Assembly (NCBI GenBank): GCA_016707885.1
Contig: JADJGU010000006.1
Span: 43,417-107,416 of the forward strand
Reading direction: 5' to 3'
Length of the DNA stretch: 64,000 bases
From: Sphingomonadales bacterium
GTDB lineage: Bacteria > Pseudomonadota > Alphaproteobacteria > Sphingomonadales > Sphingomonadaceae
Below, piece after piece: positions 1 to 64,000 of the stretch. The notes beneath the pieces were generated by a model. That model searched no databases. It was not told where the DNA came from and was given only the letters and a program-made list of their open reading frames with translations. The first letter of the stretch is position 1. Each line of letters starts with the position of its first letter. A program made the position numbers and the translations under genes.

Positions 1-318
1 ACCACCGTCGCGATCCAGATGCTGCGCGAGGCGGGCCTGCCCTATATCGTCGTGCTGACCGATCCGACCACCGGCGGCGTCACTGCCAGCTATGCGATGC
101 TCGGCGATATCCAGATTGCCGAACCGGGCGCGCTTATCGGCTTTGCCGGACAGCGCGTGATCGAACAGACAATTCGCGAAAAGCTGCCCGAAGGCTTCCA
201 GCGCGCCGAATATCTGCTCGACCATGGCATGGTCGACATGGTCACGCATCGGCACGAACTGAAAGCTACGCTGGCGCGGCTGGTCGATTATCTGACTGCT
301 GGCAAAAAGGCGGCCTAG
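1..318 (+). CDS. accD: acetyl-CoA carboxylase carboxyltransferase beta subunit, C-terminal part (5' end lies outside the window)
   Basis: The frame is open from base 1. The translation [41 protein letters not shown] is the conserved AccD core. The next gene is folC, the classic accD-folC synteny. Confidence 0.9.
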
Positions 319-327
319 TTTCCCACC

Positions 328-1644
328 TTGGCCGACCACGCAAAGTCCGATTCTCGCGCCGTCCAGGCACAGCTTGACCGGCTGACAGCGCTCTCACCCG
401 GGCGCGATACGCTGGGGCTGGAGCGGATTGCTGCGCTGTGTGAGAGGCTGGGCAATCCACAGGACCGGCTGCCTCCGGTGTTCCATGTCGCAGGGACCAA
501 CGGCAAAGGTTCGACCTGCGCCTTTTTGCGCGGCGCGATCGAGGCGGCAGGCCTCAAATGCCATGTCTATTCCAGTCCGCATCTGGTGCGCTTCAACGAA
601 CGCATCAGGCTTGCAGGAAACCTGATTGAGGATGAGGTGCTGGCTGCGCTCCTTTCCGAAGTGCTAGATCATGCCGTGGGACTGCAGGCCAGCTTCTTCG
701 AAGTCACCACCGCAGCCGCCTTCCTTGCCTTTTCACGAACACCAGCCGATGCCTGTGTGATTGAGGTCGGGCTTGGCGGGCGGCTCGACGCTACCAACAT
801 CATCAAGAAGCCAGCGGTGTGCGGCATCGCCTCGCTCGGCATCGACCATGAAGGCTTCCTGCTAGCGCCCGAAGACGGCGTGCCCGAAATGCCGCCGCTT
901 GACCGGATAGCCTTTGAAAAATCCGGCATTGCCAAAGCGAATGTGCCGCTGGTCTGTCAGAAATATGCCCCTTCGATGCTGGCCGAGATCGCAAAACAAG
1001 CGATACGCGCCGGTGGGACTCTGGTGGATCGCGGCGAAAGCTGGGATGCCGCCAGCTATGAAAGCCGGTTGCACTATCACGACAAAACGGAAAAGCTCTC
1101 GCTTCCCCTGCCCCGCATGGCCGGGCCGCATCAGGCCGATAATGCTGCGCTCGCCGTTGCAATGCTGCGGCATCAGCACGCGATTGCCATCTCAGAAAGC
1201 GCGCTTGTTGCCGCAATGGAATGGACACGCTGGCCCGCACGCATGCAAAGGCTGGCACAGGGACCATTGGCCGACTTGCTGCCCAAAGGTACCGAAATCT
1301 GGCTCGATGGTGGGCATAATGCTGACGGCGGCCGTGCCATCGCTGCGCATTTTGCGGATGAATCACGCCGCATCCATCTGATCACCGGCATGCTTGCCAA
1401 CAAAGACCCGACTGCAATTATCGCGCCACTAACGGACAGGCTGGCGAGTATCACCGTGCTACCCGTCCCCGGGCATGAGCATCATGGCGTCAAAGCATTC
1501 GGCCAAGGTGCAGTTGCATCGTCCGACATCACCACCGCCCTGCAATCACTCGATGTTGATCCGACTGCGCAGATCATCCTGATCGCGGGAACGCTGTATC
1601 TTGCTGGCGCCGTTCTTACGGCCAATGGTCAACTATTGGACTGA
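328..1644 (+). CDS. folC: bifunctional folylpolyglutamate synthase / dihydrofolate synthase
   Basis: 438-aa ORF with a TTG start. It carries the Mur-ligase P-loop HVAGTNGKGST and DATN/GIDH motifs typical of FolC. Confidence 0.9.
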   Translation: MADHAKSDSRAVQAQLDRLTALSPGRDTLGLERIAALCERLGNPQDRLPPVFHVAGTNGKGSTCAFLRGAIEAAGLKCHVYSSPHLVRFNERIRLAGNLIEDEVLAALLSEVLDHAVGLQASFFEVTTAAAFLAFSRTPADACVIEVGLGGRLDATNIIKKPAVCGIASLGIDHEGFLLAPEDGVPEMPPLDRIAFEKSGIAKANVPLVCQKYAPSMLAEIAKQAIRAGGTLVDRGESWDAASYESRLHYHDKTEKLSLPLPRMAGPHQADNAALAVAMLRHQHAIAISESALVAAMEWTRWPARMQRLAQGPLADLLPKGTEIWLDGGHNADGGRAIAAHFADESRRIHLITGMLANKDPTAIIAPLTDRLASITVLPVPGHEHHGVKAFGQGAVASSDITTALQSLDVDPTAQIILIAGTLYLAGAVLTANGQLLD

Positions 1645-1647
1645 GGC

Positions 1648-2970
1648 TCAGGTAGAGCTAGCAGGCTTGCCGTCAAATGTTGCTGCAGTGCCAATCGAAC
1701 TATCGGCTAGCCCGCTTCGCATCATCATCCAGAACAATATGATACCGGGCAACGCAACCACCGTTGTCAGCAGATAGAAGTTGAAGAATCCCATTCCTTC
1801 AACCATCGCACCGGCAGTTGTACCGGTTAAAAAGCGACCGACGATACTTGCTGCCGAAGAAATCAAGGCATAGTGCGCCGCAGTAAATCGGAGATCGCAG
1901 AGCGCCGCAAAATAGGCGACCAATACCGTCCCACCGATGCCGCTGGCAAAGTTTTCGAAACCGATAGTCGCCGCCAAGCCCCAGTTACTATGTCCCGCAG
2001 CCGCCAGAAGGGCAAAGCTCAAATTGGATATCATCATTAGAAACAAGCTAAGCAAAACGGAACGCTTCAGGCCCAATTTTGCATACAAAATACCGCCAAC
2101 AAAAATACCGACGAGGAAAGCCCAGAACCCGACTCCGACATCGTAAATTGCGATTTCGTCATTCGAAAAACCAAGATCTTCCAACAGCAACCGAAGAGTC
2201 AGATTGGCCAGAGTATCGCCGATTTTATGGAGCAGGATAAACAGTAGGACCAGCCAAGCACCGTGACGACTGAAGAATTCCTTGAACGGTCCCACTATGG
2301 ACTCGCCAATGTTGATGGCCTTTCGCGCCACCGCCTCCCTGTGCCGAGCCGGTTCACCACCCCACAGTACGGCAATGACAGCGGGGACAGCAAATGCTGC
2401 GCACACAAAATACGCAGCCTCCCAACCCATTCGTGCTGCAACCACAAGTGCGAGCGCGCCAGCGCCTGCCGAACCCAGCCGCCATCCATATTGGCTCATG
2501 CCCGCGCCAATGCCCTGTTGGTCAGGCCGCAGCACCTCAATCCTGTATGCGTCAATTACAATATCAAAAGTCGCGCCCGCAAAACCGAGGAGAACAGCCG
2601 AATAGGCCGTAAAGAGCAAACCAGCTTTCGGATCAGAAAGTCCTAGATTGGCAACCGCGATTGCGACAAAGGCTGCGGACACAATCATCCAAGATACACG
2701 CTGCCCCAATCGGCCTAAAATTGGAATTCGAACACCGTCGACTATCCACGCCCAAGCCCATTTGAAATTGTAAACAAGAAACGCCAACGCGAAAGCTGTA
2801 ACAGCCTTTTTATCGATACCGTCTTGTGCCAGTCGCGTGGACAGCGTCGCGCCTATCATTGCGTAAGGAAAACCAGAGGAAATGCCGAGTAGCAACGCAA
2901 TCAAAGCCTCTTTTTCCAGATATGGCTTAAGCGCGTCGAGCCAACTGCGGCTTTCGCTAACGGTGTTCAT
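1648..2970 (-). CDS. ampG: AmpG-family MFS muropeptide permease
   Basis: Polytopic membrane protein. The N-terminus MNTVSESRSWLDALKPYLEKEALIALLLGISSGFPY...FKWAWAWIVD matches the AmpG pattern. I chose the internal ATG at 2970 over the long ORF-track start at 3243. Confidence 0.8.
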   Translation of the reverse strand: MNTVSESRSWLDALKPYLEKEALIALLLGISSGFPYAMIGATLSTRLAQDGIDKKAVTAFALAFLVYNFKWAWAWIVDGVRIPILGRLGQRVSWMIVSAAFVAIAVANLGLSDPKAGLLFTAYSAVLLGFAGATFDIVIDAYRIEVLRPDQQGIGAGMSQYGWRLGSAGAGALALVVAARMGWEAAYFVCAAFAVPAVIAVLWGGEPARHREAVARKAINIGESIVGPFKEFFSRHGAWLVLLFILLHKIGDTLANLTLRLLLEDLGFSNDEIAIYDVGVGFWAFLVGIFVGGILYAKLGLKRSVLLSLFLMMISNLSFALLAAAGHSNWGLAATIGFENFASGIGGTVLVAYFAALCDLRFTAAHYALISSAASIVGRFLTGTTAGAMVEGMGFFNFYLLTTVVALPGIILFWMMMRSGLADSSIGTAATFDGKPASST

Positions 2971-3020
2971 GCGCGTCCCCTCTTGTTTTCCTGACACCTT
3001 GCCTAACGTTCTTTTCCTGA

Positions 3021-3944
3021 ATGACCAGTGACTTTTACAGCCAAGTCGGGCATGGCGCGCGCATGGCTCAACCACCCTCCAAACGTCCGCCTGCCAAAGG
3101 CCCTGCTTCGGGCAAAGCCCCAGCGCGCACTTCAAAGCCGCCCAAGCTGCGCTGGGATGCAAAACCGGTGCGCAAGCCGCGCCCCGATGCCGCGCCAAGC
3201 AAAGGCGCGTTGGAACGAGCCGATGGTGAGGAACGCATCGCAAAACTGCTCGCGCGCGCGGGCGTCGCCTCGCGTCGTGAAATTGAACGGATGATCGCGG
3301 ACAAGCGCATCACGCTCAACGGTGTCGCGGTGGAAACGCCCGCCACCTTGCTCAAATCACTGCACGGTGTCGCGGTTGATGGGAAGGCCGTGGGCCAGCC
3401 CGCGCCAACGCAACTTTATCTGTTCCACAAACCCGAAGGCTGCCTGACCGCCGAGCGCGATTTCAGCGGGCGCAAGACGATTTACGACATATTGCCCAAG
3501 GATCTGCCGCGACTGATGCCAATCGGACGGCTCGATTTGAACACCGAAGGGCTGCTGCTGCTGACCAATGACGGTGAGTTTAAGCGTCAGATGGAAATGC
3601 CGTCGACAGGCGTCGAGCGCACCTACCGGGCTCGCTGTTTCGGCGACATCAGCCAGTCTCAGCTCGAAGAACTGATCCACGGCATCGAAATCGATGGCGT
3701 CCGCTATGGCAAGATCGACGCCAATCTCGAACGGCGCACCGGGCGCAATGGCTGGCTCGAAATGACACTGACCGAGGGCAAGAACCGCGAAGTCCGCCGC
3801 GTGCTCGAACATTTCGGGCTGGAGGTCAGCCGCCTGATCCGCACGCGCTATGGCCCGTTCGTACTGGGCGATATGGCCCCGGGCGATGTCGGCGAAGTCC
3901 GACGGGTGGATTTGATCGAATTCAGGAATACACTGAAAGCATGA
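3021..3944 (+). CDS. rluB: RluB/RsuA-family 23S rRNA pseudouridine synthase with a basic N-terminal extension
   Basis: S4 domain (RIAKLLARAGVASRREIERMI) followed by the catalytic GRLDLNTEGLLLLTNDG motif. An alternative start exists at the ATG at 3063. Confidence 0.8.
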   Translation: MTSDFYSQVGHGARMAQPPSKRPPAKGPASGKAPARTSKPPKLRWDAKPVRKPRPDAAPSKGALERADGEERIAKLLARAGVASRREIERMIADKRITLNGVAVETPATLLKSLHGVAVDGKAVGQPAPTQLYLFHKPEGCLTAERDFSGRKTIYDILPKDLPRLMPIGRLDLNTEGLLLLTNDGEFKRQMEMPSTGVERTYRARCFGDISQSQLEELIHGIEIDGVRYGKIDANLERRTGRNGWLEMTLTEGKNREVRRVLEHFGLEVSRLIRTRYGPFVLGDMAPGDVGEVRRVDLIEFRNTLKA

Positions 3945-4495
3945 GGATTATTTCCGGCACCTGGCGCTCGCGTCCGCTGATCGCGCCCAAGGGTGATACC
4001 ACACGCCCGACCGCCGATCGCACCCGCGAGACGCTTTTCTCGATGCTCACCAGCCGCCTTGGGTCATTTGAAGGCCTGCAGGTGCTCGACCTGTTTTCGG
4101 GTTCTGGTGCGCTGGGGCTGGAGGCGCTGTCGCGTGGGGCGGCGCATTGTGTTTTTGTAGAACAGGATAAAGCTACGCTCGATGCTTTGGAAAGCAACAT
4201 CTCCAAACTTGGCGCGCGCGGCCTGACCGAGATCCGTCGTTCGTCAGTACTATCACTGGGGCCAGCAACGAAAGCATATGACCTGATCCTGATGGACCCG
4301 CCTTATGGCACAGGAGCGGGCGCTGTAGCGTTGGACAAAATGTCTCGGCTGGGCTGGGTAGCATCGGGCGCGCTGGTCAGCATCGAAACCGGCAACCGCG
4401 AAGACACCGTCGTCAAAGGTTTCGAAATCGACACTACCCGCGACATCGGCAAAGCGCGGCTCACTTTGCTGCGTCCTGAAAGCGTGGCCAAGTGA
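3941..4495 (+). CDS. rsmD: 16S rRNA (guanine966-N2)-methyltransferase
   Basis: MRIISGTWRSRPL...TRPTADRTRETLFSML, an SAM motif LDLFSGSGALGLEALSRGA, and the DPPY motif. ATGA overlap with the rluB stop. Confidence 0.85.
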   Translation: MRIISGTWRSRPLIAPKGDTTRPTADRTRETLFSMLTSRLGSFEGLQVLDLFSGSGALGLEALSRGAAHCVFVEQDKATLDALESNISKLGARGLTEIRRSSVLSLGPATKAYDLILMDPPYGTGAGAVALDKMSRLGWVASGALVSIETGNREDTVVKGFEIDTTRDIGKARLTLLRPESVAK

Positions 4496-5403
4496 CGCAA
4501 AGCCCCAAGCTTGACGGCACCGGCTGGCTGCTGATCGGTATATTGTCGATCCTGTGGGGTGGCGCATTTTTTCTGATCGAGGTCGGGCTGCGCAGCTATC
4601 CACCCATCACGCTGGTTTTCATGCGCCTCGCGCTTGCCGTCCCGCCGATGTGGTTTGCAATGCGCTTGATGGGCGAACGCCTACCCAAGGAGCCGCGCAT
4701 CTGGGGGTTGCTCGCGATTGTCGGCGCACTCAATTGCGCCCTGCCGTTCATCCTCTTTTTCTGGGGGCAGCAATATCTCGACAGCGGCTATGCCTCGATC
4801 CTGAACGCGACCACCCCGCTATGGGGGGTGATCACCGCGCATTTCTTGACCAGCGATGAAAAGGCCACTCCGGCGCGCATCATTGGCGTATTGATCGGCA
4901 TGGCGGGGATCGTGGTTATGGTCGGGCCAGAGGCGATGAAGGGGCTGTCGAACAACCTGCTCGCGCAATTGGCTTGTATCGTCTCAACCATCTTCTACAG
5001 CTTTGCCGCGATCTATGGTCGCCGCCTGTCGCAAACCGAGCTGACGCCGATGGCCGTTGCAACCGGGCAGACGATGATGGCTGCTTTGATGATGGTACCG
5101 ATTGTTGCAGTGATGGACCAGCCGTGGACGATGGCAGCACCGCGCCTCGATTCGACACTGGCGGGCATCACGCTCGCCATCTTTTCGACCGCGCTGGCCT
5201 ATACGCTTTACTTCCGGCTGATCGACCGATCAGGCGCATCGAATGCGCAGCTCGTGGCGTTCCTCATGCCGATCCTCGCGGTCATACTCGGCATCGCTTT
5301 TCTGGGCGAAAGCCTGTCAGGCGGGCAGATTGCGGGCGCGGGGCTGATCGCTATTGGCCTGGCGATATTAGACGGCCGCCTCGTCGCGCGATTTCAGAAG
5401 TAA
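4492..5403 (+). CDS. EamA/DMT-family transporter
   Basis: About ten predicted TM helices in the two-repeat EamA architecture. GTGA overlap with the rsmD stop. Confidence 0.8.
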   Translation: MTQSPKLDGTGWLLIGILSILWGGAFFLIEVGLRSYPPITLVFMRLALAVPPMWFAMRLMGERLPKEPRIWGLLAIVGALNCALPFILFFWGQQYLDSGYASILNATTPLWGVITAHFLTSDEKATPARIIGVLIGMAGIVVMVGPEAMKGLSNNLLAQLACIVSTIFYSFAAIYGRRLSQTELTPMAVATGQTMMAALMMVPIVAVMDQPWTMAAPRLDSTLAGITLAIFSTALAYTLYFRLIDRSGASNAQLVAFLMPILAVILGIAFLGESLSGGQIAGAGLIAIGLAILDGRLVARFQK

Positions 5404-6645
5404 CAGGCCGAACAGGCTGAGCACCGCAATCACCGCGAGATAATAGCCGACATATTCGAGGCCGCGCTCGGAAAGCTTGAGCGCGATATTGGGGGCGAGC
5501 GCCCCGCCCAAAATCCCCGCCGCGTTGAAGCAGATTGACGCGCCCGTATAGCGCACCCGCGCCGGAAACAGCCCCGGCAGCCAGGCACCGAGCGGACCAT
5601 AAACCAGCCCCATCACGAACAGCAGCAGCGAAAGATAAACCCCGGTCAGGAACAAATCGCCGCTGCCCAGCCAAGGCGCAGTTGTGAAGCTGCCGACAAA
5701 CATCGCAGCGCAGCCGACGCCCAGCACGAAGGCTGGCCGCGTCCGGTCCGCCCAATAGCCAGAGACGATGATCCCGGCGGCCATGAACAGGATGGCGACC
5801 AACTGGACGCCAAGGAAATCCTCCCGCACCAAACCCAGCTTGGTGGTGCCATAGCCCAGCGCGAAGGCAGTCGAGAGGTAGAAGATGGCGAAGCAGGCAA
5901 TGGCCGCAAAAGTGCCGCCGAACAGCTGTAAGGGATGCGTGCGCACCACTTCGGCTACGGGAACCTTCGGCGGTGGAGCCTCCTCCAACGCCGCAGCAAA
6001 AGCCGGGGTTTCGGTTAGCTTCAGCCGCACCCACAGTCCGATACCGACCAGCAGCGCGCTAAGCAGGAATGGTATCCGCCAGCCCCATTCGCGGAAATCA
6101 GCGTCGCTGAGCAGCAGGCCCAAAATCAGGAACAAACCATTCGACAGGATGAAGCCCACCGGCGCACCCAGTTGCGGGAACATGCCATAGCGGGCTTTCT
6201 TGCCCTCGGGTGCATTCTCCACCGCAAGCAAAGCCGCCCCGCCCCATTCGCCACCCAGCCCGAAACCTTGCCCAAAGCGCAGAATGCACAGCAGCAGCGG
6301 CGCTATCCAACCAGCAACCGCATAGGTCGGCAGCAACGCGATGCAGAAGGTCGAAATACCCATAATCATCAGCGACCAGACGAGCGTCGCCTTGCGCCCG
6401 ATCCGGTCGCCATAATGGCCAAACACCAGCGCCCCGACCGGCCGCGCAATGAATGCCAAGGCAAAGGTCAGCCAGCTTTGCAGCAACTGCGCCTCGGGGC
6501 TGGAGGTCGGGAAGAAAAGCGGCCCGAAGACCAACGAAGCCGCGGTCGCGAAAATATAGAAGTCGTAAAATTCGACCGCCGTCCCCGCCATCGCCGCGCC
6601 CAAAATGCGCTTATGCGATGCGCCCTGTATAGTCCGCTGTGTCAT
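5368..6645 (-). CDS. MFS transporter, metabolite:H+ symporter (ProP-like) type
   Basis: Polytopic protein with FYDFYIF, GHYGDRIGRK and GGEWGGA motifs typical of MHS-family MFS. Internal ATG at 6645 chosen as the start. Confidence 0.8.
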   Translation of the reverse strand: MTQRTIQGASHKRILGAAMAGTAVEFYDFYIFATAASLVFGPLFFPTSSPEAQLLQSWLTFALAFIARPVGALVFGHYGDRIGRKATLVWSLMIMGISTFCIALLPTYAVAGWIAPLLLCILRFGQGFGLGGEWGGAALLAVENAPEGKKARYGMFPQLGAPVGFILSNGLFLILGLLLSDADFREWGWRIPFLLSALLVGIGLWVRLKLTETPAFAAALEEAPPPKVPVAEVVRTHPLQLFGGTFAAIACFAIFYLSTAFALGYGTTKLGLVREDFLGVQLVAILFMAAGIIVSGYWADRTRPAFVLGVGCAAMFVGSFTTAPWLGSGDLFLTGVYLSLLLFVMGLVYGPLGAWLPGLFPARVRYTGASICFNAAGILGGALAPNIALKLSERGLEYVGYYLAVIAVLSLFGLLLLKSRDEAAV

Positions 6646-6709
6646 GCTGCCCTCGCTGGCATCGTCTGTGCGCAAAGGAAAGCGGAAAAGTGCATTGCCC
6701 CCGTCGCCC

Positions 6710-9019
6710 ATGTTCCCTAATCGTTCGCGCGTGACTCATAACCCGCCTGCCCCGCAATATCCCTGGCTCGAAGGCCTGAACCCGCCGCAGCGCGAGGCTG
6801 TGCTGACCACTGAGGGCCCGGTTCTGGTTCTGGCAGGCGCTGGCACTGGCAAGACCGCTGCCCTCACAGCGCGGCTGGCGCATATCATCGCCGAGCGGCT
6901 GGCATGGCCGTCTGAAATCCTCGCCGTTACCTTCACCAACAAGGCCGCGCGCGAGATGAAGGAACGGATGGGCCGGATGATCGGCGATGCCGTCGAGGGC
7001 ATGCCGTGGCTCGGCACCTTTCACTCGATCGGCGCGAAGATGCTGCGGCGCCATGCCGAACTGCTCGGTCTCAAAAGCAATTTCACCATCATCGATACCG
7101 ATGACCAGCTGCGCCTGCTTAAGCAATTGATCGAGGCTGCCAATCTTGACGAAAAACGCTGGCCCGCCCGCAGCCTCGCTGGCCTCATCGACAAGTGGAA
7201 GAATAAAGGCCTGACTCCGGCAGATCTCGATGCGGGTGAAAGCGCGCTTTACGCCGATGGCAAAGGCCAGGCGATGTATACCGTCTATCAGGCGCGCCTT
7301 CGCGAACTCAACGCCTGCGACTTTGGCGACTTGTTGCTGCATAATCTGACGCTGCTCAAAAACCACCGCGACGTGCTCGCGGAGTATCAGGAGAAGTTCA
7401 AATATATCCTGGTCGACGAATATCAGGATACCAATGCGGTCCAATATCTCTGGCTCCGGCTGCTCGCGCAAAAGCGGAAGAATATCGCCTGTGTCGGCGA
7501 TGACGACCAGTCGATCTACAGCTGGCGCGGTGCGGAGGTGGCCAACATATTGCGCTTTGAAAAGGATTTTCCCGGCGCAAAAATCATCCGGCTGGAACAG
7601 AATTACCGTTCCACCCCGCATATCCTTGCCGCCGCCTCGGGCCTGATTGCGGCCAACAGCGGCCGGTTGGGCAAGACGCTGTGGACCGATCTCGACAGCG
7701 GCGAAAAGGTGCGCATCCTTGGCGTATGGGATGGGCCAGAGGAGGCGCGGCGCATCGGCGACGAGATAGAGGCGCTGCAATATAAAAAGGTCTCGTTGAA
7801 CGATATCGCGATCCTCGTCCGCGCACAGTTCCAGACGCGCGAGTTTGAAGACCGCTTCATCCAGATCGGCCTCAACTACAAGATTATCGGCGGTTTCCGT
7901 TTCTATGAACGCGCCGAAATCCGCGATGCCATCGCCTATCTGCGCGTCATCAACCAGCCCGCCGACGACCTTGCCTTCGAACGCATCGTCAACACGCCGA
8001 AGCGCGGGATTGGCGACAAGGCGGTCGAGAAAATCCACCGCGTCTCGCGTGCAGAGGGCGTGCCGCTCTCGGTCGGCGCGGCGCGCATCATCGGCACCGA
8101 TGAGCTGACCGGCAAGGCGCGCAAATCGCTGTCGGATCTGGTCATAGATATCGCCCGCTGGCGCGACAGCGCCACCACCCTGCCCCCGTCCGCGCTGACC
8201 GAACTGGTGCTGGAGGACAGCGGCTATACCGCGATGCTGCAGGCCGAGCGCAGTGTTGAGGCATCGGGGCGGCTCGAAAACCTCAAGGAACTTGTCCGCG
8301 CGATGGAGGAATATGAAACGCTCGGCGATTTCCTCGAACATGTCAGCCTCGTCATGGATAATGACGCGAACGCACAGGACGAAGCCGTCACCATCATGAC
8401 GATCCATGCCGCCAAGGGGCTGGAATATAATCATGTGTTCTGCGTCGGCTGGGAAGATGGCGTCTTCCCCTCGCAGCGCGCGATGGATGAAGGCGGCCTC
8501 GCCAGCGTCGAGGAAGAACGCCGCCTCGCCTATGTCGCGATCACCCGCGCCCGCGAAAAATGCACCATCACTCATGCCGCAAACCGGCGGATTTACGGCC
8601 AATGGACCAGCAGCATCCCCAGCCGCTTCATCGACGAACTGCCCGAAGAGCATATCGAGAATGAGCAGACGATGACCGGCGGTGCTTCACTGTGGCGCGC
8701 CAACTGGAGCGAACGCGCAGACCCCTTCGCCCACTTGGCGGCCGCCAACGCCACAAGAGCAGGACAGCGTGGGCCGGGCTGGCAGAGGGCGGCGACCAGC
8801 GGCGGGTTTAACCCGGTGCCGTCACGGGTCAGCGAAGCGAACAAGCCCGCTGTGGGATTGGGTGCGCAGGGCCGCACCGACCTCGCCATCGGCATGCGCG
8901 TGTTTCACGAGAAATTCGGTTATGGCGTGATCGAGGATATCGAAGGCAACAAGCTGGAGATTGAATTTGAACAGGCCGGGCGGAAGCGGGTGATGGATAG
9001 TTTTGTGACGGTGGGGTGA
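6710..9019 (+). CDS. uvrD: ATP-dependent DNA helicase II (UvrD/PcrA family)
   Basis: Walker A AGAGTGKT, motifs TFTNKAAREM, VDEYQDTN, QNYRS and VTIMTIHAAKGLE, plus the C-terminal FHEKFGYGVI tail. Start placed at the ATG at 6710. Confidence 0.9.
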   Translation: MFPNRSRVTHNPPAPQYPWLEGLNPPQREAVLTTEGPVLVLAGAGTGKTAALTARLAHIIAERLAWPSEILAVTFTNKAAREMKERMGRMIGDAVEGMPWLGTFHSIGAKMLRRHAELLGLKSNFTIIDTDDQLRLLKQLIEAANLDEKRWPARSLAGLIDKWKNKGLTPADLDAGESALYADGKGQAMYTVYQARLRELNACDFGDLLLHNLTLLKNHRDVLAEYQEKFKYILVDEYQDTNAVQYLWLRLLAQKRKNIACVGDDDQSIYSWRGAEVANILRFEKDFPGAKIIRLEQNYRSTPHILAAASGLIAANSGRLGKTLWTDLDSGEKVRILGVWDGPEEARRIGDEIEALQYKKVSLNDIAILVRAQFQTREFEDRFIQIGLNYKIIGGFRFYERAEIRDAIAYLRVINQPADDLAFERIVNTPKRGIGDKAVEKIHRVSRAEGVPLSVGAARIIGTDELTGKARKSLSDLVIDIARWRDSATTLPPSALTELVLEDSGYTAMLQAERSVEASGRLENLKELVRAMEEYETLGDFLEHVSLVMDNDANAQDEAVTIMTIHAAKGLEYNHVFCVGWEDGVFPSQRAMDEGGLASVEEERRLAYVAITRAREKCTITHAANRRIYGQWTSSIPSRFIDELPEEHIENEQTMTGGASLWRANWSERADPFAHLAAANATRAGQRGPGWQRAATSGGFNPVPSRVSEANKPAVGLGAQGRTDLAIGMRVFHEKFGYGVIEDIEGNKLEIEFEQAGRKRVMDSFVTVG

Positions 9020-9754
9020 GTGAAAAACTTACGTACCTTATGCATTTCACTATTGGAATTTTGTGAGCGGCAGTTTCGGCTGTTGGAATTATCCGTTCCG
9101 CCGCCAGAATGGGTTCCTTGGGAAGGCAGCTTTAATTGGCGTTATGTTGAAAAACAACCGACACAAATGCTCGTTCAAAAACTGGCTCGTCAAATCACTG
9201 GACTAAAGGCACTTGATCACCTTTTCCTCAAAGGCCTCCTTCAGGAGGTTGGAGTAATGTTTCGTGTCCTGGACGAGCTAAGCGAAGATATTTCCTATAT
9301 AAGCCTTGCTATGGCGAACGACAATTGGACTGAGAATCACACTCGATATTCCGATTATTTCTGGTCTGAGGATGATGAGGATCGGCAGCCACCAGTTCCT
9401 CGTAAGAAAATTCGCGCATACATAAATCGGGTATTCGATTTGTCAGATCCCTCATCAGCAGATTCGGTTGGACGAGTTCTGCATAAAACTTATTCCGACT
9501 ATATCCACGCTCGATCTGCTCCAACGATGGGAATGGTTTGCGGACCGCCTGCCCAATTCGAACTGGATGGCATAGCCGACATCAATGCACGTCGACCATA
9601 CGTTGAGCAGATACCCAGCTACTTTTATCGAGCCGCGATGAGTACAGTAGTGGCAGCCAAAGTCGTTCTACCGGAAAATCTAAGTGCAGCGTGTTATGAG
9701 GAGTTCTGCAAATTTGAACGCGATAATGCGGATTTGCTATTCCCAGATCGTTAG
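9020..9754 (+). CDS. hypothetical protein (244 aa), low-GC orphan gene
   Basis: Long open frame in a stretch visibly lower in GC than its flanks. The GTG start directly follows the uvrD TGA; the first in-frame ATG is at 9167. No TM segment or signal peptide is evident. Confidence 0.5.
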   Translation: MKNLRTLCISLLEFCERQFRLLELSVPPPEWVPWEGSFNWRYVEKQPTQMLVQKLARQITGLKALDHLFLKGLLQEVGVMFRVLDELSEDISYISLAMANDNWTENHTRYSDYFWSEDDEDRQPPVPRKKIRAYINRVFDLSDPSSADSVGRVLHKTYSDYIHARSAPTMGMVCGPPAQFELDGIADINARRPYVEQIPSYFYRAAMSTVVAAKVVLPENLSAACYEEFCKFERDNADLLFPDR

Positions 9755-10003
9755 ACGCTAGTTCGTGGTTTAGAGCCTGACTTCCCACTCCTTACTGAGG
9801 GGCGAGAGTTTCTCCGTAGATACCAAAAAACCTCTGTCCTACACGCCTGCAAATCACGCATAGACTGGTCAATGCGCGACTCCCGCCTCTTCACTTCCCC
9901 ACCAACCGTCAGCCACCGTAAAACGCTATCTACTAAAGTGACAAAGGTAACAAACGGCCCCCACCGTACCGGTAACCTGTGTCACCTTAAGCACCCTTCG
10001 CTG

Positions 10004-10465
10004 TCATTTGAGCGGCGGCAACTCCCCCAAAATATGCCCCGGCATCGCCCGGTCCCAACCTTCTCGTGCAGCGATGATCAGCGCCTTCAACCGCTCGGCC
10101 TGCCGCCGCCATGCGGCGTCGGCCTCCGCGCTCCACGCTGCGCCCGCCGCATCACCGATGCAGTCAATGGTCAGGTCGATCCAGCTTTCATATTCCGCCC
10201 AAGGCAACCGGCCATAGCTGCGATGGGTGAAGGCGAGTTCGGCGACGAGGGGCCAGACCCAATTCTCCTCCCCCTTCGCCAGCCCCAGCATCATTTCCAA
10301 CGTCTCGTCGGTCATCCGGCGTGAGGAGGCATCGGTGTTGATGAAGGTCGCGCGCCGTTCGGGCCATGCCGCGAACCAGCGCGCGAACAGCGGGTGGCGC
10401 AGCTCGACACCCGCATCGGCAACCGCGATCAGGCTCGCCTCCATCAGCTCTGCGTCGCTTGGCAT
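10004..10465 (-). CDS. hypothetical protein, possibly globin-fold-like
   Basis: 153-aa ORF with host-like codon bias. LFARWFAAWPERRATF ... THRSYG ... YESWIDLTIDCI loosely resembles bacterial globin helices. The function is not established. Confidence 0.45.
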   Translation of the reverse strand: MPSDAELMEASLIAVADAGVELRHPLFARWFAAWPERRATFINTDASSRRMTDETLEMMLGLAKGEENWVWPLVAELAFTHRSYGRLPWAEYESWIDLTIDCIGDAAGAAWSAEADAAWRRQAERLKALIIAAREGWDRAMPGHILGELPPLK

Positions 10466-10658
10466 TGCCCCTCCCCCCGATGCGGTTTACCCACCTCACC
10501 GCCTGTTAAGCATTCAAACTACCCATTTACAACGGAAAGCGCCCCGCATTCGCCGCCGTCGGCCGTTTCTGGTTAGCCATGAAGATTGATGAATTTTACA
10601 AGAAGAGAGACGCTACCGCAGAATCCGGCACCCGTGTCGATTGGAGTTCGGTCGCAAT

Positions 10659-11318
10659 ATGGAATTTGACAGCGGTTCAGGGTTCAAAAACAGCTTTGCG
10701 GCGGAGTCTGACGACTTCGTCCATATGCCTGCGCCGGACAGGCGCGATGAAGAACGGCATCTGTCGGTTAGGCTGACTGCAAAGATTATCGCTGCCGGGC
10801 GCGAGCTGCCATGCCGCGTGCACAATATTTCGTCGGGCGGCGCAAATATCGAAACCCTGGCAAAATTGACGACCGAAGACCGGATACGGATCGAATTCCG
10901 CTCCAACCTCTCGCTCGCCGGGAAAGTGGTTTGGCAGAACGGCACATTGGCGGGCATCGAATTCACCGAACCAGCCGATGTCGATGCGGTGCTGAAAAAG
11001 TCCGGCATCTCGATCGCGCGGATCAAGCCGCGCTTGCCGCGCTATGGCTGCAAGGTGCCCGCCAAGCTGGTCACCGAGCAACAGACCATTGAATGCGAAG
11101 CGATCGATATCTCGACCAACGGCGTCAGGCTGAGCAAAATCAAGCAGCTGAAACCCGGTGAGAGCTATACGCTCGTTATTGCCGGTCTTTCGCGACGAAA
11201 GGTTTCGATGATCTGGAGCCGCGACAAGCAAGCGGGGATAAAATTCCTCAATCCCCTGCGCTTCGACGAGTTCGAAAACTGGATTGCGTGGAACCAGGGC
11301 GAGATGGTGCCGCAATAG
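10659..11318 (+). CDS. tandem PilZ-domain protein (putative c-di-GMP receptor)
   Basis: Domain 1 has RRDEER ... NISSGGA, matching the RxxxR / [DN]xSxxG signature. Domain 2 has RLPRY ... DISTNG. An upstream TTG at 10641 is an alternative start. Confidence 0.75.
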   Translation: MEFDSGSGFKNSFAAESDDFVHMPAPDRRDEERHLSVRLTAKIIAAGRELPCRVHNISSGGANIETLAKLTTEDRIRIEFRSNLSLAGKVVWQNGTLAGIEFTEPADVDAVLKKSGISIARIKPRLPRYGCKVPAKLVTEQQTIECEAIDISTNGVRLSKIKQLKPGESYTLVIAGLSRRKVSMIWSRDKQAGIKFLNPLRFDEFENWIAWNQGEMVPQ

Positions 11319-11581
11319 CAGGTTGTGGATGGCGCATCATCGAGTCGCGGCGGTGCGTTGCAACTTATGTTAAGTCCTTCCCGTCCCACGACAGACTTGG
11401 CCGGAAATGTCGAGAATGTTTTTCTCAACTGATTTGCTAGAGTTTCTGCGGGCTTCAGCAAGTCCGTCCATCGCATAAGCTCAGCCCCGCACAAGGCAGC
11501 CTCAACAAAGGCTTGCAATCGGCAATGTAATAACATCTCATCGAGACGGCGGTGCGTTGCCGCTGTCTTGGGAGAGAAATC

Positions 11582-12520
11582 ATGAAACGCCATGTGTTCG
11601 TCCTCGCTACCCCGTTAATTGCCACCACGATACTCCTCGCCGCATGTTCCGAAGACCGGAGCGCGGGTTCGGGCCAAACCCAGAGCATGGATGTGCGCGA
11701 GGAAGCGCCGATGGTCGAAATGGCCGCCGGTGAGCCTATGTCCGCCGATGCCGTCGCTGGCCCCAATGTGCGCGTCAGTGCGGCGCCGGGGGTGGCGTTC
11801 AACTATCGCTACGCCTTCCGCGTACCCGACGCAAAGATCGCCGCGGTGCAGGAGGAGCATGCCGCCGCGTGCGAAACCTTGGGCCTGTCGCGCTGCCGCA
11901 TCACCGGCATGCGCTATTCGCTGATCGACGAGGATGAAGTCACGGCGTCGCTCGCCTTCAAACTCGACCCTTCCATCGCGCGCAAATTTGGCAAGGATGC
12001 GATTGCTTCGGTCGAAAAGGCCAAGGGGATATTGGTCGACAGCCAGATCCAGGGCGTCGAAGTCGGCAGCGGGATTAGCGCATCGCAACGCCGCAGTTCA
12101 GACCTGCAGGCCGAGCTAACCCGCATCGAGGCGCGGCTGAAAGCAGGCGGCATGGGCGACCGTGAGCGCACAGAATTGCAGGAACAGGCACGACGTCTGC
12201 GCGAACAGCTGGACGGCGAACGCGATACGCGGCGGTCTGGCGAGGAGCAGCTTGCGACCACGCCGATGGAATTCAGTTACTCTGGCGGCGAAGGCATTCC
12301 CGGCTTTGGCAGCGGCAACCCCTTTGCCGGGGCATGGGAAACCGCGATCGCCAGCTTTGTGACGATGGCAAGCTTTCTGCTGTTGCTGATCGGTGGTGGC
12401 CTGCCCTGGGTGCTGCTCGGCGCGCTGGTGCTGTGGCTGTTGCGCAGCCCCTTGGGCGCTGGCCTGCGCCGCTGGTGGGGGAAGAATACGCCGCTGAACG
12501 ATGCGGTGGTGAAGGAATGA
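11582..12520 (+). CDS. DUF4349-like lipoprotein
   Basis: Lipobox LLAAC after a signal peptide, a central coiled-coil region (LQAELTRIEARL...), and C-terminal TM helices. Confidence 0.65.
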   Translation: MKRHVFVLATPLIATTILLAACSEDRSAGSGQTQSMDVREEAPMVEMAAGEPMSADAVAGPNVRVSAAPGVAFNYRYAFRVPDAKIAAVQEEHAAACETLGLSRCRITGMRYSLIDEDEVTASLAFKLDPSIARKFGKDAIASVEKAKGILVDSQIQGVEVGSGISASQRRSSDLQAELTRIEARLKAGGMGDRERTELQEQARRLREQLDGERDTRRSGEEQLATTPMEFSYSGGEGIPGFGSGNPFAGAWETAIASFVTMASFLLLLIGGGLPWVLLGALVLWLLRSPLGAGLRRWWGKNTPLNDAVVKE

Positions 12521-12530
12521 GTAGGTGAAA

Positions 12531-12554
12531 GCCCCTCCCCTTTAGAGGAGGGGC
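12531..12554. terminator. GC-rich hairpin between convergent genes
   Basis: GCCCCTCC-N8-GGAGGGGC, an 8-bp perfect stem in the 41-nt gap between two convergent stop codons. There is no strong U-tract. Confidence 0.4.
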
Positions 12555-12561
12555 AAAACCT

Positions 12562-14304
12562 TCAAAATACCGCCTTGGCTTCCTTTTCCTTCATCATCGC
12601 CGCGCGCACCATCGGGATGGGCGGGCCGCCGTAAGAGAGGAATTCGTCGTGGAACGCCTTCCACTTCTTGCGGTCGCCCTTTGTCCAATCGTCGCGCAGC
12701 TTGCGGATCATCAGCTTGCCCATCGTGTAATTGAGATAGGCGGGATCATAAGTGCCGCGCGCCGCCTGTTGCTTGCTGTTCCCGGCATCCTGATAACATT
12801 CGGTCTTGAACAACTGTTCGGACTGCGCAACCGTCATCCCCCGCGCGTGCAGGCCGATAGCCGACAGATAACGGCAGTTGCGCAGCAATGCGTTCGATAG
12901 CTGGCCGACCTTCATCTCGGCGGCTTCTGCTGGCGAAGCGGTGGTGTCGCCCAGCCCGGCATCCATCATCATTTCTTCGGTATAATGCGCCCAGCCTTCG
13001 GCAAAGGCATAGCCGACGAACAGCTTGCCAAAGATCGACTTGGAGCGGTTCGAATGGAGGAAGTTGAGGAAGTGCCCCGGCCAGACCTCATGCACCGAGG
13101 TGCCGAGCAGGTCATATTTGCCCGGAACGAACCCGTCCTGTGTCGCCTTGTCCCAGCTCGGATCCGGCGGCGAGATATAATAGACCGACGGCAGGCCTTT
13201 CTCATACGGCCCGGGAATGTCGATATAGGCGCTGTTCTGCCGGTTATAGGGTGGCGATTCCTCGACCTTGGCCTCTTCGGTGCCGGGGATCGAGACGATA
13301 TCCTTATCGATCAGGAATTTGCGGAGCGGCGGCAACTGGCGACGCGCTTCGGCAACGGGGCCGTCGGGTGCCTTGTTCATGCCCATCTTGGTCATGCAAT
13401 CCTGCATTGAGGCACCCGGCGCATAGATGCCGCAAGCCTTGGCAAGCGCATCCTGATTGGCCTTCAGGTCGGCTCGACCGATGGCTTCCAGTTCATCAAG
13501 CGAAACATTCACGCCTTCGGTCTTCAGCACCATCTTCGCGAACTTGTCCGCACCCAGCGCATAGCCGCCATCACTTCCCGGCTGCGAGCCGACATAGCCT
13601 GCCAGATCCTTCATCGCCGCCGCTGCCTTAGTGACTGCTTCGTCAAACTGCTTTTGCAGCTCGGCATCCTTCACCTCGGCGAAGGCCTTTTTGGCATCAC
13701 CGGTGTAATAATCGGCGAAGCCACCAAAACCGGCCGTGCCGATTTTCACATAGGTGGCGGGCAAAGGCAGCTTCAGGTTCGCCTTGATTTGCTCCGCCGC
13801 CTTGGGAACGTTGTTCGCATATGTGATGAACGCCTTCATCCGCGTCTCGGCATCGGCATAGGGCCGCGCGATATAAACATTGGGGTCGAGCACGCCAACA
13901 TAGGCTGACGGATTTTTGTGCAGCATATCGGCGTCTTCGAAGAAGAAGAGTTCACCCTCCATCGCATGCACCAGATAGTCGCGCTCAAATTTCTGCGCGT
14001 CGCTGAGTTTCGAGGTGTCGATCGCCTTTGCGTCGGCAATGGCTTTCTTGCGATAGTCGATTGCTGCCTTGATGCCCTCAGGTGACCAATCAGGAAGCTG
14101 CCCGTCAAATTCATGTTTGCCCTGATAGACGGCAAAGGTCGGGTTGACCTTGAAATAGCCCTCAAGAAATGTCTCGACAAAGCCGCCCCATTCGCTGCCA
14201 TCATTGGCGGTGACGGCTGCGTTGTCGCCATCGACCTTTTTGCAGCCACCGGTCAACACCAATGCGGCCAGCGATACGGCCAAGGCCGCCTGTTTCAATC
14301 TCAT
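12562..14304 (-). CDS. DUF885-family lipoprotein (putative metallopeptidase-like)
   Basis: Signal peptide with LTGGC lipobox and the HEVWPGHFLNF motif characteristic of DUF885. Start placed at the ATG at 14304. Confidence 0.75.
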   Translation of the reverse strand: MRLKQAALAVSLAALVLTGGCKKVDGDNAAVTANDGSEWGGFVETFLEGYFKVNPTFAVYQGKHEFDGQLPDWSPEGIKAAIDYRKKAIADAKAIDTSKLSDAQKFERDYLVHAMEGELFFFEDADMLHKNPSAYVGVLDPNVYIARPYADAETRMKAFITYANNVPKAAEQIKANLKLPLPATYVKIGTAGFGGFADYYTGDAKKAFAEVKDAELQKQFDEAVTKAAAAMKDLAGYVGSQPGSDGGYALGADKFAKMVLKTEGVNVSLDELEAIGRADLKANQDALAKACGIYAPGASMQDCMTKMGMNKAPDGPVAEARRQLPPLRKFLIDKDIVSIPGTEEAKVEESPPYNRQNSAYIDIPGPYEKGLPSVYYISPPDPSWDKATQDGFVPGKYDLLGTSVHEVWPGHFLNFLHSNRSKSIFGKLFVGYAFAEGWAHYTEEMMMDAGLGDTTASPAEAAEMKVGQLSNALLRNCRYLSAIGLHARGMTVAQSEQLFKTECYQDAGNSKQQAARGTYDPAYLNYTMGKLMIRKLRDDWTKGDRKKWKAFHDEFLSYGGPPIPMVRAAMMKEKEAKAVF

Positions 14305-14474
14305 GCTGTAACTCCCCGAATGCAAATGATGGGAGCGATGCTGCACCCGTTTTCGGCCCAGTTCCAGCGGGAATTCGATGAGCGACGCGGATTGGCATGC
14401 AAAGCGCATCTTTATCAATAAAAAGCACAGCGCAATTGCCAAGCACAACCCGAGCCGATAGGCGACGCAAGAGC

Positions 14475-15803
14475 ATGTCGTCCGCCCCGCACCCTTTCAG
14501 CATACCCGACTATCGCCGATACTGGCTGGCGCGTTTCATGGCGGTGATCGCCACCATGTCGATGGTCGTGGTCATTGCCTGGCAGGTCTATGATGTGGCG
14601 CGCACCGATTATGGCATGTCGCCAAAGGCAGCCGCTTTCCAGCTTGGCTTGCTCGGGCTGTTCCAGTTCATCCCGCTCGCGTTGTTGACGCCCGTTGCGG
14701 GCTGGGCGGCGGACCGTTTCGAACGGCGACGTGTCGCGATTTTCGCCAACATGGTCGATGCAGGGGTCGCGCTCGGCCTGGGCATTTTGACCTATCATGA
14801 TGCGCTGACTTTGCCTTTGCTATTTTTGCTCGCGGCGTTCCACGGCGTCGCGCGTGTTTTTGTCGGCCCGTCAATGGCGGCGATTGCACCGAACATCGTT
14901 CCACCGGAATCGTTGCCTCGCGCCATCGCTTTGGGTTCTATCGCCTGGCAAAGCGCATCGGTGATCGGCCCTGCGGTCGGCGGCTTGATGTATGCTCAAA
15001 ACGCAGCGGGTTCTTACTGGATGACGGTGGTGTTGCTCATCCTGTCGAGCATTTCTATCGCGACTGTTCGACCGGTTTTCCCGCCACCAATGACCGAGAA
15101 AAAGCATCCGGTGCGGATGATGGTTGAAGGGATGAAATATACTTTCTCCGAACGGTTTCTGTTGGGGGCAATCACGCTCGATCTGTTTGCCGTGCTATTG
15201 GCGGGCGCGACTGCTCTGCTGCCAGTATATGCGCGCGATATATTGCATGTGGGGCCCGACGGTTTAGGCCAGCTTCGCGCCGCTCCCGCCTTTGGTGCCG
15301 CGATAGTCGCGATTTACCTCTCGTTCCGACCATTGAAGCATAATGTCGGTGCCAAGATGCTTTGGGCGGTGGTGGTGTTCGGCATTGCAACCATCGGCTT
15401 TGGCTATTCGCATATCATCGGTGAATATCTGTTCGGTGATGCCAAGATAGATTGGCTCGACATGGGTGCGTCCATGGCGGTCGCACTTTCGATGCTTGCC
15501 ATATTGGGGGCAGCCGACATGCTCTCGGTCTATGTGCGCGGCTCACTGGTTCAACTCAACACACCCGACGCCATGCGCGGGCGGGTGAGTTCGGTGTCGG
15601 GGCTCGCCATTTCGGCCTCGAACGAGTTGGGCGAACTGCAATCGGGCTTTGCCGCGGCATTGCTCGGTCCAGTCGGAGCAGTTGTATTCGGTGGCGCCGG
15701 GGCTATTGTTATCACAGGAATCTGGGCAAAGCTGTTCCCCGAACTGAAAAACGCCCGGACATTCGAGCCGCAATTTCGTGAAGTAAAGGAGCCGAAACCA
15801 TGA
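14475..15803 (+). CDS. MFS transporter (EntS/MFS_3-like)
   Basis: About 12 TM helices. The N-terminus [17 protein letters not shown] is typical of this MFS subgroup. Confidence 0.8.
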
Positions 15804-16720
15804 AGGCCAATTCCATCCTCGAAACCATCGGCAATAGCGCACATATCCGCCTCCAGCGGATGTTCGGTGACGCCGAAGTCTGGGTAAAGTCGGAACGGTC
15901 GAACCCAGGTGGGTCGATCAAGGACCGTATCGGGCTTGCGATGATCGAGGCTGCCGAAAAGGATGGCAGCCTGAAACCGGGCGGCACCATTATCGAACCA
16001 ACCAGCGGCAACACCGGTGTCGGCCTTGCGATGGTGGCAGCGGTCAAGGGCTATAAGCTGGTGCTCGTGATGCCTGAAAGCATGTCGATTGAACGGCGCC
16101 GCCTGATGCTTGCTTATGGCGCGACCTTCGACCTGACGCCCCGCGACAAAGGCATGAAAGGTGCGATTGAGCGCGCGATCGAACTGGTCGAAAGCACCCC
16201 GAATAGCTGGATGCCACAGCAGTTCGAAAATCCCGCCAATGTCGATGTCCATGTGCGCACGACCGGCCCGGAAATTCTTGCCGATTTCAAGGATAGCCCG
16301 ATTGACGTGCTGATCACAGGCGTGGGAACGGGCGGTCATATCACCGGCTGCGCCAAATTTCTGAAAGAGGCGTGGCCGAACCTGAAGGTTTATGCCGTCG
16401 AACCGACGCTGTCACCCGTGATCAGTGGCGGTCAGCCCGGGCCGCACCCGATACAGGGCATTGGTGCGGGCTTCATCCCCGCCAACCTACACACACAGTT
16501 GATCGATGGTGTGATTCAGGTTGATCCTGAAAATGCCAAGGAAATGGCGCGCCGCGCCGCACGCGAAGAAGGCATGCTGGTTGGTATTTCTTCGGGCGCG
16601 ACGCTCGCCGCGATTGCACAGAAACTGAAGGAACTGCCCGCCGGTACACGGGTGCTTGGTTTCAACTATGATACAGGCGAACGCTATCTTTCGGTTCCCG
16701 ATTTCCTGCCTGTGGAATGA
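15800..16720 (+). CDS. cysK: cysteine synthase A (O-acetylserine sulfhydrylase)
   Basis: [14 protein letters not shown]-lysine motif, [10 protein letters not shown] and [12 protein letters not shown] overlap with the upstream MFS gene. Confidence 0.9.
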
Positions 16721-16726
16721 TATGTA

Positions 16727-16750
16727 CCGGGGCGGATCGCTCCGCCCCGG
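16727..16750. terminator. perfect 10-bp hairpin between convergent genes
   Basis: CCGGGGCGGA-tcgc-TCCGCCCCGG, immediately after the cysK stop. No U-tract. Confidence 0.4.
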
Positions 16751-16789
16751 CTCCGGCCCGACCTGAAGCGACCCGCGGACCGAAACAGG

Positions 16790-17086
16790 TCAACGTTCGG
16801 CGTCAGGCTTTCCATCGCCGTCATTGTCGAACTGGTCAGGCTTGGCATCGCCGTTGGTGTCCCACGCGTCGGCCTTTCCATCGCCGTCGCGGTCCCAAGC
16901 ATCCAGTTTCCCATCGCCATTGCTGTCGAGCGTAGGCGGTGGGACGGGTGTTTCGGCGCTAGTCGCCGGTTTTACGGGTTTTTCAGGTTCGGCTGCGTGG
17001 ACTGTTCCAAAGGCAAAAGGCAGAATAAGCGCCAGTGCGGCGGCCCATGCGACCGGACTTTGCGACCATTTCCGGGTTATCGACAT
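16790..17086 (-). CDS. small secreted protein with four tandem DxDGDG calcium-binding-type repeats
   Basis: Signal peptide (AAALALILPFAFGTVHA), then DSNGDGKLDAW / DRDGDGKADAW / DTNGDAKPDQF / DNDGDGKPDAE, an 11-residue period. Confidence 0.6.
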   Translation of the reverse strand: MSITRKWSQSPVAWAAALALILPFAFGTVHAAEPEKPVKPATSAETPVPPPTLDSNGDGKLDAWDRDGDGKADAWDTNGDAKPDQFDNDGDGKPDAER

Positions 17087-17228
17087 CGGTTGCTCCTCTT
17101 CTGTACAACCCCCTGTCGAAAGGGACTTTTCTATCTTTGCAGCGCCTATGCCAGCCGCAATCGCCGACTGGTGGCCTCCAAAAGCCTAACCGTCCATCGC
17201 ACTCGGCCGGTCGTGCATTGAATGCAGA

Positions 17229-18740
17229 CTAACGTTTCGTCGCTCTGCGTCGTCCAAGCCTTTTGGCAATCCGCGCGCGACCCTCACGCCAGCGCTTGCG
17301 CAATCCGCGCTGCTGCAACGGTTCAAGAAAGCCGTTGGAATGTTCCGGATCGAGCAATTCATTTTCGGCGATAAGCTTATCGAGCGGCCCCGGTTTTTCG
17401 AGATCGAGCAATTCAAGTGTCTTGCCCTCAGCGCGCAATGCTTCGACTGTGTCGACCAGCGAACCGCTTTTTGCGAATGTTGCCACGACGACTTTTTCAT
17501 CAACGCCCAGATGCTCTGCCAGCAATCGCGTCCGCAGCGCGGCTATCGCCTTTTCGCAGCCCTTGTTGGCAGGCAAGGCGCAGTCGAGCACCATGTCGCA
17601 TTCGCTATCCAGCCCCAGCGAGCGGTTGTTGAGATTGGCCGAGCCGATCCGCAATATTCGGTCGTCGACAATCATCAGCTTGGCATGGACATAGATGTCG
17701 GAACCGCCCTTGGTAACGGGCACATAGATGCGGAAGCGATCGCCCTTGTCGACCTTGCCAATGGCACGCGCCAGTTGCACCCGCGCCGCATCCATGGCTT
17801 TCTGCTCGAGCCAACCTTCCGCCGAACGCGGCATCACCACGACGATATCGGGCGGATTGGCCTCCCCCATGCGCGTTGCGATGGCAGCGGCGATCTTGGC
17901 AGAGGTCAGATATTGGTTTTCGATATAGATGAACTTCTGCGCAGCCGCGATCATATCGAGGTAGAGCGTCTCGATCTCGCGCACCTCCTCTACGTCACCA
18001 TAAGGCGCTCGTGTTCGGGCGATAGCCAGATCGACATTTTCGAAGAGCACTGGGACGTCGTCGGGCCATTGCGGTTCGATTGGCTGTACGGGCGGCAACG
18101 GCTTCCCCCCCGCAATAGCCCAGCGATCCCGTGCTAAATCACCCAGCGCAGCCGCAACATCACCGTCCATCAGCATCGTGGTATCATGCCAGGGCGCTTG
18201 CGGCTTGCCATTTGGTAATAGGCGTTTGGGATCATCGTCCAGATGCTCCGTAGTGTCCCAACGCCCCGATGCCAGATCGATACCACCACAGACGGCCAGG
18301 CAATCATCGACAATGACAATTTTCTGGTGATGGCTGCACCCTGCAGGGTGCGCGCCATCAAATTTGAACTCGATCGCCCGCGTTGCCGCCCATCGGGCGA
18401 GCGTCCATGCGCTGGTCGGGTTCAGGAATTGCTTGAGCGCCCCGAACCGCCATTTGAGGATCGCGATGCGGCGGCGTGGGTTGCGGCGCGCCAGCCGCAG
18501 GAAAAAGCCCGAAAGGCGTGCGCGCCTGCTCCGGTCACCGGGCTCAAGCGAAATGCGGGAATCAAAATCCCAGCCGATGAACAGTAACAGGTTCTGCGCG
18601 TCCTCGCACAGTTCGCGGACATAGTGGAAATAGTCGGCGGCATCGACCACCACCGAAACACGGTTTGCGCGAGCAATCCGCCAACAATTGCGTCCCTCTT
18701 CAACGACAGGCACAATATCGGCGGATGGCTTTGCTGCCAT
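17229..18740 (-). CDS. phospholipase D-family protein (two HKD motifs)
   Basis: HHQKIVIVDD and VHAKLMIVDDRILRIGSANLNNRS give two HxK(x)4D motifs. Arg-rich C-terminal tail. Confidence 0.85.
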   Translation of the reverse strand: MAAKPSADIVPVVEEGRNCWRIARANRVSVVVDAADYFHYVRELCEDAQNLLLFIGWDFDSRISLEPGDRSRRARLSGFFLRLARRNPRRRIAILKWRFGALKQFLNPTSAWTLARWAATRAIEFKFDGAHPAGCSHHQKIVIVDDCLAVCGGIDLASGRWDTTEHLDDDPKRLLPNGKPQAPWHDTTMLMDGDVAAALGDLARDRWAIAGGKPLPPVQPIEPQWPDDVPVLFENVDLAIARTRAPYGDVEEVREIETLYLDMIAAAQKFIYIENQYLTSAKIAAAIATRMGEANPPDIVVVMPRSAEGWLEQKAMDAARVQLARAIGKVDKGDRFRIYVPVTKGGSDIYVHAKLMIVDDRILRIGSANLNNRSLGLDSECDMVLDCALPANKGCEKAIAALRTRLLAEHLGVDEKVVVATFAKSGSLVDTVEALRAEGKTLELLDLEKPGPLDKLIAENELLDPEHSNGFLEPLQQRGLRKRWREGRARIAKRLGRRRATKR

Positions 18741-18741
18741 A

Positions 18742-20541
18742 TCAGGCTACCGCAAACATCTCCGGCTCAAGTGCCATGATCGCTTCGCTTCCTGCCTCGA
18801 TCTTGCGGCGCAGCGCACCGCAGTCGGGGATGAAACGCTCGGCAAAATAGCGTGCGGTCACCAGCTTGGTTTCATAGAATTTTGCATTGCCCGTTCCGGC
18901 GTCAAGTGCGGCCTGGGCAGCAGTCGCCATGCGCAACCATTGCAGGCCCAGTGCGACGATGCCCATGATGTGCATATAATGATGCGCACCGGCACCGACA
19001 TTGTTCGGGTTGGCCATGCCATTCTGCATGAACCACATCGTCGCTGCCTTAAGTTCGCCATTGGCCTTTTCGAGGCGGGCTGCGAAATCTTCCAGCTTGC
19101 TGCCCTTGGCAGCGGCGCATTCATCATCGACCAGCTTGAAAAATGCCTGCACTGCACGCCCGCCATTCTGGGCCAGCTTGCGACCGACCAGATCCATCGC
19201 CTGCACGCCATTGGCGCCTTCGTAGATCATCGTGATGCGGGCATCGCGGACATATTGTTCCATGCCCCATTCACCGACATAGCCATGGCCGCCATAGACC
19301 TGCTGTGCATTGGTCGCGACTTCATAGCCCTTATCGGTGCCATAGCCTTTGATAACGGGGGTCAACAGCGAGAGCAGGTCGTCCGCAACCGTGCGTTCTT
19401 CCTCGGTCTGGCCATTGTGGATGATGTCGGCGAGTAGCGCACCGTTGAGGCACAAAGCGCGCATCCCTTCGGTGAACGCCTTCGAATCCATCAGCATCCG
19501 GCGGATGTCGGGGTGGACGAACAGCGTGTCGGCTTTCTCGTTCAGATCCTGCGGCCCGGTCAGCGCTCGGCCCTGACGGCGATCATGCGCATATTGCACC
19601 GCATTCTGGTAGGCGACTTCTGCGACACCCAAGCCCTGCTGGCCTACCCCCAGACGCGCAATATTCATCATGATAAACATCGCAGCGAGGCCTTTATTCT
19701 CCTCACCCACCAGATAGCCGGTCGCGCCATCATAGTTCATAACGCAGGTCGCGTTGCCATGAATGCCCATCTTGTGTTCGAGCGAGCCACAGCCCAGCGG
19801 ATTGCGCGCGCCCAGCGAGCCATCTTCGTTGACGAGGAATTTGGGCACGATGAAAAGCGATATGCCCTTCACATTGTCAGGAGCATCAGGAGTCTTCGCG
19901 AGCACCAGATGGATGATATTTTCTGCCAGGTCATGGTCGCCCGACGAAATGAATATCTTGGTGCCTGTGATTGCATAGCTGCCATCGCCATTGGGCACCG
20001 CCTTGGTGCGGATCAGGCCCAGATCGGTGCCGCAATGCGGCTCGGTCAGGTTCATTGTGCCCGTCCATTTGCCGCTGATCATGTTGGGCGCATAGATCGC
20101 CTTCAACTCGTCGCTGCCCTTGACGAGGATTGCCGAAACTGCGCCATGGGTCAGCCCGGGATACATGGCAAAGGCCATGTTCGAGCTTGCCATATATTCT
20201 TCGAATGCCATTGACAGGATATGCGGCATCCCCTGCCCGCCATATTCAACCGGCGCCGAAAGCGTTCCCCAACCGGCTTCGCAATAGGCCTTATAGGCTT
20301 CCTTGAAGCCGTCGGGTGTCGTCACCGAACCATCGGCATGGCGGGTGCAGCCTTGCTTGTCGCCAACCCCGTTTAGTGGAAACAGCTCATTCTCGACGAA
20401 CTTCGCACCCTCGGTCAAAATTGCTTCGACCATATCGGCGCTGGCATTTTCAAAACCCGGCATATTGGCATATTTCTCGATACCGAGCACTTCGTTGAGA
20501 ATGAAAAGCGTGTCGCGCAACGGCGCTTTATATTGCGGCAT
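18742..20541 (-). CDS. long-form acyl-CoA dehydrogenase (about 600 aa)
   Basis: MPQYKAPLRDTLFILNEVLG N-terminus, ACAD core (TEPHCGTDLG, YEGANGVQAMDLVGRK), and an extra C-terminal domain. Confidence 0.9.
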   Translation of the reverse strand: MPQYKAPLRDTLFILNEVLGIEKYANMPGFENASADMVEAILTEGAKFVENELFPLNGVGDKQGCTRHADGSVTTPDGFKEAYKAYCEAGWGTLSAPVEYGGQGMPHILSMAFEEYMASSNMAFAMYPGLTHGAVSAILVKGSDELKAIYAPNMISGKWTGTMNLTEPHCGTDLGLIRTKAVPNGDGSYAITGTKIFISSGDHDLAENIIHLVLAKTPDAPDNVKGISLFIVPKFLVNEDGSLGARNPLGCGSLEHKMGIHGNATCVMNYDGATGYLVGEENKGLAAMFIMMNIARLGVGQQGLGVAEVAYQNAVQYAHDRRQGRALTGPQDLNEKADTLFVHPDIRRMLMDSKAFTEGMRALCLNGALLADIIHNGQTEEERTVADDLLSLLTPVIKGYGTDKGYEVATNAQQVYGGHGYVGEWGMEQYVRDARITMIYEGANGVQAMDLVGRKLAQNGGRAVQAFFKLVDDECAAAKGSKLEDFAARLEKANGELKAATMWFMQNGMANPNNVGAGAHHYMHIMGIVALGLQWLRMATAAQAALDAGTGNAKFYETKLVTARYFAERFIPDCGALRRKIEAGSEAIMALEPEMFAVA

Positions 20542-20571
20542 GGATACCCTCTTGTGTAATTGTTGCGCCGC

Positions 20572-21024
20572 TCAGGCGGCTTTGGTTTCTTCTGCTTCGA
20601 CCTTTTCGACCAGGACAACAAAGTCAGTCAATTCGGCAATGGCACTGTCCAGATCGTGGCGCTGCTTTTTCAACAGCTCGATACGGTCGAGACATTTCAT
20701 GATTGTGACCTTGCGCTGGACATTACGGCCATCGTTTAAATCGTACAAATCGATCATTTCGCGAATTTCGGAAAGACTGAAACCTACGCGCTTGGCACGC
20801 AATATCCATGCAAGCCTGGCCCGGTCGCGCTTGGAATAGATGCGCGAAAGACCCTGCCGTTCCGGTGCGATCAATCCCTGATCTTCATAAAAGCGCAGCG
20901 CGCGAGCAGTCACATCGAATTCGGCCGACAGATCGGAAATGGTAAAAGTTTCGCGGTTGAGCGCATCGGGCGTATCGATTGTCGCATCGGCACGTTTCGC
21001 TGCCGCCGCTTTCTGCTCTGCCAT
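20572..21024 (-). CDS. MerR-family transcriptional regulator (LiuR-like)
   Basis: HTH segment FTISDLSAEFDVTARALRFYEDQGLI followed by a coiled-coil dimerisation helix. It is the first gene of the ACAD operon. Confidence 0.85.
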   Translation of the reverse strand: MAEQKAAAAKRADATIDTPDALNRETFTISDLSAEFDVTARALRFYEDQGLIAPERQGLSRIYSKRDRARLAWILRAKRVGFSLSEIREMIDLYDLNDGRNVQRKVTIMKCLDRIELLKKQRHDLDSAIAELTDFVVLVEKVEAEETKAA

Positions 21025-21050
21025 GTAAATTTCCTTCCCTTAGGTAAGCA

Positions 21051-21079
21051 AATTTACTTTACGTTCGCGTAAACGTCAA
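21051..21079 (-). promoter_or_regulatory. putative promoter with a MerR-type palindromic operator in the spacer
   Basis: The minus strand reads TTGACG-(17 nt)-TAAATT. The spacer contains the perfect inverted repeat TTTACG-cgaa-CGTAAA. It lies about 25 nt upstream of the merR ATG, which is preceded by GGAAGGA. Confidence 0.45.
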
Positions 21080-21125
21080 CCCGAAACTCGGCGCGCAATA
21101 GCCGAGTGACGCTACGACAAACGGC

Positions 21126-21869
21126 TCAGGCGGGTGTAGGCGTAATGACCTGCTCGGGCTGGACCGGAGGCGTCACCGTATCAACGGGCGGCTGCGGATC
21201 GACAACAGGCGGAACTGGCTGCGGTTTCGGCTTTGGCTTGGTCAAACTAGCCAGGATAACCACTTCCCCATCCATCTGCGTGGCATCGTACAATGCTTGT
21301 GCGAACGGCTTGGGCAAACGGATACACCCATGTGATGCAGGGTATCCGGGATTGTGGCCGGCGTGCAGCGCAATACCATCCCATGTCAGCCGCTGCATGA
21401 ACGGCATTGGCGCATTGGCGTAGATATTGGATTCGTGATAGATCTTTTTCTGCAGGATTTTGAAAGCGCCAGTCGGCGTCTCTTTCCCCTTTTTTCCGGT
21501 CGAAATCGTGGCAAACCCAACCAGATCGTCGCCATCGAAAACATAAAGCCGCTGGATATCCAGAACGGCGACCAGTCGCAGCGGATTGTTATAGCTTTCC
21601 CGCTTTTCCCAAACAAACTGCCCCGGCTTCAAACTATCTACTGGGCCCTTTTTTTTGGGCGGATCTACGGGCGGCGTATCTACCGCTGGCGGCGTAACCG
21701 GCGCAGGCGTAACGACGGGCGCGGGAACTGGCTCGACAGGCTGGGCAGCAGGAGCCTCAACCGGTGTCGGCGTCGCGACCGTTTCTGCGGGGATCTGCTG
21801 GGCGAATGCGGGCGTCATGAACGCGAGCATCACCAATGGCATTCCACCAACCAAAATCAAACAGCGCAT
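21126..21869 (-). CDS. L,D-transpeptidase (YkuD family) with a Pro-rich linker
   Basis: Signal peptide and the catalytic motif HAGHNPGYPASHGCIRLP. P/V/T-rich low-complexity regions at both ends. Confidence 0.85.
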   Translation of the reverse strand: MRCLILVGGMPLVMLAFMTPAFAQQIPAETVATPTPVEAPAAQPVEPVPAPVVTPAPVTPPAVDTPPVDPPKKKGPVDSLKPGQFVWEKRESYNNPLRLVAVLDIQRLYVFDGDDLVGFATISTGKKGKETPTGAFKILQKKIYHESNIYANAPMPFMQRLTWDGIALHAGHNPGYPASHGCIRLPKPFAQALYDATQMDGEVVILASLTKPKPKPQPVPPVVDPQPPVDTVTPPVQPEQVITPTPA

Positions 21870-22086
21870 TACTGCCCCCAAATTCCAAAAACTAAAGTAC
21901 AACTTTCGATGGATATTATGCTTGTATTTGCTGTCCTAGGCAACACGCATTCGTAGGCACGCATGGCATTTGCGAGCATTTGACGAATAGGCCTTCAGCA
22001 TCAAACCGCGCCTAGGCGGCAGTATTTTGCGCCGAACGGAGTCTATTGCCGTTGGGTTGGTAACCTCTATGGCTTATCTAGGTCAT

Positions 22087-22710
22087 ATGTTGAAAATTGG
22101 TCGCAGGTCATTTGTGCAGTCCGCCATGGCATCGATTGTCGGCGTTGGCGCAGCATCGCTGCCTATATCGGCGGTTCGTGCTCAGGAACTTCCCAAAGCT
22201 GAACTATCTCCAGAGATTTTGAAACGCGCGCGCGCTGCCTTTGCACGCCATGACAAACGTATCTGGCAACGCGAAACAATGGCGATTGCGGATTTTTCGG
22301 CTCCGTCGCGGATTCCGCGTTTTCACATGCTCAATATGATCAGCGGGGAAACAACGCCGCTTTTGGTCGCGCACGGCAAAGGTTCGGACCCCGGCCATAG
22401 CGGCTGGGTGCAGCATTTCTCCAATGTCCCGGGATCCGAAGCCACTTCGGCTGGCAGCTACATTGCTGGCGAGAGTTATATTGGCCAGCACGGACTGTCT
22501 CGCCGTTTGATTGGCCTCGATCCGGAAAATGACCAGGCCGAGAATCGCGCGATCGTTATTCACGCGGCATGGTATGTAGACCCTTCGCTCGCTGCAGAGC
22601 GCGGCAAAATCGGGCGCAGCCAAGGCTGCTTTGCTTTTTCAAAGGATGACATTGGTCAGGTGCTGTGGCGCCTCGGCCCCGGATCGTTGCTCTACGCCGA
22701 CAAGGCGTAG
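22087..22710 (+). CDS. murein L,D-transpeptidase catalytic-domain family protein (YkuD_2-like), Tat signal
   Basis: Twin-arginine leader MLKIGRRSFVQSAMASIVGVGAA and a putative catalytic Cys in GRSQGCFAF. Confidence 0.7.
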   Translation: MLKIGRRSFVQSAMASIVGVGAASLPISAVRAQELPKAELSPEILKRARAAFARHDKRIWQRETMAIADFSAPSRIPRFHMLNMISGETTPLLVAHGKGSDPGHSGWVQHFSNVPGSEATSAGSYIAGESYIGQHGLSRRLIGLDPENDQAENRAIVIHAAWYVDPSLAAERGKIGRSQGCFAFSKDDIGQVLWRLGPGSLLYADKA

Positions 22711-22713
22711 ATT

Positions 22714-23247
22714 CTATTCCGCGTTAATTACCCCGCAAACTATCCTCTTGCCGCTGTTACCGCTTGGGTCGGTGATATTGTCGTCGGCACGTTCGTGGAT
22801 CACCAGCGCCGCACCATCGGCATCGAGCATTCCCCCCTCACCTTTCAGCCGCACATCCGGCAGGAAGAAGTCGACAACTACATTGATGTCCGAATAGGCA
22901 TCAATATTGGGCAAATCGCCCTTATGCGGCCCTGCCGGGTTATCCAGCCCATGCTTTTTGGTTTCGGGATTCCAGTGCGGGCCCGCACTCGCGAAATCTG
23001 GTCCTTCGCATTTGCCAACTGTATGTACATGCATCGCATAGCGGCCCTTTCCGGGCACCTGCAGCCACAGCTTCCCGCGAACCCCGCCTTTTGCTTGCAG
23101 GAATTTGGCGGTTCCGGAGCCATCGGTATATTGTAGCGAGGCTGCCGCAAGGTTGGCCCGCGCATCAGCCTTTAAATTCGGCTTTTCGAGCGACTTGCAG
23201 GCGGCGAGCGGGGCGATGACGAGGAGGAGGATCAATTTGCGGTTCAT
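22714..23247 (-). CDS. sodC: Cu/Zn superoxide dismutase family lipoprotein
   Basis: Lipobox LAAC, with MHVHTVGKCEGPDFASAGPHWNP, KGDLPNI and LVIHERADD...GKRIVCGVI. Confidence 0.85.
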   Translation of the reverse strand: MNRKLILLLVIAPLAACKSLEKPNLKADARANLAAASLQYTDGSGTAKFLQAKGGVRGKLWLQVPGKGRYAMHVHTVGKCEGPDFASAGPHWNPETKKHGLDNPAGPHKGDLPNIDAYSDINVVVDFFLPDVRLKGEGGMLDADGAALVIHERADDNITDPSGNSGKRIVCGVINAE

Positions 23248-23279
23248 ACCGGCGAACCTATTCGTACCGCACGCCTTCA

Positions 23280-24191
23280 TCAACCCATAACCCACTCGGT
23301 CCGTCGCACTGCTTGCGCAAAGAGCAACGCGGTCAAATCATTGTGCCGAATTGCAAAGTTGGCCTTTTCGATCAATGCCGGCTTGGCATGATAGGCGGCA
23401 CCAATCCCGCCACCGTCAATGGCAGCCTCGACCATCAAAATATCATTGGCACCATCGCCCGCCGCGAGCACCAGCTCGGGCGCTATGCCCAATTGCTGCC
23501 GCGCCATGTGCAATTGCCGCGCCTTTTCGTGCGCATAGACTATATCTCCATCAACCGTGCCGTCGAGAAAGTCCCCCGATATCCCCAGCCGGTTCGCCGC
23601 CATGCTGTCGAACCCGGCCATTTCGACCACCGCAGCCACGAAATCGGTGAAGCCGCCCGAAACCAGCAAGCCATGCGCGCCCCAGCCGCGCATCGTCTTA
23701 AGCAATATGTCTGCCCCGGGTGTTAGCCGCACGCGTTCGTCGATACATTGTTGAATGGTATCGCGGTGCAGCCCTTTCAGAAGCGCAACACGACCACGCA
23801 AGGCCCCCTCGAAATCCAGTTCGCCCTGCATCGCGCGTTCGGTGATTTCGGCAATCTCAGTCTTGATACCCGCATAGTCTGCCAGCTCGTCGATACATTC
23901 AACGGTGATGATCGTGCTGTCCATATCCGACACGAGCAGCAGCTTGCGGCGGTTCGTTGAGGTCTGGACGCAGACGTCCATGACGTTTTCGACGCCGCGC
24001 AAGGCATCGCGCGCCGTCTCGATCCGTCCAGCGAATGCAAGGTCAACGGCTTTGCCCTGCTCCAGCCAGTCATGGTCACCCGGCTCCAACCCGGCGTCGC
24101 GCAAGCGATCAGCTGCCTCGGATAACATTCCCGCGTCCAGATGATCTGCCGCTATCAGTGTGGCGACATTTGTGGAAGAAGCTGACAACAT
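23280..24191 (-). CDS. serB: phosphoserine phosphatase
   Basis: HAD motif I (LLLVSDMDSTIITVECIDELA), SGGF, and GDGANDILM. Start placed at the ATG at 24191. Confidence 0.85.
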   Translation of the reverse strand: MLSASSTNVATLIAADHLDAGMLSEAADRLRDAGLEPGDHDWLEQGKAVDLAFAGRIETARDALRGVENVMDVCVQTSTNRRKLLLVSDMDSTIITVECIDELADYAGIKTEIAEITERAMQGELDFEGALRGRVALLKGLHRDTIQQCIDERVRLTPGADILLKTMRGWGAHGLLVSGGFTDFVAAVVEMAGFDSMAANRLGISGDFLDGTVDGDIVYAHEKARQLHMARQQLGIAPELVLAAGDGANDILMVEAAIDGGGIGAAYHAKPALIEKANFAIRHNDLTALLFAQAVRRTEWVMG

Positions 24192-25128
24192 GACGAATCC
24201 GCAAAAAAGGCCGAGAGGCAAAAGACTGGCGCTTATTGCCGGTCCAACGGCCAGCGGCAAGACCGCATTGGCGCTGCGGCTCGCCCAATCGCGTCCGGTG
24301 ACAATCATCAATGCGGATAGCGCGCAGGTCTATGCGCATCTGCCGATCCTAAGCGCTCAGCCGAGTGCTGAGGAAATAGCTAGCGCACCGCACCGGCTGT
24401 TCGGCTATCTCGACGGGCGCGAAACTTGTTCGGCGGCGCGCTGGGCACAGGATGCAAAGCGCGAGATAGAGACGGCGTGGAGCGAGGATCGGTTGCCGAT
24501 ACTCGTCGGTGGGACGGGCTTGTATCTGCGCACACTGCTCGATGGCATTGCGCCGATACCCGATATCGACCCCGAAGTGCGCAGTGCTGTGCGTGCCCTG
24601 CCCACAGCGGAGGCCTATCAGGCTTTGGTCGAAATTGACGCCGCCAGCGCGACTGCGCTCTCCCCCAATGACGACAGCCGGATCAAACGCGCTCTCGAAG
24701 TGATGCGTTCGACAGGCAAGAGCATCGTCGAATGGCGCAAGCTGCGCGAAGGCGGGATCGGCGATGCGGTTGAACTGCACCCCCTCCTGCTCTTGCCGCC
24801 GCGCGATTGGCTGCATGAACGGTGTGACTTGCGCTTCGAACAAATGCTGGAACGCGGCGCTGTTGACGAGGTGCGGGCGCTGCTGGCGCTCAATCTGCCT
24901 GCGGATGCACCGGTGATGCGAGCGATCGGCGTTCCTGAAATCGCAGCTATGCTGCGCGGAGAGATCGATCGCGACGAAGCCCTCGCCCGTGGCCAGGCGG
25001 CCACGCGCCAATATGCCAAACGGCAGTATACCTGGTTCCGCAACCAGCCTCCCGAGAGATGGCCTCGTTACACCGAGGTTTATAATGATTCTGAATTCAA
25101 TATAATTGAAAGATTATTTCAATTTTAA
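24190..25128 (+). CDS. miaA: tRNA dimethylallyltransferase
   Basis: P-loop LIAGPTASGKT, INADSAQVY, and ILVGGTGLYLRTLLDG. An upstream GTG at 24160 is an alternative start. Confidence 0.9.
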   Translation: MTNPQKRPRGKRLALIAGPTASGKTALALRLAQSRPVTIINADSAQVYAHLPILSAQPSAEEIASAPHRLFGYLDGRETCSAARWAQDAKREIETAWSEDRLPILVGGTGLYLRTLLDGIAPIPDIDPEVRSAVRALPTAEAYQALVEIDAASATALSPNDDSRIKRALEVMRSTGKSIVEWRKLREGGIGDAVELHPLLLLPPRDWLHERCDLRFEQMLERGAVDEVRALLALNLPADAPVMRAIGVPEIAAMLRGEIDRDEALARGQAATRQYAKRQYTWFRNQPPERWPRYTEVYNDSEFNIIERLFQF

Positions 25129-25226
25129 CTGTTGACATGCCATTTTCTAATCCGTAACGAGCCTGCTCTTGCCAACCTTGCTGCGTCGCAACATAGGTCA
25201 GGTCTCTCTGAAAGAGGAATAGGAAA

Positions 25227-26971
25227 TTGGCCGAAAAATCCGGCGCTGACATATTGATTGAAGCCCTGCTCGCGCAGGGTGTGGACACCGTTTTCGGCTA
25301 TCCAGGCGGCGCAGTGCTGCCGATTTACGACGCGCTTTTCCAGCATCCCAAGATCCTCCACGTGCTTGTCCGTCACGAAGCAGGGGCTGCCCACGCAGCC
25401 GAGGGCTATGCCCGCTCGACCGGCAAACCCGGCGTGGTGCTCGTCACCTCCGGCCCGGGAGCGACCAATGCCGTTACGGGCATCGCTGACGCTTTCATGG
25501 ATTCGATCCCAATGGTGTGCATCACTGGGCAGGTCGCCACCAATTTGATCGGATCGGACGCCTTTCAGGAAGCCGACACCATCGGCATCACCCGCCACTG
25601 CACCAAGCATAATTATCTGGTGAAGGACCCGGCGGAACTGGGTGCCGTCGTTGCCGAGGCCTTCCATATCGCCACACAAGGCCGTCCCGGCCCTGTCGTG
25701 ATCGACATCCCCAAAAATGTGCAGGTCGCAACGGCCGAATTTGATCGGCACGGCAACAATGCTGCCAAACGTTATGTTCCGGCAGGCGACGCCGATTTCG
25801 CTGCGATTACGCAGGCAGTAGAACTGCTCGCCAAAGCCAAGGCACCGATTCTCTATACCGGTGGCGGCATCATCAATTCCGGCCCCGATGCTAGCGCAGC
25901 ATTGCGGGAACTGGCAGCCCTTGCTGGCGCTCCAGTCACTTCGACGCTGATGGGCCTAGGCTCCTTCCCGGCATCCGATCCTGCCTGGCTCGGCATGCTC
26001 GGCATGCACGGCACTTATGAAGCCAATATGGCAATGAACCAGTGCGACGTGATGCTGTGCCTCGGCGCGCGCTTTGACGACCGCGTTACCGGCCGCCTCG
26101 ACGCCTTCTCGCCGAACAGCATCAAGGTGCATATCGATATCGACCGCAGTTCGATCAACAAGACGGTGCGCGTGGACCTGCCCATCGTCGCCGATGTCGG
26201 CAAGGCGATTCGCCAGATGATCACCATCTGGAACAGCCGCAAGCTGCAGGCACAAAAGCTGGACGAATGGTGGGCGCGGATCAAGGGCTGGCGCTCGGTC
26301 GGATCGCTCAACTATCCGGCAAGCCAGTCCGAAATCATGCCGCAATATGCGATCGAGCGGTTGTTTCAGCTGACCAAGAACAAGGCTCCGGTCATCACTA
26401 CCGAGGTTGGCCAACACCAGATGTGGGCGGCACAGCATTTCCATTTTGATGCGCCCAACAAATGGCTGACCAGCGGCGGTCTTGGTACAATGGGCTATGG
26501 CCTACCGGCAGCGATTGGCGCACAGATGGGCAATCCAGACGCGTTGGTGATCGACATTGCCGGTGAAGCCTCAATCCAGATGAACATCCAGGAAATGGGC
26601 ACTGCCAGCCAGTATCGCCTGCCGGTCAAGGTTTTCATCCTCAACAATGAATGGATGGGGATGGTGCGCCAGTGGCAGCAGCTGACCTATGAAAGCCGCT
26701 ATTCGAACAGCTATTCGGATAGCCTGCCCGATTTCGTAGCACTTGCCGAAGCCTATGGCTGGAAAGGCATACGTTGCGACGATCCGGCAAAGCTCGACGA
26801 TGCCATTGCCGAAATGCTGGCCTATGACGGGCCGGTGATGTTCGACTGCCGCGTATCCAAGGAAGCGAACTGCTTCCCGATGATCCCCAGCGGTGCAGCG
26901 CATACCGAAATGATCCTGCACTCGGACGAGGTTTCAGGCACGATGGACGACGAAGCGAAGGCGCTCGTATA

Positions 26972-26972
<1 letters not shown>
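25227..26972 (+). CDS. ilvB: acetolactate synthase large (catalytic) subunit
   Basis: ThDP-enzyme motifs (GYPGGAVLPIYDAL, GGLGTMGYGLPAAIGA, NNEWMGMVRQWQ). TTG start preceded by GAGGAA. Confidence 0.95.
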
Positions 26973-28550
<1,578 letters not shown>

Positions 28551-28580
28551 GCAATTGGCCGCAAGGCTGTTGACTTTCAG

Positions 28581-28614
28581 GGGGATGGGGCAACACATGC
28601 TCCATCCCCTTCTT
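28581..28614 (+). terminator. putative intrinsic terminator after ilvC
   Basis: GGGGATGG...CCATCCCC stem (with an inner GCA/TGC pairing) followed by TTCTT. Confidence 0.5.
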
Positions 28615-28628
28615 AGTTGGAGCCCAAG

Positions 28629-29246
28629 ATGCGCAAATTCCTGATCGCCATGCCCCTCATTTTCGCGGCACCGCTGTTGGCGCAGCAGGATGCCGCTCCG
28701 CAGCTTCCCGGGGCTGCTGATGCTGCACGCGTCGCCGCCGGAACCTATCTTGTCGACAGCCGACACACGCAGGTCAACTGGCAGGTCAACCATTTCGGTT
28801 TCAACGATTATTTCGGCCTGTTCGGTGATGTGAAAGGTACGTTGCAGATCGATCCGGCCAATCCGGCTGCTTCAAAAGTGGATGTGACCATCCCCATCGC
28901 CTCGGTCGCCACATCAAGCCAGGGTTTGACGGACCATCTGAAAACTGCCGATTTCTTCGACGTCGCGAAATATGACAGCGCACGCTTTGTTTCAACCAGC
29001 GTTATTGTTGATGGGCAAAAGGCCATCATCAAGGGCGACTTGACGATGCTGGGCGTTACCAAGCCTGTCGAACTTGAAACGCGCTTCGAAGGCGCGGGCA
29101 ACAATCCAATGAACAAGAAAGCCACCATCGGCTTTCACGCTGCCACTACGATCAAGCGCAGCGAATGGGGCATGACCAAATATGTCCCGATGGTCGGCGA
29201 CGATGTTAAATTGCGGGTCAGTGTTGCTTTCGAAAAGGAAGGCTGA
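28629..29246 (+). CDS. YceI-family periplasmic protein
   Basis: Signal peptide MRKFLIAMPLIFAAPLLAQ. The motifs YLVDSRHTQVNWQVNHFGF and GDLTMLGVTKPV are typical of YceI. Confidence 0.85.
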   Translation: MRKFLIAMPLIFAAPLLAQQDAAPQLPGAADAARVAAGTYLVDSRHTQVNWQVNHFGFNDYFGLFGDVKGTLQIDPANPAASKVDVTIPIASVATSSQGLTDHLKTADFFDVAKYDSARFVSTSVIVDGQKAIIKGDLTMLGVTKPVELETRFEGAGNNPMNKKATIGFHAATTIKRSEWGMTKYVPMVGDDVKLRVSVAFEKEG

Positions 29247-29723
29247 TCAGCCTCGATAAGTCATCGCAACATCGCAGCGGGCATATTGGTGCTGTGCTTC
29301 GGCCAGCAAGTCCGCATCATGTTCGAAGCCGCATTTTTCGTAGAGATGAATTGCGGCTTCGCATTTTTTGTTGGTCAATAAATAGAGCCGTTCGGGTGCC
29401 ATTGAAACAGCCCTTTCAATGAGCGCATTGAGCAGAAACTCGCCTGCTTTCAATCCTCGCAAGTCGGAACGCACACCCATTTTGGTCAATTCGAGCTGGC
29501 CGGGCTCAGACCGTTTCAGCGCGCCGGCACCGACGATTCCCCTGCCCTCAACCTCGACAAATAATATGTCGCCATCCTTGTCGATGATTGTTGCGCGGGG
29601 ATTTTGGAGGACGTGGCGATCCACATCCTCCATCTCGAACATGCCGCTTATCCACTCTTCGTTGATGTCGTGGAACAGCGGCGCAAGTTCGTCGCGAAAT
29701 TCGACGATACGTAGCATCACCAA
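29247..29723 (-). CDS. GNAT-family N-acetyltransferase
   Basis: 158 aa with an acetyl-CoA-binding segment MGVRSDLRGLKAGEFLLNALIERA. Confidence 0.75.
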   Translation of the reverse strand: MVMLRIVEFRDELAPLFHDINEEWISGMFEMEDVDRHVLQNPRATIIDKDGDILFVEVEGRGIVGAGALKRSEPGQLELTKMGVRSDLRGLKAGEFLLNALIERAVSMAPERLYLLTNKKCEAAIHLYEKCGFEHDADLLAEAQHQYARCDVAMTYRG

Positions 29724-30700
29724 CCTTTGCGATAAGCTCCATCAAGCCGCGCCTTGGCCGCACGATATTCGCGCTCCAACCGGTCGACCATGTCCCCTAC
29801 CGACTGCACTTCCTTGACCGCACCAATGCCCTGACCAGAACCCCAGATGTCCTTCCAGGCCTTGGCTTCGGTGTTGCCGCCGGAACCGAAGTTCATCGTG
29901 CTGATATCGCCCTTGGGCAGGTTGTCCGGATCCATGCCAGCCTTGACGATCGACTGGCGCAGATAGTTTCCATGCACGCCGGTGAAGAGGTCTGAGTATA
30001 CAATATCACTCGCCTTCGCTTCGACGATGTTTTCCTTATAGCCCTCAACCGCATTGGCTTCCTTGGTCGCAATAAACGCACTGCCGATATAGGCGAAATC
30101 GGCGCCCATCGCCTGTGCAGCGAGGATCGATTGGCCGTGTGCAATCGAACCCGACAGCGCGACGGGGCCGTCAAACCACTCGCGGATTTCCTGCATCAGA
30201 GCAAAGGGCGAAGTTGTGCCTGCATGACCGCCAGCGCCAGCGGCTACCGGAATAAGGCCATCTGCGCCCTTTTCGATGGCCTTGTGCGCGAAGCGATCAT
30301 CGATCACATCGTGCAGGGTGATACCGCCCCAGGCATGGACTGCCTGGTTCAGATCCTCGCGCGCACCCAGCGAAGTGATAGTCACTGGCACCTGCCATTT
30401 GGCGCAGATCGAAATATCCTCTTCCAACCGGTTATTTGAACGGTGCACGATCTGGTTGACGGCATAAGGCGCCGCCGGGCGATCCGGATTGTCGCGGTTA
30501 TGCGCCGCCAATTCTTCGGTAATCTGATGCAACCACTCGTCGAGTTGGCTTGCCGGACGAGCGTTGAGTGCCGGGAAGCTGCCTACGACGCCCGCCTTGC
30601 ACTGCGCAATCACCAGCTCGGGTCCGGACACGATAAAAAGCGGCGAACCGATCACCGGCAAGCGGAGATTATCAAAAATGGCAGGCAACGACATCGGCAA
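29717..30700 (-). CDS. NAD(P)H-dependent flavin oxidoreductase / nitronate monooxygenase family
   Basis: LPVIGSPLFIVSGPELV..., GADGLIPVAAGAGGHAG, and FAYIGSAFIATKEA match the NMO TIM-barrel signature. Confidence 0.85.
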   Translation of the reverse strand: MPMSLPAIFDNLRLPVIGSPLFIVSGPELVIAQCKAGVVGSFPALNARPASQLDEWLHQITEELAAHNRDNPDRPAAPYAVNQIVHRSNNRLEEDISICAKWQVPVTITSLGAREDLNQAVHAWGGITLHDVIDDRFAHKAIEKGADGLIPVAAGAGGHAGTTSPFALMQEIREWFDGPVALSGSIAHGQSILAAQAMGADFAYIGSAFIATKEANAVEGYKENIVEAKASDIVYSDLFTGVHGNYLRQSIVKAGMDPDNLPKGDISTMNFGSGGNTEAKAWKDIWGSGQGIGAVKEVQSVGDMVDRLEREYRAAKARLDGAYRKGW

Positions 30701-30755
30701 CTCCTAAGGCTTAATCACTTGTTTAAGCCGTAAAGAGCGTAACGCCCTGCCCTTG

Positions 30756-32417
30756 TCAAATGCCGTTTGCAGCACTCAGTAGCGCACGCACGGTTGCCGT
30801 AGCGACATCGGTATCGATACCTGCGCCAAAAAGACTGCGTCCATCGGCGGTGCGGCATTCGACATAGGCTGCGGCCTGCGCGCCGGCGCCGTGACCAATG
30901 GCATGTTCGCTATAGTCAACGATATCCATTTCCGGTCCGCCATGGTCGGCAAGCGCTGCAATCACGCTAGACATCAGGCCATTGCCGCGCCCGGAAAGGC
31001 TTCGGAACTCCCCGTCCACTTTCAATTTGCCGACAAAAATCCGATCCGTGCCCGAATGGTTTTCAGCATAATCGAACAGTTCGAAACGTCCCGATTTGGT
31101 AATGAAATAGCGGTCCTGAAAAGCACCCCAAATGTCAGCAGAGGTCAGCTCACGACCGGTCGTGTCCGAAAGCTCCTGCACGGTACGCGAGAAATCGGCT
31201 TGCATCTTCTTGGGAAGCTTCAGACCATAATCCTGCTCGAGTACCCAGGCGACGCCACCCTTGCCCGACTGCGAATTGACACGAATGACGGCTTCGTAAC
31301 TGCGTCCGAGGTCGGCAGGATCGATGGGAAGATAGGGTACTTCCCATATCTCGTCATTGCGCTTCGCCTGATGCGCAAATCCCTTTTTGATCGCGTCCTG
31401 ATGACTTCCCGAGAAAGCCGTGAACACCAATTCGCCGGCATAGGGATGGCGCGGATGGACAGGCAGTTGGTTGCAATATTCGACTGTCTGGATGACTTCG
31501 TCGATATCCGAGAAATCGAGGCCGGGATGCAGCCCTTGCGTGTACATGTTCAGCGCAACGGTAACCAGGTCGACATTGCCGGTTCGTTCGCCGTTGCCGA
31601 ACAGGCAGCCTTCGACACGGTCACCACCAGCCAGCAGACCCAGCTCGGTTGCAGCAATACCTGTGCCTCGATCGTTATGCGTATGGAGACTGATAACGAC
31701 GGCCTCACGGTTCGGAATATTGCGCCCAAAATATTCGATCTGGTCAGCATAGATGTTGGGCATTGCCGCTTCGACCGTAGCCGGCAGATTGAAAATGATC
31801 GGCTTTTCAGCCGTCGGCTTCAGGATTTCCATCACCGCGGTGCAAACTTCGAGGCTGAAGTCGAGTTCGGCGGTCGAGAAGGTTTCGGGCGAATATTCAA
31901 AATGCCAATCGGTCTGCGGATATTTCGCTGCCTGTTCGGCCAAGATTTGCGCGCCTTCAATGGCAATGGCTTTCACACCCGGCTTGTCGAGATTGAATAC
32001 GATATTGCGCCAAGCCGGCGAGACTGCGTTGTACAAGTGGACGATCGCTGTCTTGGCACCAGCCATAGCTTCGAACGTCTTTTCAATCAGATCGCGGCGG
32101 GACTGTGTCAGGCTCTGGATCGCCACATCATCCGGGATACGGCCACCATCGACCAGTGCACGGATGAAATCGAAATCGGTTGCCCCCGATGACGGGAAGC
32201 CAACCTCGATTTCCTTGATACCCACCTTAACCAGCAGATCAAAAAAGCGGTTCTTTTTCTCCGCGCCCATTGGGTCGATAAGTGCCTGGTTGCCGTCCCG
32301 AAGGTCGGTAGAAAGCCAACGCGGCGCCTTATCGATGGTTCGGCTGGGCCATTGGCGATCAGGCAAGTCTATTTGCGGAAAAGGTCGATACTTACGCGAA
32401 GGGTCATTGAGCATCAT
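30756..32417 (-). CDS. leuA: 2-isopropylmalate synthase (long LeuA type)
   Basis: [19 protein letters not shown]...[20 protein letters not shown], and a C-terminal regulatory domain. Confidence 0.95.
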
Positions 32418-32526
32418 GGCGATGGGTGCTTCTAAAAGAGCAGGCGATTGGCCTGGTTATGAGATTCCGGGGTTCAAACAGCCCTTAGGCGGGTGGCAAA
32501 GCCTAAGGCCAAGCCCGTACGCGCGC
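32418..32526 (-). promoter_or_regulatory. putative leucine attenuator (alternative hairpins) in the leuA 5' leader
   Basis: The RNA contains three mutually compatible segments: CCCUUAGGC (overlapping the leader stop codon), CCUUAGGC, and GCCUAAGGG. The last can pair with either of the first two (9 bp or 8 bp). The proximal hairpin is followed by CUGUUUG. Confidence 0.45.
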
Positions 32527-32577
32527 CTAAGGGCGCGTAAGTCGTAGAAGCAGGGAAAGATTGAGCGCTGCGTTCAT
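32527..32577 (-). CDS. putative Leu-rich leader peptide MNAALNLSLLLRLTRP
   Basis: My own translation of the minus strand gives atg aac gca gcg ctc aat ctt tcc ctg ctt cta cga ctt acg cgc cct tag. That is 6 Leu in 16 codons, including an LLL run, directly upstream of the hairpins and leuA. Confidence 0.5.
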   Translation of the reverse strand: MNAALNLSLLLRLTRP

Positions 32578-32635
32578 AATGAAGCGCCTTTTTCACACAT
32601 TGTTTCCGACGTCCAGCAAAAAAGCGCCGAAAATT

Positions 32636-33088
32636 TCAACTTGGCTGGGTAAACCGAAACAGAAAGTCAGCGTCGCTATCAAGGCGACGCATGTCAACCG
32701 TTGGTTGAAATGGGTGTCGACGGTCAAATGCATCGACTTCCGGACAATTGCGCAATCCCTTACGCAAAGCTCTCAGAAACTGCATCAATTGCAGCCTGGA
32801 CTCACATTCATCCAAAACGGATATCGCCGCCAACCGCTCCGCCACCATCTGATTATAGGCGGGGTGTGGTCCACGATGCAAAGGAAGGCCAAATGCGGCA
32901 GCCATACGTTCGCGACAAGGCAAGGGCATGCCATTCACTCCAAAATCATCGGGATCAAACCCATAGGCTTTTGATTTTTCGAAGAAAGGCCGAAGCGCGC
33001 CCATGTTACAGACTTTGACTGGAATCAGATGATGGCACTGAAAACCGTTAATCTGGCATCTTGCGCGAACGTCCCTGAATGTCGGCAT
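32636..33088 (-). CDS. stand-alone AHH-type (HNH/EndoVII superfamily) nuclease-domain protein, 150 aa
   Basis: C18-HH-LIP23, N52-GMPLP57 and L70-HRGPHPAYN79 reproduce the [AG]HH[IL]IP ... N-G-x-x-LP ... H-x-G-x-H-x-x-Y layout of AHH toxin nuclease domains. AAGGA lies 7 nt upstream of the ATG. The region is low in GC. Confidence 0.6.
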   Translation of the reverse strand: MPTFRDVRARCQINGFQCHHLIPVKVCNMGALRPFFEKSKAYGFDPDDFGVNGMPLPCRERMAAAFGLPLHRGPHPAYNQMVAERLAAISVLDECESRLQLMQFLRALRKGLRNCPEVDAFDRRHPFQPTVDMRRLDSDADFLFRFTQPS

Positions 33089-33137
33089 GATCTATCCTTC
33101 GACATAGAAGATCAACCTGTGCGTAGTTTGGACTTCG

Positions 33138-33902
33138 TCAGCTTCCAGCCCGAACAATCTCCATTTCGGAGCCTATTCGAGCATGAACCACCCGCGATTC
33201 ATCTGTCAGGGTAAGCACGACCAGTTGTTTTCCGTCCAAATCTGATACCGTTTGGTCGGCGGTCAGTGGGCCATTGGTGGCAATGTCATGAACAAGGCGA
33301 ACAATGCGGCGCAACCAGTCTTGCTCACTCCCCTTGTCGACTTCGCATAGTACTTCCTGACCGGAGAACCATGCCAGTCCCTTTGTTCGAAGCTTGTCTT
33401 TTTCCGGCGACCAGATCAGTTGGGTTGTCGCCAAAACGGGAAATGCCCCACCCTCCGCATAATCGCCGACGGTTTCCGCGAAATATGCAGGATCAACCAG
33501 CAAATTGCCGGGCGTCCAAAACACCCTGTCAGGACCCAAATGCTTGACCAAAAGAGCTGCAAACTTAAGAAATGCTTGCGCAATTTCTGGAAGGTGGTTG
33601 CCACCTGTCACATGGTCAGCAAAGTTCAGGGAAAGGACGTCGCCACTCGCTGTGAGTATAGACGAACATAGAATTGGCTGAGCATCGACGACGTGCTCAG
33701 GGATCTCTGCTTGGCACAAAGCGAACTGCAAGCCATTCCAAACCAGACTATGATCGGATCGGGAAACCGACGGCAACGCACGTGATACTGCGCCATCAGA
33801 ATCAAGCAAGAACTCGTCAATGCCGGCAATCACTTTGGCGGCATTGCAGCTGAATATTAGATATAGCGGGCTTTGCCGTTCCACTATCTGCCCAATCGCC
33901 AC
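33138..33902 (-). CDS. hypothetical protein (254 aa), partner gene of the AHH nuclease
   Basis: Uninterrupted 254-codon frame in roughly 50% GC DNA. GTG start (alternative GTG at 33884) and no ATG near the 5' end. No signal peptide or TM segment. It sits 49 nt upstream of the nuclease gene on the same strand. Confidence 0.5.
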   Translation of the reverse strand: MAIGQIVERQSPLYLIFSCNAAKVIAGIDEFLLDSDGAVSRALPSVSRSDHSLVWNGLQFALCQAEIPEHVVDAQPILCSSILTASGDVLSLNFADHVTGGNHLPEIAQAFLKFAALLVKHLGPDRVFWTPGNLLVDPAYFAETVGDYAEGGAFPVLATTQLIWSPEKDKLRTKGLAWFSGQEVLCEVDKGSEQDWLRRIVRLVHDIATNGPLTADQTVSDLDGKQLVVLTLTDESRVVHARIGSEMEIVRAGS

Positions 33903-33978
33903 AGTTCTTTATTTGTTCTTATTGGCAAACAACCATGGATGCAACCTTGACCGCTTTGTGAAATTGCTCCGAAATGGA

Positions 33979-35907
33979 CTAAATTTCGACCTGACTGCCT
34001 AATTCGACAACACGATTTGATGGGAGCTTGAAAAATTCCATCGCGTTAGCGGCATTACGGAGCATCCAAGCAAAAACCTTTTCACGCCAGATCGCCATCC
34101 CGGGAACTTTTGACGCAATCAACGTTTGTCTCGACAGGAAGAAGCTTGTTTGCATCATGTCGAAGGGCGGGCCGCACAAGTCGACCTTTGCGAGCGCGGC
34201 GGGAACATCGGTTTCTTCCAAAAAGCCGTAACGCAGGATGACCCGATAGAATCCCTCGCTCAGCGGTTTGCAGGTCACCCGCTTGCTTTCTTCGACATAG
34301 GGCATTTCGGCGATATCGACAGTCAGAATGATAACCCGTTCGTGCAAAATACGATTATGCTTGATGTTATGGAGCAGTGCCGAGGGGACGCCCGCGCTGG
34401 TCGATGCCATGAAGATCGCGGTACCCGGAACGCGCTGGGCGCTGCCGCTGGCCGACTTGATGAAAATTTCCATCGGCATCGTGCTTTCAGCCATGCGTTC
34501 ACGCATCAACGCACGACCGCGCGACCAGGTTGTAAGCAAGGTGAAGATGACCAGACCAATGATCAGCGGGAAATATCCGCCCTGTGGTACTTTGAGCAGA
34601 TTGGCGCCCAGATAGGCAATGTCGACGATGAAGAACACCGCGAGGATCGGCAGCGCCTTCCACTTCGGCCATTGCCACAAGGTCAGCAGCACAACCGAGA
34701 TCAGACAGGTGTCGATGAACATCGCACCCGTCACCGCAATACCATAGGCCGCAGCAAGGTTACTCGACGAACGGAAGAAGAGCACGAGTACGATCACCAT
34801 GATCATCAAACCCCAGTTGATTGCCGGGATGTAGATCTGGCCTGCCTCGCTCTCGCTGGTGTGCAGGATGCGCAAGCGCGGCATGAAGCCTAGCTGTATA
34901 GCTTGTTGGGTCAGCGAGAAGGCACCCGAAATCACCGCCTGACTGGCGATAATCGTCGCAAGGATAACGAGGAACACGATCGGCAGCCGCAGCGCATCAG
35001 GTAGCATCAGGAAAAACGGATCCTTGATTGCAGCCTGCGCCTCTGCAGGGGTCATCGACAGGATCATAGCCCCCTGCCCCATATAGTTGAGCATCAAGGC
35101 GGGGAGGACAAACCAAAGCCAAGAGAATTTGATCGGACGTCGCCCGAAGTGTCCCATATCGGCATAGAGCGCCTCTGCACCCGTCACAGCAAGAACGACC
35201 GCACCCAGCGACACAAAGGCCCTGAACCCGTCAACGTAAAAGAAGTTTATCGCGTTCCACGGATTTAGCGTGTGTAGGACGATTTCGGGCATCTTCACCA
35301 GATACATCAGGCCAAGCACGGACAGGGTCAGAAAATACAAGACCATGATTGGACCGAAAAGCGCGCCAACCTTGGCCGTACCGCGAGCCTGTATCGCAAA
35401 CAGCCCTACAAGAATGGCGAGAGCAATCGGCAAAACCCAGCTCTTGAAGCCGGGGTGCACATAGTTGAGCCCTTCAGTTGCCGACAGCACCGACATGGCC
35501 GGTGTAATCATGGAATCGCCATAGAACAGTGCAGTCGCGAAGACGCCAAGCATGATGATCGGCGCGGTCCACTTCTCCCCCTGAGTCTTGCGGCTGATCA
35601 GCGCGAGCAAAGCAAGGCTTCCGCCTTCTCCCTTGTTGTCCGCCTTCATGATGGTGAACACATATTTGAAAGTCACCACCAGCATCATCGACCAGAAAAC
35701 GAGGCTCAGCACGCCCATGACATGCATCGGATCGGGTTCGATCGGATGATGTCCGGCAAAAGTTTCGCGAAATGCGTAAATCGGGCTGGTACCGATATCG
35801 CCAAACACGACACCCACAGCACCCACGCACATCGTTGCAAGCGACGCCTTGCGATGGCCATGTTCTGGCTGAATTTCATCTACACTGGTTTGCTGTGATT
35901 CTGACAT
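33979..35907 (-). CDS. kup: KUP/HAK/KT potassium uptake transporter
   Basis: [14 protein letters not shown] motif, about 12 TM helices, and the cytoplasmic C-terminal domain typical of Kup. Confidence 0.95.
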
Positions 35908-36043
35908 GCGCCCCCCGAAGGCGTGATACTGTCTGCCCGCTCCGAACCTATCCTGGATTGGCGGGGGCGCGTGCCGATAGCATGACGACTAGCAGCTTAC
36001 AACGATTGAGACAGGTAAAATCTTCAAATCTATATAATTGATT

Positions 36044-36700
36044 TTATTTAATATTATCCGCCTTCTGGGCAGCAACAGCCTGACCCAGCATCGACTCGAG
36101 GCCCTTTACTTGCGACTCAAGCGGAGCCCGCCATTTCGCATTAGGTGTCGCGCGATCCAGCAGCGCCCGCCATTTGACCAAAGTCTCCACCGGCTTACGG
36201 TCAAAAAGAGCGGCCAGCCCCTCGAAATAGTCAGCGGCCGGTTGCTGCGGCGCCAGTGCTTTTGCCTTGCCAAATGCAAGTTTGGCCGGCGGCGTCAGGT
36301 CACCGTCTGCGGCCAGCATCAGCACCAAGCCAAGTGCCGACCATAGATCGGCATTGTCTGGATGCTCCCTGATTCCCGCCTGAATATATCCGGCAGCCGC
36401 CTGATAGTTGCCGTCGCGCGCAAAACCATCCGCTGTAACGAGCCACATTTTGGCAACGCCATAATTCTGGTCCATGTCGGACCGCATCTGGATCAGGGCT
36501 TCGGCAGCCCCTTTTTCCCCATCTACAGTTTTTGCAGGCACCGCCATATAGCCGGGCATGCCCTGCCAACTATATCCAGCCAGCGCCAAGACGATAGCCG
36601 CAAGCACTGGTTGCCAAAGCCGTTTACGCGCAGGAGTGAAGGCGAGAATTCCTCCAACGCTCAATGCCGCAAGTAACGCCATGATTGCCCAGCCAGTCAT
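36044..36700 (-). CDS. ccmI: CcmI-like TPR protein (c-type cytochrome biogenesis)
   Basis: Two N-terminal TM helices plus TPR-like repeats. ATGA overlap with the ccmH stop. It is the last gene of the ccm cluster. Confidence 0.6.
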   Translation of the reverse strand: MTGWAIMALLAALSVGGILAFTPARKRLWQPVLAAIVLALAGYSWQGMPGYMAVPAKTVDGEKGAAEALIQMRSDMDQNYGVAKMWLVTADGFARDGNYQAAAGYIQAGIREHPDNADLWSALGLVLMLAADGDLTPPAKLAFGKAKALAPQQPAADYFEGLAALFDRKPVETLVKWRALLDRATPNAKWRAPLESQVKGLESMLGQAVAAQKADNIK

Positions 36701-37104
36701 GACTTCGATCCTCCAAATCGCTTGCGCGCCAAAAGCATTGCCAACCCCAATAAAAGGAGCGGCATAGCCCACAACAGCAGACCGATGCCTTTCACAGGCG
36801 GTGAGAAGCTGATCCAGTCGCCATAGCGACCTTTCAACCATTGTTCGATTTCGGCATCGCTTTGTCCGGCGCCTACCCGCTCACGCACTTCGTGCCGCAT
36901 GGCCGCTGCAATAGGTGCGTCGCTGTCGTGAATAGACTGACCCTGACATTGGATGCAGCGCAAATTTTCCATGAGCGCGACCGCTCTTTCTTCCTGCGCC
37001 GGGTCTTTCAATTGAACATTCGCCAAAGGTGGCGGCGGGCCTTCCTGTGCTGCCAGCGGAGCATATGCAACCAACAATCCGACCAGAAAAGCTCTACCGA
37101 TCAT
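36697..37104 (-). CDS. ccmH: cytochrome c-type biogenesis protein CcmH
   Basis: LRCIQCQGQSIHDSDAP (the LRCxxCQ motif) and a C-terminal TM helix. Confidence 0.85.
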   Translation of the reverse strand: MIGRAFLVGLLVAYAPLAAQEGPPPPLANVQLKDPAQEERAVALMENLRCIQCQGQSIHDSDAPIAAAMRHEVRERVGAGQSDAEIEQWLKGRYGDWISFSPPVKGIGLLLWAMPLLLLGLAMLLARKRFGGSKS

Positions 37105-37631
37105 TTGGCCGCTTTCAGCTTTTCGACCAGCGGAGCGACATGTTCGCCACGGATATCGCCAATATGCTGATGGATAATGTTACCCTTGCCATCAATCAGA
37201 TAGGTTTCCGGCACCCCCGACGAGCCAAGTTTAAGCTGGACGAGCATGTCAGCATCAGCACCGATACGCACGAACGGGTTGCCATGTTCCGCCAGAAAAG
37301 CGGCAACATCTTCAGGCTTGTCCCGAATGGCGATTGCGTGAATTTCGACACCCCGTTCTTTGATCTGCTCCAGAAACGGGGCTTCCGCTTTGCACGGTAA
37401 ACACCAACTGGCAAAAACGTTCAGCATACGGGGTTTACCGTCGGCAAAATCAGCGCTCGAGAGCCCCGGTATGCCCTCAACAGCAGCTGGCAATTCAAAC
37501 GAAGGAAGTGGCTTACCGATTAATCCTGAACGGACATAATCGTCCTTGGGTTGCATCAGACCATAAAGGAACAGCCCGCCAATAAAGGCAAATGCGGCGA
37601 GTGGGATCCATATCAACCAGTTGCGTTTCAT
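37101..37631 (-). CDS. ccmG: thiol:disulfide interchange protein DsbE/CcmG
   Basis: N-terminal TM anchor and the thioredoxin motif FASWCLPCKAEAP. ATGA overlaps at both ends. Confidence 0.9.
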   Translation of the reverse strand: MKRNWLIWIPLAAFAFIGGLFLYGLMQPKDDYVRSGLIGKPLPSFELPAAVEGIPGLSSADFADGKPRMLNVFASWCLPCKAEAPFLEQIKERGVEIHAIAIRDKPEDVAAFLAEHGNPFVRIGADADMLVQLKLGSSGVPETYLIDGKGNIIHQHIGDIRGEHVAPLVEKLKAAK

Positions 37632-39556
37632 GCCGGGACCCATGGGTTCTCATTCTGTTTTCGGGCAGGCAACTTGATACGACCCAACAGCGCGATAAGG
37701 CCACCCAAAGCAATCAGCCCACCGCCAAACCAGATCAAGGTAACAAAGGGCTTCCACCAAAGTCGAACCTGCCAGCGGCTAAGATCGGTTTCGGATATAG
37801 GTGCGACCACGGCATAGAGCTGCCCATCCCAACGGGTGAGCAAGGCTGCTTCGCTGGTCTGCTGCTCAGGGTTAGAGAATTGCCGTGTTTGTGGCTTGAG
37901 CTGTGCAACAAAACCCCCGCGCTTCGCCGATAAACGGCCTTCAATCGCCACCCAATTGTCACCGACAACGGGGGCTACATCCTCAAGCTTTACCGACCAG
38001 CTTGCGACAGAAACCGTTTCGCCGGGACGAAGGGCGTAGAGCTTTTCCGTGGTCCAGCCAGATTCGGCTGCCATCCCGGCAACAGAGACTGCCAAACCAA
38101 AATGCGCGATGACCATACCCCAAATAGGCAGCGGCGTGCGCAGCAAATTGCGCCCGAACAGTGGCAAAAAGGATGCAACACCTAAACCCGCAGACAACAT
38201 CAATGCGACGATCGGCCAAAAGCCAGCCTGAGGCGAAGTTAGGGCAAGAAATATAACCGCCACAACAGCCGCTATTGCTGGTGCAAACAATCGCTTCAAT
38301 CTCGCTTTATCATCGCTACGCCAACGAAGTAGCGGCCCAACCATCAGCGCCAGCATCAACAGCAACCCTATCGGCACGGTCGCTTTGTTGAAATAGGGCG
38401 GACCCACCGAAATTTTGTCACCCATCGATTCGGCAACCAAAGGCGCCATCGTTCCCATCAAAACGATGGCGAGAATAACGCTCAGGAAGATGTTATTGAC
38501 GACAATCCCACCTTCACGGCTAAGAATGGAGAATTGCTTACCCTCTTTCACGCTGCCGATCCGCAACGCGAACAAGGTCAGCGCGCTACCGACATAAAGC
38601 AGCAACAATGTCAGGATGAATGCACCCCTTTCGGGGTCAACGGCGAAGGCATGGACGCTGGTCAATATGCCTGAGCGGACTAGAAAAGTCCCCGCCATCG
38701 ACATAGCAAAGGCGACGAGCGCCAACATGATTGTCCAGGCACGCAGCGCGTCACGATTGGCAAGTACAGCAACCGAATGGAGCAAAGCGGTGGCTGCGAG
38801 CCAAGGCATCAACGACGCGTTTTCAACCGGATCCCAGAACCACCAGCCACCCCAGCCCAGCTCATAATAAGCCCAATAGCTGCCTGCCGTGATCCCAAGC
38901 GTGAGGAATATCCAAGCCAACAACACCCAAGGCCGCATCGCGCGCGCGAATGCTGGACCTACCTTGCCTGTCAACAGCGCCGCAACGGCGAAGGAAAAGG
39001 CGACCGACAGGCCGACATAGCCGATGTATAAAGTCGGTGGATGCAATGCCAGGCCGATGTCTTGCAACAGCGGATTTAGCCCTGCACCACTTGGCGGAGC
39101 CGGGCTTAACCGCTCAAAGGGATTTGACGAAAACAGGAGAAAAGCAAAAAAACCAAGGGCGAGGAGCGATTGCGCAAACAGCGTCGCTCCTAGTGTCTGC
39201 GCGTCCAAGCGTCGCTCGAACAGTGCGATAGCCGCACCCGCAAGCGTCAAGATCGTGACCCAGAGCAACATTGAACCTTCATGGTTGCCCCATGCCCCTG
39301 CGATCTTGAATATCATGGGTTTGTCGATGTGGCTGTTCGATGCAACCAGCAAAACCGACAAATCTGTAACGGCAAACATCCAGAGCAGGCATCCAAACGC
39401 AATCAGGCATAGTAAGCCTTGCGCAACGGCGACCGGTCGCGTCAGCGAAGCGAGCGCAGGCGATGCTGACTTCCAACTACCCAAACCGGCAAATGCCTGC
39501 AGCAAGGCCAAAGCTGCTGCCAACCACAGGGCGGCAAGACCGGTTTCAGCAATCAT
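37628..39556 (-). CDS. ccmF: heme lyase CcmF
   Basis: 642-aa polytopic protein with the WGGWWFWDPVENASLMPWL tryptophan-rich (WWD) motif. Confidence 0.95.
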   Translation of the reverse strand: MIAETGLAALWLAAALALLQAFAGLGSWKSASPALASLTRPVAVAQGLLCLIAFGCLLWMFAVTDLSVLLVASNSHIDKPMIFKIAGAWGNHEGSMLLWVTILTLAGAAIALFERRLDAQTLGATLFAQSLLALGFFAFLLFSSNPFERLSPAPPSGAGLNPLLQDIGLALHPPTLYIGYVGLSVAFSFAVAALLTGKVGPAFARAMRPWVLLAWIFLTLGITAGSYWAYYELGWGGWWFWDPVENASLMPWLAATALLHSVAVLANRDALRAWTIMLALVAFAMSMAGTFLVRSGILTSVHAFAVDPERGAFILTLLLLYVGSALTLFALRIGSVKEGKQFSILSREGGIVVNNIFLSVILAIVLMGTMAPLVAESMGDKISVGPPYFNKATVPIGLLLMLALMVGPLLRWRSDDKARLKRLFAPAIAAVVAVIFLALTSPQAGFWPIVALMLSAGLGVASFLPLFGRNLLRTPLPIWGMVIAHFGLAVSVAGMAAESGWTTEKLYALRPGETVSVASWSVKLEDVAPVVGDNWVAIEGRLSAKRGGFVAQLKPQTRQFSNPEQQTSEAALLTRWDGQLYAVVAPISETDLSRWQVRLWWKPFVTLIWFGGGLIALGGLIALLGRIKLPARKQNENPWVPA

Positions 39557-40002
39557 TTGGCGAGCGTATCCTGACTATGTTCTGCCGTCGTCATGTCGAT
39601 GTCTTTGAGTTCGCGCGGCACATAATTTTCATCATGCTTGGCGAGCAGGCCGTCCGCGACAAACAGGCCATTCTTATCCAGACGTCCGTCGGCAACGACG
39701 CCTGAACCTTCGACAAACAGGTCGGGCGTAATTCCCCTATATACCACCTGTTGGGTCGCATCGCGATCTTGCACGATAAAGCGCACCGTTACGCCATCGG
39801 CATCGCGCTTGATCGATCCATTCTGCACCATGCCACCTAGGCGGATGGCCTTCCCCGGTTCCACTTCAGCTTTGGCGAGCGTCGCCGGTGTATAGAAATA
39901 GCTCGCCTCTTCGCGCAACGCGGACGCCGCAAGCAAGCCCGCCCCGATCAGAGCCAGTAACGCAACCACAGCGAGCACAAGTCTTTGGTGCTTGGGCTTC
40001 AC
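39553..40002 (-). CDS. ccmE: cytochrome c maturation heme chaperone CcmE
   Basis: N-terminal TM anchor and LAKHDENYVP, which contains the heme-binding His. GTG start. Confidence 0.9.
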   Translation of the reverse strand: MKPKHQRLVLAVVALLALIGAGLLAASALREEASYFYTPATLAKAEVEPGKAIRLGGMVQNGSIKRDADGVTVRFIVQDRDATQQVVYRGITPDLFVEGSGVVADGRLDKNGLFVADGLLAKHDENYVPRELKDIDMTTAEHSQDTLAK

Positions 40003-40130
40003 TTTCGGCTCCTCAGATCATCAGCCAAAGATTCCGAGCGGCGCATGGCGGCCCAGCTGGACACCGTTAGCCAGAGGCAACCCACCGCCGTGACAGCAAA
40101 AGCGGCAGTCACAAATGTCGCATGCGTCAT
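39999..40130 (-). CDS. ccmD: heme exporter protein CcmD (43 aa, absent from the ORF track)
   Basis: My own translation gives MTHATFVTAAFAVTAVGCLWLTVSSWAAMRRSESLADDLRSRK: one TM helix plus a basic tail. It fills the gap between ccmC and ccmE, and its TGA overlaps the ccmE GTG. Confidence 0.6.
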   Translation of the reverse strand: MTHATFVTAAFAVTAVGCLWLTVSSWAAMRRSESLADDLRSRK

Positions 40131-40134
40131 TGTA

Positions 40135-40851
40135 TCAATCCTCCGCCAATCGGCGCATCCGCGCCTCGATACGGATTTCGGCCAAGGCAGCTCGCATCCG
40201 CATCAGTACGATGGCACCGAACAGCAATGAAAAGCCGATCGCGCTTCCGAATAGTGGCCACAAATAACTGTCATCAATCGACGAACCACCCAGCGTAATA
40301 CTGGCTTTCTGGTGCTGGCTTTCCCACCAAACGACCGAGCGGTTTATAATCGGAATGTTCACGGCTCCGATAATGCCAAATACCGCCGCCGTTCGGCTAA
40401 GGCTGCCCTTCTCGCTCGATGCATTCGCAAGCGCGATGAAGCCCAGATACAGGAAAAACAGAATTAGCATCGACGTCAGTCGGCCATCCCACACCCACCA
40501 GGCACCCCAAGTCGGCTTGCCCCAAATAGAACCTGTAACCAAGCAGAGCGCAGCAAAAACAGCACCCGGAGCGGCGACAGCCCGCGCCGACACACCTGCC
40601 AGCGGATGTCGCCAGACCAGTTGTACGATGCTTGCAACGGCAATCCCAGTCCAGCCAGCCATGCCGAGCCAAGCTGCGGGTACGTGTACAAACATGATCT
40701 TGACGGTATCGCCCTGCAATCGCTCTGCAGGAACCTGGGTCAAACCCCACCAACAGGAAAATACAACCAATATTGCCCCCGACCATAGAAGGAAGGGAGT
40801 CAACGGTTTGGCTATACCGAGAAATCGCGCAGGGTTGGCAAAGCGGTGCAT
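40135..40851 (-). CDS. ccmC: heme exporter protein CcmC
   Basis: WGKPTWGAWWVWDGRLTS (WWD motif) and six TM helices. Start placed at the ATG at 40851. Confidence 0.9.
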   Translation of the reverse strand: MHRFANPARFLGIAKPLTPFLLWSGAILVVFSCWWGLTQVPAERLQGDTVKIMFVHVPAAWLGMAGWTGIAVASIVQLVWRHPLAGVSARAVAAPGAVFAALCLVTGSIWGKPTWGAWWVWDGRLTSMLILFFLYLGFIALANASSEKGSLSRTAAVFGIIGAVNIPIINRSVVWWESQHQKASITLGGSSIDDSYLWPLFGSAIGFSLLFGAIVLMRMRAALAEIRIEARMRRLAED

Positions 40852-40909
40852 GTATGTGACTCGGGTCGAGCCTCTAGCACCGCTTGGATTTTTGGCCAAT
40901 TGATTTGGG

Positions 40910-41950
40910 TCAACGCCCGATCAATTCGCGCGCCATCCGGTCGGCAACCTCTGCGGGCGTGTCACCCTCGGCTTCCGCGCGGTCCCAGATGGCATTCAAG
41001 CGGGCTGGAATCTCGTCAATGCGGGCATTTACGGCTGCATCATCGGCATTTTCGATTACACGCATGACATTTATGATGCCGCCTGCATTGATCACATAGT
41101 CGGGTGCGTACAATATGCCCCTATCCGACAATATGCGGCCTTCCGGTCCAGTCGCCAGCTGGTTGTTAGCCCCGCCCGCTACAGCTTTGACCTTGAGTTC
41201 ATTGGCGGTCTGAGTCGTGACAATAGCCCCCAATGCGCATGGGCTGAAAATGTCAGCATCTACCGACAAGATAGCGCTGCTATCGACCGCCAGTCCGCCC
41301 AGTTCGGCGGCAAGGGACTGCGCCTTAGCTAAGTCAACATCGGCAAGGGTGAGATGCGCACCTTCTGCAGCAAGATAACGGGCCAGCCCGCCACCGACAC
41401 TGCCAACACCCTGAATGGCAACATGGACGCCTTTGACCGTGTCGACGCCTAAGGCTCGTCGGGCGGCGGCCTTCACGCCTAGGAATACGCCGCGCGCTGT
41501 ATAGGGCCCGGGATCGCCACCCTGACCCGGCAAACCCGCGACATGCTGGGTCGTTTTCGAAAGTGCTACCATGTCAGCCTCGCTGATGCCGACATCCTGT
41601 GCGGTGATGTAGCGACCGCCGAGCGAATCGACAGCGCGCGCGAAAGTATCGAGCAACGCGCTGGTCTTCGTCTTTTGGGCATCTGCCAGGATGACCGCCT
41701 TGCCACCACCTGCATTCAGGCCTGCCATGGCGTTCTTATAACTCATCCCGCGCGACAGTCGCAGCGCATCGGTTATCGCAGACTGCTGATCCGCATAGTG
41801 CCAAAAACGCGTGCCACCAGCAGCCGGCCCAAGATGGGTTGAGTGCAACGAAATGACGGCGCGCAAACCTGTCTTTGGGTCGTCAAACATATGCACCGAT
41901 TCGTGGGCATCGAAGTCAGGCAGGTCCCAAAGCGCAGGCATGGCGTACAT
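40910..41950 (-). CDS. Leu/Phe/Val dehydrogenase family (leucine dehydrogenase-like)
   Basis: GPAAGGTRFWHY, the KNAMAGLNAGGGKAV catalytic-Lys region, and the Rossmann motif VAIQGVGSVGGGLA. Confidence 0.85.
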   Translation of the reverse strand: MYAMPALWDLPDFDAHESVHMFDDPKTGLRAVISLHSTHLGPAAGGTRFWHYADQQSAITDALRLSRGMSYKNAMAGLNAGGGKAVILADAQKTKTSALLDTFARAVDSLGGRYITAQDVGISEADMVALSKTTQHVAGLPGQGGDPGPYTARGVFLGVKAAARRALGVDTVKGVHVAIQGVGSVGGGLARYLAAEGAHLTLADVDLAKAQSLAAELGGLAVDSSAILSVDADIFSPCALGAIVTTQTANELKVKAVAGGANNQLATGPEGRILSDRGILYAPDYVINAGGIINVMRVIENADDAAVNARIDEIPARLNAIWDRAEAEGDTPAEVADRMARELIGR

Positions 41951-41964
41951 TCCCCAGATAAGGA

Positions 41965-41999
41965 TAAAAATTTCTAAACCGCGTAATAATATTACGCGG
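41965..41999 (-). terminator. putative intrinsic terminator after tRNA-His
   Basis: Perfect palindrome CCGCGTAATA-a-TATTACGCGG, followed on the minus strand by TTTAGAAATTTTT. Confidence 0.5.
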
Positions 42000-42032
42000 C
42001 TTATTTGTCAGCCTAAAAATACGAGGGAGAAA

Positions 42033-42110
42033 TGGGGCGACCGAGGGGTCTCGAACCCCCGACCTCTGGTACCACAAACCAGCGCTCTAACCAACTGAGC
42101 TACGGTCGCC
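42033..42110 (-). tRNA. tRNA-His (GUG anticodon) with encoded G-1 and CCA
   Basis: Hand-folded cloverleaf: G(-1)+GCGACCG acceptor, GCTC/GAGC D-stem, CTGGT-TTGTGGT-ACCAG anticodon arm, GGGGG-TTCGAGA-CCCCT T-arm, CGGTCGC-C-CCA 3' end. Confidence 0.9.
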
Positions 42111-42141
42111 ATATGCGCCTGCGATAGGCTGGCGCGTCCTT

Positions 42142-42173
42142 AAAAGCAAAGAATGCCGGGCGTCAACCCGGCA
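42142..42173 (-). terminator. putative intrinsic terminator after rpmE
   Basis: The minus strand reads TGCCGGG-ttgacg-CCCGGCA followed by TTCTTTGCTTTT. Confidence 0.55.
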
Positions 42174-42202
42174 CCTTTGAAACCTCGAAAAAGCCGTATG
42201 GC

Positions 42203-42430
42203 TTATTTCTTCAGCGTCAGGCCGCCGAAACGCTTGTTGAACTGGGCTACGCGGCCACCTGAATCAAGCATGGTGCCACGGCCACCGGTCCATGCCGGGT
42301 GCGATGTCGGATCGATATCGAGTTGCAGCGTGTCGCCTTCCTTGCCCCAGGTGGAGCGGGTTTCAAACACGGTGCCATCGGTCATCTGCACCTTGATCAT
42401 GTGGTAGTCGGGATGAATATCTTTTTTCAC
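42203..42430 (-). CDS. rpmE: 50S ribosomal protein L31
   Basis: [14 protein letters not shown]...STWG...[14 protein letters not shown]...[12 protein letters not shown] start preceded by AAGGAG. Confidence 0.95.
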
Positions 42431-42536
42431 GTTTCTGCTCCTTTGCGACCCCGGTTACCGACCGGCATCAGGATTTGGGAAGCGCCGCCCTTAGCGACGC
42501 ATCTGGTTAAATGCAAGCTTTGTTGGTTGCGCCACC

Positions 42537-42992
42537 TTATGCAGGCGGATCGGCAATCATCGCCATGAATTCGGCTTCAGCCGCCACCTGATCGCCAATC
42601 AACGCCTGACCGGCGAATTTGCAAACGCGCGGGCGCTTTTGCGTGAATTGGACAATCAAGTGCAGCAAACAACCCGGCTCAACCGGTGCGCGGAATTTCG
42701 CATTGTCGATCGCCATGAAATAGACGAGCTTGCCCGACCCTGCGAGGCCGAAGCTCTCCATCGCCAACACACCGGCAGCTTGCGCCAGTGCTTCGACAAT
42801 CATCACGCCTGGCATGATGGGACGTCCCGGAAAATGACCCTGGAAAAAGCCTTCGTTGATCGTGACGGCTTTGACCGCCACGATACGTTCATCCTTCACC
42901 AGTTCCTCAACCCGATCGACCAAAAGCATGGGATAGCGATGCGGAAGCACCGCCATCACACGCCGGACATCGTAATTGGCGAAGTCGTCCAT
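42537..42992 (-). CDS. fabZ: 3-hydroxyacyl-ACP dehydratase
   Basis: [13 protein letters not shown]...[20 protein letters not shown] hot-dog fold signature. Confidence 0.95.
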
Positions 42993-42997
42993 CGAAA

Positions 42998-43723
42998 TTA
43001 ACGGCTTTCGGGCTGCGGCTGTTGCGGAGCAGGTGCTGCCGGGTTAGCAGCAGGCTGCGTTGCCTGTTGTGCCTGCGCATTGCGGATTGCCTGCACGCGG
43101 GCAGCAGTCAGCAAGCGCTGCTGGATTTGTTCGTAAAGTCCACCAGTCGACTGCTTCGGCTGCCAGTTTGCCGGTGGCGTGATACCGACTGACGGAACCG
43201 CCAGGTCGAGTGCTGCGGTCACTGCTTTGGTCACGTCGACGGCTTCCGGTGCCCAAATGAAGGCATCCGGCGCCAAAATCATGTTGATTTTCTTTTGGGT
43301 GATGACCTGCTGCTGTGCAGCGGCGTAACGATCAGCAATGCTTTCGACAGCGAAAGCCTGGGCGGTTACAATCGGCTGCTGCAATTGGGCGATTTCGCGT
43401 TCCTTGGCTTCGAGCTGGGTCAGCAACGGGTTTTTTGCCTTGATTGCCGCATCCAGTTCTTCCTGGGTCAGGTTTTTGTCTTTGTTGGTATCCAGCTGCG
43501 CATTGATATCGTTGATTTCCTTACGCTTGGTCTGGATCATCTGCGAGTTGCTGGTGAATGTTGTGCCGATCTGCTGATAAGCCTGCGCGAACGCCTTGGT
43601 CTGCATGATCGCATCTGTCGTGTCGAGCGTCGCAATGCCTGCCACCTGTGCATTCGCCGGGAGGGCCGTCAAAGCGGCGCCTGCGAGCAGCGCGGCCGAG
43701 AGAGTCTTGATTGCAAATTTCAT
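42998..43723 (-). CDS. skp: OmpH/Skp-family periplasmic chaperone with a Q/A/P-rich tail
   Basis: Signal peptide [25 protein letters not shown] and a coiled-coil body. Its position immediately after bamA fits Skp, and the start overlaps the bamA stop (TGATG). Confidence 0.8.
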
Positions 43724-46377
43724 CAGAATTGGGTTCCTACGTTGAATGTAAAGAGCTTGGTATCGTCGCCCGGTTCCTTGAGCAGCGCGCGCGCTACGTC
43801 GATGCGAAAGGGCCCGAAAGGAGAGTTCCAGTTCACGCCGATGCCCACAGAAACGCGCGGTTTCCAACTATCGCCAAAAAAGCGTTCTTCAAAGCGAAGC
43901 ACAGGTACGCGGGCTGAACCATCCGGGTTCGTCGCGACCGTGGTTGTTTCCAGCACCGGGGTCGTTCCACTGGTGTTCACAGTGTAGAACAGCGGAAGAC
44001 TGGGCGACGTTGTTGTCGCAGTCGACCGTTCCTGAATCGTTTGCAGAAGCGGTGTCACAACGTTGAAAACGGCACCAGCATCAACGAAGATCGACGGACG
44101 CAGTCCAAGTTCCTTGGCACCGCTGCCCAGCGGAATTTCCAGTTCGGCGCGACCCAGATAATAAGCGCGACCGCCAATGGCGTCGTCCTGAATCTGCTTG
44201 CGATCCAGGCGCGGGACGTTGACTGCAACGCCATTCTGGATTTCGCCATCAAAGAAAATGCGCTGCACACGCGGACCGACGCCGCGAATATCGAAACCGC
44301 GGATTTGCGGCTCACCAAGATAGAAACGGTCGGTCAAACGCACATCGTCGATGCCAGCGGCCGACGAACCCCGATTTTCGAGTGGATGGATATAGCCACC
44401 TTCAGCCGACAGTGAGAAGACAAATCCGCTGTCGGTCAAACGCCAATATTTGTTCGCGTTCAGGCGGCTGCGGATATATTTTACGTCGCCACCCAGACCG
44501 GCAAAATCCTGGCTCAGGCTGACGCTATGGCCACGCGTCGGGCGCAGACGACTGTCGCGCGTATCGTACATCACCGTATAACCCAGCGTCGACGTCAAAC
44601 GCTTCCCAATTGCATCGCAAAGGAAACGCCCTGCGAGAACAGGATCGCAAGTGGAAGGCAGCGGTCCAGTTCCGTCCGGATCGGTGAAGAACAACCCCCG
44701 GTCGAGCGAAATATCGTCATAGCTGAGGCCATAACGCGCCTGGAAGTACAGGAATTCATTGACTGGAACGCCGGTACGAATCTGAAAACCGGTGGTCGCC
44801 TGTTCGTACGTCGTATTCCGGTCGTTGTTGAAGAAGTTGAAGCTCGACAAGTCGCGACGGAAAATGTCACCCGACAACGCGATCGAGCGATCGAACAAAT
44901 AGGGTTCGGTAAAGCCGATTTCAGCCGATTTCGAATAGCTCGAATAAGAGATATTCGTCCGCAGTTCCTGGCCCTTGCCACGGAAGTTGCGCTGGGTAAT
45001 CGAACCTTGGAAGATAAAATTCTCGATCGACGAGAAGCCGGCGGACAAGGACAGTTCGCCCGTCGCCTTTTCTTCGACATTGGTGGTCAGAACAATGCGA
45101 TCATCGCTGCTGCCCTTTTCCTGTTCAACCTCAAGGTCTTCCTGGAAATAGCCCAGTGACTTGATACGGTCTGCTGTCCGCTTCACCTGAATGCTGTTAA
45201 AGGCGTCACCTTCATTCAGGCGGAATTCGCGACGAATGACCTTGTCCTGGGTGATCGTGTTGCCGTTGATGTCGATCCGTTCGACAAAAACGCGTTCCGC
45301 CTCTGCAATGTCGAAGGTGATGTTCATCGTCAGCGTATCTTTGTCGCGATTAAACTGCGGGCTGACGTCGGCAAAGGCATAACCAAACAGGCCTGCGCTT
45401 TCGCTCAAGCCCTCAACGGTATCTTCAACCATCTTGGCGTTGTACCAGTCACCAGCCTTCATTCGCAGGCTGGATGTCAACGCCTCGGATTTGAAATCGC
45501 GGATCTTGCTGTCGACTTTTACTTCGCCAAATTTGTACCGCTCGCCTTCTTCAACGACATAAGTGATGATGAAGTCTTTCTTGTCCGGCGTCAGTTCGGC
45601 AACCGCCGAAACAACGCGGAAATCGGCATAGCCTTCGGTCAGGTAAAATTGACGCAGCTTCTGCTGGTCGAAAGCCAGACGGTCAGGGTCATAGCTGGTG
45701 CCCGAGCTAAAGATGCTGGTCAGACGGGCTTGCTTGGTGACCATTTCACCACGCAACTGGCCATCAGAGAATTTGTCATTGCCGATGATGTTGATCTGGC
45801 GGACCTTCGATTTCGGTCCCTCTGTGATTTCGAAAACAATATCGACACGGTTTTGGTCAAGCTGCACCAGCTTGGGTTCGACCTGCGCGGCGAAACGGCC
45901 CTGCCGCTTATAAAGCTCAACAATACGCGCAACGTCTGCGCGCACTTTGGAACGCGAATATATCTGGCGGGGCGCAAGTTTGATTTCTGGTTCAATCTTG
46001 TCATTCTTGATGCGCTTGTTGCCTTCAAGAATGATGCGGTTGATGACCGGGTTTTCCCGCACCTCGATGGTCACGTCACCCGCAACATTTCGGATACTGA
46101 CATCTGCGAACAACTCGGTTGCATACAGATCTTTAAGTGCCTGGTCGGCACCGGCCTGTGTCCATGCTTGTCCAGCACGCAGCCGGATATAGGAACGAAC
46201 CGTATCGGCCTCGAGACGCTGTGTCCCGACAACACTAATAGACCGGATTGGCGCATCTGCCACAGCAGGTGCCGGCGCATCCGTTGCCTGTGCCATCACG
46301 GGCGCGGAAGACAGCGCAACGGATACAGCAAATGCCGATGCGCCCAGCAGGGTCCTGCTTACCGAAGTTTTGAACAT
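43723..46377 (-). CDS. bamA: outer membrane protein assembly factor BamA
   Basis: Signal peptide, POTRA repeats (I..I.V.G..R), and a C-terminal beta-barrel ending FTFNVGTQF. Confidence 0.95.
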   Translation of the reverse strand: MFKTSVSRTLLGASAFAVSVALSSAPVMAQATDAPAPAVADAPIRSISVVGTQRLEADTVRSYIRLRAGQAWTQAGADQALKDLYATELFADVSIRNVAGDVTIEVRENPVINRIILEGNKRIKNDKIEPEIKLAPRQIYSRSKVRADVARIVELYKRQGRFAAQVEPKLVQLDQNRVDIVFEITEGPKSKVRQINIIGNDKFSDGQLRGEMVTKQARLTSIFSSGTSYDPDRLAFDQQKLRQFYLTEGYADFRVVSAVAELTPDKKDFIITYVVEEGERYKFGEVKVDSKIRDFKSEALTSSLRMKAGDWYNAKMVEDTVEGLSESAGLFGYAFADVSPQFNRDKDTLTMNITFDIAEAERVFVERIDINGNTITQDKVIRREFRLNEGDAFNSIQVKRTADRIKSLGYFQEDLEVEQEKGSSDDRIVLTTNVEEKATGELSLSAGFSSIENFIFQGSITQRNFRGKGQELRTNISYSSYSKSAEIGFTEPYLFDRSIALSGDIFRRDLSSFNFFNNDRNTTYEQATTGFQIRTGVPVNEFLYFQARYGLSYDDISLDRGLFFTDPDGTGPLPSTCDPVLAGRFLCDAIGKRLTSTLGYTVMYDTRDSRLRPTRGHSVSLSQDFAGLGGDVKYIRSRLNANKYWRLTDSGFVFSLSAEGGYIHPLENRGSSAAGIDDVRLTDRFYLGEPQIRGFDIRGVGPRVQRIFFDGEIQNGVAVNVPRLDRKQIQDDAIGGRAYYLGRAELEIPLGSGAKELGLRPSIFVDAGAVFNVVTPLLQTIQERSTATTTSPSLPLFYTVNTSGTTPVLETTTVATNPDGSARVPVLRFEERFFGDSWKPRVSVGIGVNWNSPFGPFRIDVARALLKEPGDDTKLFTFNVGTQF

Positions 46378-46475
46378 ATGTATTCGACCTTCCCTCTGGC
46401 CCCGCTGTCGATAGGTTTGCGCCCCTTGCCCCAAGCGCAGGCTGCTTTCAAGCTTAGTTCGATTCTATCCACGCC

Positions 46476-47594
46476 TCATTTGCCGAATAGACCGAAGGAT
46501 GCCAGGTCATTGAATGTGACCATGAGCATGAAACTGGCAAGTACGGCAAAGCCCGCACGGAATGCCCATTCCTGGACCGCTGGCGTTGCCGGACGGCGGC
46601 GGATCGCCTCAATTGCATAAAGGAGCAGGTGACCACCATCGAGCATGGGAATTGGCAGGAGATTGATGAACCCCAAGTTAATCGAGATCAGCGCCGCCAG
46701 CGACACAAAGGCCAGCCAGCCCACCGTCATCGCTTCGCCCGAAACCTTGGCAATTTTCAACGGACCGCCAAGCTCGGAAATTGGCCGACGACCCGTGATA
46801 ATCTGGCCCAATCCCTTAATCTGCTGCCGCAGCACGGCCGCTGTTTGGGCAACAGCCGCCGATGGCGCTTCAAGCAAACCGACTTCCTGAAGCGCGGGAC
46901 GCGGCGAACCGACGCCCAATTGCCCCAGCTTATATTCGTTACCGAAACGGTCGATTTCTTTGCGCTCGGCCAAACGGACCGGGATGGTGATCTGCTTACC
47001 GTCGCGTTCGACAAGTATTTCCGCTGGTTCATTAGGCACCATGATGACTTCGTTCACCAATTCGTCGAACGTATCGATCCGATGCCCGTTAAAGGACAGG
47101 ATGCGGTCACCCAATTGGATGCCGGATTTTTCTGCAGGGCTTCCCGCTACAATACTCTCTACCTTGGCGGGGGTGACGCTTTGCCCAAAGGACATCAGGA
47201 AACCCATGAAGATTGCGATAGCCAGCAGGAAATTGACTGCAGGCCCTGCAAAAACAATCAGCGCCCGCTGCCACAATGCCTTGGACTGGAAGGTCTGGTT
47301 CCGCTCATTTTCAGGCAATGCCTCCCAAGCAGCGTCGGGCTGGCTGGCAGGATTCATATCGCCCGCAAATTGCACATAGCCGCCTAGCGGCAGCGCACCT
47401 ATCCGCCACAATGTCCCGCGCTTGTCGACCCGGCCCCAGATTTGCGGGCCAAAGCCAATCGAAAATTTATCCGCTTTCACGCCGAACCAGCGCCCAACCC
47501 AATAATGACCAAGCTCATGGACGACCACCAACGTTCCGAGCAATGTCAGGAAAGCGACAATGGTGATCAGAATGTGAGGAGATTCAAGCTGCAT
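46476..47594 (-). CDS. rseP: RIP zinc metalloprotease RseP
   Basis: HELGHYWVGRWFGV (HExxH), a PDZ domain, and the C-terminal NLLPIPMLDGGH motif. Confidence 0.9.
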   Translation of the reverse strand: MQLESPHILITIVAFLTLLGTLVVVHELGHYWVGRWFGVKADKFSIGFGPQIWGRVDKRGTLWRIGALPLGGYVQFAGDMNPASQPDAAWEALPENERNQTFQSKALWQRALIVFAGPAVNFLLAIAIFMGFLMSFGQSVTPAKVESIVAGSPAEKSGIQLGDRILSFNGHRIDTFDELVNEVIMVPNEPAEILVERDGKQITIPVRLAERKEIDRFGNEYKLGQLGVGSPRPALQEVGLLEAPSAAVAQTAAVLRQQIKGLGQIITGRRPISELGGPLKIAKVSGEAMTVGWLAFVSLAALISINLGFINLLPIPMLDGGHLLLYAIEAIRRRPATPAVQEWAFRAGFAVLASFMLMVTFNDLASFGLFGK

Positions 47595-48756
47595 GGGGCA
47601 ATTTATCCATTTGACCGCTGGCATAGGCGCGGGCTGCTGCATCTATGCTGAACAGATCGGTCAGGCTGTGGGGTGCATTGGGGCGATAACCGGTTAAGGT
47701 TTCCTCTACGACACTGACTATGTCGAGGAATGCTATACGGCCGGCAAGGAACGCGGCTACAGCTACTTCATTGGCGGCATTGAGGATAGCGGGTGTTGCT
47801 CCGCCCTGCTCTGCCGCAGCCCTCGCAAGGCGAAGTGCTGGAAAGCGGATCAAATCCGGCGCTTCGAATTCCAGTTTTGAAATCCGCGCCAGATCGAGCG
47901 GAGCGCTGTTCGTCTCCAGCCTTTCAGGCCAGGCCAAGGCGCTGGCAATCGGAATGCGCATATCGGGAGAACCCAATTGCGCCAACGTCGACCGATCTAC
48001 ATATTCGACCATCGAATGGATTACCGATTGCGGGTGGACCACAATGTCCAGTTTGTCGAGGCCAACCGGGAACAGGTGATGCGCCTCTATCAGTTCGAGA
48101 CCCTTGTTCATCATCGTCGCGCTGTCGACACTGATTTTCGCGCCCATATCCCAATTGGGATGTGCAACTGCCTGGGCTGGCGTGACGGCGCGCATCTGAT
48201 CGAGGCTGAAGGTGCGGAATGGGCCGCCACTGGCGGTCAATGTGATTTTGCGCACCTGATTGATGCGTCCGCCTGCAAGGCACTGGAAAATGGCATTATG
48301 CTCGCTGTCGACCGGTAGCAAAGTAGCCCCCGACCGCGCCACCGCCGCCATCATCAGTTCACCCGCAGAAACCAGCGCTTCCTTGTTGGCGAGCGCCACG
48401 GTCTTGCCAGCTTCGATGGCCGCCATGGTCGGCGGCAGACCAGCGCAACCGACTATTGCGGCCATCGTCCAGTCTGCACCCATTTGGGCCGCCTCGATCA
48501 GAGCGTCAGCCCCTGCAGCAGCTTTGATACCCGTTCCAGCAAGCGCTTCCTCAAGCGCCGGAAAGGCGGTGTCCTCAGCGACAACAGCAATCTCAGCCTC
48601 AAATTCGCGCGCAAGTTTCGCCAGCTCGGTAGCATTGCCATTGGCGGTTAAAGCAGCGACGCGATATTTATCCCGATGCTGGCGCACGAGATCGAGCGTC
48701 GACAGCCCAACCGACCCGGTTGCGCCAAAGATGGAAAGAGTTCGCCGATCGTTCAC
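47584..48756 (-). CDS. dxr: 1-deoxy-D-xylulose 5-phosphate reductoisomerase
   Basis: LSIFGATGSVGLSTLDL, LANKEALV, and VDSEHNAIFQCL. GTG start. Confidence 0.95.
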   Translation of the reverse strand: MNDRRTLSIFGATGSVGLSTLDLVRQHRDKYRVAALTANGNATELAKLAREFEAEIAVVAEDTAFPALEEALAGTGIKAAAGADALIEAAQMGADWTMAAIVGCAGLPPTMAAIEAGKTVALANKEALVSAGELMMAAVARSGATLLPVDSEHNAIFQCLAGGRINQVRKITLTASGGPFRTFSLDQMRAVTPAQAVAHPNWDMGAKISVDSATMMNKGLELIEAHHLFPVGLDKLDIVVHPQSVIHSMVEYVDRSTLAQLGSPDMRIPIASALAWPERLETNSAPLDLARISKLEFEAPDLIRFPALRLARAAAEQGGATPAILNAANEVAVAAFLAGRIAFLDIVSVVEETLTGYRPNAPHSLTDLFSIDAAARAYASGQMDKLPHAA

Positions 48757-49493
48757 GATGCCAGCTTACCCAACATGATCGCGCCGCCTAGGAAGAAAAG
48801 GACAGCCAAATGGCCGTCCACACGATCAAGCAAGCCGCCATGCCCCGGAATCGCATTACCAGAATCCTTGACACCCGCTCTGCGCTTCATCCAGCTTTCA
48901 AAAAAATCACCGGTTTGTGCGACCACTGCAACGATAGCACCGATGCTTAGGCTGCCCAGCCAATCGACCTGCCAGTCGCCGCCAAACAACCGCTCCCGCT
49001 CGGCAATGTGGATATAGTCGAGCAACGCCATCATGCAGCCCGCGGCCAAAGTACCGCCAATCAAGCCAGACCATGTTTTGGAGGGACTGATGCTGGGAGC
49101 AATCTTCGGCCCACCAAATGAACGCCCCGCAAAATAGGCACCGATATCAGTGGCAATCACGCCAAATATGACGATAGCTGCCGTAGTTTCAAGAAAGCCA
49201 AATCCGGGCGCTGAACCATAGGCATATTCTTCCGCGAGCATCGGCAATAAATAAGTGGCGTTGCCGATATAGGCGAAGCCAGCAATCATCCAAATCGCGC
49301 GACCTACCCTGCTGGAAGCCAGCTTTGTGACGAGACCCCACCATTCAACCATCAGCCAAAAAGCTGCGATGATCATGAAGAGGCGTAATATCAGTCCGCC
49401 TTGCCAGAAAACAAATGCAGCAACGGCGAGCATCGCCATCGCCGACATAGTGCGCACCCCAAGGTCCGACTTCTTCGTCACAACCTCACTCAT
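48753..49493 (-). CDS. cdsA: phosphatidate cytidylyltransferase
   Basis: Polytopic protein with the SWMKRRAGVKDSGNAIPGHGGLLDRVD CDS signature. Confidence 0.9.
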   Translation of the reverse strand: MSEVVTKKSDLGVRTMSAMAMLAVAAFVFWQGGLILRLFMIIAAFWLMVEWWGLVTKLASSRVGRAIWMIAGFAYIGNATYLLPMLAEEYAYGSAPGFGFLETTAAIVIFGVIATDIGAYFAGRSFGGPKIAPSISPSKTWSGLIGGTLAAGCMMALLDYIHIAERERLFGGDWQVDWLGSLSIGAIVAVVAQTGDFFESWMKRRAGVKDSGNAIPGHGGLLDRVDGHLAVLFFLGGAIMLGKLAS

Positions 49494-50233
49494 CGCCCGC
49501 CGTAACGCCTTTCGCGCGTGCCGAATTCGGAGAGGGCGTCATCAAACTCAGCCGGAGTAAAGTCGGGCCACAGCGTTTCAGTGAACCACAGCTCGGCATA
49601 GGCTGTCTGCCAGAGCATGAAATTTGACAAACGCTGCTCGCCGGATGTGCGGATTAGCAGGTCCAAAGGCGGCATGTCGGCGGTGTCGAGATGACGTTCA
49701 ATCGCCTCCGCCGTGATCGCTCCCTCGTCTGCCGCCGCCTGTGCCGCGCGCACCAGTTCGTCTTGCGAACCATAGTTCAGCGCAACCGCCAATGTCGTGC
49801 GTTTGTTGTGCGCGGTGCGGGCCAGTGCATCGTCGATCATTTCGACAATATCGGGGGCAAGAACTTTGTAATTGCCGATGATCTTCAGCCGCACATCATT
49901 TGCGGCAAATTCGTCGATGTCCGATTTGATAAAGCCGCGCAGCAGCCCCATCAGATCGTTGACTTCATCCTCCGGGCGCTTCCAATTCTCGCTTGAAAAG
50001 GCATAGAGCGACAAGGCTTCCAGCCCGGTGGTCGCGGCATGGCGCACGATTTCGCGAACAACCTCGACGCCCTTTTTATGACCCAATGCGCGCGGCAGGT
50101 GCCGCTTCTTCGCCCAGCGTCCATTGCCGTCCATGATGATGGCGACATGGCGCGCGCCATGGGAGCCGCTCCCGCCAATTTCGGGATCAGCCTGTTTTTG
50201 CGCCCTCGCTTTTGAGGATCGCAGGCCGATCAC
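49490..50233 (-). CDS. uppS: isoprenyl transferase (undecaprenyl-diphosphate synthase)
   Basis: [24 protein letters not shown], and [16 protein letters not shown]. Confidence 0.95.
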
Positions 50234-50787
50234 TGGCTCATGATTTCCTTTTCTTTGTGCGCCGCCGCTTCGTCGATTGCCTTGATGGTATCGTCGGTCA
50301 TCTTCTGCACTTCGGTTTCTAGGCGCTTGCGGTCGTCTTCGCTGATTTCCTTCTTGTTCTCGTCGGTCTTCAGCGCATCATTGGCATCGCGGCGAACGTT
50401 GCGGGCGGCAATTTTGGCCTTTTCGGCATATTGCCCAGCCAGCTTGGCCAGATCCTTGCGGCGCTCCTCCGTTAAATCAGGGATCGGAAGACGCAGTGTC
50501 TGGCCGTCCGTGATCGGATTGAGGCCTAACCCAGCTGAACGGATCGCCTTCTCCACCGGCGTTACATTCGAACGATCCCAGACCTGCACCGAAAGCATGC
50601 GCGGCTCGGGTGCGCTGACTGTCGCAACCTGATTGAGCGGCATGTGCGACCCGTAAACTTCAACCGTTACCGGATCGAGCAGCGTCACATTGGCACGTCC
50701 GGTGCGCAAGCCCGAGAGATCACCTTTGAGCGATTCCACAGCACCCTTCATGCGGCGCTCGACATCGGCCTTGTCATATTGCGGCAT
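50230..50787 (-). CDS. frr: ribosome recycling factor
   Basis: 185 aa with [21 protein letters not shown], and [12 protein letters not shown]. Confidence 0.95.
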
Positions 50788-50790
50788 GGT

Positions 50791-51516
50791 TCAATCCTTT
50801 TCTTGAGTAACAACGGTGAAGGTTCCGCTTCCATCGAGCACCTTCAGGATATTGCCCTGTTCGCGGATCGAAAAGACCACGATCGGGATGGAGTTATCGC
50901 GGCATAGCGCAACGGCACTCGCGTCCATAACCTTCAGATTGTCTGAAAGGACGCGATCATAACTCAATGTTTCATAACGCTTTGCGGTTGGAACCTTTTT
51001 CGGGTCGGCGTCATAAACGCCGTCTACTGACGTGCCCTTAAGTAGCGCATCACATTTCATTTCGGCAGCACGCAAGGCAGCGCCGGAATCTGTGGTGAAA
51101 TAGGGTGCACCGACGCCCGCTGCGAAAATCACGATTCGACCTTTTTCAAGGTGCCGTTCGGCACGTCTGCGAATGACGGGCTCGCAAACCTTGTCCATCT
51201 CAATCGCCGATTGCACCCGGGTCTGCACGCCCAGCTGCTCAAGTGCATTCTGCATAGCCAACGCATTCATGACGGTTGCGAGCATGCCCATATAGTCGGC
51301 CTGAGCCCGGTCCATGCCTTTGGCCGCGCCTGCCATTCCGCGGAAGATATTGCCCCCACCGATAACGAGGCACAATTCCAAGCCGGTATCCTTGGCAGCC
51401 TTTACCTCTGCAGCAACGCGAGCGACAGTGTCCGGATCAATGCCGAAAGACTGATCGCCCATCAGAACTTCACCGGATAGTTTCAAAAGCACGCGGCGAT
51501 AGTGGCCACTGGCCAT
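50791..51516 (-). CDS. pyrH: UMP kinase
   Basis: [22 protein letters not shown], and [12 protein letters not shown]. Start placed at the ATG at 51516. Confidence 0.95.
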
Positions 51517-51624
51517 AAAATCCTCTTTCCCCAATTGCAGATGCAATAATGGCGCCCTGCTATAAGAGCGGAGCGCCATATCGCCAAGGCCTTATCCCCT
51601 GCCCTACAGAGGATAGCCTGATTT

Positions 51625-52551
51625 TTACGCGCCGACGGCAGCAGCCACTTCAGCGGCGAAGTCAGAGACTTCCTTTTCGATACCTTCGCCCAGCTGGTAA
51701 CGGACATAGTCGACCAGCTTGATGTCCTTGCCAGCGGCCTTGCCGACCTGAGCAACAACTTCCGAAATCGGCGTCTTGTTGTCGATAACGAACAGCTGCG
51801 ACAGAAGCGCGTTTTCCTTGGCGAACTTCTTCATTGCGCCTTCGACCATCTTTTCAACGATCTCGGCGGGCTTGCCGCTTTCAGCAGCCTTTTCGCGGGC
51901 GATAGCCGCTTCGCGGTCCAGCGTGTCCTGATCGAGGCCGGTTTCGTCGAGCGCCAGCGGGAAAGCGGCTGCAATGTGCATCGCCAACTGCTTGCCAAGG
52001 CCGTCGAGCGTTGCTGCATCGGCTTCGCTTTCAAGGGCGACGAGAACGCCGATACCGCCCATGCCAGCCGTGGCGGCATTGTGGACGTAAGAAACGACGC
52101 GGCCTTGCGAAACCGAGACGGTTTTTGCGCGGCGGATGACCTGGTTTTCACCGATGGTCGCGATGTTGTTGGTCAGAACTTCCTGAACAGTGCCGCCGTC
52201 GGGATAGGCAGCGGCAAGGATGGTTTCGGCATCATTCGCGCCAAGACCCAGCGCAACGCCGGTGGTCTTGCGGACGAAATCCTGAAACTGTTCGTTCTTG
52301 GCAACAAAGTCGGTCTGGCTGTTCACTTCAACAGCGGTGCCCTTTGTGCCATCGACAGCAACGCCGACAAGGCCTTCAGCAGCCGTGCGGCTGGATTTCT
52401 TGGCGGCAGTTGCCAAGCCCTTGGCGCGCAGCAGGTCAACGGCGGCGTTCATATCGCCAGCGGTTTCTTCCAATGCCTTTTTGGCGTCCATCATGCCGGC
52501 GCCTGACAGTTCGCGCAGCTCCTTTACGGCAGCAGCAGTAATTGCAGACAT
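51625..52551 (-). CDS. tsf: translation elongation factor Ts
   Basis: [29 protein letters not shown]-like N-terminus and the EF-Ts core. Confidence 0.95.
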
Positions 52552-52604
52552 TTTTGTGTCCTTTCGAATGGTTTGCAGTGGCATCGCTAGCCACCATTTT
52601 TGTC

Positions 52605-52689
52605 ATTCCCGCGAAAGCGGGAATCAATGGCCTGAAACCAAGGTTTAAACCGGCAAGTCAGGCCATGGACCCCCGATCAAGTCGGGGGT
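52605..52689. repeat. REP/MITE-like triple-hairpin intergenic element
   Basis: ATTCCCGC-gaaa-GCGGGAAT, then TGGCCTGA...TCAGGCCA with a nested AAACC/GGTTT pairing, then ACCCCCGA-tcaag-TCGGGGGT. All three sit between rpsB and tsf. Confidence 0.4.
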
Positions 52690-52702
52690 GACACGGTTTC
52701 GG

Positions 52703-53518
52703 TTAGGCCTGAGCTTCGGGTGTTTCAGCCGCAGCTTCGACAGCCGCTACTTCCTCAGCCGCGACTTCGACGACCGCAGCTTCAACCGGCGGCTCTACCA
52801 TCGCGCCAAGATCTTCACCGCGTGCCACAGCAGCGCCGGTGTTGCCCTTGCTCGATGCGGTAGCAATCGCTTCGCAATAGAGACGGATTGCGCGGGCAGC
52901 ATCGTCATTCGCCGGAACCGGGAATGCGATACCATCAGGCGAAACGTTTGAATCGAGGATCGCGATCACGGGGATACCGAGAACATTGGCTTCCTTGATC
53001 GCCAGCTCTTCCTTGTTAGCGTCGATCACGAACATCACGTCCGGAATGCCACCCATGTCGCGGATGCCACCGAGCGAAAGCTCAAGCTTGTCGCGCTCGC
53101 GGGTCATCTGGAGGATTTCCTTCTTGGTGAAACCAGACGTATCACCCGAAAGCTGTTCCTCAAGCGTCTTAAGCTTCTTGATCGAGTTCGAAACGGTTTT
53201 CCAGTTGGTAAGCATGCCGCCCAGCCAACGGTGGTTGACGAAATGCTGGCCCGAAGCGCGAGCTGCGTCCGCAATCGGACCCTGCGCCTGGCGCTTGGTG
53301 CCAACGAACAGCACCTTGCCGCCGGCCTGCACGGTCGACGAAACAAAGTCGAGCGCACGCGCAAAAAGCGGAACGGTCTGCGACAGGTCAAGGATGTGAA
53401 CGCCATTGCGTGCGCCGAAAATATACGGCTTCATGCGCGGGTTCCAGCGATGGGTCTGGTGGCCGAAATGTGCTCCGGCCTCAAGCAATTGGTGCATGGT
53501 GACGACAGGTGCCGCCAT
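52703..53518 (-). CDS. rpsB: 30S ribosomal protein S2
   Basis: [22 protein letters not shown]..., with a C-terminal acidic/Ala-rich tail. Start placed at the ATG at 53518. Confidence 0.95.
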
Positions 53519-53731
53519 AGTCTTTCTCCTTCCGGTTGAACCTCTGGAAAGCAAGAACCAAGGCCGCAAACTGGTTACGGCAAAGGCACCGGTGATGTGC
53601 GCTTTCCATGTGGAATGGGCGGGCCGTTAGCTTGCACCGGAAGATTCGTCAAGAGGTTGGAAGCTATTGGCCAGCGGTACAACCGTCAACGCGTGGTGAT
53701 GCAGCGGAAAAAAAGGCAATCCACGACAGCA

Positions 53732-54673
53732 TTATGGTGCCTTTGACGCACCGAAATCATGGACAAAAAGACCAGTTTTGCGGCTGTCAAACTGCGCCTG
53801 TAATGTGCACGACTTCGCTTTAAATTTTTTGCAGCCGGCTTGGGCTGCTTCCTTCGCGCGCTTGGACGAATTTTCGGTGGTTGCGTTATGGTTTCCGTCG
53901 AAGCGATACGCTTGGACAAACCCATTTCCGGTCAACGTATTAATTTCACAGGGACGCGAAGTTGCGTCGACGCAGGCCTTGATCGCCGCTGCCGTCGCTT
54001 CATCGGCATTGCGGTAACCGCTCGCGACATAAAGCTTGTCGTTATATCCGACATCACCCTTAACCCACGCAGAGGCAGCGAAATATTTGCGTACGGACGC
54101 CCCCGGTGAACGGCTGCCGGTGCTTGACTTGATCTTTGCGAACACTTCACACGGCAGCAACTGCTTGGCCGAACATTCATCTAGCAACTTTTTACTTCCC
54201 TCACGCTCCCATGCATTGATGAAATATCCCTCATGATCTCGGATGATCGTTATTGAGGAATTCCACCACTTGTCACCTCTTGTACAGCCTCCGCCCATCA
54301 CCTTGTTGCAAGCATTAATAGCAACATTTTCTCCGACATTGTCCTTGTAGACATAATTGCCAGCCACCCAGACATCTGCAGCATTAGGATGCCAGACCAG
54401 CACCGCATGTGATTCGTTCGGAGTTGGATCCGCAGCAGGAGAATCGGTGTTTTCACGTCCATCAGAAGCACAGATGGGTATGGCAGCAACACCGTGCGAA
54501 CCGCCCGTTATCCCAACCTGCACTTCGCCCGGACCGGGACCGTTCGGACACACAAAAGTTTGTGCTGAGACTGCCATAGGCCAGAACAAAAACGAAGCAA
54601 GAAGGCCAAACAAGCCGAACCGAAACACTGCTGCATATCTACTCCCACTTCCAATATGAGCGATCCAGAACAT
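53732..54673 (-). CDS. secreted Cys-rich protein, probably two DUF4189-like domains
   Basis: Signal peptide (...FWPMAVSAQ). There are two segments with paired cysteines in an A-x3-A-x2-[AK]-C...C pattern (NVGENVAINACNKVMGGGC; ADEATAAAIKACVDATSRPC). The region is low in GC. Confidence 0.55.
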   Translation of the reverse strand: MFWIAHIGSGSRYAAVFRFGLFGLLASFLFWPMAVSAQTFVCPNGPGPGEVQVGITGGSHGVAAIPICASDGRENTDSPAADPTPNESHAVLVWHPNAADVWVAGNYVYKDNVGENVAINACNKVMGGGCTRGDKWWNSSITIIRDHEGYFINAWEREGSKKLLDECSAKQLLPCEVFAKIKSSTGSRSPGASVRKYFAASAWVKGDVGYNDKLYVASGYRNADEATAAAIKACVDATSRPCEINTLTGNGFVQAYRFDGNHNATTENSSKRAKEAAQAGCKKFKAKSCTLQAQFDSRKTGLFVHDFGASKAP

Positions 54674-54950
54674 AGGTAGCAGCTCCTCTTAGCGCGTCTC
54701 CGAAGGCGTTCCCTCGTTCATTTGCGCCATAGCGTTGTTGGCAACGTACGGAATCCAAGTAGTTCCGGCGTAAGACTTTATCTCACATGTGATGAAGAAG
54801 TTTAAAGGCCTAAGATGTATTAGTAGCATAAAACACTATGCCACTAACGCGGGTCGCATATGTATCGTCTCGGCATGCGCGACTTGCAAAGCCGTGAAGG
54901 AAATATACTGTCCGGAAAAAGCCACATTAAGTGGTTAGAGGAGAGGAATA

Positions 54951-56569
54951 ATGATCTGGCATTTCGCGGATGTGTTTGACACGATCGCATCGCTGGTTCC
55001 CGAACAGGTCGCATTGATCAACGGGGATACCCATCGAAGCTGGCGCGACTATGAGGATCGGTCTGCGCGGCTTGCCGATGCGCTTGTGGCGGCGGGACTG
55101 AAACCTGGCGCCAAGACAGCAATTTATGCGCATAATTCGAACGCCTATCTCGAAGCGCAATATGCATCTTTCAAGGCGCGCACCGTGCCGATCAATGTCA
55201 ATTATCGCTATGTTGAACATGAACTGACCTATTTGTTCGATAATGGAGACGTCGAAGCCGTATTTTTCGATGCCAAGTTCGCACCGAGGCTGGCAGCAAT
55301 CCGTGACCAGTTGCCCAAGCTAAAACTGTTTGTGCAGATCTACGACGGGTCGAGCGAAACCCTCTCCGGTGCGCAAGATTTTGAGGCACTGATTGCGGCC
55401 AATGCGCCCCTGCCCCGTCTCGATTACAGCGAAGGCGACATTTACATGATTTACACCGGTGGCACGACCGGCATGCCTAAAGGGGTGATGTATCGCCACG
55501 GCGACCTGAGTGCCGGGATCGCATCAGCGCTACTGGGTCCGGAAGTGGTTGAGCCATCGCCCGAAATGTTGGTCGCCGTGGTTCAAGCCCTGAAAGCGGC
55601 TGGCGCTGCCCCATCTCTTTGCCTGCCTGTCCTTTGATGCACGGTACCGGAATGTGGATCGGCGCATTTTTCGCGCATTTTGCAGGCGGCGCGGTCGCAA
55701 CAACCAGCGATGAAAAATTCGACCCGAATGCGATCTGGGCCTTTATCGAACGGGAGCGGGTCAATGCCGTAGCCATTGTCGGCGATGCCTTTGCCAAGCC
55801 GATGCTCGCGGCACTGCGCGAGGCCGAGGCGCGGGGGCAGCATTACGACCTGACCTCGCTCAAGGTAATCGGTTCATCCGGAGTTATGTTCTCCAGCGAA
55901 GTGAAGCGCGGCTTGCTCGAATATGTCGATGTAGAGATACGCGATTCGATAGGATCGACCGAAGGTGCCATGGGTGGATCGGTGGTTTCGCGTTCGCTAC
56001 CCCCGGTCGATACCGCAAAATTTGCCTTCAATCCGACGACCAAAGTCTTCAACGACCGGGATGAGGAAATACAGCCCGGGTCCGATGAAATCGGCATGAT
56101 CGCCAATGGTGGCGTCGTACCGGTCGGATATTACAAAGACCCCGAGAAAAGCGCCAAGACCTTCCGTTCAATTGCGGGGGTTCGCTATTCCTTCCCGGGC
56201 GACTTTGCGCAGGTAACTGCCGACGGCACACTCATCCTGCTCGGTCGCGGCTCGGTCTGCATCAACACCGGCGGCGAAAAAGTGTTTCCGGAAGAGGTTG
56301 AGGAAGCACTGAAGGCACATGACGACATTTGGGACGCGCTGGTCGTGGGCGTACCGGACGAACGCTTTGGCGAGCGCGTGGTTGCTGTCTTGTCTGCCAA
56401 AGAAGGCGCATCCGTAAACGAGGCAGCGCTTCTGGATTTTGCTCGCACCCGGCTCGCAGGCTATAAAATGCCACGCCAGCTTATCTTTGTCGAAACGGTT
56501 CAGCGCGCCGCCAATGGCAAGGCCGACTATAAATGGGCAAAAGAGGTTGCACTTGGAAACAGTGCCTAG
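54951..56569 (+). pseudogene. acyl-CoA synthetase (AMP-dependent ligase) split by a frameshift near 55.61 kb
   Basis: ORF 54951..55637 carries the AMP-binding motif YTGGTTGMPKGVMYRH. ORF 55619..56569, in the -1 frame, continues with PLMHGTG and ends with the C-terminal domain and GYKMPR. Together they make one protein of about 540 aa. Confidence 0.7.
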
Positions 56570-56706
56570 CTGGCTGGCAAGCAACGTTTTAGTACAATTT
56601 GATAAACTGTATCGACGCCCTGTTCGCGAGAGTTAATCTGGCGTTCAGGGCGAAAGGCTGAATTCGTGACTGCGACCATATCCAATCGGCTCGCCAGAAA
56701 GCTCTT

Positions 56707-57123
56707 GTGATCCGGAAAATATACGCCTTGCCGATATTGATGCCGCTTCTGGTGCTGGGTTCGGCGGTCAAGGCGGACGATTTGCCGCAAGGAAGCGCGT
56801 CTGCACTACCTGAAAAGATTTCATTCCTTGTCGCGTTCGGCGAAGAAAAATGCCCCGAAGCTACCGACCCTGAAGAAATCGTCGTTTGCGCAACCGCCCC
56901 TGAAGGCGATCGGTATCGCATTCCCAAGGATCTGCGCAAAGGCGAGGAAGAGGCAACTGCCAGCCAATCCTGGACATCTGCCGTCGAAAGCCTTGATGAA
57001 TCCGCACGCGTGATGCGGCCGAATAGCTGCTCCGTTGTCGGTACAGGCGGATTCACCGGCTGCACCCAAGCGCTGCTGCGCGAATGGTTCGCCTCCCGAC
57101 GCGGGAAAATTGGCGCGAACTGA
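56707..57123 (+). CDS. hypothetical secreted protein (138 aa)
   Basis: GTG start and a clear signal peptide (IYALPILMPLLVLGSAVKA). Codon bias is host-like. I prefer it over the overlapping antisense 224-aa ORF. Confidence 0.5.
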   Translation: MIRKIYALPILMPLLVLGSAVKADDLPQGSASALPEKISFLVAFGEEKCPEATDPEEIVVCATAPEGDRYRIPKDLRKGEEEATASQSWTSAVESLDESARVMRPNSCSVVGTGGFTGCTQALLREWFASRRGKIGAN

Positions 57124-57129
57124 TCTGGT

Positions 57130-58542
57130 TTATTTGTCAGCGTATATTCGCACCAGCCGGTGCAGATAATCGCGGCCGTCATAGACCGATTTGACCCGCA
57201 ACCGTTCATTAAGTCCGTGCACGCCGCCGCCATCGGCTTCGTAGAAAATTCCCGGAATGCCATAGGTCGGAATGCCGATCAGTGCGGTCATCGTTGCATC
57301 GGTTGCACCGGTCGACATTGTCGGCACGAGCGGAATTCCTGGAAAAACCTCGCCGGCCAGCTTGATAGCCGGATCAAGAATGCGCTTATCGAGCGGCGGT
57401 GGCACCGCCATCGGGCGGTGCGGCTTGCGCAGGCTTACCTTTACTTGCGGGTTGGCGACGGCCTTCTCGATCGCACTTTGCGCGTCTTCAGTACTCATGC
57501 CTGGTACGATGCGGCAATTGACCACGCCCTTTGCACGTTGCGGAAGTGCATTAGGCGCGTGGCCGGCATCTAACATCGTAGCCACACATGTCGTGCGCAA
57601 GGTGGAATTCAGAACAGGGTCGGCTGAAAGGACTGCGGCCGCCTGTACATTGCCTTCGTCAGCAAGCAGGTCTGCAATCGCCTTTTGCCCGGCAGCGGGT
57701 GCCGTCGGTGCCATCTGCGTCAGAAACGCCCGCGTCGTGTCGTTTAATTGCACAGGAAATCCTAGCCGCTTTACCGCCACAATGGCTTCGGCCAGATCGT
57801 AGATCGCATTGTCGGGACGCGGGACAGAGCTGTGTCCGCCCGGGTTTGTTGCTTCCAGATCGAATATCCGGTTCGCCTTTTCACCGACTTGGATTGCCAG
57901 AAATTGCGGTTTGCCATTCTTGTCGAGCCGACCGCCACCGCCTTCATTCAATGCAAATTCGGCAGACATTGTTTCAGGCATGTTGCGCGCCAGCCATTCT
58001 GCGCCATTCAATGCTTTGCTCGAACTTTCCTCACCACAGGTTGCCGCCAGCTTGATCGTGCGCTTGGGTTTATAACCTTCCTTTTTGAACCGGATCAGGC
58101 TGTCGACCCAGATCGCGGCCTGCACCTTGTCATCGGCAACCCCGCGCGCATAGAAAAACCCGTCCTCCTCGACCAGTGTGAACGGATCGCGCGTCCAGTC
58201 TTCGCGCTTGGCTTCGACAACGTCGATATGCGCCAGCAGCAGCATGGGCTTCAACGTCTTTGACGTTCCCTTATACTCAGCAACCAGACTGCCCTCACGT
58301 TCAAAACCCGGGACAACAATCACCCTGGCTTCGCCTTTGGTGAACCCGGCATCGTGCATGCGCTTGGCCAGTTGATTGGCTGCGATGGTGCAACTTCCAT
58401 TTGAGTAAGCGGTGTTGGTGTTGACCAGTTCGGCATATAGCTCACGGAACGCCGACTGGTCCGGGCGCAACTGCTGCGCCGGGGCCGCGTCGACAACCAT
58501 TGCCATCAAACTGGCCGCCAGCATCCATTTTGAAACGCCCAT
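57130..58542 (-). CDS. M20/M25/M40-family metallopeptidase
   Basis: Signal peptide, with LLLAHIDVV, ARGVADDK, and the EE in ATCGEESSS matching M20 metal-ligand positions. Confidence 0.85.
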   Translation of the reverse strand: MGVSKWMLAASLMAMVVDAAPAQQLRPDQSAFRELYAELVNTNTAYSNGSCTIAANQLAKRMHDAGFTKGEARVIVVPGFEREGSLVAEYKGTSKTLKPMLLLAHIDVVEAKREDWTRDPFTLVEEDGFFYARGVADDKVQAAIWVDSLIRFKKEGYKPKRTIKLAATCGEESSSKALNGAEWLARNMPETMSAEFALNEGGGGRLDKNGKPQFLAIQVGEKANRIFDLEATNPGGHSSVPRPDNAIYDLAEAIVAVKRLGFPVQLNDTTRAFLTQMAPTAPAAGQKAIADLLADEGNVQAAAVLSADPVLNSTLRTTCVATMLDAGHAPNALPQRAKGVVNCRIVPGMSTEDAQSAIEKAVANPQVKVSLRKPHRPMAVPPPLDKRILDPAIKLAGEVFPGIPLVPTMSTGATDATMTALIGIPTYGIPGIFYEADGGGVHGLNERLRVKSVYDGRDYLHRLVRIYADK

Positions 58543-58666
58543 CTGTCCCTCCTGTTCCGTCTGTGCAGACGCAGGCTATCTGCCATCACCGCCCAGTTCA
58601 ACCAGTGAAACACTAAGCTGCGTGCTTAACAATTAGAGCCATTCAATATTAAGAGTTGACACAAAA

Positions 58667-58681
58667 GAACATTTGTAGAAC
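58667..58681 (+). promoter_or_regulatory. candidate alphaproteobacterial LexA (SOS) box GAAC-N7-GAAC
   Basis: GAACATTTGTAGAAC lies 5 nt downstream of a TTGACA hexamer (58656..58661) and 34 nt upstream of the ATG at 58715. Confidence 0.45.
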
Positions 58682-58714
58682 ATAGATGGAATACCAAGAG
58701 ATTCGGAGGTTCAA

Positions 58715-58966
58715 ATGTCATTCATCGCCGCAACCCTGTTTTCTGCCGCTTTCCTGTTGTCGGCCTATGCCATCCTCCTGACGCTGGCGCAAAAATGGGA
58801 TCGTATCGAGCAGGTGGCGGCGATGCAGGGCTCCCCGGTTGAACGCATCATCCATCTAGGTGCCGTTCGCTACACCGGTCAGCGTCTGCGTCTTGTTGTT
58901 GTCAACGAACTGGAGCCTCAGCCTGAGCAACAGGCTTTCGCTTTTGGGCGCCTGCGCGCGGCTTAA
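58715..58966 (+). CDS. small membrane protein (83 aa), hypothetical
   Basis: GGAGG lies 5 nt upstream of the ATG. There is an N-terminal TM helix (FIAATLFSAAFLLSAYAILLTL), and a strong terminator follows the gene. Confidence 0.55.
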   Translation: MSFIAATLFSAAFLLSAYAILLTLAQKWDRIEQVAAMQGSPVERIIHLGAVRYTGQRLRLVVVNELEPQPEQQAFAFGRLRAA

Positions 58967-58991
58967 TCCCCCCCATATCCCCTAAGCAACA

Positions 58992-59031
58992 GGCCCTGCT
59001 GCATTTGAATTGCAGCAGGGCCCTTTTGTTT
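58992..59031 (+). terminator. intrinsic terminator
   Basis: GGCCCTGCTGCA-tttgaat-TGCAGCAGGGCC, a 12-bp perfect stem, followed by CTTTTGTTT. Confidence 0.65.
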
Positions 59032-59051
59032 GGACGTCAGTTTCAGACAAC

Positions 59052-59079
59052 AAAAAAGGCGAAACCCAAAGGTTCCGCC
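59052..59079 (-). terminator. intrinsic terminator after hup
   Basis: The minus strand reads GGCGGAACC-tttg-GGTTTCGCC (9 bp with one G-U pair) followed by TTTTTTG. Confidence 0.6.
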
Positions 59080-59107
59080 TTCCTTGTTTCGCGAATGCGC
59101 GTGAAAC

Positions 59108-59380
59108 TTAGTTCACGGCATCCTTGAGTGCCTTGCCAGCCTTGAACTTGGGCTGGTTCGAAGCAGGGATCTTCATCTCTTCACCGGTGCGCGGGTTGCG
59201 ACCGGTCGAAGCCTTGCGCTTGGCGACAGCAAAGGTGCCGAAGCCAACGAGGCGAACTTCACCACCCTTTTTGAGCGCCTTGGTGATGGCGTCAAAGGTA
59301 GCTTCCACTGCCTTGCCTGCATCGGTTTTGCTGAGGCCGCTTGCGTCTGCAACGGCTGCGACGAGATCATTCTTGTTCAT
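59108..59380 (-). CDS. hup: HU-family DNA-binding protein
   Basis: MNKNDLVAAVADASGLSKTDAGKAVEA...RNPRTGEEMKIPASNQPKFKAGKALKDAV. Confidence 0.95.
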   Translation of the reverse strand: MNKNDLVAAVADASGLSKTDAGKAVEATFDAITKALKKGGEVRLVGFGTFAVAKRKASTGRNPRTGEEMKIPASNQPKFKAGKALKDAVN

Positions 59381-59664
59381 AGTATCGGGATCCCCCTCTC
59401 AAGTGAATATTCTAGACCAATTCCGGATGTGGAATCGCGGCTGGGCCGGAGCGGGAATAAGGAGCAGAAAGCGACCACTGTCAAAGGAAAAATCGGCCAG
59501 AAACCGCGCTTTTCGGCGAATTGATGGATAATCTGTCGATAACTGCGTCAAATCGAATGTAACTGGCGGTAACCGAAGCAAAAATACCGCCGAAAACGCC
59601 ACAGGACGCCAAGTCAAATGACGCCGCGCCCTGTGCTGTACCGCCAATTTGGCAGGCGATATTA

Positions 59665-62064
59665 TCAGTGTGTGACCGTCGCCCCTGCCGCAGGTGCGGC
59701 TGCGGGTGGTTGCAAGGCTGCCAGCTCGTCGGCTTCGGTCCACTCAACCGGCACTAACGGAGCAACAAGTGCCCGCGCCAAAACCTGATCAACATGCGTT
59801 ACCGGGATGATCTCTAGCCCTTCTTTGATGTTGGCAGGTATTTCGGCCAAATCCTTTTCATTTTCCTGCGGGATCAGCACGGTCTTGATGCCGCCGCGCA
59901 AAGCAGCCAGCAGTTTTTCCTTCAGGCCGCCAATCGGCAGCACACGTCCACGCAGCGTAACCTCTCCGGTCATCGCGACATCGCGGTGCACGGCAATGCC
60001 GGTCAATGTCGACACGATAGCGGTCACCATGCCAATGCCAGCCGATGGACCATCCTTGGGAACCGCCCCTTCGGGCAAGTGGATATGCACATCCTTGCGG
60101 TTGAAGATCGACGGCTTGATGCCATAGCTGGGCGCACGCGCCTTCACATAAGATAGAGCCGCCTGGATCGACTCACTCATCACTTCGCCCAGCTTACCGG
60201 TCGTCTTGATCTGGCCCTTGCCGCCAACGGTAACCGCTTCGATAGTGAGCAGTTCGCCGCCAACTTCGGTCCAGGCAAGCCCGGTTACAGCACCAATCTG
60301 GTTTTCATCTTCGCCAATGCCGTGGCGATATTTGCGTACGCCAGAGAATTCGGCGAGATTTTCCGGTGTCACCGAAACGCTCTTCGCCTTGCCTTCCAAT
60401 ATACGACGCAGCGCCTTGCGGGCCAATTTGGCTATTTCGCGCTCCAATGTCCGAACGCCCGCCTCCCGCGTGTAATAGCGTATCAGGTCGCGCAGCGCAT
60501 CATCGCTGACGTCAAATTCGCCCTTCTTGAGGCCATGCGCGCTAACCTGCTTTTCAACCAGATGACGTTTGGCAATTTCAAGCTTCTCGTCTTCGGTGTA
60601 ACCTTCGAGCCGGATGATCTCCATGCGGTCGAGCAAAGGCTGCGGCAGGTTCATGCTGTTCGCAGTGGTCACGAACATCACGTCCGATAGGTCGAGATCG
60701 ATTTCGAGATAGTGATCGTTGAACTTGTTGTTCTGTTCGGGGTCGAGCACCTCGAGCAGTGCCGACGCCGGATCGCCGCGGAAATCCTGGCCGAGCTTGT
60801 CAATCTCGTCGAGCAGGAACAGCGGGTTCATCGTCCCGGCTTTTTTCAGGTTGGACGCAATCTTGCCGGGCATTGAACCGATATAAGTCCGCCGGTGCCC
60901 GCGGATTTCGGCTTCATCACGAACCCCACCCAGCGACTGACGGATGAATTCGCGCCCGGTCGCCTTTGCAATCGACTTGCCAAGCGAGGTCTTGCCCACA
61001 CCGGGAGGGCCTACGAGACAGAGGATCGGCCCCTTCAACTTGTTGGTGCGTGCCTGTACGGCCAGATATTCGATAATCCGGTCTTTGACCTTTTCGAGAG
61101 CGAAATGGTCTGCATCCAGAATATCCTGCGCCTTGGCGATATCGCGCTTCAGTTTGGAACGTTTGCCCCATGGCACGCCGAGCAATGCGTCGAGATAGTT
61201 GCGCACAACGGTCGCCTCAGCCGACATAGGCGCCATGCTGCGCAGCTTCTTCATTTCCGCTTGCGCTTTGGCCTTGGCCTCCTTCGAAAGCTTCAGCGTA
61301 TCTATCTTGGTCTGCAGTTCTGCGAGCTCGTCGCCGCCTTCTTCATCGCCATTGCCCAGCTCACGCTGGATCGCTTTCAACTGCTCATTCAGATAATATT
61401 CGCGCTGCGACTTCTCCATCTGGCGCTTCACGCGGCCGCGAATTTTCTTTTCAACCTGCAGAACGCCCAGTTCACCTTCCATGAAGGCAAACGCCATTTC
61501 GAGGCGCTTGAGCGGGTCGGCTTCAACCAGCAGCGACTGCTTGTCGGAAACCTTCAGGTTGATGTTGGCCGCAACGGCATCCGCCAATTGCGCAGCATCG
61601 TTGATTTCAGCCAATTGCACCGCCGTTTCCGCCGGCATCTTCTTGTTGAGCTTAGAATATTGCTCAAACTGCTCGATCACCGAGCGCATCAAGGCTGTTG
61701 TTTCCGGGCCTTCGCTCGCTGCGTCGGCCATGGCCTCTACTTCGGCTTCGACATAGTCGGCGGCGCGATTGTGCAAGCGCAGCAAGCTCGCGCGCTGTTT
61801 TCCCTCGACCAGCACCCGGACTGTGCCGTCGGGTAATTTGAGCAACTGCATAATCGTCGCGGTTACGCCGACGGTGTAGAGATCATCATAATCAGGATCG
61901 TCTTCAGCCGGATCGAGCTGGGCGACGAGGAAAATCTCCTTGTCCGCCGCCATCGCTTTTTCAAGCGCAACGACCGATTTGTCGCGACCGACAAACAGCG
62001 GCACGACCATTCCGGGGAAAACAACAATGTCGCGCAAGGGCAAAAGGGGCAAAGATATAGTCAT
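59665..62064 (-). CDS. lon: ATP-dependent Lon protease
   Basis: [24 protein letters not shown]-domain, Walker [10 protein letters not shown], and the protease motif PKDGPSAGI. Start placed at the ATG at 62064. Confidence 0.95.
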
Positions 62065-62108
62065 AGACACTCCGACCACACCGAAATGCGGCGCGGTAAC
62101 TTGCTCTC

Positions 62109-62138
62109 AATATGAGCCGGATTTTGCGTCTTTCAACA
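62109..62138 (-). promoter_or_regulatory. candidate sigma32 (RpoH) heat-shock promoter for lon
   Basis: The minus strand reads CTGTTGAAA-(14 nt)-CTCATATT, compared with the CTTGAAA ... CCCCATNT consensus. It ends about 45 nt upstream of the lon ATG. Confidence 0.4.
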
Positions 62139-62181
62139 GCGCGACGCGCAATTGCCCGAATTTCCTGTGCAAAAGGCGGGG

Positions 62182-62517
62182 TTAGAACGGCAGTTTGAAA
62201 CCCGGAGGCAGCGGCAAGCCGCTCGTCATCTTGCCCATTTCCGCATTGCTGGCACTGTCTGCCTTTTCACGTGCGTCGTTGAACGCGGCAACAACCAGAT
62301 CTTCCAACATCTGTTTGTCCGACGGGACGATCAGGCTGTCGTCAATTGACAGTCCGATAATCCGCCCCTTTGCAGACGCCCGGACTTTTACCAGACCGCC
62401 GCCCGAAACACCCTCGACTTCAATGGTGTCGAGTTTACCTTGCGCTTCTTCCATCTGCTTCTGGATGGTTTGCGCGGCCTCCTGTGCGGCCTTCATCATA
62501 TCTTCAATGCTTTTCAT
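62182..62517 (-). CDS. ybaB: YbaB/EbfC-family nucleoid-associated protein
   Basis: 111 aa with MMKAAQEAAQTIQKQMEEAQ...VEGVSGGGLVKV. ATGA overlap with the dnaX stop. Confidence 0.9.
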   Translation of the reverse strand: MKSIEDMMKAAQEAAQTIQKQMEEAQGKLDTIEVEGVSGGGLVKVRASAKGRIIGLSIDDSLIVPSDKQMLEDLVVAAFNDAREKADSASNAEMGKMTSGLPLPPGFKLPF

Positions 62518-64000
62518 GCTCTTAAGCTCCGAACCTCAGCCTGCCTGTCGGGAGAGATCAGGCGACCATCTACACTAACTTCCGCATCGGGAAAGGCGTC
62601 AAGCGCCGCTTTAACCAACGGGGATTCGAGTATCTCGCGATTGGCTTGCGCTTCTTGCAACCGCTCCAATTCAAGCAATGTCGGCTGAGCTTCACCGTCC
62701 GCCTCTTCAACATCCCAACGCTCCCCAGTGGCGCGGAACAACGCTTCGCGCAACTCGGTCAGAAAGCCTTGATGGACTGGTCCAGCCAACTGATACGTCA
62801 GCTTAGGCGGCGCATATGCGACCACCCGCATCACATCATGCATCGTCGCAGCGAGATTCACAAAACCGCTCTTGTCCAGTTGCGCCACCAATGGACCAAA
62901 ATTCATAGGCAAAGCCGCGGAGCTGGCAGTTGCAGCGGAGGAATCACCCGAGATATGCGGCTCCGTTGCAGCCGGCGCGGGCACCGGTCCATTTTGCAAA
63001 AGACGCGCAAGCTCACCCGGGTCGGGCATGCTGGCGCCGTGCAGCACGCGCAAAAGCGCCATATCGCAACTTTCGAGCGGCAGACTGGCGCGTGCGACCT
63101 CCTCATGCCCTTTCAGCAGCAACTGCCACAGCCGGTGGAGCATCGGGAAGGACAGCTTGTCGGCCCAGCCATCGATCTGCTCGCGCGCATCTTCGGGCAA
63201 AGTCGCGTCGTGAGGGCTGCCAATTTTCGCCAGCGTCACCAGATGAACTTCGCGCAGCAGCCCTGCCAAAGTCGCGGCGGGCTCAACACCCAGGCTATAT
63301 TGATGCTTGGCTTCTTGCAATACAGCCCGCGCTTCACCTGCCAACAGCAATCCAAACAGCCGGCGGACAGCTGAGCGGTCTGACAGCCCGAGCATCGAGC
63401 GCACTTGCGCAGCGCTGACCACGCCGTCGCCATCAAGATCGGCATGCGCTATCGCCTGATCGAGAATCGAAAGCCCATCGCGAACTGACCCTTCTGCGGC
63501 CTGTGCGACCAAAGCCAGTGCTTCGCCATCGGCATTCACGCCCTCTTTTGCACAGACCTCGGCAAAGTGCGCCGTCAGCTTTTCGACCGAAATCCGCTTG
63601 AGATCAAAACGCTGGCACCGCGATAGCACGGTGATCGGAACCTTGTTGACCTCGGTCGTGGCGAACAGGAATTTGACATGTGCGGGGGGCTCTTCAAGTG
63701 TCTTCAACAACGCGTTAAACGCGTTTTTGGACAGCATGTGCACTTCGTCGATGATGTAAATCTTATAACGCGCCGAAACCGCAGCATAGCGCACTGCTTC
63801 AATGATTTCGCGGACATCGTCGACACCGGTATGGCTGGCGGCATCCATTTCGATGACATCGATATGGCGCCCCTCAGCAATTGCCGTGCACGGCTCACAT
63901 TTTCCGCAGGGATCGATTGTCGGCCCGCCCTGGCCATCCGGACCGATGCAGTTCAACGCTTTGGCAATCAGGCGCGCAGTCGAGGTTTTCCCAACCCCGC
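62514..64000 (-). CDS. dnaX: DNA polymerase III subunit gamma/tau (N-terminus lies outside the window)
   Basis: The frame stays open to the window edge. It contains the C..C...C zinc module (CGKCEPC), YKIYIIDEVHMLS (Walker B) and ATTEVNKVPITVLSRCQRF. Confidence 0.9.
   Translation of the reverse strand, partial: GVGKTSTARLIAKALNCIGPDGQGGPTIDPCGKCEPCTAIAEGRHIDVIEMDAASHTGVDDVREIIEAVRYAAVSARYKIYIIDEVHMLSKNAFNALLKTLEEPPAHVKFLFATTEVNKVPITVLSRCQRFDLKRISVEKLTAHFAEVCAKEGVNADGEALALVAQAAEGSVRDGLSILDQAIAHADLDGDGVVSAAQVRSMLGLSDRSAVRRLFGLLLAGEARAVLQEAKHQYSLGVEPAATLAGLLREVHLVTLAKIGSPHDATLPEDAREQIDGWADKLSFPMLHRLWQLLLKGHEEVARASLPLESCDMALLRVLHGASMPDPGELARLLQNGPVPAPAATEPHISGDSSAATASSAALPMNFGPLVAQLDKSGFVNLAATMHDVMRVVAYAPPKLTYQLAGPVHQGFLTELREALFRATGERWDVEEADGEAQPTLLELERLQEAQANREILESPLVKAALDAFPDAEVSVDGRLISPDRQAEVRSLRA

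Follow-up and report, generated by a model that had tools for sequence, protein, structure and literature searches.

A stand-alone AHH nuclease and its strictly paired partner at a fixed, hypervariable locus in Sphingomonadales: a candidate DNA-damage-inducible nuclease–inhibitor operon

Results

Two genes between kup and leuA

The window analysed is a 64,000-nucleotide stretch of a Sphingomonadales contig. Between kup and leuA it holds two co-oriented minus-strand genes, 49 nt apart, the first encoding a 254-aa protein (hereafter X) and the second a 150-aa protein (hereafter AHH, for its domain) (Table 1). Both open reading frames were confirmed as described in an initial annotation made from the DNA letters, including the non-ATG (GTG) start of X. 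That annotation also described the segment as lower in GC than its flanks, and it is, with a GC content of 0.517 vs a window mean of 0.569 (sd 0.024); the dip is modest, placing the segment in the lowest 2.7% of same-length windows. GC3 is 0.50-0.52 in X and AHH vs 0.60-0.68 in the flanking genes. The GC3 of X lies below that of its own flanks in 121 of 126 loci, i.e., low GC3 is a family-wide trait.

The neighbours in near-identical loci are ccm genes, kup, leuA, NMO, GNAT, yceI, and ilvC/N/B. No secretion genes were called within about 6 kb on either side of these loci, in agreement with the earlier reading, and none of about 150 loci had linked lysis or secretion genes. Across positions 32300-34150, neither Rfam (permissive threshold) nor scans for sigma-70 promoters and terminators gave anything above chance.

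Table 1. Features of the X-AHH locus (positions in the window; residue numbers refer to the encoded proteins)
Feature	Positions	Strand	Remarks
kup	33979-35907	-	Conserved upstream flank; Pfam K_trans, E=4.5e-181
Dyad site 1, TCCATTTCGGA (sense strand)	33968-33978		Abuts kup stop codon
Putative LexA (SOS) box, GAACAAATAAAGAAC	33904-33918	-	Alphaproteobacterial type; 1 nt upstream of X GTG
X	33138-33902	-	254 aa, GTG start, acidic (pI 4.9); candidate AHH inhibitor
X residues 173-232, conserved C-terminal core (GL.WFSGQE ... VRLVHDIATNGP)	33207-33386	-	DUF4261-like
Dyad site 2, TCCGAAATGGA (sense strand)	33160-33170		Inside X 3' end, 32 nt before stop
X-AHH spacer	33089-33137	-	49 nt; GAAGGA Shine-Dalgarno 6 nt upstream of AHH ATG
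AHH	32636-33088	-	150 aa, ATG start, basic (pI 8.9); stand-alone HNH/EndoVII-superfamily nuclease
HH dyad, codons 19-20 of AHH	33029-33034	-	
AHH domain proper, residues 14-110	32759-33049	-	Pfam envelope
LPLHRGPH..Y, AHH residues 68-78	32855-32887	-	
Dyad site 3, TCCGTTTTGGA (sense strand)	32811-32821		Inside AHH, about codon 90
Hypervariable block	32418-33978		Limits are kup stop and leuA start
leuA	30756-32417	-	Conserved downstream flank; Pfam HMGL-like, IPMS_D2, LeuA_dimer

The downstream gene encodes an AHH nuclease domain

AHH matched Pfam PF14412 over residues 14-110 with 49.5 bits (cut-off 22.3; E=4.7e-13), and PF14412 was carried by all 29 homologues. The CHHLIP, NGMPLP, and LHRGPHPAYN motifs on which the initial annotation had based the AHH nuclease layout are all in the translation, and the catalytic set is kept. 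Among 140 unique relatives, H19 occurs in 136/136, H20 in 134/136, and N52 in 136/137, while H71, H75, and Y78 are each found in 134/134; these residues are under strong purifying selection. Judged by its sequence, the 150-aa protein is a genuine stand-alone AHH nuclease domain with an intact catalytic set. The residue preceding the HH dyad is C in the window protein and R in 116 of the 140 relatives, rather than A or G. Because this residue is C or R, unlike in the published motif ([AG]HH, N, H, H, Y; Zhang 2012), the proteins are assigned to a variant RHH/CHH subfamily. An AF2 model of AHH (pLDDT 71) has a hairpin plus a helix around the motifs; Foldseek with this model found no significant match in the PDB, and a sequence-profile search against PDB chains found no meaningful one.

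The family consists of stand-alone domains of 140-196 aa. Across about 140 members there was neither a signal peptide nor an N-terminal domain for trafficking, receptor binding, or translocation, so the lack of a trafficking domain first remarked on for the window protein extends to the family. Neither X nor AHH contains a signal-peptide-like or TM-like segment (maximum Kyte-Doolittle 19-mers of 1.42 and 0.68, respectively), as had been stated for X.

X belongs to an unannotated family with a weak link to SUFU/DUF4261 proteins

X is the founding member of an unannotated family. Clustering at 50% identity divides this family into 634 clusters, with lengths of about 240-280 aa throughout. X had no match in Pfam, NCBIfam, or PADLOC (for Pfam, none at E<=1), PADLOC-DB v2 gave no match at E<=1 for either X or AHH, and no HTH, RHH, or AbrB domain was detected in X by Pfam or NCBIfam. 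With PADLOC negative and the X family unannotated, the earlier statements that the 254-aa protein has no recognisable family and that the pairing is not a described system both stand.

The alignment of 102 family sequences has two invariant residues in the C-terminal core, G175 and E183. Q182, H205, and D206 also belong to the conserved core, and the N-terminal half of X is variable. Sub-threshold matches to DUF4261 (PF14080) occurred in 12 of the 102 (best E=2.4e-4). The match was placed on one member, P0106 (30 other proteins tried individually gave no placement), where it spans residues 177-236, corresponding to X 173-232, with 16.3 bits vs a gathering score of 27. The weak similarity of family members falls exactly on the X stretch TKGLAWFSGQEVLCEV, which the initial annotation had flagged as loosely recalling SUFU/DUF4261-type immunity proteins, although the window protein itself has no DUF4261 match. 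SUFU (PF05076) had no match in the X family. For the AF2 model of X (pLDDT 84, pTM 0.83), the top Foldseek match in the PDB was 3k5j, a bacterial SUFU-like immunity-type protein, with a probability of 0.99 but an E-value of 0.055 and TM scores of 0.29/0.38 over 117 aligned columns. A sequence-profile search of X against PDB chains gave no meaningful match, Foldseek against viral structures gave no significant match, and a deep-profile homologue search found no annotated SUFU/DUF4261 protein among the 120 matches listed. The predicted fold and the profile signal converge, and suggest a weak link between X and SUFU/DUF4261 immunity proteins.

X and AHH are strictly paired at one chromosomal site

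Of 121 loci from across Sphingomonadales, about 115 had X and AHH side by side. A search seeded with X found AHH immediately downstream in 54 of 60 species genomes, and one seeded with AHH found X immediately upstream in 60 of 61 loci; X was upstream of AHH in all loci. The intergenic gap (129 loci) had a median of 4 nt and was <=60 nt in 94% of cases, the genes overlapping in 45%. X is thus a real, conserved, and strictly co-occurring partner of AHH. Loss is asymmetric. AHH has been cleanly lost, leaving X intact, in six loci that represent at least four independent events, and the orphan X genes that remain are under purifying selection (dN/dS 0.12-0.14). The X-only species are from Allopontixanthobacter, Pontixanthobacter, Alteriqipengyuania, and Pelagerythrobacter. 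AHH kept without X was not seen in any syntenic locus; one intact AHH of the same subfamily stands alone, without X, in L081. A pattern-limited scan of species genomes found one X locus per genome and no poly-immunity arrays.

The pair always lies beside leuA/NMO order-wide, and is at the kup-leuA junction in every relative sampled. The other flank is kup or a recJ/flavodoxin-like arrangement, with recJ next to the pair in most lineages. No homologues of the pair were found on plasmids, phages, or viral contigs, the locus has no tRNA, att, or integrase signature (the nearest tRNA is >=8 kb away), and there are no flanking direct repeats of an insertion. This synteny and the family-wide low GC3 overturn the idea, implied by the initial description, of an acquired low-GC cassette. 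In recJ-type loci a flavodoxin-like gene lies upstream of X. It is a conserved neighbour of housekeeping type, missing from the window, and was rejected as an obligatory third component.

The locus is hypervariable and its two genes co-diverge

In close relatives, amino-acid identity is 93-98% for kup and 96-99% for leuA; these flanks are 93-99% identical where X is only 30-43% identical. Relative to the L078 locus, nucleotide identity is 78-90% in kup, 41-63% in the block, and 81-99% from leuA onward. The divergent block has sharp edges among near-identical genomes. Relative to L001, dN is 0.148 for X and 0.056 for AHH vs 0.003-0.029 for four flanking genes, and dN/dS is 0.15-0.20 for X and AHH vs 0.00-0.07 for the flanks, the overall dN/dS being below 1. 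Synonymous divergence is also greater inside the block than in the flanks. X and AHH diverge together (partial Spearman 0.48 controlling for kup, permutation p=2e-4). One locus, L077, is an intra-cassette mosaic, which may be a metagenome assembly chimera.

The pair is an ancient resident of one chromosomal site in Sphingomonadales whose alleles diversify very fast, and X-AHH alleles are probably exchanged by recombination in the conserved flanks. Conservation at this locus in relatives had been named beforehand as the mark of a core gene pair; the conservation is there, but because the genes are hypervariable and co-diverging they are not an ordinary core pair.

A putative LexA box precedes X in kup-type loci

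The initial annotation missed a LexA-type SOS box directly upstream of X. The alphaproteobacterial LexA consensus is a GTTC-N7-GTTC direct repeat (PMC9578287, PMC3091678), and the putative box upstream of X is a perfect GAAC-N7-GAAC. Of 25 kup-type loci, 22 keep it in sense orientation at a distance of 17-36 nt before the X homology start (binomial p=4e-47), and in 20 of these 22 it is the sole copy. By sequence, the locus thus has both the operator motif of the alphaproteobacterial LexA regulon and its conservation at orthologous kup-type loci. Nothing else points as strongly to the use of the module as this putative box. Another LexA-type box in the window lies directly upstream of a UvrD helicase gene. 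Boxes, exact or with one mismatch, were not enriched in recJ-type loci, and the upstream region of L081 has imperfect boxes only. Because the box is missing in the larger recJ-type clade, SOS control is not universal to the family.

X is also bracketed by a conserved dyad motif, TCC-N5-GGA. Site 1 is at the same position in 17 of 27 kup-type loci (p=5e-16) and site 2 is present in 15 of 27 (p=9e-17); site 2 is retained although the amino acids it encodes differ, and L025 has it in another reading frame. Site 3 is lineage-specific, the window sharing it only with L001 and L077. These 11-bp sites are 15-fold enriched in the cassette and missing in the recJ-type clade. Long-range RNA pairing between 13-nt inverted arms (33966-33978 and 33160-33172) was considered and rejected; whole-region duplex energies were uninformative. 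L006 has the same inverted-arm geometry as the window. Across loci the sites occur in either relative orientation, so RNA pairing is not a conserved feature, and the inverted arms are reinterpreted as a dyad DNA motif.

Discussion

A tentative model for the X-AHH pair

Our tentative reading is that the pair forms a DNA-damage-inducible operon encoding an intracellular AHH-type (His-Me finger) DNase and its SUFU-like inhibitor. AHH domains are experimentally established DNase toxins that require the HH dyad, and Imm-SuFu is listed as a Tox-AHH partner. X (acidic and SUFU/DUF4261-like), translated first, would bind and block AHH in the producing cell; because X is made before AHH, the nuclease would be born inhibited. 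In the kup-type clade, LexA would repress the operon via the GAAC-N7-GAAC operator at the start of X, and DNA damage would lead to expression of the operon. Loss, out-titration, or degradation of X would be needed before AHH attacks DNA inside the cell, which would make the module a toxin-antitoxin, suicide, or defence nuclease set off by damage. In its logic it would resemble SOS-induced toxin-antitoxin pairs and BapE, the SOS-induced endonuclease of Caulobacter. X and AHH would change in step so as to stay matched. The initial annotation had likewise seen the look of a toxin-antitoxin or defence module; the partner-first, tight operon fits a toxin/inhibitor pair, and PADLOC recognised no defence system.

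Comparison with known systems

The nearest precedent by domain content is Tox-AHH/Imm-SuFu (Zhang et al. 2011, 2012), an example being V2a, a T6SS effector of Agrobacterium, and its immunity protein. Such pairs have the same nuclease domain and, like X-AHH, an adjacent partner gene with a SUFU-like signal, weak in the case of X, and rapid co-diversification of the pair. Unlike those polymorphic toxins, X-AHH is without a linked secretion system and without a trafficking, RHS, or PAAR region at the N-terminus; its partner gene lies upstream rather than downstream; the residue before HH is R or C rather than A or G; and instead of patchy, mobile, multi-copy arrays there is one order-wide chromosomal locus with a LexA-type operator. 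The multidomain toxin and downstream immunity gene by which polymorphic toxins are recognised (Zhang et al. 2012) were both lacking.

Colicins and pyocins of the E2/E7/E9 type also pair an HNH-superfamily DNase with an acidic protein from the same operon, under a LexA/SOS-type operator and with allelic diversification; neutralisation by the acidic partner is known for colicins, and we infer it for X. In contrast to them, X-AHH lacks receptor-binding and translocation domains and a lysis gene, is chromosomal, syntenic, and immunity-first where colicins are plasmid-borne, and has in X a 254-aa protein unrelated to the Im proteins.

The type II toxin-antitoxin systems, including SOS-regulated ones, share with X-AHH an antidote-first bicistronic operon of overlapping or close genes, cytoplasmic products, loss of the toxin before the antidote, and a LexA-type box. 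On the other hand, HNH-fold nucleases are reported to be apparently absent from classical toxin-antitoxin systems, X-AHH is off mobile elements, and orphan X is maintained by selection. Against our reading of the pair, most type II antitoxins have a DNA-binding domain and none is recognisable in X.

The comparison with Caulobacter crescentus BapE, the SOS-induced 'bacterial apoptosis endonuclease', rests on regulatory parallels from the literature. BapE, too, is a stand-alone alphaproteobacterial endonuclease with a GTTC-N7-GTTC LexA box, and its promoter has, besides the LexA box, extra dyad activator (DriD) sites. DriD also controls recJ, and recJ is the neighbour of X-AHH in most Sphingomonadales. 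The DriD site resembles the cassette dyad imperfectly, the spacing differing by one nucleotide. Unlike for X-AHH, an inhibitor partner for BapE is not mentioned in the literature cited.

On the reading proposed here, the X-AHH pair would be a variant, not previously described, of the known toxin-immunity theme. AHH nucleases were so far familiar only as the warheads carried by antibacterial toxins that are secreted or injected, and AHH is such a warhead without a delivery region. If X inhibits AHH and the pair is damage-induced, a nuclease-inhibitor function would be assigned to the unannotated family of about 630 clusters, toxin-antitoxin and programmed-death logic would extend to the HNH/AHH fold, and the fixed-site yet hypervariable locus would be tractable for studying toxin-inhibitor co-evolution and allele exchange. 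A more ambitious version, which we offer as speculation and think somewhat doubtful, is that AHH plus SUFU-like inhibitor modules are, order-wide, a polymorphic-toxin domain domesticated as a damage-triggered suicide or defence nuclease, controlled by LexA and possibly a second, dyad-binding (WYL/DriD-like) regulator, and kept hypervariable by conflict with phages or rivals. They would then form a new toxin-antitoxin or abortive-type class, on a fold so far taken to be missing from toxin-antitoxin systems, and possibly supply the missing inhibitor logic for BapE-like apoptosis.

Alternative explanations

The hypervariability of the locus can also be explained if AHH acts between cells. Sharp-edged hypervariability in near-identical genomes is a classic between-cell conflict signature, here accompanied by the higher synonymous divergence inside the block than in the flanks, and retention of orphan X under purifying selection, as for orphan immunity genes, is more typical of immunity to incoming toxins than of an antitoxin. 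An interbacterial toxin-immunity pair, resembling a bacteriocin or serving kin discrimination, in which SOS-induced AHH would reach neighbours by an unlinked route while X shields the producer and its kin, also accords with what is known of AHH domains, all characterised examples being antibacterial toxins that are delivered and have a cognate immunity protein, and of SUFU-type proteins, which confer immunity in such systems. Nuclease bacteriocins are typically under SOS control, and the LexA-type box upstream of X fits this pattern. The routes that come to mind are lysis, vesicles, or an unlinked secretion system. Delivery is where this explanation falters: about 140 members are without trafficking, receptor-binding, or translocation domains or signal peptides, a protein of 150 aa has no room for import functions, and the roughly 150 loci are without linked lysis or secretion genes. 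The immunity-first order with overlapping genes is also unusual for effector-immunity pairs, and the pattern-limited scan of species genomes gave a single X locus per genome, without poly-immunity arrays. We judge this explanation possible but unlikely.

If AHH is instead taken to be non-toxic, it could be an SOS-regulon DNA-processing nuclease with X as a regulatory or chaperone partner, serving lineage-specific repair, recombination, or DNA scavenging. A fixed chromosomal position beside housekeeping genes order-wide, and beside recJ in most lineages, would suit such a role, as would the LexA-type box, the strong purifying selection on catalytic residues with overall dN/dS below 1, and the lone AHH without X in L081. 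Yet X and AHH evolve far faster than their flanks, unlike repair enzymes, AHH has been lost repeatedly, and the AHH family has no known repair members, which together make this role improbable.

The sharp-edged replacement of alleles at a single locus could also be selfish and homing-like, with AHH cutting rival alleles at or near the dyad sites on entry of foreign DNA of that locus, so that the cassette spreads by gene conversion, and X protecting the resident copy. HNH nucleases include homing enzymes, the enriched dyad sites bracket X, and L077 is a mosaic within the cassette. The idea is nevertheless pure inference and very improbable: the AHH toxins studied so far are sequence-nonspecific, the mosaic boundaries are not at dyad sites, the recJ-type clade has no dyads, and L077 may be an assembly chimera.

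Finally, a recently acquired, mobile, low-GC anti-phage cassette is hardly credible: the GC dip (0.517 vs 0.569) and the resemblance of an unknown-plus-nuclease pair to defence modules are outweighed by occupancy of the same junction in all relatives sampled and a place beside NMO/leuA order-wide, which refutes recent acquisition, as well as by the family-wide low GC3 and by searches that gave no plasmid, phage, viral-contig, or PADLOC match and no tRNA or flanking repeats. A role in defence would come under the damage-inducible DNase-inhibitor reading, and the case cautions against taking low GC plus a nuclease as a sign of recent horizontal acquisition.

The X–AHH gene pair

The two open reading frames, their 49-nt spacing and the kup and leuA genes that Pfam identifies on either side are as the initial annotation described them, and its assignment of the 150-aa product to the AHH-type nucleases is borne out by a PF14412 match of 49.5 bits (cut-off 22.3). 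The 254-aa partner, here called X, had no match in Pfam, NCBIfam or PADLOC. Neither protein has a signal-peptide-like or transmembrane-like segment, in agreement with the earlier reading of X; X is acidic (pI 4.9) and AHH basic (pI 8.9). The block that holds the two genes is also lower in GC than its flanks, as had been noted; the dip is real and modest in size, at 0.517 vs a window mean of 0.569 (sd 0.024), which is in the lowest 2.7% of same-length windows, with GC3 of 0.50-0.52 vs 0.60-0.68 in neighbouring genes.

A word-seeded search found 13 X homologues and an exhaustive profile search 634 clusters at 50% identity, all of about 240-280 aa; homologues reach down to about 25% identity. Among the matches listed, the only name that the sources give to X-family proteins, where they give one, is 'hypothetical protein', and precomputed Pfam domains are absent from all of them. 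The AHH subfamily has a restricted spread much like that of the X family. A survey seeded with X, taking one genome per species, recovered 60 loci, all from Sphingomonadales (genera include Sphingorhabdus, Novosphingobium, Porphyrobacter, Tsuneonella, Pelagerythrobacter, Qipengyuania, Allopontixanthobacter and Altererythrobacter), and AHH was the next gene on the same strand in 54. Conversely, X lay directly upstream of AHH in 60 of the 61 AHH-seeded metagenome loci having enough upstream sequence to be counted. Conserved and paired in this way, both genes are real. The median gap from X to AHH is 4 nt, and 45% of pairs overlap. Across 140 unique AHH sequences, otherwise 30-45% identical, the catalytic set is near-invariant: H19 (136/136), H20 (134/136), N52 (136/137), and H71, H75 and Y78 (134/134 each). 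The residue preceding the HH is R in 116 and C in 17, rather than the canonical A or G.

Coordinates of the X–AHH pair and associated features (window coordinates unless a relative's locus is named)
Feature	Position	Strand	Details
X	33138-33902	-	254 aa; GTG start
AHH	32636-33088	-	150 aa; ATG start; GAAGGA before ATG
LexA-type box, GAAC-N7-GAAC repeat GAACAAATAAAGAAC	33904-33918		perfect; 1 nt upstream of X start
Second GAAC-N7-GAAC box	6712-6726		directly upstream of UvrD-family helicase
UvrD-family helicase ORF	6605-9019	+	
Third LexA-type box, A/T spacer, GAACATTTGTAGAAC	58667-58681		565-nt intergenic region
M20-type peptidase-like ORF	57130-58542	-	
HU-like gene	59108-59380	-	
Dyad	33968-33978		kup stop
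Dyad	33160-33170		near X 3' end
Dyad	32811-32821		inside AHH
TPR protein gene	36044-36841	-	265 aa; downstream of ccmH (CcmI-like position)
Lone AHH	L081 2296-2790		Pfam E=3e-11; intact; catalytic residues present; same AHH subfamily
Dyads in a kup-type locus	L006 4497-4517 and 5299-5319		
AHH patch in a metagenome contig	L077 1594-2043		vs window 32882-33031
Flavodoxin-like gene	L016 2155-2649		recJ-type locus
Flavodoxin-like gene	L010 5185-5676		recJ-type locus

Identity of X and relation to known systems

The AF2 model of X is confident (pLDDT 84, pTM 0.83). Its best PDB match is 3k5j, a Neisseria SUFU-like protein, with a Foldseek probability of 0.99, yet E=0.055 and TM of only 0.29/0.38; the remaining PDB matches are noise. 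Sub-threshold Pfam matches to DUF4261 occur in 12 of 102 X-family members, and no other Pfam family recurs in more than two. One of these matches falls on residues 173-232 of the window's X, the invariant core (G175...Q182-E183 and VRLVHD) that contains the motif flagged in the initial annotation as loosely SUFU/DUF4261-like. That likeness thus gains weak, independent backing from structure and profiles, and does not extend to formal membership; we assign X as SUFU/DUF4261-like with moderate confidence. Members of the SUFU superfamily have an established role as immunity proteins, and Imm-SuFu figures in the literature among the partners of Tox-AHH.

The components are of known kinds, Tox-AHH plus a SUFU-like partner, a pairing already listed for polymorphic toxins. 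X–AHH lacks the features that define polymorphic toxin systems: there is no trafficking region, the partner gene is upstream, and secretion genes are not linked to the pair. It shares some features with type II toxin–antitoxin modules, but not all, and HNH-fold nucleases are reported to be apparently absent from classical toxin–antitoxin systems. No PADLOC system matches X–AHH, in keeping with the initial annotation, which did not recognise the pairing as a described system.

A putative LexA operator upstream of X

A perfect GAAC-N7-GAAC repeat, the alphaproteobacterial LexA operator (PMC9578287, PMC3091678), precedes X; this putative operator is a new finding. Among 25 non-redundant kup-type loci (those of the window's clade, with the pair at the kup/leuA junction), 22 carry the box in a matching orientation, 17-36 nt ahead of the point where X homology starts (p~4e-47), and in 20 of the 22 it is the sole copy in up to 12 kb. 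It is kept although the DNA around it is unalignable. In recJ-type loci, the larger clade with a recJ neighbour, the box is not present. The second box precedes the UvrD-family helicase gene, which diverges from an MFS transporter; its presence would fit a working SOS regulon in the genome. The third box, between the M20-type peptidase-like ORF and the HU-like gene, has no obvious downstream gene and possibly serves a small gene or sRNA.

Rapid divergence and asymmetric loss

In a subclade whose kup genes are 93-98% and leuA genes 96-99% identical, X is only 30-43% and AHH 42-58% identical, as low as against outgroups. Compared with the relative's locus L078, nucleotide identity is 78-90% along kup, falls to 41-63% between the kup stop and a point just short of the leuA start, and is then 81-99%. 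Against another, L001, X has a dN/dS of 0.15 and AHH one of 0.20, vs 0.00-0.07 in the flanks. More diverged allele pairs have higher synonymous divergence in the block than in the flanks, which suggests, on saturated estimates, import of old alleles by recombination, plus fast change in place. Divergence of X and AHH is correlated with kup controlled (partial Spearman 0.48, permutation p=2e-4). This is no ordinary core pair. In L077, kup and X match the window at 100% of nucleotides, and AHH has a patch of about 150 nt (residues 22-62) that is only 78% identical. Either recombination within the gene, at a variable part of the nuclease surface, or a chimeric assembly accounts for the patch. The TPR gene, too, differs unusually strongly between close relatives (47-77% nucleotide identity vs about 85-90% in neighbouring genes).

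AHH has been cleanly deleted in six species genomes (L032, L035, L044, L057, L074, L075), leaving X intact against NMO, and is degraded in two further loci (L069, L022); these losses represent at least four independent events. Orphan X genes of Allopontixanthobacter/Pontixanthobacter (L035, L044, L057) are under purifying selection (dN/dS 0.12-0.14, dS about 1-2), and because X is kept after AHH loss it shows itself useful alone. No syntenic locus has AHH but no X. The only lone AHH, in L081, is in a non-syntenic position (queG/AHH/purQ) with neither an X-like gene nor any ORF of ≥90 aa adjoining it, and only imperfect LexA-like boxes upstream. Such asymmetry is what one would expect to see were AHH harmful in the absence of X.

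The reading we favour, tentatively and at somewhat less than an even chance, is a damage-triggered toxin–antitoxin, suicide or defence module in which X would hold an intracellular AHH in check. LexA would control the operon, the inhibitor X would be made first and the AHH DNase second, and the nuclease would act inside the cell once X is insufficient. The main rival, a bacteriocin-like weapon with unlinked delivery, would fit known AHH biology, the hypervariability of the pair and the selection on orphan X genes; given the gene order and the complete absence of delivery, import and lysis functions, we consider it unlikely, if a serious contender. A non-toxic SOS repair nuclease is hard to square with the evolutionary rate of the pair and the repeated AHH losses, and is improbable. 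Homing-like allele drive is speculative and very improbable.

A resident locus

The initial annotation described the pair as a low-GC cassette, which implies acquisition, and had itself named conservation at this locus in relatives as evidence to the contrary. Such conservation is what we found: all members of the window's clade that were examined have the pair at the kup/leuA junction, including relatives with X only 33-36% identical. In the larger clade the pair is flanked by divergent recJ plus a flavodoxin-like gene, and by NMO...leuA; being next to NMO/leuA in both clades, it has kept that place across the order. No X or AHH homologues were found in plasmids, phages or viral contigs, and no tRNA or insertion repeats near the pair. 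X has a lower GC3 than the genes flanking it in 121 of 126 loci, so that low GC3 is a family-wide property and no transfer scar. Recent mobile acquisition is essentially excluded.

In most recJ-type loci, recJ and X are separated by the conserved flavodoxin/FMN-reductase-like gene (about 163 aa), which is often a few nt from X. The 64-kb window has no homologue of this gene, so the module does not require it.

A second conserved motif

An 11-bp dyad, TCC[AG]N3[CT]GGA, separate from the LexA-type box, recurs at two places in the kup-type loci: it adjoins the kup stop in 17 of 27, and in 15 of 27 it is found 17-41 nt ahead of the X stop (p about 1e-16 for each). It is kept although its orientation and the amino acids it encodes differ, and in one locus the reading frame differs as well. 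The A/T-centred form occurs three times in the window, each time in the cassette, vs 0.44 copies expected in 64 kb, and the cassette has a 15-fold higher density of the dyad than the DNA outside it. In the window, X is bracketed by the first two copies, which make up a perfect 13-nt inverted repeat; the AHH-internal copy belongs to the window's lineage. The dyad loosely resembles the site of the Caulobacter WYL activator DriD, with spacing off by one nucleotide. In Caulobacter, the promoter of the nuclease gene bapE has both a LexA box and DriD sites, and recJ is likewise under DriD control; the resemblance may be taken as a lead only.
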